Counted from the first letter of the stretch, positions 1-34,512 are shown. The stretch: 34,512 nucleotides of DNA from a virus (UHGV-0080856), one strand, 5' to 3'. Notes: generated by a model not told the origin, from the letters alone. Translations and numbers: made by a program.

Positions 1-113
1 ACGCCGAGGTCTGCGGGGACGCCGAGGTCTTCGGGAACGCCAAGGTCTTCGGGGACGCCAAGGTCTTCGGGGACGCCGAGGTCTGCGGGGACGCCAAGGT
101 CTTCGGGGACGCC
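1..113 (+). repeat. Continuation of the 18-bp tandem repeat array (about 6 units). The first 36 nt duplicate the window end
   Basis: Same 18-bp unit. nt 1-36 are identical to 34477-34512. Confidence 0.9.
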
Positions 114-386
114 ATTTTGAGACGTGGGTCCACCGAGACGGCAACCGATTACATCGTGATTGGACCCCAGGGATCGCGCCGGAGTTTTGCGACGTTGCAT
201 TTACCCTCCAATACGGTGTGCACTGGGTGTTTTGTCGGAGACTTGAATGAATTCAAGGTAGCGGTCTCCACTAGTCACAATCCTAATCACTGTGATGACT
301 GCAAGAGCTTCAACGAGCAGTATCAGCGTGTTATCCAGGTGTTTGAATTTTACGCGAAGGACCGTCAAGACAAAGATGTTCAATGA
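1..386 (+). CDS. 3' part of the wrap-around gene 34203..386: hexapeptide-repeat phage protein (about 219 aa after removing the 36-nt overlap). Contains tandem G-[ND]-A-[KE]-V-[FCS] repeats and a Cys-containing C-terminal domain
   Basis: Reading frame starting at nt 3 is open through the stop TGA at 384-386. It continues the frame of the ORF that begins with ATG at 34203. Ends ...GDAILRRGSTETATDYIVIG...CDDCKSFNEQYQRVIQVFEFYAKDRQDKDVQ*. Confidence 0.7.
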   Translation, partial: AEVCGDAEVFGNAKVFGDAKVFGDAEVCGDAKVFGDAILRRGSTETATDYIVIGPQGSRRSFATLHLPSNTVCTGCFVGDLNEFKVAVSTSHNPNHCDDCKSFNEQYQRVIQVFEFYAKDRQDKDVQ

Positions 387-1351
387 GCAGTTGGCCGGGG
401 CCAGCGCCAACTGGTCCCCGGCCTGTTATCAATAACATGAATGTGAATACCAATAACATGAATACCCCTACAACAGAATCCCTGACTTTACAAGAGCAAG
501 GACAGCAACTGTCCGTACTGGGAGCGTTTGCCAACAGTGAACAGTTCCAGATGGCGAAGCAGGCCGCCGAGATGCTTGCATCTTCCAGCATGGTGCCGAC
601 CACCTACCAGAATAACCCCGGTTCCTGCTTCATCGCCCTGAATACAGCCCTGCGGCTGCGGATGGATCCGCTGATGGTGATGCAGAATTTATACGTCGTG
701 CACGGAACTCCTTCCTGGTCGGGCAAGTTTGCCATCGCTCTTATTCAGACTTGCGGAAAGTTTAACGGCATCAAGTTCGAGGAACGCCGCGATGGAGAAA
801 GGCTGGTTGGCATGCGCCTGGTGGCCACGAAGAAGGAAACCGGCGAAGAGTGCCGCGGCGTATGGGTGACGGAAGAAATGGCGAAGAAAGAAAAATGGCT
901 GGAAAAGAACGGTAGCAAGTGGGCCACCATGCCGGAACTGATGTACAGGTACAGGGCTGCGGCGTTTTTCGCCCGGACGGAGTGCCCGGAAGTCCTGAAC
1001 GGGTTGAGCGTGGAGGGAGAGGCGGAAGATATTGCCGGCAAGAGCCAGCCGGATATTAAGCCGCCCCTGTTCAAGTCCAGGGAGATTTCCGGAGGTGACG
1101 TTGTGGATGCCGAGAAGGTTGCTGACTCCCCGCGGCAGCTGGGAGACGCGGAGGTTCCCGGCAAAGGCGACGTAGAAGTTCCGCCGCCCCACATCCGGCT
1201 GATGGAAGTTCTTTCCTGTACGGAAGATCAACTGAACAAGGCTATTGCGAAGGCCAGCGGCGACAAGGTGAAGGGATGGCACGAACTGAATGACAAGCAG
1301 AAGGAAAAGCTGGCGGCCAATCCTGACAAGCTGCAACCCTTTATCGGATAG
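383..1351 (+). CDS. recT: RecT/Red-beta-like single-strand annealing protein (phage recombinase)
   Basis: The 322-aa ORF resembles the RecT family from memory (…FQMAKQAAEMLASSSMVPTTYQNNPGSCFIALNTALRLRMDPLMVMQNLYVV… and …WVTEEMAKKEKWLEKNGSKWATMPELMYRYRAAAFFAR…). It is followed by an exonuclease partner. Start is uncertain: ATG 383 overlaps the upstream stop and lies before a strong hairpin (398-430). ATG 437 or 458 are alternatives; the 12-mer aataacatgaat is duplicated there. Confidence 0.7.
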   Translation: MSSWPGPAPTGPRPVINNMNVNTNNMNTPTTESLTLQEQGQQLSVLGAFANSEQFQMAKQAAEMLASSSMVPTTYQNNPGSCFIALNTALRLRMDPLMVMQNLYVVHGTPSWSGKFAIALIQTCGKFNGIKFEERRDGERLVGMRLVATKKETGEECRGVWVTEEMAKKEKWLEKNGSKWATMPELMYRYRAAAFFARTECPEVLNGLSVEGEAEDIAGKSQPDIKPPLFKSREISGGDVVDAEKVADSPRQLGDAEVPGKGDVEVPPPHIRLMEVLSCTEDQLNKAIAKASGDKVKGWHELNDKQKEKLAANPDKLQPFIG

Positions 1352-1366
1352 GAAGGAGACGACAAC

Positions 1367-2584
1367 ATGACCGATACTGTTGAAGATGTACGTAAAGGGC
1401 TGCCCTCCGCGTCTGCGTTTGGACGTCTGGCTTTATGCCCAGGCTCGTTTACGATGGAGAAGTCCTGTCCCGACGAGAGTTCCGAGGCTGCCGCAGAAGG
1501 CACGCTGTTGCACCGCTATATGGAGTATCTTCTTTTGAAGGATGATGCAGCCGAAGAAGGAATGGAGTTTTCCTGGCATGATTTTCTGAATAGCCGGGAG
1601 TATGAGTCTGCCGAGCTGAATCATGAGCAGGTGGAGCTTTGCGGACGTGCTCTGCGTCTGCTGGATGATGTGAAAGAGAAGATCCTGGATTATCCCGATG
1701 CTTTTTTTTCTCTTGTATCCACCGAAGAACGCCGTTTCTTGTCCGACTGGATTGAAGGGGGCGAGTATTCCGGACAGTGGGACGCACTGTTCAGAGTTGG
1801 GTCGGATCTTCTGGTACTGGATTGGAAGTTTGGCCGCGTGGCTGTGGATTCCGCCGAGGCCAACCGTCAGCTTGAAGCCCTGGTTCCGCTGGCGGCTCAA
1901 AAAGCCAATGAAGAGGGGATTATTTACAACGGCATTTACGCGGCTATCATCCAGCCGCGGGTGGCTGGTCCGGCATCTGTTACGTTTTACGATGACGAGG
2001 CAATTAGCCAGGCCGAACAGGATTCTCTTGCCGTCGCCAGGGCTGCCGTGGACCCGGATGCCCCGCGCTATTGCAGCGAGGCCGCCTGCCGGTATTGCCG
2101 GGCCAAGGCGGTGTGCCACGAGGCCGCGGCCATGGTGGAGCAGGCCTCCCTGATTGCTACGGACCGGGATAAGTGGGAGCTGTTTTCCCCTGCCGAGAAG
2201 GTTCAGGCTTACCACCTGGCGAAGACGGCAAAGAAATGGGCGGCTGCTGTGGATTACCGGTTTGAACAGGATGTGGCCGCCGGCCTGATTCCCGGTTTTG
2301 AGATGGCGCCCGGACGCACCAGTTTCACGGTGACGGATCCTTCCGGGGCGTTTTCCGTACTGAGTGCCGAGTTCCCGGACGAGGTGACGGCGGAAGCGTT
2401 TGCCGGGTGCTGCAAGGTCGGCATCACGGAATTGGACAGACTGGTTCACGCGGCTCGTAAAGCGGCGGATCCGAAGGCGACCACGAAGGCCAGCCGCGAA
2501 TGGCTGCGGCAGTTGCTGGCGGAGTATGGCGAATCGAAAACCACGAAGGGATCCGTGAAGGAAGTGGAAGGAGGTGCGGCATGA
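1367..2584 (+). CDS. PD-(D/E)XK family exonuclease with a Cas4/RecB-like 4-Cys cluster (RecT partner nuclease)
   Basis: 405 aa. One N-terminal Cys (LALCPGSF) and a C-terminal C-x4-C-x2-C-x5-C cluster (YCSEAACRYCRAKAVC). Acidic/Lys motif DWKFGRV. Sits directly after recT with an RBS (ggaaggagacgacaacATG). Confidence 0.65.
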   Translation: MTDTVEDVRKGLPSASAFGRLALCPGSFTMEKSCPDESSEAAAEGTLLHRYMEYLLLKDDAAEEGMEFSWHDFLNSREYESAELNHEQVELCGRALRLLDDVKEKILDYPDAFFSLVSTEERRFLSDWIEGGEYSGQWDALFRVGSDLLVLDWKFGRVAVDSAEANRQLEALVPLAAQKANEEGIIYNGIYAAIIQPRVAGPASVTFYDDEAISQAEQDSLAVARAAVDPDAPRYCSEAACRYCRAKAVCHEAAAMVEQASLIATDRDKWELFSPAEKVQAYHLAKTAKKWAAAVDYRFEQDVAAGLIPGFEMAPGRTSFTVTDPSGAFSVLSAEFPDEVTAEAFAGCCKVGITELDRLVHAARKAADPKATTKASREWLRQLLAEYGESKTTKGSVKEVEGGAA

Positions 2585-2979
2585 TGACCACGCTGACCAT
2601 TACCTTGCCTCACACGCCGCGCTGCCTGTCTCCGAATGCGAAGGCCCCTCTCACGCAGAGGGGGGCCCAGGTGGCGGGGTTCAAGAAGACGGCTGCCAAG
2701 AGCCGCGCCCGGAATATAGCTTGGGGCAGGACTTGTGAAGCCCTGAATGGCCGGAGGATGCAACCGACGCATTACCGGGTGATCTGGTTTTTCAAGGGAC
2801 CGAAGCCGGACGCGGATAATTGCCTGGCCCGCTGCAAGGCGTATCTGGATGGAGCCTGCAAGGCCATGGGGATTGACGACAGGACGCTGGACTGCGCCGG
2901 GATTGACCGCGTGCATGATCTGGACAGGGCCGGACAGGTGGAAATCGTGTTTGAAAGGAGGGACGATGAAAACGCCTAA
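2581..2979 (+). CDS. rusA: RusA-like Holliday junction resolvase
   Basis: ATGA start/stop overlap with the upstream gene. The 132-aa product has RusA-like features: LPHTPRCLSPNAKAP...HYR...DADNCLARCKAYLDGACKAMGIDDRTLD, with conserved Asp residues. Confidence 0.7.
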   Translation: MMTTLTITLPHTPRCLSPNAKAPLTQRGAQVAGFKKTAAKSRARNIAWGRTCEALNGRRMQPTHYRVIWFFKGPKPDADNCLARCKAYLDGACKAMGIDDRTLDCAGIDRVHDLDRAGQVEIVFERRDDENA

Positions 2980-3340
2980 ATGCCCTCTTTGCGGCACACC
3001 TTTGAAAGCCATACGAGGATATGATGTCCGAGGAATAACAACCGATTGGGTTGCTGGTTGCTACAACTGCTTCTTCCAGAGTTCCCATTTTTGGAAAACC
3101 AAGAAAGCGTGCATTGAAGATATGGATAGGCTTGTTTCTTTGTTTCCTCCCATCATGAGGGTCTGGCCGGGGGACAAGCTCGTATATAGTAGCAGTATTT
3201 ATCCCGTTACGATTGTCTCTAAGGACCTTGATTTATGCAAAATAACCGTTCGCGACTACGCAGGAGACGCTTCCATCATTTACTGTGATGAGGTGGATCA
3301 ATGGCCCTGGGAGATTGAGCAGAAAGGAGTCCAGCAATGA
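2966..3340 (+). CDS. Hypothetical small Cys-rich protein (zinc-ribbon-like; CPLCG...GCYNC)
   Basis: ATG 2966 overlaps the end of rusA. 124 aa. No recognisable family. Confidence 0.45.
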   Translation: MKTPKCPLCGTPLKAIRGYDVRGITTDWVAGCYNCFFQSSHFWKTKKACIEDMDRLVSLFPPIMRVWPGDKLVYSSSIYPVTIVSKDLDLCKITVRDYAGDASIIYCDEVDQWPWEIEQKGVQQ

Positions 3341-3434
3341 TAATTATTGATTTATTCGATATTTTAATATTTTCAATTTTAGTTATATTATTAGTTATTC
3401 TTATCATTCAATATATTATATACAAAATAAAAAA
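3341..3434. promoter_or_regulatory. Extremely AT-rich 94-bp intergenic island in a GC-rich genome. Candidate promoter or DNA-unwinding element for the downstream operon
   Basis: taattattgatttattcgatattttaatattttcaattttagttatattattagttattcttatcattcaatatattatatacaaaataaaaaa lies directly upstream of ATG 3435. Confidence 0.4.
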
Positions 3435-3776
3435 ATGAAACTGACGTCTGAACAACAAGCTTTTTACGAATATGGAAAAGCAGTCGAAACTCTCGAAACC
3501 AGAATTGAAAGGATTCGCAATAATGCCCGAATACGATTTAAAATGGAATATCACGAGCTGCCACTCCAATTTCGCGGAGGCTTATGGGACGACTTCCAAC
3601 TGTACTACGCTATCGGCGACGTCCGCCGGAAGCGGGCCGCATGCAGGGCGTGGCAACGCCGCCGTTGCGAAACCTGCCTGAATGGGGATTACGAGTTTCC
3701 ATACATATGCGATACGTGCTCACGAAGCCATTATGTTTCCGACAACTGGGAGCCGAGAAAGGAGGGAGAATCATGA
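3435..3776 (+). CDS. Hypothetical protein (113 aa; C-terminal Cys pairs CxxC...CxxC)
   Basis: ATG 3435 directly follows the AT-rich region. The ORF is clean. Confidence 0.5.
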   Translation: MKLTSEQQAFYEYGKAVETLETRIERIRNNARIRFKMEYHELPLQFRGGLWDDFQLYYAIGDVRRKRAACRAWQRRRCETCLNGDYEFPYICDTCSRSHYVSDNWEPRKEGES

Positions 3777-4165
3777 AATACCTCTTTGACCTGCCGCCCC
3801 GTGACCTTGCACAGAAACCCTACGCCGTGGGATTGCCCCCGGAGGTGGATGCCTGGGCCAAGGCCAACAAGCACCGTATCGGAACCTATCGATCTTGGTG
3901 CAGGCCGCAATATTCCGTTTTTATCGGGAATGTCGATATGCTCCAGGAATTGTGCAACCTGTATGATGACTATGGGTTTATTGCCTACGGCAACACCAAG
4001 GGCGCTGCCGTTCAGCAGCTTTACAACAATCTCCAAATGCGAAAAGCCACGGTGGAAGATGCCTTGCGTTTCCTGCTGGGCTATTTGCAAGACCCGCAAG
4101 AGGCCAAGAAATACGTCGCGGCGTTTGGCGTGGATATGGCGGCGGACGGAAAGGAGGTGGAGTGA
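3773..4165 (+). CDS. Hypothetical protein (130 aa)
   Basis: ATG 3773 with RBS aaaggaggg. ATGA overlap with the upstream gene. Confidence 0.5.
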   Translation: MKYLFDLPPRDLAQKPYAVGLPPEVDAWAKANKHRIGTYRSWCRPQYSVFIGNVDMLQELCNLYDDYGFIAYGNTKGAAVQQLYNNLQMRKATVEDALRFLLGYLQDPQEAKKYVAAFGVDMAADGKEVE

Positions 4166-4932
4166 ATGAGCTGGCTCTTTTCGCGGGCGCTGGTGGAGGA
4201 ATACTTGGAAGCGAGCTGCTCGGATTCCGCACCGTTTGCGCCGTCGAACTCGAACCCTATCCCGCAAGCGTGCTGCTCGCCCGACAAAATGACGGCTTAC
4301 TCCCGCCTTTCCCGGTTTGGGATGACGTACGCACCTTTGACGGACGACCGTGGCGCGGCCTTGTTGACGTGGTATCTGGAGGCTTCCCGTGCCAGGACAT
4401 TTCAGCCGCAGGAAAAGGCGCCGGCATTGACGGCGCCCGCTCCGGCCTCTGGAGGGAAATGCACCGAATTATCAATGAGGTACGACCGGAATTCGCATTC
4501 CTGGAAAACTCACCTCTGCTTGTGGGAAGAGGACTTGCCAGAATCCTCGGTGACCTTGCCCGCATCGGGTATGATGCTGCATGGTGTGTGCTGGGAGCTG
4601 ACGCCGTTGGATTACCCCATCGCCGCGCCAGATTATGGCTTCTTGCCCACCATGCGTGCATGTATCGCCAAATATGGACTGTGTTGGAAGAGAGCGGAGG
4701 AAGGCAAACCAAAAGGGAATTTGGAAGATTACCTGGCATATCTCTATGTCAGGAGCGGTGGGAAGCGAGTCAGGGGGATGTGTGTGTCAGCGTCTTTCGC
4801 CGCCCTGATGATGGGGTGGCCCCAGAAGTGGACGAGCTTAAAGCCCTTGGCAACGGGCAAGTTCCTGCAGTGGCGGCAACTGCATTCCGGGTTTTGCTTG
4901 GCAGATTCCAAGAAGGAAAGGAGGGGGAATGA
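4162..4932 (+). CDS. dcm: DNA (cytosine-5)-methyltransferase
   Basis: Motif I LFAGAGGG, motif IV GGFPCQDIS, ENS/ENV-like FLENSP, Q/R-rich HRRARLW, motif X ALGNGQVPAVAATAF. Presumed GTG start at 4162 after RBS aaggagg. The alternative frame beginning ATG 4166 lacks these motifs. Confidence 0.85.
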   Translation: MNELALFAGAGGGILGSELLGFRTVCAVELEPYPASVLLARQNDGLLPPFPVWDDVRTFDGRPWRGLVDVVSGGFPCQDISAAGKGAGIDGARSGLWREMHRIINEVRPEFAFLENSPLLVGRGLARILGDLARIGYDAAWCVLGADAVGLPHRRARLWLLAHHACMYRQIWTVLEESGGRQTKREFGRLPGISLCQERWEASQGDVCVSVFRRPDDGVAPEVDELKALGNGQVPAVAATAFRVLLGRFQEGKEGE

Positions 4933-5399
4933 AAGCCATTCTTGACGCCTGCTGCGGCTCCCGCATGTTCTGGTTTAACCGCCGCCATCCCGATGTGGTG
5001 TTCATGGACCGCCGGGAGGAAACGCACATGCTTTGCGACGGGCGAACCTTGGAAATCAAGCCGGACGTCGTCGGGGACTTCCGGGAGATGCCTTTCAGCG
5101 ACGGGGCGTTTCTCCTTGTCGTGTTCGACCCTCCGCACCTGATTCACGCCGGGGAATCGTCCTGGCTGGCCAAGAAATACGGAAAACTGGACAGGGAGAC
5201 TTGGCAGGAGGATTTGAAGGCCGGTTTCCGGGAGTGTTTCCGGGTTTTGGAACCGGGCGGCGTTCTGGTGTTCAAATGGTGTGAGGATCAGGTCAGCACG
5301 GCAGAAGTGTTGAAGCTGGCCAGCCATGAACCTTTGTTCGGACACCGCCGCGGGAAGACCGTCTTCCTGGTCTTTATGAAATCTACAACCCCCAACTGA
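4929..5399 (+). CDS. Small DNA amino-methyltransferase (N6-adenine or N4-cytosine type)
   Basis: 156 aa. SAM-binding-like LDACCGS (motif I variant) and catalytic-like VVFDPPH (D/N/S-PP-Y/F/H). ATGA overlap with the C5-MTase gene. Confidence 0.6.
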   Translation: MKAILDACCGSRMFWFNRRHPDVVFMDRREETHMLCDGRTLEIKPDVVGDFREMPFSDGAFLLVVFDPPHLIHAGESSWLAKKYGKLDRETWQEDLKAGFRECFRVLEPGGVLVFKWCEDQVSTAEVLKLASHEPLFGHRRGKTVFLVFMKSTTPN

Positions 5400-5411
5400 C
5401 ACTTTTTTGAT

Positions 5412-6179
5412 ATGGCCGGAGACTGGATCAAGGTGGAACACACGACACCGGACAAACCCGAAGTGGTGAAGCTGGCCGGCATCCTTGGAATTGATCAGGA
5501 TGCCGTTGTCGGCAAGCTGCTTCGCCTCTGGATTTGGGCTGATCAACAATCCGTTTCTGGTAACGCCATTACCGTTACAAATTCGTTTCTCGACCGTCTC
5601 GTATTCTGCCCCGGCTTTGCTGCTGGGCTTGTCAAAGTCGGCTGGTTGAATGGACGCGAGGGCCTCCTTTCAATCCCCAATTTTGACCGCCACAACGGCC
5701 AATCCGCCAAGAATAGGGCCAATACGAACCGCCGTGTTGCGAATAGCAGAAAAGCTCATCATGAGCGAGTTGCAAAAACATGTAACGAAAATGTAACGCT
5801 CGAACCGTTACAAAAACCGTTACCAGAGAAGAGAAGAGAAGATAATACTACTACTACAACTACAACCGGGCGCGAGGTTTGCCAATTTCCGAAGGACGTT
5901 TCCGAGGTTGACCGTTTTATGGACGCCCAGGTTCTGCACCCGCTTGGAGACGAGCTGACCCGGTGCGCGGAACGGTTTTTCAACGAACAGTCCGCCGTTG
6001 GATGGCGAAACCGGCACGGCGTCCCCCTGGCGGACTGGCGGCCCATGGCTCGCCAATACGCTGCCACCTGGGCCCGGAACAATGCGGACGCGCCCGGGAT
6101 GAAACCCGCCAATACCGTGGGAACCAAGCCAAAATCAACGACTAAACCATCAAGAAGAGATGACCTCTGGAAAGATTGA
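5412..6179 (+). CDS. Phage replication initiation / replisome organizer protein (O-like, DnaD-like), with an internal poly-Thr linker
   Basis: N-terminus MAGDWIKVEHTTPDKPEVVKLAGILGI...LLRLWIWAD resembles, from memory, phage replisome-organizer N-domains. It is immediately followed by a DnaC-like loader. An iteron cluster lies inside the gene. Confidence 0.6.
   Translation: MAGDWIKVEHTTPDKPEVVKLAGILGIDQDAVVGKLLRLWIWADQQSVSGNAITVTNSFLDRLVFCPGFAAGLVKVGWLNGREGLLSIPNFDRHNGQSAKNRANTNRRVANSRKAHHERVAKTCNENVTLEPLQKPLPEKRREDNTTTTTTTGREVCQFPKDVSEVDRFMDAQVLHPLGDELTRCAERFFNEQSAVGWRNRHGVPLADWRPMARQYAATWARNNADAPGMKPANTVGTKPKSTTKPSRRDDLWKD
5560..5870. promoter_or_regulatory. Candidate origin of replication (ori) inside the organizer gene: GTAACG/CGTTAC iterons, GAGAA x3, ACT/ACA triplet run
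   Basis: The 6-mer core GTAACG or its complement occurs at 5560, 5572, 5781, 5792, 5805 and 5817. It is followed by gagaagagaagagaa and actactactacaactacaacc. Confidence 0.5.
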
Positions 6180-6900
6180 CGAACCCATTAAACCCCAGGG
6201 AGGACTGAAAGGAGTTAATCTTGAAAGCCTCTTGGAATCCATCACCCTGCTTGCCGAGGACGACGGAAGAAGCATTGAAGAGCTGGAAGCGGAAGCGCTG
6301 GCTGCTGAAAAGCAGCGGGAAGAAGAACGCCGGGCGGCATACGAACGCCTGGGCCTGATTGATCGCGGCTTTCCCCGACGCGCTATTGATTGTCTCGACG
6401 AAGTAACTGGGGATCCATGGAAGAAAGCCCTCCGTGACTCCTACCGCCTCGTTTTAACCCCTGGGAGCATCATTGTGCTGAACGGTCGATACGGCACCGG
6501 GAAAACGGTATTGAGCACGTTTCTTGGACGCATCATGTACAGGCGAAAGAAGCGCGTACTCTATACCAAGGCCTATGATTACACGATGGCCTTGAGAGAG
6601 ACGTTTAACGGCAACGGCTTAGAATCCGATGTCATGAAGCGATACAAGGCGCCGTATCTTCTGGTGCTGGACGAGTATCACGAGGTCAAGGACACGGACT
6701 TTGCAGGCGCTGCGCTGGAACGGCTCATTGACTACCGGCACCAGAACGGCAAACCGACCATCATCATCGCCAACTACAGCCCCGCCGCCCTTGAAGATCG
6801 ACTCGGGCCGGCCATTGTTTCCCGCATCCACCTTTGCGGCACCATCATTACCTGCAATTGGACATCCTACCGCGAAATCAACTACCATCCCCGGGAATAG
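6160..6900 (+). CDS. dnaC: DnaC/IstB-like AAA+ helicase loader
   Basis: Walker A NGRYGTGKT, Walker B LLVLDEYH, sensor-like IIIANYS. Overlaps the organizer gene by 20 nt. Confidence 0.8.
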   Translation: MTSGKIDEPIKPQGGLKGVNLESLLESITLLAEDDGRSIEELEAEALAAEKQREEERRAAYERLGLIDRGFPRRAIDCLDEVTGDPWKKALRDSYRLVLTPGSIIVLNGRYGTGKTVLSTFLGRIMYRRKKRVLYTKAYDYTMALRETFNGNGLESDVMKRYKAPYLLVLDEYHEVKDTDFAGAALERLIDYRHQNGKPTIIIANYSPAALEDRLGPAIVSRIHLCGTIITCNWTSYREINYHPRE

Positions 6901-6934
6901 CCCTGGAATCTCGTATACCCTGGAATCTCGTATA
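6901..6934. repeat. Perfect tandem duplication of a 17-bp unit (ccctggaatctcgtata x2) between convergent genes
   Basis: Read directly: ccctggaatctcgtata ccctggaatctcgtata. Confidence 0.9.
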
Positions 6935-6937
6935 GGT

Positions 6938-7138
6938 CTATTCGTCCGGCAATCCGTGACGGGTGATTAGCTCCATCAACAGCTCCATGGAAGGACTCGT
7001 TTTTCTGGACCCGCCCAACCATTGCCACACCGCCATTTCCGTCACACGCAACATTTGCGCAGCCTTTTTGACCGCAGAAGTTTTGGATCGCAAATGGTAT
7101 CTGGACTGCACCCAATCAACAAATTCTTGAATAGTCAT
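6938..7138 (-). CDS. Small HTH DNA-binding protein (66 aa)
   Basis: HTH-like segment KKAAQMLRVTEMAVWQWLGG. Last gene of the minus-strand cassette. Confidence 0.5.
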   Translation of the reverse strand: MTIQEFVDWVQSRYHLRSKTSAVKKAAQMLRVTEMAVWQWLGGSRKTSPSMELLMELITRHGLPDE

Positions 7139-7177
7139 AGCTGTGCCAGGGCGGCATGCACCGCCCTGGAATCATGG

Positions 7178-7501
7178 TTAGAGGGCTTCAACGCGGTCGG
7201 AGTCCTGGAACCAGTTAAGGTTTTCCGGGTCTATCTCTTCACCTTTCACCTGCGTGAAAGTCATGAAGATTTCCACGGGGTTTCCGTTTTCGTCGTATCC
7301 GGGCGCGGAGTATTCCTCGGTGTATTCGTCCCCGTCTTCCGCGTCGTTGTAGCATCCGGCAAAAAGACGATTGGTTAATTCCATTTGGCGAGCAGCATAG
7401 TAGGTGTGTCCTTCAAAATCATAGCTACCGAATTCGCGTTCAAGCGCGCTCAGATTGATTTCTTCGCCGTCTTCCGTGGTGATGATTTTGTTGTCGTTCA
7501 T
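7178..7501 (-). CDS. Highly acidic small protein (107 aa; about 29 D/E vs 6 K/R). Candidate DNA-mimic or anti-restriction type protein
   Basis: ATG at 7501 (MNDNKIITTEDGEEINLSALEREFGSYDFEGHTYY...). The strong negative charge is a feature shared with Ocr/ArdA-like proteins. Function not established. Confidence 0.45.
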   Translation of the reverse strand: MNDNKIITTEDGEEINLSALEREFGSYDFEGHTYYAARQMELTNRLFAGCYNDAEDGDEYTEEYSAPGYDENGNPVEIFMTFTQVKGEEIDPENLNWFQDSDRVEAL

Positions 7502-7572
7502 TGTCTTGTTCTTTCTGATTTGGTTTTGGATTGTGTCTTCGTTCGGTCCCTTACCTCCCGTCAACAAGGTCA

Positions 7573-7601
7573 ATATACTAAACAATGTTTAGTATAGCAA
7601 G
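7573..7601 (-). promoter_or_regulatory. Minus-strand promoter with an embedded 21-bp perfect palindrome operator (ATACTAAACA-A-TGTTTAGTAT)
   Basis: On the minus strand: TTGCTA (7601-7596), 17-nt spacer, TATATT (7578-7573). The palindrome 7575-7595 fills the spacer and the -10. Confidence 0.5.
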
Positions 7602-7659
7602 AGAAAAAATGAAAAAAGAAGATTTTTTTCGTTGTCGTCCTCCATCAAAAAATGATAGG

Positions 7660-7790
7660 AGGAGGCGTTCTTTCTGAACGTTCAGCCCTTCGGGGCTGTG
7701 GATTAAAACGATCGCAAGATCATCCGGGCGGCAACGCCCATTTCCCTTAAAAAGGGGCGGTTTTTTTCGAAGCCGCCCCTTTTTTATTCC
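7660..7790 (+). ncRNA. Candidate small structured RNA: three consecutive tetraloop hairpins (UUCG, GCAA, GCAA) ending in an intrinsic terminator
   Basis: cagccc-UUCG-gggctg (7683-7698), gatc-GCAA-gatc (7710-7721), gggcg-GCAA-cgccc (7726-7739), then aaaaaggggcgg-tttttttcgaag-ccgccccttttttatt (7749-7788). No convincing ORF here (only 22- and 31-codon reading frames). Confidence 0.3.
7749..7785. terminator. Bidirectional rho-independent terminator (A-run, ggggcgg / ccgcccc stem, T-run)
   Basis: aaaaaggggcgg...ccgcccctttttt. The stop codon of the minus-strand zinc-ribbon gene overlaps the T-run. Confidence 0.65.
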
Positions 7791-8308
7791 GGGACGGATG
7801 GAGCCTCCAGGATCCGCCATCCGGCCCCCGTGCCTCTTCCCGATTTGCGGAAACGGGAGGCGGCGCAGGTCAAGAGTTTATAAATCTTTTTGCCTTCGGT
7901 TTCGCCAAAACGGGTGACCATGTACAGCTTGAGATTGCGCGCCGTTACCTCTTCTCCTTCCGGCGACTCCACGCGCCATACTTTGGCGTGGCAATTCGTC
8001 TCAAATTTCCCGGTCCTCGGATGCTTGCGAGGTCCCCAAACGCCACGATGACGGCAGGCCTCCAAAAACGCTGCGGACGTGATTTTTCTCCCTCGCTGGG
8101 CGCGGTTGGCGCACTCCGCAGAGCAGTATTGACGGCGCCACAGTTTTTGGGCCCGGAATACGTTCCCGCACACAGGGCATGTGAGCGTTTCCCAGGCCTC
8201 CGCATAGTGAGCCTGGAGGCAGGCCCGGGAACAGTACACGCTGTCGCGCTTGCCCGCGCGGGGAGGAACATCCTTGCCGCAGATAGGACATCGTTTCATA
8301 CGCCCCAC
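7784..8308 (-). CDS. Tandem FCS/YacG-like zinc-ribbon protein with an uncharacterised C-terminal domain (174 aa)
   Basis: Two repeats of C-P-x-C-G...Y-C-S-x-x-C (CPICGKDVPPRAGKRDSVYCSRAC and CPVCGNVFRAQKLWRRQYCSAEC). The C-x2-C...FCS-x2-C arrangement matches the YacG/MYM-type zinc finger pattern. C-terminal about 90 aa unknown. Confidence 0.55.
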   Translation of the reverse strand: MGRMKRCPICGKDVPPRAGKRDSVYCSRACLQAHYAEAWETLTCPVCGNVFRAQKLWRRQYCSAECANRAQRGRKITSAAFLEACRHRGVWGPRKHPRTGKFETNCHAKVWRVESPEGEEVTARNLKLYMVTRFGETEGKKIYKLLTCAASRFRKSGRGTGAGWRILEAPSVPE

Positions 8309-8351
8309 AGTTTGAAAAATGAGCGTTGCGAATCAAGAACAAACAACGCGC

Positions 8352-8381
8352 TTGAATTGGATATCCGTTGCCTCCTATAAT
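8352..8381 (+). promoter_or_regulatory. Sigma70-like promoter upstream of the packaging/late operon: TTGAAT-18 nt-TATAAT
   Basis: ttgaat 8352-8357, tataat 8376-8381. Divergent from the minus-strand zinc-ribbon gene. Confidence 0.45.
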
Positions 8382-8449
8382 AGAGCCGCAGGAAAAATAA
8401 ACCTATTACCAAAAGAAAACCGGGGCGGCCGAGCCTCTACACCGAAGAA

Positions 8450-8899
8450 TTGGCCGCCGAAATAGCCTCCCGCCTTGCCAACGGAGAAACCATGAAATCC
8501 ATCTGCTCCGATGACCACATGCCGGATGTTTTAACTGTCTGGAGATGGAGACACGAGCGGGAAGATTTTTGTAAACTCATTCAACGCGCGCGGGAAGCGC
8601 AGTCGGAAGCTATGATTGACGCCTGTCAGGAGCTGGCCGACGAAGCCGCGAAAGTCGCCCTTGACCCGGAATGCGGCTCCGCCTCCGTCGCCGCGAAGAA
8701 GCTCGCCATTGAAACCCGGCTGAAAGTCGCCGCCCGCTTCGCGCCGGAGAAATTCGGAGACCGGGTCCGCCAGGATGTCGCCGGCGTTCCCGGCGCGCCG
8801 CTGGAACGGAAAATCACGCTGGACCCCGATCAGCTAGCCCAGCTGCAGGAAGACGAGAAAACCGCGCTGGAAACCATCGCCGGCAAACTCCATCCCTAA
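8450..8899 (+). CDS. terS: Terminase small subunit (HTH type)
   Basis: N-terminal ...EIASRLANGETMKSICSDDHMPDVLTVWRWRHEREDFCKLIQRAREAQSEAMIDACQELADEA matches, from memory, the E-I-x-x-R-[LI]-A-x-G-E-[ST]-[LM]-[RK]-S-I-C...GMP...T-V-x-x-W TerS family located upstream of TerL. Start uncertain: the first canonical start is TTG 8450, and there is an ATG at 8492 with RBS ggaga. The conserved residues extend upstream to about 8400 with no canonical start codon. Confidence 0.6.
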   Translation: MAAEIASRLANGETMKSICSDDHMPDVLTVWRWRHEREDFCKLIQRAREAQSEAMIDACQELADEAAKVALDPECGSASVAAKKLAIETRLKVAARFAPEKFGDRVRQDVAGVPGAPLERKITLDPDQLAQLQEDEKTALETIAGKLHP

Positions 8900-8932
8900 C
8901 CCGTCAGGACACGAATCCCCGTCAGCTTCTTC

Positions 8933-10279
8933 TTGCGCCATATCCTCCGCCTTGACCCCTATCCATGGCAGGTGGAGTCCATCAAGGCGTTGTCCCTGGG
9001 TAAGCTGACCCTGGGAGGGAAAAGCGTGGCTCTGGTCGCTCCTAACGGATCCGGCAAGACAAGCAACTGCATCGCTCCCGCCATCCTGTACTTTCTCACC
9101 TGTTTTCCGCGGGGACAGGTCCCCGTTACGTCCTCATCGTGGATGCAGGTGGAAAAGCAGCTCTTTCCCGCGCTCCGCCGCTACATGGACAATCCTTTCT
9201 TTTCCGGCTGGACCTTCAACAAGACGGAGATCCGCACGCCGGAGGGAGGCTTTGCCGTGGGTTTCTCCACCGACAACGCGGGACGTGCGGAAGGATGGCA
9301 TCCAAAAATCTCGCCCGACGTGGATCCTGTCTTTTACGTCCTGGACGAGGCCAAAACCATTCCGGACTCCATCTTCACCGCCGTTTCCCGCTGCACGCTC
9401 TTTCACGCGTTCATCACCTCGTCGCCGGGCGCCGATTCCGGCACCTTCTACGACTGCTTTCACAAAAATTCATCGCTCTACTACAAAATCCGCGTCAAAT
9501 ACGAGGATTGCCCGCACATTGAAATCAACGACCCGGGCAAGGCCGAACGCCTGAAAAAAGAATATGGTGAGCAGTCCTCCTTCTACCGCTCGGCCATCCT
9601 TGGTGAATTCACCGACCTTGACGGACAATCCGTCATTTCCCGCCGCGCTCTCATGGAGCTGGTCAACAACCCGCCTCCCTTCCTGGACACCGGAGAGACC
9701 TGCGGCGGCTTCGACTTTGCCGCGGGAGGCGATGAAAACGTCTTTGCGGCCGGGCAGGGCAACCGTTTTTTCATCGCCGACCACTGGTCCGACCCGGACA
9801 CCGTAGGAGCGCGCGGACGTTTCCGCCGGAAGGCCGCCGAACTCGGCATCTCTGCCGACCGCATCTTTGCCGACGGCGACGGCCTGGGGCTCCCCATCAT
9901 TGACGACTTCCGCGCCGAGGGTTTTCCGGTGCACTCCTACCGGGGTGGTTTCCCGGCGGATGACACGCAAGCTTTTGTCAACCTGCGCGCCCAGGCATGG
10001 CGGGCTCTCGCCCGCGCCATCGAAGAAAAAGAACTCATCCTCGACATTGACGAGGACACGATTGAACAGCTGGTCGCGCCGCGGCTCCAGACGGATGCAA
10101 TAGGCCGCGTCCGCATCGAAAGCAAGGAAGATATGGCAAGGCGCGGCGTTCGCTCCCCCGACCGCGCCGACGCTCTCGTGATGGCCTGGCACGCGCGACG
10201 GAACAGCGGACTGGCGCGGACGCTGGGAGCCTGGTACGCCCGACCCGTGTCATCAAAACGCGCTTACGGGAGATATTAG
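8933..10279 (+). CDS. terL: Terminase large subunit (ATPase plus nuclease)
   Basis: PWQ motif, Walker A ALVAPNGSGKT, Walker B FYVLDEA. Nuclease-domain acidic motifs (FDFAAGGDENVFAAG, ADGDGLG). Start is probably TTG 8933; no ATG near. Confidence 0.85.
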   Translation: MRHILRLDPYPWQVESIKALSLGKLTLGGKSVALVAPNGSGKTSNCIAPAILYFLTCFPRGQVPVTSSSWMQVEKQLFPALRRYMDNPFFSGWTFNKTEIRTPEGGFAVGFSTDNAGRAEGWHPKISPDVDPVFYVLDEAKTIPDSIFTAVSRCTLFHAFITSSPGADSGTFYDCFHKNSSLYYKIRVKYEDCPHIEINDPGKAERLKKEYGEQSSFYRSAILGEFTDLDGQSVISRRALMELVNNPPPFLDTGETCGGFDFAAGGDENVFAAGQGNRFFIADHWSDPDTVGARGRFRRKAAELGISADRIFADGDGLGLPIIDDFRAEGFPVHSYRGGFPADDTQAFVNLRAQAWRALARAIEEKELILDIDEDTIEQLVAPRLQTDAIGRVRIESKEDMARRGVRSPDRADALVMAWHARRNSGLARTLGAWYARPVSSKRAYGRY

Positions 10280-10281
10280 GG

Positions 10282-10320
10282 TTGACAACATATCAAGATA
10301 TCAATATATGACGATATGTA
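10282..10320 (+). promoter_or_regulatory. Promoter-like element (TTGACA-17-TATATG) with embedded inverted repeat ACATATC...GATATGT and GATATC motifs, between terL and the portal gene
   Basis: ttgaca 10282-10287, tatatg 10305-10310. acatatc (10288-10294) pairs with gatatgt (10313-10319). gatatc at the centre. Confidence 0.35.
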
Positions 10321-10332
10321 AGCAATCGCAGG

Positions 10333-11781
10333 GTGGTGAAACGGTATCACGCGGGGTTCCTGTCCCCGAATCGAAGGTCCAACTCCTTCCCCTGCAACCA
10401 CCTTTTCTTTAGCCTCAGGTTTAACGCCGTCAAAAATATCCTCAACGCCCCGAAGCTGGTAGCCCAACAGGAGACCAGAATCAAGGAGCTTGAAACGGAC
10501 CTGGCCCGGCGAGCGTTGACGGAACAGAGCCGGAAGCCTAACCAGCCTCAATGGTACGAATATTGGGACCCGTTACAGGGCGCCGACCTGCAAACCCTGA
10601 TTGACGCCCGGAACGAAGCGCGGCGTGGAGCCTTTGCCCGCCAAATGCTCATTTGGGACGAGGTCATCTACTCGGACGGCTTGATGGGCATGCTCTATTC
10701 CCGGCTCATTGAAAGCGTCTCCATGCAGGGATGGAAGATTGACGCCGCGGACGACAGCCCGGAAGCGCAGCGTCAGAAAACCTCGCTGGAAGAATTCTAT
10801 CACTCCGTCACCGGACTTCAACAGGCTTTCGGGCAGCTGGCTTCCGCCATGTTTTACGGTTACGCCCACCTCCAATACATTGAGGACGCCTGGGGCCGCC
10901 GCTTTGAATTCATCCCCCAACGCTATTGGGTACGGCCCGGAGAGTTGAATGAATGGCAGTTTAACCCTCAATGTTACATCGGCGTCGACACCGGCGAAAG
11001 TGTGGAAGAAGAAACGCTCGTCGTCATGGAGCACAGGAATCCCATTCTCTTTCCTGCTACCCGCGCCTCCTTTGAGCGTAACCATGCCAAAGTCACGTGG
11101 GACAATCACATGGACCGCTACGGAAGCGCCCCTGCCATCATCACGGCTCCCAAAGACGCGAGCGCCGCCGTCATGGACGCGCTGGAACGGGCCTGTGAGC
11201 AGCTTAAATCGGGCGCCTCCATCGTGCTTCCTCCCGGCTGCACCGCGGAACCGTTGAAAGCCTCCAACATCAACGAAAACTATTTCCTATCCCGCATCAA
11301 CATGTCCGACAAGGACCAGGTGCGGTTTGTGATGGCCGGCACCCTGACCGTTCTGAATGAATCAGGATCCGGCACGCTGGCCGGGGGAGCGCACACGGAT
11401 AGCTGGAATTCGGTCGTCTCCGCGGTCTGTTCCAAGGTCGCCGAAGCTTTTAACGCCGCCATCAGCCCGCTTGTCCTGGGAGACGGCGAACCGCTGGCCC
11501 GCCTCCACATCACTTTTGACACCGTCCAGACCCCGCTGCAGAAAGCCGAGGAAATCGCCGCGCTTGCCGACGGAGGCGTCCGCCCCGAGAAGACCGAGAT
11601 TGAAGAAAAGATCGGCATGTCGATCGAGGACACGCAGGACCCCGTTCCGGTGACGGCGGCGGCCAACAGGGAACCGGAAAAAGCACTCATTCCGCCCGAT
11701 GCTTATGAACAGCTTCAGCAAATGATTTACGCCGGACTCATGAAAGGATTTACCGATGATCAGCACGAAACAAATCAATGA
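10333..11781 (+). CDS. Putative portal protein
   Basis: 482-aa ORF immediately after terL and before the protease/scaffold gene. Size and position are typical of a portal. GTG start assumed. Confidence 0.55.
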   Translation: MVKRYHAGFLSPNRRSNSFPCNHLFFSLRFNAVKNILNAPKLVAQQETRIKELETDLARRALTEQSRKPNQPQWYEYWDPLQGADLQTLIDARNEARRGAFARQMLIWDEVIYSDGLMGMLYSRLIESVSMQGWKIDAADDSPEAQRQKTSLEEFYHSVTGLQQAFGQLASAMFYGYAHLQYIEDAWGRRFEFIPQRYWVRPGELNEWQFNPQCYIGVDTGESVEEETLVVMEHRNPILFPATRASFERNHAKVTWDNHMDRYGSAPAIITAPKDASAAVMDALERACEQLKSGASIVLPPGCTAEPLKASNINENYFLSRINMSDKDQVRFVMAGTLTVLNESGSGTLAGGAHTDSWNSVVSAVCSKVAEAFNAAISPLVLGDGEPLARLHITFDTVQTPLQKAEEIAALADGGVRPEKTEIEEKIGMSIEDTQDPVPVTAAANREPEKALIPPDAYEQLQQMIYAGLMKGFTDDQHETNQ

Positions 11782-12868
11782 CCTGTCCCGACCCGCCAAC
11801 GGCTGGTTCCACGTTGAGAAAAGCGGAGACCATGACGTTGACTACGGCGAGGGTCCCGCCGTGTTGCGCATCGACGAGCAGGCGATCCGGGACATGGTGG
11901 ACGACTTCAACGCCCGCACCTTTGACGGCCCGGGCATGCTCATCGACGGCGACCACCTGAGCCACGACCTTTCCCGCGATACTCGGGCCCTCGGATGGCT
12001 CAAGAGGCTGGACACCTACCGCGACCCTTCCGGCACGCTGGAACTCTACGGGTTCATCGAATGGACGCCGCGCGGCCTGAAGATGCTGCAGGACAAGGAA
12101 TACACGCAATCATCCACCGAATATGGCGAAGGCATGACTTTGACGGACGGCGTCTACCGCCCGTCGCGTCTGACCGGCTTCGCTCTGACCAACCGGCCGC
12201 GCATCAAGGGAAAGCGGCCTCTGGTCAACCGACAGACTTCCCCCGCCTCCGACGAGGCCGGGGGCGACCCCAAAAGCCCCGAAGAGGGGGAAACAACCCA
12301 GAAAACCAATATGGAAAACGACGATAGAGAATATCCGTCCAAGGAGATGGACAAGGCCCAGCGGGCCCTGTTCGACTCCCTGCTTGACAAGCTGGATGTC
12401 GAATTTGACGGCACCGACGACATGAGCAGGGCGATCCTCGGACGCCTTGATGAACTGCTCTCGCTGGAAAAGCGTGAGAAAGACCACGTGAACGCCGAAG
12501 TGGACGACGCCGTCAGCACGTACGAAAACGCGCTGGACGAGGAAGAACGCGAGGAATTCACGGAAGAACGCCGGGAAGAGCTGAAAAACTCTCTCCGGGA
12601 AAGCCCCGCCGCGCTGAACGCTTTTATCCGTGCGCTCAACCGCCAGACTCCGCCCAAAAAACCGGATCAGGAGGAAAAGAAGGAACTGCCGAAAAGGACG
12701 CCTCTGAACCGCCGCGCGACGCTGAATCCCCCTGACCCATTCCGCAAGAAGGAATCCATTGACGGATTCAACAACCGCGTCAACGAACTGATCAAGGACG
12801 GCATGAAGCGCTATGACGCCTACCAGAAAGCGACCGAAGAAGGCTTCATCGTCTCCGCCAACCGATAA
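11756..12868 (+). CDS. Head maturation protease/scaffold, Mu gpI-like
   Basis: PANGWFHV...GPAVLRIDEQAIRDMVDDFN...IDGDHLSH...ALGWLKRLD...EWTPRG resembles the Mu-like prophage I protein family from memory. Acidic coiled C-terminal half typical of scaffold. Confidence 0.6.
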   Translation: MISTKQINDLSRPANGWFHVEKSGDHDVDYGEGPAVLRIDEQAIRDMVDDFNARTFDGPGMLIDGDHLSHDLSRDTRALGWLKRLDTYRDPSGTLELYGFIEWTPRGLKMLQDKEYTQSSTEYGEGMTLTDGVYRPSRLTGFALTNRPRIKGKRPLVNRQTSPASDEAGGDPKSPEEGETTQKTNMENDDREYPSKEMDKAQRALFDSLLDKLDVEFDGTDDMSRAILGRLDELLSLEKREKDHVNAEVDDAVSTYENALDEEEREEFTEERREELKNSLRESPAALNAFIRALNRQTPPKKPDQEEKKELPKRTPLNRRATLNPPDPFRKKESIDGFNNRVNELIKDGMKRYDAYQKATEEGFIVSANR

Positions 12869-12886
12869 CTTAACCCATATCAACCA

Positions 12887-13318
12887 ATGCCATCACTCAA
12901 CGTAACCCAGAAAAGCGCCATCGTCTATTTCAACGCCCCTGAAGGCGTTGACCTGTGCGGACAGGAAGGAACCGTCGTGGCGCTGACCGCCAATCCTGAC
13001 ATCCCCGAATTTGTCGGAACTCCGTTGTCCGCCATCCCCACGCAGACGCAGCTGCTCGGCGTCGTCCTGCAGGGACAGCCCAACAAGGGAACCTGCGTCG
13101 CCGCGCTCGTCGGAATGTATGCCGGCCTGATCAAGGCGGCTCTATCCGACACGCCCGGAACCATCAACGCCGGAACGCCCGTCACCATCACGGCCAACGG
13201 GACATGGAAGGCCGCCGCCAGCGGCGACACCGTCTATGCCCGCGTTATTCATGCCCAGTGGGAACAGGGCCTTGTGGAAATCGGCTTCGTTCCGTCCTAC
13301 CAGGTCGCCGCAGCCTAA
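12887..13318 (+). CDS. Small Gly/Val/Ala-rich head protein (decoration-like or DUF2190-like), 143 aa
   Basis: Sits between the scaffold/protease and major capsid genes. Composition (VGMYAGLIKAALSD...TINAGTPVTITANGTW) is typical of small beta-rich head accessory proteins. Confidence 0.4.
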   Translation: MPSLNVTQKSAIVYFNAPEGVDLCGQEGTVVALTANPDIPEFVGTPLSAIPTQTQLLGVVLQGQPNKGTCVAALVGMYAGLIKAALSDTPGTINAGTPVTITANGTWKAAASGDTVYARVIHAQWEQGLVEIGFVPSYQVAAA

Positions 13319-13538
13319 CTATTAACCCCAACCAACAGAAAGACCAAGAACAAGGGCTACTCCATTTTGCTCCGCCGTTCAGTTCACCGATGTCCTGACC
13401 TCCTATTCCGCGGGGTCCGGGAACACCGAAGAGAACTCCATCATCAGCCGCATCGCTCCGATCGTCCCGGTCTATGACCTGAATTTCCAGTACAAGGTCT
13501 GGGACACGGAATCGGCCTTCACCGTCCAGCCCATCCAG

Positions 13539-14279
13539 GTGGGGCCGGGCGAACCTCCCCGCCAGACCGTCCTGCGCGGAAGAAACGAAACCGACACCCT
13601 TCAGGGCTACGGCTTGACGCTGCCCATCCCTGACGCCTTGCTGGGCGTCAACCGGGAAAAGGCGCAGGCCATCACCCTAGCGGAATACAAACTCATCGAA
13701 TCGCAGTTCGTCACTTCGTACGAATACGAACGCGCCAAGCTTCTGATGAGCCAGCTTCCGGCCGCTTCCGGCATGGGTGACTGGGCCAACCAGCAGAAAA
13801 ACCCGTTGGCGGACCTGGACAAGGCAATCCTGTCCATCAATGCCGCAACCGGACACATGCCGAACACGATTGTCTTCGGCATCAACGCATGGCAGCTGCT
13901 TCGCTCCAACACGCTCGCGCGTCAGGTGGTTTCCTTCAACAGCGTCGGCCTGTTCAACGAAGACCTTCTTCGCATGGCTCTGATCCGTCCTATCCGGGAT
14001 ATTTACATCGCGTCCATGCCGTACCGCGACGCTTCCGGCGACGCGAAAACCATCATGGAAAACGAAGTCTATGTCCTGTACAAGGAAGACTCCCCGACGC
14101 AGTTCGACGCCTCCGCCGTCAAGACCTTCGGTCTTTCCGGCAAGCTTCGCCGAGAAGTCATTACCGAATACAAGCCGACGCCGGCCTTGACGCTCGTCAC
14201 AAACCGCGTCTACTCGCTGACCAAGTTGACGAACCCCAGCGCCATCGTCCGCATCGACGCGACGGCCACCGGCGATTAA
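13539..14279 (+). CDS. Major capsid protein (HK97 fold, lambda gpE-like). The ORF is open and protein-like back to 13326, so the true N-terminus is probably upstream
   Basis: Segment TIVFGINAWQLLRSNTLARQ resembles the lambda gpE region IVFDPKGWALFRS from memory. First canonical start is GTG 13539 (246 aa). The frame stays open from 13326 (318 aa, closer to gpE size) but with no ATG/GTG/TTG. Confidence 0.6.
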   Translation: MGPGEPPRQTVLRGRNETDTLQGYGLTLPIPDALLGVNREKAQAITLAEYKLIESQFVTSYEYERAKLLMSQLPAASGMGDWANQQKNPLADLDKAILSINAATGHMPNTIVFGINAWQLLRSNTLARQVVSFNSVGLFNEDLLRMALIRPIRDIYIASMPYRDASGDAKTIMENEVYVLYKEDSPTQFDASAVKTFGLSGKLRREVITEYKPTPALTLVTNRVYSLTKLTNPSAIVRIDATATGD

Positions 14280-14299
14280 CCCTAACGCCCGCCTCCATC

Positions 14300-14776
14300 A
14301 TGTCCGCCTTTCCTGCCTGGTCCACGATTTCCACCGACGAAGCCGATCGGCTGCTCGGTCTCAACACCGCCGAACGCGATGCCCTGGTAACAGCCGGGGA
14401 ACAGCGCAGCCTGGACTACCGGGATGTCATGATGGAGGCGGTCAACGATGTCTGCATGACCATCCGCGGGGCGCTGGCCAACAACCTCGCCCTGCGGCAA
14501 TCGCTCCAGAACAGCGGCATGTACGACATTCCGCAAAGCATGCGGTCCCTGGCATGGCCGCTGATCATCCGGCAGCTCTACCTGCGCTACCAGCTTAACC
14601 TGACCGAGACGCGCCAGAAGGCCGCCGAATCGGCGGACGCGATGCTGGCGCTCTACGCCAAAGGGGACATGCTGCCGGAAAGCGTGGACGGCTCCGCGCC
14701 CGCGGATCCCGCCTACATGATGCCGCGCTACACGCGCCGCCCCTGGTTCAACCCCATGCGAAGCACCTACCGATGA
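14300..14776 (+). CDS. Hypothetical head-completion/connector-position protein (158 aa)
   Basis: ATG 14300 (MSAFPAWSTISTDEADRLLG...) immediately after the capsid gene. Confidence 0.5.
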   Translation: MSAFPAWSTISTDEADRLLGLNTAERDALVTAGEQRSLDYRDVMMEAVNDVCMTIRGALANNLALRQSLQNSGMYDIPQSMRSLAWPLIIRQLYLRYQLNLTETRQKAAESADAMLALYAKGDMLPESVDGSAPADPAYMMPRYTRRPWFNPMRSTYR

Positions 14777-15909
14777 TGACCGCCGCCCAAATGGAGATGA
14801 TCGCCAACGACTACGCCGAACGCGCCTTCTTCGTGTCCGGGGTGGAACCCGGCGTCATCCTGTCCGATTTTGAGGACAAGGCGTCCCAGGTCGCCTCGGG
14901 GGCCTTGAGCTACGAGGAAGCGCAGCGGGCCATCCGCGAAGCCCTGCGCCAGCAGGGCTACCGCCCCCCGGCGACGGGGCAGGGAGGCATTCAGGATTTG
15001 TCCTCATGGGTCCGCATCCAGGTCGTCATGGAAACTAACGCGGCCATGGCTCACGGCTACCGGAACTGGTATAACTGGATGCAGGACGAAGACACGGCCG
15101 CCTTCAAATTTTACCGCTCCCAGGGGCGGGAAGACCCGCGCTATTGGGCCGAACGCTGGAACCGTGCCCGGGCCGGGCTGGAAGAAGAAGCCACGGAAGC
15201 GGTATCATCCGGCTTCATCCGCGGGGAAATCGTCGGCTATGCGCTGGCGGCCTCCGATATCTGGATCCGCCTTTCGCGCTTTGGCACGCCTTACCCGCCC
15301 TTTGACTACCTGTCCGGCATGAACATTGCCCCCGTGGGCGCCGAAGAAGCCCGCGCGGCCGGGCTGGCCGTGTCGCGCGTCCGTCCCGCTCCCCCCAGCT
15401 TCAACGCAACCTTGGAAAGCAACGCCAAAGGCGTGACGGAATCCAACAGGAACAAGATCCGCCGCATCCTGAAAGACGCCGTGCGCGTCAAGACCGGGAA
15501 CGACGGCAATACCACCTTTGCCTACACGGACCCGAACGGCACGCGCCCTTACACGGACGCGGAACTGGCGGACGTCCTGTCCGGGGATTTCCCGGAAGAG
15601 ATCCCCTTGCGCCAGGCCCAGGCCTTCAGCCTGGCGGCAGCCGGGGGAGCCGTGGCCGGAACGCTGGCGGCCCTCTACCTGGACCGTCTGCTGGACCGCC
15701 TGTCCTCCGAGCCGGAAGGCGTCTGGTACGCCCGGCCCGCAGACGTGGCCGCCGCGACCTCCCGCCAGTATATCCCCGTTTCCCCAAAGGAAGAGGGGGA
15801 ATTCACCTGGCGCCTTAATTCCGGGCACGTCAAGAAAGTGGAAGACGTTGCCGGAGCCCTCCGCGTGGAACTGCCTACCCCTTACGTTTTACCCTCCAAA
15901 TGGCTGTAA
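14773..15909 (+). CDS. Hypothetical virion structural protein (378 aa)
   Basis: ATGATGA-coupled start. Lies in the structural operon. Confidence 0.5.
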   Translation: MMTAAQMEMIANDYAERAFFVSGVEPGVILSDFEDKASQVASGALSYEEAQRAIREALRQQGYRPPATGQGGIQDLSSWVRIQVVMETNAAMAHGYRNWYNWMQDEDTAAFKFYRSQGREDPRYWAERWNRARAGLEEEATEAVSSGFIRGEIVGYALAASDIWIRLSRFGTPYPPFDYLSGMNIAPVGAEEARAAGLAVSRVRPAPPSFNATLESNAKGVTESNRNKIRRILKDAVRVKTGNDGNTTFAYTDPNGTRPYTDAELADVLSGDFPEEIPLRQAQAFSLAAAGGAVAGTLAALYLDRLLDRLSSEPEGVWYARPADVAAATSRQYIPVSPKEEGEFTWRLNSGHVKKVEDVAGALRVELPTPYVLPSKWL

Positions 15910-16565
15910 CCGTCCATATTGACCAAACCGCGATTGACCGGGCGTTTGCCGACATGGAGCCGTCCGCGGCCCGGCACAAAACCGCCCTCCGCAAGTCCGG
16001 CGTCGCCCTGAGCCTGCTCATTCAGGAAACCCTGCGCCAGCAGGGCAAGGACTACTACGACGGCGCGGCGGACGCCACGACCATGGAAGAAACCGCCGAG
16101 GGCGTCAGCGTCTCCATCGCCTGGCGCGGCATCGGTCTTCACTGGATCGGCACGCAGGGTTATCTGGGCGGGCCGCTTCGCCCCACGGGGCGCACCTCGG
16201 AAATCACCGGGAACCCGATCCGGAACCTGGCTATCCCCACCATCAACGCCCCCCGCGGCCATGGCGGGGCCCGAAGCATTTACAGCGCCGGCTTCCGCAA
16301 AGAGGACTTGCAATTCATCCCCTCCAAGAACGGAGGACGCAACGGCAATGTGACCGGCGTCCTCATCCTCAAGACGGCGCAATCAGCCACCGGAAAGAAA
16401 GCGGCCCGCAAACTGTTCCGCCAGGGAGCCAGAACGGGCGACGTGCTCTACGTGCTGTGCCGCGAAGTCACGATCCCGCCCACGCCGGGAATTCTCCCGA
16501 CGATGGACCGGATGGCGCAGCGCGCCGCGGAAACCTACCTTGCCAACATCGGAAACGAACCATGA
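15900..16565 (+). CDS. Hypothetical structural protein (221 aa)
   Basis: Overlapping start; structural operon. Confidence 0.5.
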   Translation: MAVTVHIDQTAIDRAFADMEPSAARHKTALRKSGVALSLLIQETLRQQGKDYYDGAADATTMEETAEGVSVSIAWRGIGLHWIGTQGYLGGPLRPTGRTSEITGNPIRNLAIPTINAPRGHGGARSIYSAGFRKEDLQFIPSKNGGRNGNVTGVLILKTAQSATGKKAARKLFRQGARTGDVLYVLCREVTIPPTPGILPTMDRMAQRAAETYLANIGNEP

Positions 16566-17092
16566 TCCCTTCCATCGACCAGACCATGTGCCGGCGCATC
16601 ATTGAGCGCCTGAAGAACCTGGGAGCGCTGAACTGTCACATCTTCGAACGGCCCTTCGACCCACAGTACGCCGCCAATGACATCATCATGTCGGCGATGG
16701 GCAACAACGGCGTCGTTTTGGTGTGCCCCGGGGACGCGGCAGAATACCAGGACGGGCACGGACAAACGGAAGCGCCGACGATGTGGCGTCAGTATTTCAT
16801 CATCGCCTCCATTTATCACAACGCATCCCTGTTCCCGGCGGCATGCCTGACGCCTGATTATTATCTTCGAGCGGTGGGGGACGTGATTGAAGAAGCCCTG
16901 TGGAACTGGAATCCTCTTCCCTTTTCCGCACCGGCGATGATGAAACCCAAAATCAAAGGCCGTTTTTCCTCATCCGCCATCATTGACGGCGAGAAGCGGC
17001 AAATGAACGTTTTGACCGTGGATTACCGTGTCCCGGTTAATATTAACATGAGAACCAAGCCAGAATTCTATGAACAAAGCATCAACAACTGA
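16562..17092 (+). CDS. Hypothetical structural protein (176 aa)
   Basis: ATGA overlap with the upstream gene. Confidence 0.5.
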   Translation: MIPSIDQTMCRRIIERLKNLGALNCHIFERPFDPQYAANDIIMSAMGNNGVVLVCPGDAAEYQDGHGQTEAPTMWRQYFIIASIYHNASLFPAACLTPDYYLRAVGDVIEEALWNWNPLPFSAPAMMKPKIKGRFSSSAIIDGEKRQMNVLTVDYRVPVNINMRTKPEFYEQSINN

Positions 17093-17336
17093 CAAGAAGG
17101 CCGTGCGGAAGAGCGCCCCGAAGCCGGACGAATCTTCCGAAACCGCCGGCAAAACGCCGTCCGCACCGGACGAAAAGAAGAAAACAACTGACAAGAAGGC
17201 CGTGCGGGTCATTCGCACTCGCACCGAACTGGACGGAGGGCTGGTTCTCAGCCTCTCCATGAAAACCGACACCCCGGAACTTCCCGCGCCCGTCGCGGAA
17301 GCTCTGTCCACCCTCAACCTCGTTGACATCAAATGA
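17070..17336 (+). CDS. Small Lys/Thr-rich protein with an internal 24-bp direct repeat (TTDKKAVR x2)
   Basis: acaactgacaagaaggccgtgcgg occurs at about 17094 and about 17184. Confidence 0.4.
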   Translation: MNKASTTDKKAVRKSAPKPDESSETAGKTPSAPDEKKKTTDKKAVRVIRTRTELDGGLVLSLSMKTDTPELPAPVAEALSTLNLVDIK

Positions 17337-17530
17337 GCAAAGCAACTGCAGCCAACACCGAACCGGAGAAGAAGACGGAGCAGGCCGCCGTCATCAACAC
17401 GAACATTCTCATTCTCGCCAAAGAAGTGAGGATAGGGCGCTCAACCTTCTTGAAAGGGGCGCGCATCCGTGCTACAAAAGAACTCGCTGATAAACTGGAA
17501 GCCGACGGCAAGGCATCCATCATCTACTAA
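17333..17530 (+). CDS. Hypothetical small protein (65 aa)
   Basis: ATGA overlap; clean ORF. Confidence 0.4.
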   Translation: MSKATAANTEPEKKTEQAAVINTNILILAKEVRIGRSTFLKGARIRATKELADKLEADGKASIIY

Positions 17531-17604
17531 CCATTTCAAGCACCAGGTCAACCACATACGATCCCACATTCACGAACCGCAACGTCACGCCGCAGATTAC
17601 CGGC

Positions 17605-18195
17605 GTGCTGGCGATTTTCCTCCCCGACGGCATCAAAGTGACCGAAGACGAGGGAGCTTCTTACGTCACCGGACCGGACCAGTTTCCGACGCCTCCCACG
17701 GCTCCGCCCGCCGATCCGACAGCCGGGCCTGAACAGCCCTGGGTGAGTTTCGGGCTTTTGGGGGCTTTCCAATCCGTTGCCACCCAGGTCGAAGGGGAAG
17801 TAACGCGCTTTTACGGCGGCGCGCTGGGATATCGCCAGCAGCGCAAGAACACGACGACCGGAAAGCGGATGACCTTCACCACGCCGGACATGTCTCCCGA
17901 ATGGTTCCAGCTGTCTTTCGCCCTGGGAGCGCCTCCCGCTAATGGCGAGGAATCGACCACCGTCGGACATGGCGGCGACAACAAGATCGAAGGGTATCTT
18001 CATTTCTGGTACCAAAACGACGTCGGCACGATCTATCTGGTCGGAACGGCGCATGGCGCCTTGCGCCTGCTGCAGGACCCTGAGCACACCACGGCGATTG
18101 CTTCACCACAGTTCGAGTTCGAAATGGATTACCGCGGCAAGTACCAGTTCACGCCCTCCAATGTGCAGGACGTGACGCCGACTCCGGGTTCCTGA
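17605..18195 (+). CDS. Putative major tail or major structural protein (196 aa)
   Basis: Followed by a strong intrinsic terminator, a typical attenuator after highly expressed structural genes. Start uncertain (GTG). Confidence 0.45.
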   Translation: MLAIFLPDGIKVTEDEGASYVTGPDQFPTPPTAPPADPTAGPEQPWVSFGLLGAFQSVATQVEGEVTRFYGGALGYRQQRKNTTTGKRMTFTTPDMSPEWFQLSFALGAPPANGEESTTVGHGGDNKIEGYLHFWYQNDVGTIYLVGTAHGALRLLQDPEHTTAIASPQFEFEMDYRGKYQFTPSNVQDVTPTPGS

Positions 18196-18206
18196 CGCGT
18201 TTCACC

Positions 18207-18240
18207 AGGGGGCGCGCTGCGCCCCCGCATCCTCTTTTTT
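18207..18240 (+). terminator. Rho-independent terminator: gggggcgc-gct-gcgccccc followed by a T6 run
   Basis: cagggggcgcgctgcgcccccgcatcctctttttt. Confidence 0.65.
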
Positions 18241-18309
18241 CCCAGGCAGCAGGCAGGCAAATACGATATCCGGACCGTCACGGGGCTGAACCAGTCGCTG
18301 GTCGTCCGT

Positions 18310-20265
18310 GTGGTAGATTTTCAGGGGGATCCCGTCGACATGAGCGGCGTCACCCTCCGCGGCGCTGTCCGTCTCAAGACAGGCGTCGCCGAGTTCGGCT
18401 TTTCACGCGATGACGAGGGCAACGGCGTTATTTCCTGGGCTTCGGTTCCCGCGGGCATGTGGTCCTATGACGTTTTCATGGACGACGGCAGCGAGGAAAG
18501 CCCGCTCCTCTACGGACGCTTTGTTTCTTCGGGCCGGGTGACGCCGGACTTGCCGGACGAACAGCAGGCCGTGGCGGGCGCGGTCGTCGTGCAGCTGCCG
18601 GAAGGAAGCGGCTGCGTGCAGGTCATGCTTGACAACGCGTCCAGCGCCGCCTGGTACGCGGAGCAGGCCAAAAAGTACGCCGAGAATTTTAATCTGTCCG
18701 TGGGTCAGGTCACCACCGGGGAACCGGGGACGCCCGCCAACGCGGAAGCCGTCAAGGGGTCCGAAGTGGGATCCTATCTGCTCAATTTCACGATTCCCCG
18801 CGGGGATGTTGGTCCTCAGGGACCGTCAGGCCCGCAGGGTGAACGTGGAGAAACCGGCCCCGAAGGGCCGCAAGGTCCACGCGGCGAAACCGGGGAACGC
18901 GGGCCGCAGGGCGAAACCGGGGAGCAGGGACCGAAGGGAGATACAGGACCGGCGGGGCCTCAAGGCCCGGAGGGCCCCCAGGGCCCGGAAGGTCCGGCAG
19001 GACCCCAGGGACTACAAGGGGAAAAGGGAGAGCCCGGGACGCTGACGTCCAACGTCGGCGACGTCAACATCGGGGGAGCCCTGACCGCTGAATCGGCTAC
19101 TATCAACGGGCCTCTGGTCGTCAACAACCCGGACGGAAGCGGAAGCGCCGGGACCCTGAACCAGATTTACGGAATCACCCGGTTTTATCAGTCCGTTGAT
19201 CTCCAATCGGGCGGCTGGCTGCGAGGGACATTCATGGTAGAATCCGGCATCCTGAATATTTCCCAGGGCGCCAGCTTCAACTGCGCGGGGGCGTCCACGT
19301 TTTCAAGCACCGTCAACGCCAACGGCGGCGTCAACATCCCGCTGGCCGTGGGGGCGGTAACGGACACGGCGGCGGTTAATCGCTTTTATACGTCAGGATT
19401 GGCAGGAGCTGTATCAGCGTTGGTTCAGCCTATATACCTTAATTCCAGTTCGATCACAGTCGCGGGTTCCATTTCTAAATCTTCCAACGGTACTCTTGCC
19501 GGGTTGACGCAGCGTTTTTCGGTGGGCGCGGCTTCTGCCGGGTCCAATGCGTACGGGTCAGCGGTTATTCCCCTGATAGGGCCTAACGGTCAATTTAATT
19601 ACAGTTCCGTGTGCGGATTTTCCCTTGCGGTCAACGCGACAGCCTTCGCTAAATTTACTTTTGGCATAGGCCGCGGCTCAAAAACCAACAGAACCGGGTT
19701 GACGATGGATTCTTATTCTATGATTCCGGGGAACGAGCTGGCCGTCAACCATGGGGAAATCATCGATGTTACCATCAATACTCCTTACGATACTGTCCGC
19801 AAGGGGTATGAAATCAGAGTAAGGGAAATTTTTTATGTAAAGTCCGTTGGACACTGGCAGGTGAAGACGACAACCGTATTTCTTCCGGTAGGCCATAATG
19901 AGCTGATGCCAAACGGGCTGAACAGGCTTATTTACATGCAGAGCGGGCCGCCGAGTACAGCAGTGCGGGAGGAAAAGGCGGCTCTTTATATGGAGCTGGG
20001 AGGCGGCAGTACCAATACCCTGTTCAAGATAGCTTCTCTCCGCGGCTTCATCGCTTTCGAGGCAGGAACAGGCGTAAGCACCCTGATCATCGACGCGCGC
20101 AATGAGAAAACATATGCCCTTTCAGCCGACGCGGGCACAGGCACCAGGCACCTTTATTCCAATGGATTGACCAATCCAACCTATCACGCATTGGAAGCAA
20201 TGGCCGTCAATGCTATTGAATCCGAGGAAACGGCGGATTTTGTGGATATTAACATACCTCTCTAA
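18310..20265 (+). CDS. Tail fibre protein with a collagen-like (Gly-X-Y) triple-helix region
   Basis: About 35 consecutive G-X-Y triplets ([79 protein letters not shown]), then a beta-rich C-terminal domain. Confidence 0.8.
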
Positions 20266-20267
20266 TC

Positions 20268-20669
20268 ATGAATAATGCAGAGATACAGATACAGTTTCCC
20301 CGGCCCGGCGAGTGGGGAGAATTCACCCTGACGCCCATTTATCAGGACAAGGGCGGATATAGACCTCCGGCGCGCTATACGCAGGACGAGATACCAGCCG
20401 ACCATGCCCCGGCAATGGCCGCCGTAGTTACTGCGCTTGTGGGATTGGGTGAGGATTGGCAGGCTTCCCAAGTATGGGCGCGGTTAGGTATTACTATGAC
20501 GTATGATGTTGTGAATGATCGTAGCGAATACGTTTTTGCCGTGGATTTGACCGTGGAGGCCGTCAATCCGCAGGGCGGGCGCAGGGTATTCACTTCCCGC
20601 GACTACCCGGCTTTTATCATCACGGAACCCGCCGCCGTGGAGTTTTTCAAGCATTTCACTAAACAATAA
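20268..20669 (+). CDS. Hypothetical protein following the tail fibre (possible fibre assembly/chaperone), 133 aa
   Basis: ATG 20268 directly after the fibre gene stop. Confidence 0.45.
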   Translation: MNNAEIQIQFPRPGEWGEFTLTPIYQDKGGYRPPARYTQDEIPADHAPAMAAVVTALVGLGEDWQASQVWARLGITMTYDVVNDRSEYVFAVDLTVEAVNPQGGRRVFTSRDYPAFIITEPAAVEFFKHFTKQ

Positions 20670-20672
20670 ACC

Positions 20673-20957
20673 ATGAACATCAATAAACAAGACATTGAAA
20701 AGGCCCAGCAGGCGGCATCCGCCCGCTGGGGGAATTGGGTCAAGTACGTCATCGGTGCCATTATCGGGGCGTTGGCCGCTGCTGGCTATATCACCGTGAC
20801 TGGCTGCGGTCATTCCGTGGACGTGACGCCGGAAAAGACGGTGGTATGCAAGGACGGCTCCTGCCTGGTGCTGGAACCGGGGCATATCTCCTACAGTCAG
20901 GCCCAGCCGGAAACGGATGTTCCGCCCGTCGTGCAGGTCATCCCCTCCAAGAAATAA
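20673..20957 (+). CDS. Small membrane protein, holin-like (one TM helix, Cys-containing periplasmic tail)
   Basis: TM helix NWVKYVIGAIIGALAAAGYITV. First gene of the lysis cluster, upstream of spanin-like genes and the amidase. Confidence 0.4.
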   Translation: MNINKQDIEKAQQAASARWGNWVKYVIGAIIGALAAAGYITVTGCGHSVDVTPEKTVVCKDGSCLVLEPGHISYSQAQPETDVPPVVQVIPSKK

Positions 20958-20961
20958 GACC

Positions 20962-21213
20962 ATGTGTAAGCTCTCCGAAGTACCGGCCCGTTTCTTCGAC
21001 TTCGCCAAGGCTTTCCCCGCCTGGGCCTGCGTCATGCTCTCGCTGGCCATTTGCGGCGCTGCCTGCTGGTACATCGGGGACGTCATGGGTCACCACAATG
21101 ACCGCCTTTGTGATTTGATGACCATGCAGACACAAGCCCAGGTGGAGACCGCCAAGGCGATCCAACTGCTTGCCGTCCGAATCGAAAACATAGAAAAGAA
21201 ACTGGAAAAGTGA
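20962..21213 (+). CDS. i-spanin-like protein (N-terminal TM plus periplasmic coiled coil), 83 aa
   Basis: TM FPAWACVMLSLAICGAACWYI, then LMTMQTQAQVETAKAIQLLAVRIENIEKKLEK. Confidence 0.4.
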   Translation: MCKLSEVPARFFDFAKAFPAWACVMLSLAICGAACWYIGDVMGHHNDRLCDLMTMQTQAQVETAKAIQLLAVRIENIEKKLEK

Positions 21214-21362
21214 ATAAGCTGCTGAATCCTTCCGTTCTTTTGCCGCTGATGGGGTGCGTGATGGCCGGCGTTTTTGCCGCTTGCGGAGACACGGCGGCGG
21301 GCATTGCCGCGTTCTGCTTCCCCATTGCTAGCCTTGTGTTCCTCCGATGTGCGGAACGCTGA
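21210..21362 (+). CDS. o-spanin-like small lipoprotein (about 50 aa; lipobox L-M-G-C, four Cys in the mature part)
   Basis: GTG 21210 overlaps the i-spanin stop (GTGA coupling). The signal is MNKLLNPSVLLPLMG followed by C. Too short for the supplied ORF track. Confidence 0.3.
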   Translation: MNKLLNPSVLLPLMGCVMAGVFAACGDTAAGIAAFCFPIASLVFLRCAER

Positions 21363-21429
21363 CCAACTGTAAAGTTTTTCTTACAAGTTCCCTTTATCTC
21401 ATAGCCAATAGTTTATAACTTAATTAACC

Positions 21430-21615
21430 ATGCCGGAACGATACCTTTATTTACTCGTCATTGAAACTCCCGGACGCAAGCAGGAGATGCACATGCTGCA
21501 CAGCAGGAAGCAGCGTACAGCCTACAAAGCCCAACACGCGGAATGGCATCTCAACAGCACCTACGTGGAGTATGACTTGCCGGAACATCTTATTAACCAA
21601 TACCTGAACAAATGA
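21430..21615 (+). CDS. Hypothetical small protein (61 aa) preceding the endolysin
   Basis: ATG 21430 after an AT-rich spacer. ATGA overlap with the amidase gene. Confidence 0.4.
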   Translation: MPERYLYLLVIETPGRKQEMHMLHSRKQRTAYKAQHAEWHLNSTYVEYDLPEHLINQYLNK

Positions 21616-22142
21616 ATATCGCTTTAGACATCGGACACGCCAAAGGAACCGGAGCTCGTGGAAACGGGCTGGAAGAGCACGACGTGGCATGTGTGATAGC
21701 ACGCCATCTTTTTGCGCAGTTGAAGGATATGGGACATACCGTCCATGTTCTTGACTTTCCGGACAAAGGCAATACGGAAGACCTGAACGCCACCATCAAG
21801 GTTGCCAATGCGGACGGATACGACTTCGGTATTTCCCTGCATTGCGATTCGGCTGACAATCCCCAGGCTCATGGCGCTCATGTATGCTTTTATCCTGGAT
21901 CTGTTCAGGGAAGCCGCCTGGCCGCCTGTATCGCCGAACCTCTGGCAGACCTTCTGCCGGGACGAGCCAATACGATTCAAGCCCGGCCGGGGCTGGCCAT
22001 CCTCAAGCAGACTCGTATGCCATGGGTATTGTGCGAATGCGGGTTTATCACCAATCCTGAAAACGCCTCTATCTTGAAGGACCATCCCGGATGCATTGCC
22101 GAAGCCATTGCGGAAGGGGTGAATGACTATATCAACCAGTAA
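21612..22142 (+). CDS. N-acetylmuramoyl-L-alanine amidase (Amidase_3-type endolysin)
   Basis: ALDIGHAKGTGARGNG...ISLHCDS...CECGFITNPEN matches zinc-amidase signature positions (H/E/H and an E in the E-x-GF-x-N motif). Confidence 0.8.
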   Translation: MNIALDIGHAKGTGARGNGLEEHDVACVIARHLFAQLKDMGHTVHVLDFPDKGNTEDLNATIKVANADGYDFGISLHCDSADNPQAHGAHVCFYPGSVQGSRLAACIAEPLADLLPGRANTIQARPGLAILKQTRMPWVLCECGFITNPENASILKDHPGCIAEAIAEGVNDYINQ

Positions 22143-22148
22143 CCGCCC

Positions 22149-23663
22149 ATGACTTACCAGGCCCCCTACGCGGCGCGCTACGTTTCCGCCGCCGGCAACC
22201 AGATCCAGCTGCTCAACCTCTGGGACGATACGCCGGAGCCTCCCCGCTTCGGCGGATCTATGGAGGCATTTGAAACGTCGCTGGTAGACGGTCCCCGGGC
22301 GTTCGCGCAGGGGCTGGGAAGCGCCGTGGAGCAGCGCACCATCGCGTTTTACCGCTGGTTTACGGATTATCACGACATGGCTTCCTGGCAGGAGAACCTG
22401 GCGTTGTGGCTGGCCAGCAACCAGAACGGCTATCTGTACCTGCAGTTCTCCGACCAGCCGCAATGGCGTTTTGCCGCCGTCATCACCGGCTACCAGTTTG
22501 AGACGGAGAACTTTGTTCCTCCGCCGTCTCCCGAAGACGGCTATCTGTGCCTGCTGGTCACGCTGACCATGACGGTCACCGACCGGACCCCGGACAATTC
22601 CAACTGGATATTCAGCGTGACGCCCTCTTCTTTCGACGTACCCGTCAAGGGAGGCGAATACACCATTAATGTGGAATCGTCGTTCAGCCCTGGACCGGTA
22701 GGGCAGGGGTGGCAGATTGCCGACGTTTCCGAAGGATTAACCGTTTCCGATATCGTCAACGGCAACAACGGGACATTTAAGGTTATCGTCGCGGCCAATG
22801 AAGGAGACCAGGACAGGACCATGTCGCTCCAGGTCATTCAGGACGGAACAGGACAGACTGTTGAGGTTGAATTTCGTCAGCTTCAACCCTCTTACTCCTT
22901 CAACCTTGCTCCAACCCAGGTACAGGTTCCCGTTACTGGCGGAAGCTACCAGGTCCAGGTGACTTCCTATTATGACCCGGGGGAAGTCAGCGTTGACTGG
23001 ACGCCCAATTCTCCCAGCTCTTCCGTTGTCATCTCCGATATCACGAACGGAAATAACGGGTCCTTCACGTTAACCGCGGCCCCCAATGAAGGAGCGGCCG
23101 GCTCCGTCGTCGTTTCCGCGACACAGGCGGATTCCGGGTTAAAACAGACAATCCGCGTATTGAGGGCAGGACTGGTCACCCGAAATCATCAGCTTCCCCC
23201 GCCCGGAGGGGAATACTCGGATAATCCGATGAGTTATTCCTCATGGAGGTTTATTCCCTCGGACGTTTATCCGGACTTCCCGGAAGGCAACCCCGAAGGA
23301 AAGGGACTGACGCTGCAGGAAATCATCACGACGAAACCCACCAGCGCCAATTCCGGCACGTTAACGCTTTACCGTGTGGAAAACGGGTCTGCCTCTCTTC
23401 TGGCGACCAGCAGCGAGGCGGTTTTCACCGGAGAGGGCGGAAACGCAAAATGGACGTTTTCTCCCGGCGTGGAAATCCGTTCGGACTGGCAGCTGGTCGT
23501 AGAAAACCAGAACGGCATCTATGAGCAGCATGCCATGCTGGCCAATCCGCAGGCGTTTGACGGCCTCGGAAATGCCATCTACCCCATGCCGGCGGACGCT
23601 CCCGGGCGCACGTTCGGATTATCCCTCGTCATCCGCTACACTTCCACCGAATACCCATCTTAA
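22149..23663 (+). CDS. Virion-associated protein with two tandem Ig-like/BACON-like beta-sandwich repeats (504 aa)
   Basis: Internal repeat: FDVPVKGGEYTINVESS...VSDIVNGNNGTFKVIVAANEGDQDRTMSLQV aligns with VQVPVTGGSYQVQVTSY...ISDITNGNNGSFTLTAAPNEGAAGSVVVSATQ. The G-G-x-Y-x-[IV]-x-V and N-x-x-x-x-R/G patterns are typical of BACON/Ig-like carbohydrate-binding modules. Confidence 0.55.
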   Translation: MTYQAPYAARYVSAAGNQIQLLNLWDDTPEPPRFGGSMEAFETSLVDGPRAFAQGLGSAVEQRTIAFYRWFTDYHDMASWQENLALWLASNQNGYLYLQFSDQPQWRFAAVITGYQFETENFVPPPSPEDGYLCLLVTLTMTVTDRTPDNSNWIFSVTPSSFDVPVKGGEYTINVESSFSPGPVGQGWQIADVSEGLTVSDIVNGNNGTFKVIVAANEGDQDRTMSLQVIQDGTGQTVEVEFRQLQPSYSFNLAPTQVQVPVTGGSYQVQVTSYYDPGEVSVDWTPNSPSSSVVISDITNGNNGSFTLTAAPNEGAAGSVVVSATQADSGLKQTIRVLRAGLVTRNHQLPPPGGEYSDNPMSYSSWRFIPSDVYPDFPEGNPEGKGLTLQEIITTKPTSANSGTLTLYRVENGSASLLATSSEAVFTGEGGNAKWTFSPGVEIRSDWQLVVENQNGIYEQHAMLANPQAFDGLGNAIYPMPADAPGRTFGLSLVIRYTSTEYPS

Positions 23664-23677
23664 CAGAATAATCCATC

Positions 23678-23959
23678 ATGAACGAACAACAACAAAACGG
23701 AATAGAACGGCTTTTCGTCGAATTTGCCGAAGAATGCGGCAAGAACCCGAACCTGAACCAGGCGGCGCAGGAATTGAGGGAAAGCGTCTTTACAGCCTCT
23801 CAAGCCGCTGGAGTCGATCCCTCCCATGCCTTCGGCGTCATCATCCGGGATATGATGATTCTGGAATCCTTGCAGAAACGCGTGGAAGAATCCCGCAACG
23901 CCCTCACCGCCGGGAAACTGCCCGCTTTCGTCATCGAAGAAGCCCGCGCTCAACGATAA
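23678..23959 (+). CDS. Hypothetical small acidic protein (possible tail assembly chaperone position), 93 aa
   Basis: Precedes the long coiled-coil gene. Confidence 0.4.
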   Translation: MNEQQQNGIERLFVEFAEECGKNPNLNQAAQELRESVFTASQAAGVDPSHAFGVIIRDMMILESLQKRVEESRNALTAGKLPAFVIEEARAQR

Positions 23960-23977
23960 CCCTCCACATTTACCACC

Positions 23978-25819
23978 ATGGCAACCAAGAAAGAAATTGA
24001 AATCAAACTCAAGTCCACGCTGGACGGAAAAGGCGTGGAAGAAGCCAAACAGCAGATCGACGCGCTGAACAAGTCTACGGAGCAGTTGGATAAGGGAAGC
24101 AAGCAGGCAACCAGGAGCGTGAAGAACATGGGGCAGGGGGCCTTGCAGGCTGCCTACTTCTTCGATGACTTGCAGTACGGCATCCGGGGCATCATGAACA
24201 ACATTCCCGGGCTGGTGATAGGCTTCGGAGGCGGCGCAGGTCTGGCCGGCGCGATGTCGCTTGCCGTTCTCGCCGGAGCGAAGCTTTACGAATGGATGGG
24301 GAAAACGGAAGACAAGTCGGCGGATCTCGCCAAAAAAATGAAGGAGCATAGCAAAGAGATTGCCGAATCTTCTCGTCAGGCTATCCGGGCAAGTTATCAG
24401 GCTTTGCAGGAATTCAACCAGCAAGAACGTACCAAGACCGTTAATGAAGAGTATCAAAACTATATAAAGGGCATTACCCGGGAATTTGAATATCAGACGG
24501 AAGAGCTTGAAAAACAAATTCGCTTGAGACGTGAGGAAGCGGCCCGCCAGAAAGGCGTTGATACACGCCAGGCAGAACTTGACCGCGTCAACTTGGAGAA
24601 TGACTACCAGGAAGGAAGAATTACCAAGAGACAGCGAGATTACGGCTTGATGATGGTTGATCAGAATCTGGACCAGAAAATCAGACAGCGTGATTTAGGC
24701 GTTGAGCAGGCTAATTACATGGATATTGGCAAACAGCTTGCGGAGGCAGTCAAGGCCCGAGATGCTGCGGAAGCTCATGCTTTTGATATGCAGTTCAAAC
24801 AAGGGAACCTTCCTTCTCTTCAAAATATTCTTGGCCTTTTACAGCAGCAGGAACGTGCTCAGCGGAGTATTGATAATCTCAATAGCAAATTAGAAGAATT
24901 AGAAAAAAATGCACCGAAAATAGCAGCAGGGGTAGAAGACCCTGTAAAATATTTGAGAGAACTTCAAGACGAAAAACAGTATCTAACGTCTATTCGTGAA
25001 ACAGCGCGAGCAAGATTAAATGATACTCAATCCAAATTGAATGAATATCAGGATTTGTTAAGAGCCGGCGGCGTAAATCTTGAATTCGACTATAGCCAAG
25101 GATCTGATATAAACAGTCGCTTTAAACAAGCATCAGTTGCAGTAGAAGAGTTTAAGAAGAATACGGACGCCGCGAAAAAACAGTTTGATGATTTAACGGA
25201 GAAAGCCGGTTCTTTGGGGGATGCAATGGCTTCGACCGAAGCATCTATCAAAAACATGGAACAAATCGACGCTATTCAAAACCAAATAGACGCCGGCAAG
25301 GTTAAATCATTTAACATGCAAAGAGACAGGGAAGAAGCAGAGGAAGCCCGAAGAAATGAAGAAAAAATAAAGAAGGCTCGTGAACGGGCCGAAAGGGAGG
25401 CTCAAAAGCAGACCGCCGAGAGGCAGCAGGCGATGATCCGTGGCATTACCCTTGAAGGCGTTCCCGAGCATCCTACCGCCCAGCAACGCGCCCGGATTGC
25501 GGCTGCCCGCGAAGCTTTGAATGCAGGGAAGAAACGCCTTGCGGAAAGCATTTCGGACAAAGATACGGAAATCGACCCCAGCGAGCTTCAAGAAGTGTTT
25601 GACGTTATGAAAAACTCATTGATAGAAAGCGGACAATACACGAAAAAATTGATGGATTTCTTGAAAACCATAGCAACAGCACAGACCGCCAATGTAAATG
25701 CCATTCAAGCAGATACGAAAAAATATGTAGATGCTAAATTCGAGGAAATCTTGAAGATAGTGCAGAAGGGCAACGGAAGATTGCAAACAGGGATAAACCG
25801 GCTTGCCGGAGGCTTTTAA
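23978..25819 (+). CDS. Long coiled-coil protein with a Gly-rich hydrophobic segment (putative tape measure protein), 613 aa
   Basis: Almost entirely heptad/charged helical sequence. Hydrophobic Gly-rich stretch IPGLVIGFGGGAGLAGAMSLAVLAGA near the N-terminus. The 3' two-thirds are markedly AT-richer than the genome. Confidence 0.45.
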   Translation: MATKKEIEIKLKSTLDGKGVEEAKQQIDALNKSTEQLDKGSKQATRSVKNMGQGALQAAYFFDDLQYGIRGIMNNIPGLVIGFGGGAGLAGAMSLAVLAGAKLYEWMGKTEDKSADLAKKMKEHSKEIAESSRQAIRASYQALQEFNQQERTKTVNEEYQNYIKGITREFEYQTEELEKQIRLRREEAARQKGVDTRQAELDRVNLENDYQEGRITKRQRDYGLMMVDQNLDQKIRQRDLGVEQANYMDIGKQLAEAVKARDAAEAHAFDMQFKQGNLPSLQNILGLLQQQERAQRSIDNLNSKLEELEKNAPKIAAGVEDPVKYLRELQDEKQYLTSIRETARARLNDTQSKLNEYQDLLRAGGVNLEFDYSQGSDINSRFKQASVAVEEFKKNTDAAKKQFDDLTEKAGSLGDAMASTEASIKNMEQIDAIQNQIDAGKVKSFNMQRDREEAEEARRNEEKIKKARERAEREAQKQTAERQQAMIRGITLEGVPEHPTAQQRARIAAAREALNAGKKRLAESISDKDTEIDPSELQEVFDVMKNSLIESGQYTKKLMDFLKTIATAQTANVNAIQADTKKYVDAKFEEILKIVQKGNGRLQTGINRLAGGF

Positions 25820-25866
25820 CCAGCTTTTAGGCTTGCACTAACGCCCATTTATAACACCATACCGCT

Positions 25867-26355
25867 ATGGCTAATTATTACGTCGCATCCAACTCAAACA
25901 ATGCTGAGGGCCCCTACTCTTTTGAAGAACTTGAAGCCTTGTACAAGGAAGGGAAAATCTTGTCAGAAACTCTTGTTTGCCCTGAAGGAGGTCAGGAGTG
26001 GCTATCCTTTGGAAGGATTTATCATCTGACCAAAAACACCAACAGAAAATCAGAAGAAAAAGAAACGGAGCGGCAACAAAAGAAACGATTTGTTGAATTT
26101 ATTTTAGATGAGAGAGAGAAAAAACCTGCTTGGGTGAATGAGCAAGAGCCTCTAAAAATTACAGTAGAGGGGTTGTTTCAAGTAGTGGGAGCAATGACGA
26201 TTATTGCTGGTATTGTATTATTTTTAATCAATTTTTATCATCATCAGTTTCCACTAGCCTTCATCTATTTGTTATCAGGTGCCTTCTCCTGCCTTGGCTG
26301 CTTCTGGTTCGCGAAGGTTCTGACGTTGCTCCAAAAGATCGCCGATAAGAAATAA
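25867..26355 (+). CDS. Membrane protein: N-terminal GYF/DUF4339-like domain plus two C-terminal TM helices (162 aa)
   Basis: ANYYVASNSNNAEGPYSFEELEALYKEGKILSETLVCPEGGQEWLSF follows the G-P-x-S...L...G-x-I...T-L-V...W pattern I recall for DUF4339. TMs VVGAMTIIAGIVLFLINFY and LAFIYLLSGAFSCLGCFWFA. AT-rich gene. Confidence 0.45.
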   Translation: MANYYVASNSNNAEGPYSFEELEALYKEGKILSETLVCPEGGQEWLSFGRIYHLTKNTNRKSEEKETERQQKKRFVEFILDEREKKPAWVNEQEPLKITVEGLFQVVGAMTIIAGIVLFLINFYHHQFPLAFIYLLSGAFSCLGCFWFAKVLTLLQKIADKK

Positions 26356-26406
26356 ACAACTAACCATTTTACAAGCAGCAGGAACCACGACATCACCATC
26401 AATGAC

Positions 26407-28551
26407 TTGCTGGCCCTCAAGCCGTCGAGCCTGACCCACGACCAGCAAAGCTTTTCCGCCTCCGCCATCACCGCGGTTTATCCCGTCCGCACCTTGGACG
26501 AGGTCTTGCCCTTCCAACAGTTCGATACTGTCACCATTTCCCAAAACGGGAACACCATTCTATCCGGCCTCGTTTCCAGCATCGAAAAGACCTACAGCGG
26601 CTCTTCCCGTGCGTGGAAAATCGTCTTTTCCGATCCCTGGTATTGGCTGGAACATTGCTTTGCCCTGGATTCCGAATGGAAGCCGGTCTTTTCCATGTGG
26701 AATAAAGTCAGCGGCGGGGGCGGCATCATTCCGAAGATAAGCCTTTCCGCCGCGCTCTCCCGAGTGCTGAACCTAGCCAAGCATCACCCGGCGGACTACG
26801 AGCTGCGCATCAGCGATGACAAGATGCTGATTCCGTGGAACGCCTCCTGTGATACGATTGGCAGCCTCCTTCAATCCATCCGCCGCTGGTCGCCCCGCAT
26901 GGTTTCCTACTATGACTACAGCGGCGCGCGCCCCAAACTCATCATCACGGACTATGACGCCCTGACGCCCATCGCGCTCCCCCTGCAGCCGACAGCGACG
27001 GTCAAGTCTATGGATGTTTCCCTGGTCCCCCGGGGCGACCTCGTACCGCCCTGCGTGGCTATCGTCGCAGAAACCACCGGCAGCAACGGCTACCGCGTCT
27101 CCTACCTGTCCAAATACCCGGAAGACGGGGATCCGACCTTGCCGCACTCCATTGTTTACCGGACGTCAGTAGACTTCTACTATTCTAAATACAGTTCTAC
27201 GGGGGAGCCGGTAGAAGATCCGCAGCCGGTGCAGGGCACTAGGGCCGGCAGCCTGTCCTACCAGCGCATGAAAGTGACGGGGACCAGGATTGACCAGAAC
27301 GACATGATCAACAGTTTCTGGAAAAATCATTTCCCGTGGATGAAAGATGTAGGGTCCATCGCCGCCTATGACCAGGACCCGACCATCACCGGGAAGCCCT
27401 GGGACGGAACGGAGGAAGACAAGCCCAGGGGCTACAACACCTCCGCCACGGGTTATGAACTGACGGACGGGCAAATTCATACCAAATCCCTCCGCCCGCA
27501 ATGGTGCAACGCCACCGTCAAGCAGCGTCTTGCCATCCCGGAAAGCGCCGCGTCCAAGTGGAGGGAGAAATTCAAGAATGTGGGAACGCTGCAAGGCGTG
27601 CCCTGCTTCTGGGAAGAATTCTCGGTGGATCTGGTCACCATGGACCGCCCCTACGCGAGCTACCCCATTGACGGCATCTACAACGGGGAACAGCCCTCCA
27701 ACGGTCCGGAAGAAGGGGAATCGCCGCAACCTTCGGAAGGCATTCCCTATGGGGACATTGCGAAAACGGTCTGGGAATCCATGCAGGAATTGCCGTGGGA
27801 CGGATCTATTTCCTTTGTCGCGCTGGGAGAAGCGCAGACGCGGCAATACATGGGCCGCCGCGTCTCGCTGCTGGGAGGAAACCCCGCCTGGCAGAACATC
27901 AACACCATGATTCAGACGGTGAGCCGCGACCTCCAGACCAACGTGATTTCCCTGTCCTACGGCGCGCCGGAACAACTAGGGATTGAAGAATGGGTAGAAT
28001 TGAAGCGCGTGAATGCCACGTCACGCAGATCCTCCACGCTGGAAAACATGCAGGGAGCGCCGGAATCGACGGAATACGGCTTTGACCCCAAGCCGGAATC
28101 CCCCACCATCAGCCAGCACATCACCACGGCCACGGGAGAATCCACGCCCGCGCCGGAATACGGTTTCCAAGTGCGCTTGCAGAAAGATACGGAGGGGGCC
28201 ATCACCGGGGCGCAAATGAAGCCCGGCGCGCTCTACCTGAACGGCTCGCTGCTCGGCAAATACCCGCAGGGGGGCGGTTCCGGTTCTTCCTGGGTGACTA
28301 TCCCCCAAACCAGCGGGGAAGTATGGCTCAACGCCCACTTCGACCAGGACGCCAAATTGACGGGCGTTGACGTCTCGGGCATTCCCGGACCGGTCTATCC
28401 GATCAGGCTCGGAGAGAAAAAGCCTGACGTCAATTTCGACTATTCTTTCCAGATAGCCGACATCGAAGACGACCAGGTGACGCAATACGCGCTGGGAATG
28501 ATCCAGATACCCGTCTTCGGAGGAACCTTCTACCCCTACGGACCAGCTTAA
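26407..28551 (+). CDS. Large tail/baseplate-associated structural protein (714 aa), function unknown
   Basis: Long clean ORF (TTG start assumed) in the distal tail region. No recognisable motif. Confidence 0.45.
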   Translation: MLALKPSSLTHDQQSFSASAITAVYPVRTLDEVLPFQQFDTVTISQNGNTILSGLVSSIEKTYSGSSRAWKIVFSDPWYWLEHCFALDSEWKPVFSMWNKVSGGGGIIPKISLSAALSRVLNLAKHHPADYELRISDDKMLIPWNASCDTIGSLLQSIRRWSPRMVSYYDYSGARPKLIITDYDALTPIALPLQPTATVKSMDVSLVPRGDLVPPCVAIVAETTGSNGYRVSYLSKYPEDGDPTLPHSIVYRTSVDFYYSKYSSTGEPVEDPQPVQGTRAGSLSYQRMKVTGTRIDQNDMINSFWKNHFPWMKDVGSIAAYDQDPTITGKPWDGTEEDKPRGYNTSATGYELTDGQIHTKSLRPQWCNATVKQRLAIPESAASKWREKFKNVGTLQGVPCFWEEFSVDLVTMDRPYASYPIDGIYNGEQPSNGPEEGESPQPSEGIPYGDIAKTVWESMQELPWDGSISFVALGEAQTRQYMGRRVSLLGGNPAWQNINTMIQTVSRDLQTNVISLSYGAPEQLGIEEWVELKRVNATSRRSSTLENMQGAPESTEYGFDPKPESPTISQHITTATGESTPAPEYGFQVRLQKDTEGAITGAQMKPGALYLNGSLLGKYPQGGGSGSSWVTIPQTSGEVWLNAHFDQDAKLTGVDVSGIPGPVYPIRLGEKKPDVNFDYSFQIADIEDDQVTQYALGMIQIPVFGGTFYPYGPA

Positions 28552-28559
28552 CAAACACC

Positions 28560-29315
28560 ATGATCAGAATCTATCTATTCACCTATGCCGGAGACGCGGA
28601 GGAAGCCCTCGTTTGTGTCCGATGCGCCGCGGCGGCCCTCCCCGAAGCCGTCATCACGGTGGTGGACGATGAATCCGCCCCCATTGCTGAACGTGCCAGA
28701 ATCGCTCTTGTAGAAGCCGGTGCGCGGTATCGTCAAACCGGCTGGACAAGGAACGGCAACCTGCGCGGCCCGGAATGCGTCCGGGGCGTCATTTCCACGC
28801 TGGCCGGGGAAGCGGAGGATGAAGACGTCATCGTCAAAATCGACTCCGACACGCTCCTGTTGTCGGGCGGCTGGATCCGCGACATGCAGCGCAACGGTCT
28901 GACTCTGCACGCCTCCGGCTACCAAGTCCCCAGCCACCCGTCCGAACGCTCCGCCTATGGGCCGTGTTACGCGATCAGCGGACGGGCGGCCAGACTGGCG
29001 GCTGAGGAACTGATGCAGGCTGACATCCCCGCGCTTGCTCCCGAAGACCTGACGATCTGCCGTACCATCCAGGGGCTCTTTCCCCAGGAGCGGATCAGGC
29101 TTGACGAACCTTGGACGCCCTTCAACAGGGAAGGGAAGTGGACAGCCTGGAACTGGTTCAGCATCGCCGTAACGCCGAAAAAATACGCCGAATTCTGGAT
29201 GGTCACCTTCGGCAACCCGCGCCCAACGAACATTCCCAAATCCGAGCGCGCCCGCGCCATGGACGCCTTGTACCGTTACCGGTTCCACAAGGAAGAAGAC
29301 GGATCATCTTGTTGA
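28560..29315 (+). CDS. GT-A-fold glycosyltransferase-like protein (251 aa). Candidate lysogenic-conversion gene next to int
   Basis: N-terminal Rossmann-like beta-strand RIYLFTY...EAVITVVDDESAP (DD/DxS motif) and a D-x-D motif VKIDSDTLLL, as in family-2 type glycosyltransferases. Confidence 0.35.
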   Translation: MIRIYLFTYAGDAEEALVCVRCAAAALPEAVITVVDDESAPIAERARIALVEAGARYRQTGWTRNGNLRGPECVRGVISTLAGEAEDEDVIVKIDSDTLLLSGGWIRDMQRNGLTLHASGYQVPSHPSERSAYGPCYAISGRAARLAAEELMQADIPALAPEDLTICRTIQGLFPQERIRLDEPWTPFNREGKWTAWNWFSIAVTPKKYAEFWMVTFGNPRPTNIPKSERARAMDALYRYRFHKEEDGSSC

Positions 29316-29348
29316 TGTCAACAACATGATCGTCTTAGGGAAGGAAGG

Positions 29349-30536
29349 CTAACGGGCCAGTCCGACGGCAATCTTGCTCATGGCCTCCTGAACGTCCGCC
29401 GAATCCGGGCGGAAATACACCCGTTCAATCTCTTCGGAGTCGTGGCCGACGATGAAGCGGCACAAATCCGGGGACACACCGGCCAGGCGCAGGACGGTCA
29501 CGGCGGTCGCCCGTAGGCTGTGGAAGCTCTTTTCCGAAAGCCGGTGCCGGTCGCCTCTCACTTCCCCGGGCATCTCTCGGATGATTCCGTACGTTTTCAA
29601 TAGCGTCGTGAACTCCGTGGAAAGCTTGTCGGAACGTCCTCCCGCATGTGCATGGCGAAGCGCGGCCAGGGGAAACACGTAATCGTTCACCCGGTTGAGC
29701 AGACGCCTTTCCAGAACCTCTTTCAAGGGCTGGATGATCGGCTTGTTCATGCGGCGCCGGCTTTTCTGCGTGGTCATGAACAGGAAGGAGTTCTTCAGGT
29801 CAATCTGGTCCCATTTCAGCGTCGCCAGGTCTCCGAGGCGCTGGCCTCCGGTATAGAGGCACACCCTCACCAGATCCGGCCATTCATCCGGGAACCGTTC
29901 AATGATGGTGTTCACTTCCTCCATGGTGAAGGCGCCGCGCAGCTGCTTTTCCGCCTGGTGGTCCGCCCGGGAAGGCATGACGCCCCGGAACGGATTCCGG
30001 GAAAGGATCTCCCGGTCTACAGCGATATTGAACGCGGTGGACAGCGTGGAAACATAGCGGATGACGGTTCCGGCGGAAACGCGCTCCAATTCCGTTTCTA
30101 CAAAATCCTTCGCCATCCCTTTATTCAGGGCGGCCAGCGGCATATTCCGCCGGTCCCCCAGGAACGCCAGAAGCCTGCGGACGGCCATGCCGTCCCGCTC
30201 ATAGGCCCGCTTCTTGTTTTTCCTCCCGTCCAGCCAGTCAAAGAGGAACCGGGTTACCGTCATGCCGTTCATGGTGGCTTTCAGCACGCCGGCCTGGTCC
30301 CCGGCAATGGCCTTCACCTTGTCCAAGTCGAAAACCCCGTACCGGGCTTCTTTCTCCATCTCCTGGGCTACCAGCCGCGCCCGGGCTTCATTCTGGGACA
30401 TGATTGATTTCTTATTGGCTCCCGGAAGCAGCGCCTTGGGAACCACGTCGATGCCGGTGGTTTTCCGAAGCTCTTTGCCGTCCAGGGAGCGGAAGACGGC
30501 CACCCATTTGTTGTTGCGTTTGATGATGCCTGCCAT
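29349..30536 (-). CDS. int: Tyrosine integrase (phage integrase family)
   Basis: C-terminal catalytic signature ...HSLRATAVTVLRLAGVSPDLCRFIVGHDSEEIERVYFRP (R...H-x-x-R...H...Y). N-terminal SAM-like/arm-binding domain. 395 aa. Confidence 0.9.
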   Translation of the reverse strand: MAGIIKRNNKWVAVFRSLDGKELRKTTGIDVVPKALLPGANKKSIMSQNEARARLVAQEMEKEARYGVFDLDKVKAIAGDQAGVLKATMNGMTVTRFLFDWLDGRKNKKRAYERDGMAVRRLLAFLGDRRNMPLAALNKGMAKDFVETELERVSAGTVIRYVSTLSTAFNIAVDREILSRNPFRGVMPSRADHQAEKQLRGAFTMEEVNTIIERFPDEWPDLVRVCLYTGGQRLGDLATLKWDQIDLKNSFLFMTTQKSRRRMNKPIIQPLKEVLERRLLNRVNDYVFPLAALRHAHAGGRSDKLSTEFTTLLKTYGIIREMPGEVRGDRHRLSEKSFHSLRATAVTVLRLAGVSPDLCRFIVGHDSEEIERVYFRPDSADVQEAMSKIAVGLAR

Positions 30537-30541
30537 AGTGC

Positions 30542-30731
30542 TGTACAGTCCTTAGACAATGTACAGTCGCATGTACAGGGAGCTTTTTTCTGTCAGGCGC
30601 TTTCAGGTGCGCTCAAAACTGCGCAAAATGTAGGAAAATCAAGGGTCATTCCGTCACGTGCTGACGAGAATTGGCATCGCGTACGGGATTTAGCATCTTG
30701 TCTATAAGTTTTTAACGGGTCACCTGTACAG
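30542..30731. promoter_or_regulatory. Integrase-proximal direct repeats TGTACAG (x4: 30542, 30560, 30572, 30725). Candidate Int arm-type or autoregulatory sites in the attP region
   Basis: gcTGTACAGtcc, aaTGTACAGtcg and caTGTACAGgga lie within 45 bp upstream of the int ATG; ccTGTACAGcat is farther out. Confidence 0.4.
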
Positions 30732-30793
30732 CATACCGTATAGCACCGCCAGAAAGCCGCATCCACGGATGCAGGAGTATGTAAAGGGAGACA

Positions 30794-30990
30794 TGTCATG
30801 ACACAGAAAAAATGAACCCTCGCACATAAAAACCGCCCGCGTCTCCCGACGCAGGCGGAAAAAGAATGAATAGAAAGGATCCTTATTCAGGAAAGCACTT
30901 TTATATCATATTTTCAGCAGTCGTCAATCTTGGAACCTCGAATGAGGGAATGTCATGACTTGTCATCCTCTGAACGCGAAAGTCATGACA
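30794..30990. promoter_or_regulatory. Three copies of a 10-bp palindrome TGTCATGACA (30794-30803, 30951-30960 as TGTCATGACt, 30981-30990 as aGTCATGACA) in the int-repressor intergenic (attP) region
   Basis: Read directly. The motif is self-complementary. Confidence 0.45.
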
Positions 30991-31046
30991 AATCGTCTTA
31001 ACGGAGCCACAAGGCATCAAATCTCATGAAAAAACAGGAAATATTA

Positions 31047-31074
31047 CCCCCCCCCCCCCCCCGCATTATAATGC
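31047..31074. repeat. Homopolymeric C16 tract immediately followed by the 12-bp palindrome GCATTATAATGC, which contains a consensus -10 hexamer
   Basis: attaCCCCCCCCCCCCCCCCgcattataatgcgc. The C-tract fills the spacer between a TTAccc -35-like element and TATAAT. Confidence 0.85.
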
Positions 31075-31127
31075 GCTAAATATTAGTGTATTAGGAGATA
31101 AATTTTCAGCAAGAAAGGGTTACGTCA

Positions 31128-31274
31128 ATGTCGGGTAACGTGATGCTTGTGTTTTTCTTGCTGGCTGTGCTGTTCGGGTTCGTTTGTTTCGGCCTTGGTA
31201 TTGTAGAAGGTTGCCGGAGGACCACGAAGAGGATCTTGGAGAATATTTCAAAAGGGATGAAGAAAGGGGAATGA
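31128..31274 (+). CDS. 48-aa hydrophobic peptide with a charged C-tail (type I toxin-like or small membrane protein)
   Basis: MSGNVMLVFFLLAVLFGFVCFGLGIVEGCRRTTKRILENISKGMKKGE. RBS aagaaaggg. Lies about 55 nt downstream of the poly-C/TATAAT promoter. Too short for the supplied ORF track. Confidence 0.35.
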   Translation: MSGNVMLVFFLLAVLFGFVCFGLGIVEGCRRTTKRILENISKGMKKGE

Positions 31275-31295
31275 ATCATTCCCCCTTGTTTTTCT
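31265..31295. terminator. Bidirectional terminator hairpin (ggggaat-gaatc-attcccc plus T-run) between the convergent small-peptide and repressor genes
   Basis: aaaggggaatgaatcattcccccttgtttttc. Confidence 0.5.
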
Positions 31296-31653
31296 CTTCC
31301 TGTAACCGTTTCATAAGGAGTTCTTTATTGTCTCCTGCATATTCCAAGACGTAAATAATCCAGTCCACGATATTCATGCCGCAGGCTTTCGCATAATTAT
31401 TGAATTCGAGGAATTTATCATGCGATACCTTGAGGTTGATATCAAGATCAGCGATAGAGATTTGGCTATCGTCGGCAGGTTGGGGTTGGTTCATTAGGTT
31501 GTCAATAATGATCAGAGCCTTTTTGGGGATCTCTCTGTTCTTTGACATCCAGTTGTTGACTTGACCGTATGACACTCCGCATTGCTCGGCTAACCATTTT
31601 CTGTCCTTGTTGAGCGTTTTCAGCCACTGATCTATTTCTTGCTTCGTGTACAT
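31276..31653 (-). CDS. XRE-family HTH transcriptional regulator. Likely the prophage maintenance repressor (CI-like)
   Basis: HTH KWLAEQCGVSYGQVNNWMS near the N-terminus. The ORF runs 31276..31689; the ATG at 31653 (MYTKQEIDQW...) is taken as the start. Divergent from cro/ant-side genes. Confidence 0.6.
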   Translation of the reverse strand: MYTKQEIDQWLKTLNKDRKWLAEQCGVSYGQVNNWMSKNREIPKKALIIIDNLMNQPQPADDSQISIADLDINLKVSHDKFLEFNNYAKACGMNIVDWIIYVLEYAGDNKELLMKRLQEEKNKGE

Positions 31654-31663
31654 GGGCAAATAG

Positions 31664-31756
31664 TTATCAGCATCGGCTGATAATTGCAAGTCGAAAATAA
31701 TAACGATATGCTGAAATATTTATTGACTTGTTCAGTATTTGCTGATAATTTCGCCT
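31664..31756. promoter_or_regulatory. Divergent control region: 20-bp palindrome TTATCAGC-ATCG-GCTGATAA (31664-31683) plus further GCTGA(T/A)AAT half-sites (31709-31717, 31740-31749) overlapping a rightward promoter TTGACT(31723)-15 nt-GATAAT(31744)
   Basis: Read directly. Operator-like repeats lie between the repressor gene and the first rightward gene (ATG 31785). Confidence 0.45.
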
Positions 31757-31784
31757 CATCAACCAACCAAATCATCACACACCC

Positions 31785-31976
31785 ATGATAGATACCATCC
31801 AAGTACCAATCAAAAAACTCGCTGAGTCTCCTAAAGCCAGCGGGTCAGTTATGGCCCTCTCAGTCAGGGACAACTTGCCACTGAGCGAAGCCATTATTCA
31901 GACCCTCCGCATCTTGGCTCATGATGCGACCGACAGCAAAACGCAGCCGAATCAGACCAAAACCTTCAACCGATAA
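31785..31976 (+). CDS. Hypothetical small protein in the Cro position (63 aa)
   Basis: First rightward gene after the divergent promoter. No clear HTH. Confidence 0.35.
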   Translation: MIDTIQVPIKKLAESPKASGSVMALSVRDNLPLSEAIIQTLRILAHDATDSKTQPNQTKTFNR

Positions 31977-31981
31977 ACAAC

Positions 31982-32776
31982 ATGAACAACAACATAGTAC
32001 CATTCAACAATGCCGCGCTTGGCTGTTCTGTCCGGACAGTCATCATCAACAACGATCCTTGGTTTGTCGCCAAGGATGTCTGTGAGGCCTTGGAAATCAA
32101 CAACACCAGCGATACTCTCAAAAAGGTATTGGATGACGACGAAAGGGGTATAGATACTATCTACACCCCTGGAGGTCCTCAGCAAGTATCAATCATCAAC
32201 GAATCCGGGCTTTACTCTCTGATTCTCCGCTCCCGAAAGCCGGAGGCAAAGAAGTTCAAGAAGTGGGTAACTGAAGAAGTCCTCCCGACGATACGCAAAC
32301 ACGGCATCTACGCCACAGGCGAGAAACTTCTTGAACTGATTTCCAAGCCAGAGAACGCACTTAAAGTCTTCCAAGCTCTCAAAGATGAACAGGACAAGAG
32401 GAAGTCTCTTGAAGCGAAGATAGAAGAGGACGCGCCCTACACGGAATTCGGAAAGAGCGTGGAAGTTTCCGAAGGCTGCATGCTGATAGGAGAATTTGCC
32501 AAGGTCCTTGCGCAGAACGGAAGGGAAATCGGACAGAACCGTCTTTTTGAGCTGCTTCGAAATGAAGGCATCCTCGGGAAGGTTGGCAATCGCCGCAACG
32601 TCCCGTCACAGGAACATGTGGAAGCCGGTCGTTTCCGTCTCAATTACCGGATTATCCAACATGCGAGCGGAAGAGTGGAAAGTAAAGCAACTCCGTATCT
32701 GACGCCGAAGGGTCAAGTTTGGCTGTTGAAGCGGATGACTGGGAAGAAAACCGAACAGAAGGAGGCGAAGAAGTGA
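31982..32776 (+). CDS. ant: Phage antirepressor (Bro-N domain plus KilA-C domain)
   Basis: N-terminal Bro-N signature (...VRTVIINNDPWFVAKDVCEALEI...ESGLYSLILRSRKPEAKKFKKWVTEEVLPTIRKHGIY...). C-terminal KilAC-like segment (IGEFAKVLAQNGREIGQNRLFELLRNEGIL). Confidence 0.75.
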   Translation: MNNNIVPFNNAALGCSVRTVIINNDPWFVAKDVCEALEINNTSDTLKKVLDDDERGIDTIYTPGGPQQVSIINESGLYSLILRSRKPEAKKFKKWVTEEVLPTIRKHGIYATGEKLLELISKPENALKVFQALKDEQDKRKSLEAKIEEDAPYTEFGKSVEVSEGCMLIGEFAKVLAQNGREIGQNRLFELLRNEGILGKVGNRRNVPSQEHVEAGRFRLNYRIIQHASGRVESKATPYLTPKGQVWLLKRMTGKKTEQKEAKK

Positions 32777-33105
32777 AAGCTCTGTTCGCCCTCGTCTTGT
32801 CCGGGCTTGTTCTTTCAGGTTGCGATCAGGGTTCCGAGCCTCAACCTGTTAAACAAGCCGATAATCAGAAAAAAGCCCCTAAAAAAGAGACACCAACATG
32901 GGAAATTAAAATTGAACAGAACGGCATTCCCGATGCTGTTTTTACAACGGGATATGCAAACTGTGTTGAGGCGTTCAAGATGGGAGCGAGGGCAGATATT
33001 CCAATATATGGGTATGTGATTTATAAGCCGGATGGAGGACAAATCATCGTGTCAGGAACGACGAGAATCACCAGGACAAAAGTTAAAAATAATAACGAGT
33101 TATGA
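32773..33105 (+). CDS. Prophage lipoprotein (signal peptide plus lipobox LSGC), 110 aa
   Basis: GTG 32773 overlaps the ant stop. MKALFALVLSGLVLSGC then a Lys/Pro-rich linker and a beta-rich domain. Confidence 0.5.
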   Translation: MKALFALVLSGLVLSGCDQGSEPQPVKQADNQKKAPKKETPTWEIKIEQNGIPDAVFTTGYANCVEAFKMGARADIPIYGYVIYKPDGGQIIVSGTTRITRTKVKNNNEL

Positions 33106-33188
33106 ATGATGGCGTGTTTCTAATTCTTCTGGGCGGCATTATCGTATTTTTGATGCTTATCATATCAAATTTAGATGGACGTTGAACA

Positions 33189-33356
33189 ATGATCATTGAA
33201 TACGACGACGAAGACCGGTGCATTCGGGTGGACGGCGAACCTATTTCCTACGGTGTCGCGGTTGGACTCCTGGAGCAGATAGAGCAGGCAATCGACGAGT
33301 GGGATTTTGACCACGCCCCCCAATGCGACAACCCGGACGGACACTACGACGACTAA
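33189..33356 (+). CDS. Small acidic protein (55 aa; MIIEYDDEDRCIRVDGEPISYGV...)
   Basis: ATG 33189; below the ORF-track size cutoff. The antisense 78-aa ORF 33171..33407 looks less protein-like. Confidence 0.3.
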   Translation: MIIEYDDEDRCIRVDGEPISYGVAVGLLEQIEQAIDEWDFDHAPQCDNPDGHYDD

Positions 33357-33487
33357 CTGACTTTTAACCAATCGCCCGGCCCAGGTGGGGCCTAAAACCA
33401 AAACCAAAACATCAATAGGTATATAGAGTAATACGGTCTGGCAGGCGCGGGGAAACCCGTCCGGGCGGCCAATTCAGAAGAACGAAC

Positions 33488-33799
33488 ATGAGCGAAAACG
33501 ACACAACCATGACCACCCTTGCGACCGCGCTGGAAACGCTGGCCGGAGTATTGCGGGAGCTGGCAACAACGCCTGTTCCTTCTACGCCTGAATCGTCTTC
33601 CGTTTCCATTTTCGGAGCAATCGAAAAGAAATACGCTAAAAGCTCTACATTAGCCAATTATTATGACATTTCCTCCCGGCAGATGGATAACATCCTGGCA
33701 CGGGCGGGGAAGAATGTAAGAAGGCTGGAAGGAGTCGGAAAAGGAACCCTTTATAACATGGAAGACGTGGAAAAATACTTAACTAACAAAAGAAAATGA
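33488..33799 (+). CDS. Excisionase/AlpA-like HTH DNA-binding protein (103 aa)
   Basis: C-terminal SSTLANYYDISSRQMDNILARAG...GKGTLYNMEDVEKYL resembles excisionase-family winged-helix domains. Confidence 0.45.
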   Translation: MSENDTTMTTLATALETLAGVLRELATTPVPSTPESSSVSIFGAIEKKYAKSSTLANYYDISSRQMDNILARAGKNVRRLEGVGKGTLYNMEDVEKYLTNKRK

Positions 33800-34176
33800 C
33801 CACACATCAACACATCATTGACCGGGGCCCCTTCAAGGGGATGGTGGAAACGATCACCAACAACCCGCACCCCGCAAAGACGACGCGCTGCTACATGTGC
33901 GCGGCGCCGCTGAAAGCCTCGACATCATGGATGTCCCTGGTAGGGGACCATCAGGACGGCGTCTTCACCGCGCGCTTTCTGTGCCCGTTATGCGCCAGGG
34001 AACGCCTCAACGGCATCCCGGACGAAGCGGAGCGCTGCTGGAACTATACCCAAGCCGCCCAATCAGGGCCCCGGATTACCAAAATCCTCGCTTACCTGAT
34101 TTTCTGGTGTGGACTGGTTACTGCCGGAGGAACATTCCTCTTCTTAATTTTCCTCCTGCTCAAAAACCTTTTTTAA
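33796..34176 (+). CDS. Zinc-ribbon (CxxC...CxxC) protein with a C-terminal TM anchor, 126 aa
   Basis: CYMCAAPLKAS...CPLCARERL, then ILAYLIFWCGLVTAGGTFLFLIFLLL. Confidence 0.45.
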   Translation: MTTHQHIIDRGPFKGMVETITNNPHPAKTTRCYMCAAPLKASTSWMSLVGDHQDGVFTARFLCPLCARERLNGIPDEAERCWNYTQAAQSGPRITKILAYLIFWCGLVTAGGTFLFLIFLLLKNLF

Positions 34177-34202
34177 CTGATTAACTAAATAAATAAAACA
34201 TT

Positions 34203-34512
34203 ATGCAAAAATACAAATTTACTGGAGAAACAAAGGAGGTGTATGGCTGCACCTTGCACCAGATCGTATGCGTAACAGCGTTTGCCTCCGTCGCTGCCGG
34301 AGAGGTTGGCGGCTACATTGAAAAAGAAGTCAACCTGTCCCAAGACGGGAACGCCTGGGTCTCCGGGAACGCCAAGGTCTTCGGGAACGCCAAGGTCTTC
34401 GGGAACGCCGAGGTCTTCGGGAACGCCAAGGTCTTCGGGGACGCCAAGGTCTTCGGGGACGCCAAGGTCTCCGGGAACGCCGAGGTCTGCGGGGACGCCG
34501 AGGTCTTCGGGA
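34203..34512 (+). CDS. 5' part of the wrap-around gene: conserved N-terminal domain (MQKYKFTGETKEVYGCTLHQI...GGYIEKEVNLSQDGNAWVSGNAKV...) followed by hexapeptide repeats. Truncated at the window end and continues at nt 1 or 37
   Basis: ATG at 34203 preceded by an AT-rich leader. Total length 34203..34512 plus 37..386 is 660 nt, which is 220 codons, so the joined ORF is in frame. I recall this N-terminal motif followed by GNA-x-V hexapeptide repeats as a recurrent uncharacterised prophage protein type. Confidence 0.65.
   Translation, partial: MQKYKFTGETKEVYGCTLHQIVCVTAFASVAAGEVGGYIEKEVNLSQDGNAWVSGNAKVFGNAKVFGNAEVFGNAKVFGDAKVFGDAKVSGNAEVCGDAEVFG
34347..34512 (+). repeat. Tandem array of near-identical 18-bp units (consensus gggRacgccRaggtcttc). 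About 9 units lie at the window end, and the array continues at the window start
   Basis: Direct reading of GGGAACGCCAAGGTCTTC-type units that differ only at A/G and T/C wobble-like positions. They encode G-N/D-A-K/E-V-F/C/S. Confidence 0.9.

Follow-up and report, generated by a model that had tools for sequence, protein, structure and literature searches.

A candidate autoregulated anti-defence locus of the Aca type beside an AcrVA3-domain gene in an Akkermansia phage

The closest described systems to the locus reported here are acr-aca operons and the anti-CRISPR AcrVA3. The Aca proteins published so far form HTH (or RHH) dimers, and their binding sites are inverted repeats in the promoters of acr genes (bioRxiv 10.64898/2026.07.27.740549; PMC7648647); acr genes have also been documented in clusters with orphan methylases and anti-restriction genes (PMC7648647). 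AcrVA3 comes from Moraxella bovoculi (PDB 9KJA; NCBI name 'HNH endonuclease'), and residues R50, D60, N76 and K93 of the crystallised construct were reported to be necessary for its activity (PMC13001698). It acts on type V-A, whereas no type V-A system has been reported for the Akkermansia host, whose CRISPR-Cas systems are of types I-C and II-C (PMC8278651); type I-C is partly inhibited by AcrVA3.1 (PMC7556299). The mechanism of AcrVA3 has been addressed in one in vitro study alone, which claims non-specific dsDNA cleavage.

Akkermansia muciniphila, one of the major commensals of the gut, is also a candidate probiotic. To our knowledge, Akkermansia phages and the type I-C and II-C systems have barely been explored experimentally. 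Here, we analysed a 34,512-nt stretch of viral DNA (UHGV-0080856; hereafter the window) that carries a minus-strand cassette of three genes. With moderate confidence, and on balance, we read this region as an anti-defence locus of the Aca type, autoregulated and adjacent to a gene with an AcrVA3 domain. The genes of the cassette, its flanks and its 3′ boundary are as follows.

6160–6900, plus strand: DnaC-like loader gene, flanking the cassette
6901–6934: two perfect tandem copies of a 17-bp unit, the 3′ cassette boundary between the HTH and dnaC stops
6938–7138, minus strand: HTH gene, 66 aa
7178–7501, minus strand: acidic cargo gene, 107 aa
7784–8308, minus strand: open reading frame of the zinc-ribbon protein (ZnR), 174 aa from GTG
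8450–8899, plus strand: Sf6-type terS, flanking the cassette, with a likely start at the ATG near 8492

The initial annotation had listed three minus-strand open reading frames, a terminator and a palindromic promoter, and all of them were present, with small corrections to be made. Its placement of the cassette in a moron position between dnaC and terS also held, the flanks being the DnaC-like loader and the Sf6-type terS. That the trio are the only sizeable minus-strand genes of the lytic part is plausible, since the integrase and a CI-like gene are the other clear minus-strand genes. ZnR probably starts at the ATG at 8299 and thus has 171 aa, because its homologues begin MKK/MKQ-CPICG. All three genes are under purifying selection (dN/dS 0.09–0.35). 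Scans of the three proteins against Pfam, PHROGs, NCBIfam and PADLOC yielded no family-level assignment, barring a partial match of the zinc fingers to phrog_1271. In PADLOC-DB v2, ZnR and the acidic protein had no match to defence-system models, and the HTH protein had just a weak match to the HTH part of RmrA (E 0.0039, 14 bits). An Rfam scan of 6700–8600 gave nothing above threshold, the sub-threshold matches being driven by the terminator.

ZnR is a basic protein (net charge +20) in which two treble-clef zinc ribbons are followed by a C-terminal AcrVA3-type domain.

8219–8290, minus strand: zinc ribbon 1, C7-P-I-C10-G ... Y-C26-S-R-A-C30
8111–8179, minus strand: zinc ribbon 2, C44-P-V-C47-G ... 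Y-C62-S-A-E-C66
7796–8032, minus strand: AcrVA3-type C-terminal domain, residues about 93–171, PRTGKFETNCHAKVW..SPEGE..NLKLYM...GAGWRIL

Two CPxCG...YCSxxC ribbons had been annotated in this protein, and they were found at C7/C10/C26/C30 and C44/C47/C62/C66. All 8 cysteines are unchanged across 12 homologues, the C-terminal motif is likewise invariant, and dN/dS over the full-length gene is 0.09–0.21, indicating strong purifying selection. Every one of the ZnR homologues (n = 17) lies in Akkermansia-type contigs. Both ribbons match phrog_1271 'HNH endonuclease' at positions 177–248 of 361 (E 3.2e-11), and Pfam gave zinc-ribbon matches below threshold and none above. The His-Asn-His beta-beta-alpha-metal motif of HNH proteins is absent from ZnR, which has no His between its cysteine pairs and no Pfam HNH match. 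The ribbons had also been taken to be of the YacG type; this assignment fell, as the PF03884 score was 14.6 bits (E 0.026), the cut-off being 25.5, and YacG appeared at E 0.75–0.99 in a profile search with ZnR against the PDB.

For ZnR only, it could be argued that the gene descends from a free-standing homing endonuclease and has decayed, its HNH catalytic domain being lost, so that it is now a selfish remnant without an anti-defence role. The confinement of the match to the middle of phrog_1271 would fit such an origin, as would the position of the gene next to terminase genes here and in locus L015 and its frequent deletion or frameshift (P0013, P0015 and P0016; also L036 and L030). We nevertheless consider it most improbable: purifying selection extends over the full-length gene, the cysteines and the C-terminal motif do not vary, and 51 distinct HNH-less relatives are found in gut phages beside RHH/HTH regulator genes. 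A role for ZnR as a terminase-associated packaging HNH protein was rejected, since it has no catalytic motif and its gene lies on the opposite strand; the neighbours of 44 relatives, which are regulators, lysis genes and integrases and not terminases, also contradict such a role.

The AcrVA3-type domain is the best-conserved portion of ZnR and, as judged by sequence, is homologous to AcrVA3. ZnR carries the AcrVA3 domain pattern GxETNxHAKxW ... NL ... GW, and the confident alignment covers only the first half of the AcrVA3 domain. By inspection, NL and the final W align between the two proteins. Of the active residues of AcrVA3, likewise compared by inspection, only the arginine has a plausible counterpart (R133, offset by 2 residues from R50); ZnR has a shortened, unalignable D60/N76 region, and K93 is not kept. 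When the C-terminal domain alone was used as the query, the search returned 3 near-identical fragments and nothing else. The 51 gut-phage relatives carry 0–2 zinc ribbons or an HTH at the N-terminus, and the genes near them include RHH_1, HTH_3 and an AcrIC5 homologue, and not terminases.

Downstream of ZnR on the minus strand, the intergenic regions hold the following elements.

7749–7784: bidirectional intrinsic terminator, AAAAAGGGGCGG...CCGCCCCTTTTT, with a GC stem between an A-run and a T-run
7683–7739, minus strand: two short conserved hairpins (7726–7739 and 7683–7698) in the terminator-promoter gap
7508–7677: promoter/operator/leader block, 159 bp, with 11-bp direct repeats GTTCTTTCTGA at 7508–7518 and 7667–7677
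7600–7572, minus strand: sigma-70-type promoter of the acidic-HTH operon, TTGCTA-17-TATATT
7574–7596: 23-bp perfect palindrome (11+1+11), the putative operator, TATACTAAACA-A-TGTTTAGTATA
7534–7561, minus strand: 28-nt leader in the 5′ UTR, ACGGGAGGTAAGGGACCGAACGAAGACA
7146–7169, minus strand: GC-rich intercistronic hairpin in the acidic-HTH gap, CCAGGGCGG-TGCATG-CCGCCCTGG

The palindrome fills the promoter spacer and overlaps the −10 element. It had been annotated as a perfect 21-bp palindrome in the spacer; perfect it is, with a length of 23 bp. It is the longest tight palindrome of the window, and by itself it is modestly improbable, an 11-bp arm being reached in 5 of 200 block shuffles. Orthologous loci fall into three operator classes, with half-sites ACTAAACA, ACTATAAA and ACTGCTCA, and the changes between classes are mirrored in both arms. 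The TTGC... −35 element and the spacing are kept in 28 loci. The HTH gene has a dN/dS of about 0.1, and its homologues follow the cargo in every context, either as proteins of 62–79 aa or fused to HTH repeats of about 370 aa. Against Pfam, HTH_23, YdaS and P22_Cro were all sub-threshold matches of the HTH protein, with nothing above, and a profile of 5 HTH homologues found no PDB chain at E ≤ 10 and no detectable relation to solved Aca proteins. We infer that the HTH protein is an Aca-like autorepressor acting at the 23-bp palindrome.

The 28-nt leader is identical in 28 loci, though the gene behind it has a dS of 1.5–1.9. It is read as non-coding, because loci differ by indels (+2 and −6 nt) in the interval from leader to ATG, so that no reading frame is preserved; a regulatory RNA or DNA site is one candidate for its role, and folding predictions for the leader RNA revealed no convincing conserved structure. 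In the alignment, loci L019 and L020 lack precisely the 159-bp promoter/operator/leader block. The position of the intercistronic hairpin is kept with other stem sequences in L002, L018 and L019, and the hairpin may set the cargo:regulator ratio by attenuation or stabilisation. For the hairpins at 7683–7739, RNAalifold identified 5 pairs with changes on both sides that keep pairing in 8 variants; they belong to the mobile regulatory block and are present even without ZnR (L018–L020). The terminator lies directly past the ZnR stop codon, in agreement with the annotation that a bidirectional terminator ends this gene, and its hairpin is retained with differing stem sequences in 8 locus variants.

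We then compared the locus across related phages and elements. The cassette is absent between the replication gene and terS of Akkermansia phage DTMo-2021a, with which identity is 88.8% from terS onward. Among sister phages sharing the terS, terL and DnaC flanks, the full trio is found in L026, and L036, L030 and L040 are without ZnR. Another sister with the same flanks, L021, has a different cargo behind an identical promoter, operator and leader up to the ATG, namely a pentapeptide-repeat protein (PF00805, E 5.8e-38) and a 102-aa protein, and it also encodes a 196-aa acidic-plus-HTH fusion. The copy number of the 17-bp tandem unit differs among phages, with 6 copies in L021. The acidic-HTH pair was also found in three further Akkermansia elements: L017, which has an extra 99-aa cargo gene, carries it after a tail-fibre gene; in L002–L006 it adjoins the S24 repressor; and in L018–L020 it precedes an orphan N6_N4 methyltransferase and an integrase. 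The module was seen at four genomic positions and in a non-phage integrative element. Across these sequences, the conserved unit is the promoter/operator, the 28-nt leader, the cargo gene and the HTH gene.

The trio is not fixed, as had been supposed: ZnR and the acidic-HTH pair also occur apart, with the pair found without ZnR in at least 6 loci. In L015, a 199-aa acidic protein upstream of a ZnR relative does not belong to the acidic family (hmmsearch, none at E ≤ 1), and the ZnR-acidic pairing is therefore not general. The general idea of the initial annotation, an accessory anti-defence module with its own repressor and operator, is the best-supported reading, while the proposed Ocr/ArdA likeness and the fixed trio did not stand. 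An anti-defence module with its own regulator is favoured because the cassette is variable, the operator shows compensatory changes, and the operon exchanges its cargo but keeps the HTH gene as its anchor.

The acidic protein is strongly negative, as annotated, although its net charge is −21 (27 D+E, 6 K+R) and not about −23. Close homologues number 41, and at E ≤ 1e-3 the family comprises 167 representative clusters; its members are acidic throughout, the short ones having a median net charge of −12, and some members are apparently fused to N-terminal RHH-like domains (by inspection). The dN/dS of the gene is 0.11–0.35. The protein has no match in Pfam, PHROG, PADLOC or NCBIfam and no match in the PDB by sequence or fold, and it resembles no validated anti-defence protein. 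Its AF2 model is mostly beta-strand (pLDDT 86.1). An N-terminal extension from the TTG at 7585 (135 aa) was rejected, as indels in L002 and L018 disrupt the frame and this TTG lies upstream of the predicted transcription start. As for neighbours, an acidic-family gene adjoins ArdC (ArdcN plus metallopeptidase) and a DUF1281-type gene in L014 and an orphan Dam methylase in L013, and in Paenibacillus phage BN12 the acidic homologue belongs to the accessory region near the integrase and points the same way as integrase and repressor.

The charge is the feature in which the annotated Ocr/ArdA likeness holds; the fold, mostly beta-strand, matched no solved DNA mimic. In a stronger form of this idea, ZnR would be a YacG-like gyrase inhibitor and the acidic protein an Ocr/ArdA-type DNA mimic, together taking over host DNA topology and blocking restriction. 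Besides the negative charge, such a scheme could draw on the pentapeptide-repeat family in the same L021 slot, which is gyrase-acting and has DNA-mimic features (PMC7261183). Because a pentapeptide-repeat protein fills the same slot in one sister phage, a DNA-mimic-type function for the cargo slot is possible by analogy. The scheme as a whole is very unlikely, however, since the YacG score is far under its cut-off and the phrog_1271 fingers match better, YacG lacks the AcrVA3-type domain that forms the conserved functional part of ZnR, and the acidic protein, predicted to be beta-rich, has no match among solved DNA mimics, Ocr and ArdA included.

The locus could instead protect a lysogen. The cassette is co-oriented with the integrase and the CI-like repressor, opposite to the lytic genes, here and in L002, whose copy adjoins the S24 repressor. 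Such an orientation is typical of lysogeny-expressed morons, defence genes included, and thus counts against the anti-defence reading. So does the cargo swapping, which is shared with prophage defence islands such as the hot-spots of P2/P4 (PMC9122126), and so does the neighbourhood in L007, where a ZnR homologue adjoins Lit-like Peptidase_U49, FRG and RHS genes. Under this explanation, the cassette would be a prophage-encoded defence or superinfection-exclusion moron expressed in the lysogen, with the HTH protein as regulator and ZnR and/or the acidic protein as effectors, and the orientation of the acidic homologue in BN12 would fit as well. We hold it to be unlikely. There are no PADLOC matches; the cargo is small (about 100–120 aa), acidic and without an enzymatic domain, or is a pentapeptide-repeat protein, which fits inhibitors better; the neighbours of the acidic family are anti-restriction-type genes (ArdC, orphan methylases); and the closest characterised relative of ZnR is an anti-CRISPR.

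Another view starts from the complementary charges of ZnR (+20) and the acidic protein (−21). ZnR and the HTH protein would be transcription factors of a second immunity/anti-immunity region, and the acidic protein an anti-repressor or DNA-mimic antagonist, possibly of ZnR, so that the whole would form a life-cycle regulatory module. The adjacency recurs in the very distant BN12, where the gene of the acidic homologue, gp31, precedes by two genes that of gp29, a double zinc-ribbon protein with a charge of +24; like ZnR, gp29 matches phrog_1271 (E 8e-4); the likeness of gp29 to ZnR is nevertheless weak, consisting of this weak shared PHROG match alone, with BLASTP not significant. The L002 module lies beside a CI-type repressor and an HTH-like 170-aa gene overlapping ZnR. 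In addition, AcrVA3 was reported to be toxic if expressed alone (PMC7556299), and a neutralising partner is therefore conceivable. Against these points, the acidic-HTH pair occurs in its six or more loci without ZnR and ZnR also occurs without the pair, and the four positions, the non-phage element and the dispensability of the cassette, which DTMo-2021a lacks, argue against a core role. A regulatory module of this kind is, in our judgement, distinctly unlikely.

Returning to the anti-defence reading, we propose that the locus consists of two separable modules in a temperate Akkermansia phage. The first would be ZnR, a putative basic DNA-binding protein in which the ribbons replace the N-terminal HTH of Moraxella AcrVA3. 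The second would be an acr-aca-type operon, running from the palindromic operator-promoter to the acidic cargo and the 66-aa HTH protein. Its promoter would fire on entry, or in the lysogen, and the acidic protein would then serve as a stoichiometric decoy or inhibitor of a host nucleic-acid-targeting defence, the presumed inhibition having as obvious target candidates in Akkermansia the type I-C or II-C CRISPR-Cas systems, restriction systems and BREX. As the HTH protein builds up, it would bind the palindrome as a dimer and shut the promoter off, while fine adjustment of the cargo:regulator ratio probably falls to the invariant leader and the intercistronic hairpin. It is possible, though short of probable, that the acidic protein is the founder of a widespread, hitherto unannotated family of anti-defence inhibitors (at least 167 clusters in phages and mobile elements, several phyla) with a new beta-rich fold, placed in Akkermansia under a new Aca-type HTH family that acts through the palindromic operator and the invariant leader. 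Terminator hairpins, promoter, leader, cargo slot and HTH gene would then form a portable expression platform, with various counter-defence cargos, among them the acidic protein and a pentapeptide-repeat DNA mimic, recombined at the start codon.

A cassette with three uncharacterised protein families is a good candidate for new phage counter-defence genes in a gut bacterium. If validated, it could provide tools to switch off Akkermansia defences for genetic engineering or phage work. If the reading is true, a function would be assigned to a large unannotated acidic family in phages of several phyla, and AcrVA3-type domains with zinc-ribbon N-termini would be common in gut phages. The regulatory chassis, with its operator classes, leader and HTH anchor, may also be used for guilt-by-association discovery of Akkermansia cargo genes.

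Compared with known systems, ZnR shares with YacG (DNA gyrase inhibitor, PF03884) a four-cysteine treble-clef zinc ribbon with similar cysteine spacing. YacG, however, has one ribbon in ~60 aa, whereas the ribbon is duplicated in ZnR; ZnR is without the YacG-type C-terminal GyrB-binding tail, its ribbons carrying the AcrVA3-type domain instead, and its fingers fit the phage endonuclease-associated fingers of phrog_1271 better than those of YacG. With the mimics Ocr, ArdA and Arn, the acidic protein has in common a small size, an extreme negative charge and an accessory position on a mobile element; Ocr, in contrast, is all-helical and ArdA has its own fold, and the acidic protein, predicted to be beta-rich, matches none of the three by fold or sequence. 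Qnr, McbG and MfpA are pentapeptide-repeat DNA mimics, and the acidic protein is without their fold or sequence. AcrVA3 differs from ZnR in its N-terminus, an HTH-like unit where ZnR has two zinc ribbons, and the ZnR domain has a shorter, diverged second half and lacks the first W and the K of the AcrVA3 'WKGW'. Both proteins are basic and lack the HNH catalytic motif, and both are prophage-encoded with a small regulator gene alongside. Relative to acr-aca operons (e.g. acrIF8-aca2; Aca1–Aca14), the HTH protein has no detectable relation by sequence to solved Aca proteins, the cargo family is not a known Acr, and the operon adds the invariant 28-nt leader and the intercistronic hairpin. The two are alike in the inverted repeat that lies in the promoter spacer and over the −10 element, in a small, variable and often acidic cargo placed first, and in a small HTH gene as the conserved 3′ anchor. 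They are also alike in their location on prophages or mobile elements, clustered with anti-defence genes (here orphan methylases and the AcrVA3-type gene), and in the fusion of cargo and regulator in some relatives, as in the 196-aa protein of L021 and the apparent RHH-like acidic members.

The window represents a temperate phage or prophage of Akkermansia. It shares 88.8% identity, from ~8408 on (terS, terL), with Akkermansia phage DTMo-2021a, in which the cassette described here is absent between the replication gene and terS. By its looks, the whole window (1-34512) is the complete genome of a temperate phage in circularly permuted form, with a recombination/replication module at 0.4-6.9 kb and integrase, CI-like, Cro-like, and Ant genes at 29.3-32.8 kb. 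The three minus-strand ORFs reported in the initial annotation are present, and dN/dS (0.09-0.35 across the three genes) indicates purifying selection on each. For this region, we lean towards an autoregulated anti-defence operon of Aca type, whose cargo represents a new family and which adjoins an AcrVA3-superfamily gene.

Within the window: RecT and exonuclease
Within the window: two DNA methyltransferases
5412..6179: replication initiator
6160..6900: DnaC-like loader
6938..7138, minus strand: HTH gene (66 aa)
7178..7501, minus strand: acidic gene (107 aa)
7784..8308, minus strand: zinc-ribbon gene (ZnR)
8450..8899 as called: Sf6-type small terminase (terS)
8933..10279: large terminase (terL)
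29349..30536, minus strand: integrase
31276..31689, minus strand: CI-like regulator

The start of terS is probably an ATG near 8492 (compare DTMo-2021a and the A. muciniphila MAG L041), not the TTG at 8450. The ZnR-terS intergenic region (8309-8491) contains a plus-strand sequence that matches a promoter well (TTGAAT-18-TATAAT, 8352-8381); for ZnR itself, neither a promoter nor an operator could be recognised convincingly. A 17-bp unit (TATACGAGATTCCAGGG, minus strand) forms a variable-number tandem repeat between the HTH and dnaC stops (6901-6934), with two copies in the window and in the sister phages L026 and L036, and six in the sister phage L021 (reverse-complement ~5118-5230); GATTCCAGGG from this repeat recurs at 7165-7174, adjoining the intercistronic hairpin. 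The repeats could be iterons or ori-type sites beside the replication genes, or could mark an edge at which the cassette recombines.

For the ZnR protein (net charge +20), the ATG at 8299 is the probable start, because its homologues begin MKK/MKQ-CPICG. Its two CPxCG...YCSxxC ribbons are present as annotated, with all eight cysteines invariant among homologues, but the proposed YacG identity failed (14.6 bits against a Pfam cut-off of 25.5), and all other zinc-ribbon matches in Pfam were likewise sub-threshold. In PHROGs, the two fingers matched the middle of the phrog_1271 "HNH endonuclease" profile (177-248 of 361), although no HNH motif was found in ZnR. The most conserved region among homologues is the C-terminal domain, which in a profile search against the PDB hit 9kja_A (E 5.1e-7). 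This entry is the anti-CRISPR AcrVA3, whose fold is reported as novel and nearest to the DNA-binding part of I-HmuI; AcrVA3 reportedly does not bind Cas12 directly and cleaves dsDNA in vitro (PMC13001698). We retrieved full-length AcrVA3 (162 aa) and 50 further distinct relatives from viral contigs. All have the C-terminal domain in common, whereas their N-termini vary: Moraxella-type proteins carry an HTH-like unit and gut-phage proteins carry one or two zinc ribbons. When the ZnR and AcrVA3 families were compared profile to profile, the first 38 columns of the domain aligned at 98% probability (E 2.7e-13); ZnR has a shorter second half and retains counterparts of only some of the reported functional residues of AcrVA3. 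Terminases were absent among the neighbours of 44 AcrVA3-domain genes; these neighbours included RHH_1, HTH_3, one AcrIC5 homologue, an integrase, and lysis genes. Taken together, the sub-threshold YacG score, missing HNH motif, AcrVA3 homology, and terminase-free neighbourhoods argue that ZnR is an AcrVA3-superfamily protein and not YacG. A packaging HNH role was rejected on the missing motif and the same neighbourhoods.

Single-zinc-ribbon AcrVA3-domain genes occur in similar gut-phage loci (L054 2794-3216, L060, L064, L078, and L108), each with a ~140-aa protein 13-15 nt downstream; that of L054 has a C-terminal RHH_1 domain, an arrangement that recalls the RHH-type Aca14 lately reported alongside AcrVA3. 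In another contig (L007 164-10924), a ZnR homologue (50% identity) lies between Lit-like Peptidase_U49, FRG-domain, and large RHS/YD-repeat genes, a setting that looks like a defence or toxin island rather than a phage. Three homologous ZnR genes (P0013, P0015, P0016) appear frameshifted, and P0017 is a chimera of an acidic-protein N-terminus and a ZnR C-terminus.

The acidic protein is strongly negative as annotated, at a computed net charge of −21 rather than −23. In Akkermansia-type contigs, 41 close homologues were identified, and profile searching against 1.84 billion representatives recovered 167 clusters (E<=1e-3). Every member is acidic (median net charge of short members: −12) and most are 80-110 aa long, some with N-terminal RHH-like or long acidic extensions on inspection; the core motif is FG..x.GK.Y.L...A..TNR.F.G...DA..GE.Y..E..A.A.D..GN...V.W.F...KG.E.E. 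Neither the protein nor its distant relatives had a model in Pfam, PHROG, NCBIfam, or PADLOC, from which we infer that it has neither of the suggested Ocr and ArdA folds and no solved analogue. The specific YacG-plus-Ocr reading is not supported. At one locus with a distant member of the family (L014), the acidic gene is followed by a second small acidic gene, ArdC (ArdcN + Zincin-like metallopeptidase), and a DUF1281-type gene; at another (L013), its vicinity includes a 128-aa protein of net charge −26 and an orphan Dam methylase. Paenibacillus phage BN12 carries a homologue in the accessory region from lysis genes to integrase. In this very distant phage (L008, NC_048688.1; 3971-5085), acidic/zinc-ribbon adjacency recurs: gp31 (acidic family) is followed by gp30 (phrog_14350) and then gp29, a +24 double zinc-ribbon protein with a weak phrog_1271 match (E 8e-4).

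Co-occurrence of the trio was found in L026, with flanks as in the window; elsewhere, the acidic-HTH pair occurs without ZnR, and ZnR alone (L007). With these same flanks, the sister phages L036, L030, and L040 have precisely lost ZnR, leaving its last codons and terminator. That ZnR and the acidic protein form a regulatory or neutralising pair seems improbable to us, as the two genes are often separated. In L021, ZnR is replaced by 93-aa and 196-aa genes, the latter combining an acidic N-terminus with a homologous HTH, and the identical promoter, operator, and leader run to the ATG of a pentapeptide-repeat protein (PF00805, E 5.8e-38), followed by a 102-aa unknown and the same 66-aa HTH gene. 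Given this pentapeptide-repeat cargo, the slot may still have a DNA-mimic-type role (PMC7261183). The acidic-HTH pair also adjoins an S24 repressor in an unrelated phage backbone, lies 3' of a tail-fibre gene, and directly precedes an orphan N6_N4 methyltransferase and integrase in an integrative element. Such hot-spot behaviour, and transcription in the direction of the integrase and CI-like genes, would suit the main rival, a defence or exclusion cassette expressed in lysogeny; the nature of the cargo and its neighbours speaks against it, and we consider it unlikely.

The annotated bidirectional terminator (7749-7784) and separate acidic-HTH promoter (TTGCTA-17-TATATT, 7600..7572) are both present. 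The palindrome is perfect, as claimed, but spans 23 bp (7574-7596) instead of 21 bp, and is the longest tight palindrome in the window. Because an 11-bp arm was reached in 5 of 200 shuffles, its weight lies in position and conservation, not in length. The promoter layout is common to 28 loci, with three operator classes:

Class A: ATACTAAACA-T-TGTTTAGTAT
Class B: TTACTATAAA-T-TTTATAGTAA
Class C: TTACTGCTCA-A-TGAGCATTAA (symmetric at 9/10)

Between classes, changes appear symmetrically on both arms, the pattern expected of the binding site of a putative dimeric protein. The 28-nt leader (7534-7561), which contains GGGAGG, is 100% identical in 28/28 loci, whereas synonymous sites of the downstream gene are saturated (dS 1.5-1.9) and leader-to-ATG indels disrupt any reading frame, which marks the leader as a constrained non-coding element. 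Folding revealed no convincing structure in the leader, which may act as an RNA or DNA site bound by a protein. In the gap that separates the operon promoter from the ZnR terminator, two short hairpins (7726-7739 and 7683-7698) show compensatory base changes in 8 sequence variants and are kept even in ZnR-less loci; they match no Rfam family and do not appear to be canonical intrinsic terminators. The acidic-HTH intercistronic GC hairpin (7146-7169) is also kept, with differing stem sequences. The 159-bp promoter/leader block is flanked by 11-bp direct repeats and is precisely missing from two loci (L019 and L020). GC of the acidic-HTH operon is ~50%, below the 56-60% of its flanks, and a second tight palindrome (9-bp arms, 31266-31284) lies at the 3' end of the CI-like gene.

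HTH homologues lie 3' of the acidic gene in every context found:

L002-L006: 434 aa, fused to ~seven HTH repeats
L018-L020: 62-70 aa
L017: 79 aa, preceded by an extra 99-aa gene
Sister phages and A. muciniphila MAG L041: 66 aa

The 66-aa protein had only sub-threshold HTH scores in Pfam, and its profile found no PDB chain. The 434-aa protein of the L002-type phages (L003 7185-8489) consists of an Aca-like HTH and ~seven units of an HTH repeat, MLGKxPDxEIAxKFGxSxxxVxxxRxKLxI; on inspection, these units look similar to the one at the N-terminus of full-length AcrVA3 (L042, 162 aa), DWxxxSNxEIAxxLxxSYDTVAxKRYxL. In L030 (2267-2476), the HTH protein is a recombinant chimera, in which the 66-aa HTH is continued by the C-terminus of the L021-type 196-aa HTH protein.

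In published acr-aca loci, an HTH/RHH regulator is the conserved anchor, the promoter contains an inverted repeat, and the cargo is small and variable; on mobile elements, these loci cluster with orphan methylases and anti-restriction genes (PMC7648647; bioRxiv 10.64898/2026.07.27.740549). Across Akkermansia, every candidate species has type I-C CRISPR-Cas and 1/3 of A. muciniphila has II-C, with spacers that include phage-matching ones (PMC8278651), and one AcrVA3 orthologue has a partial inhibitory effect on type I-C (PMC7556299). The anti-defence reading draws on these host systems and this inhibition, together with a cassette anatomy that agrees with acr-aca loci and an adjoining gene with an AcrVA3-type domain. 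The kind of system is already known; the acidic family, the HTH family, and the zinc-ribbon AcrVA3-domain architecture appear to be new.
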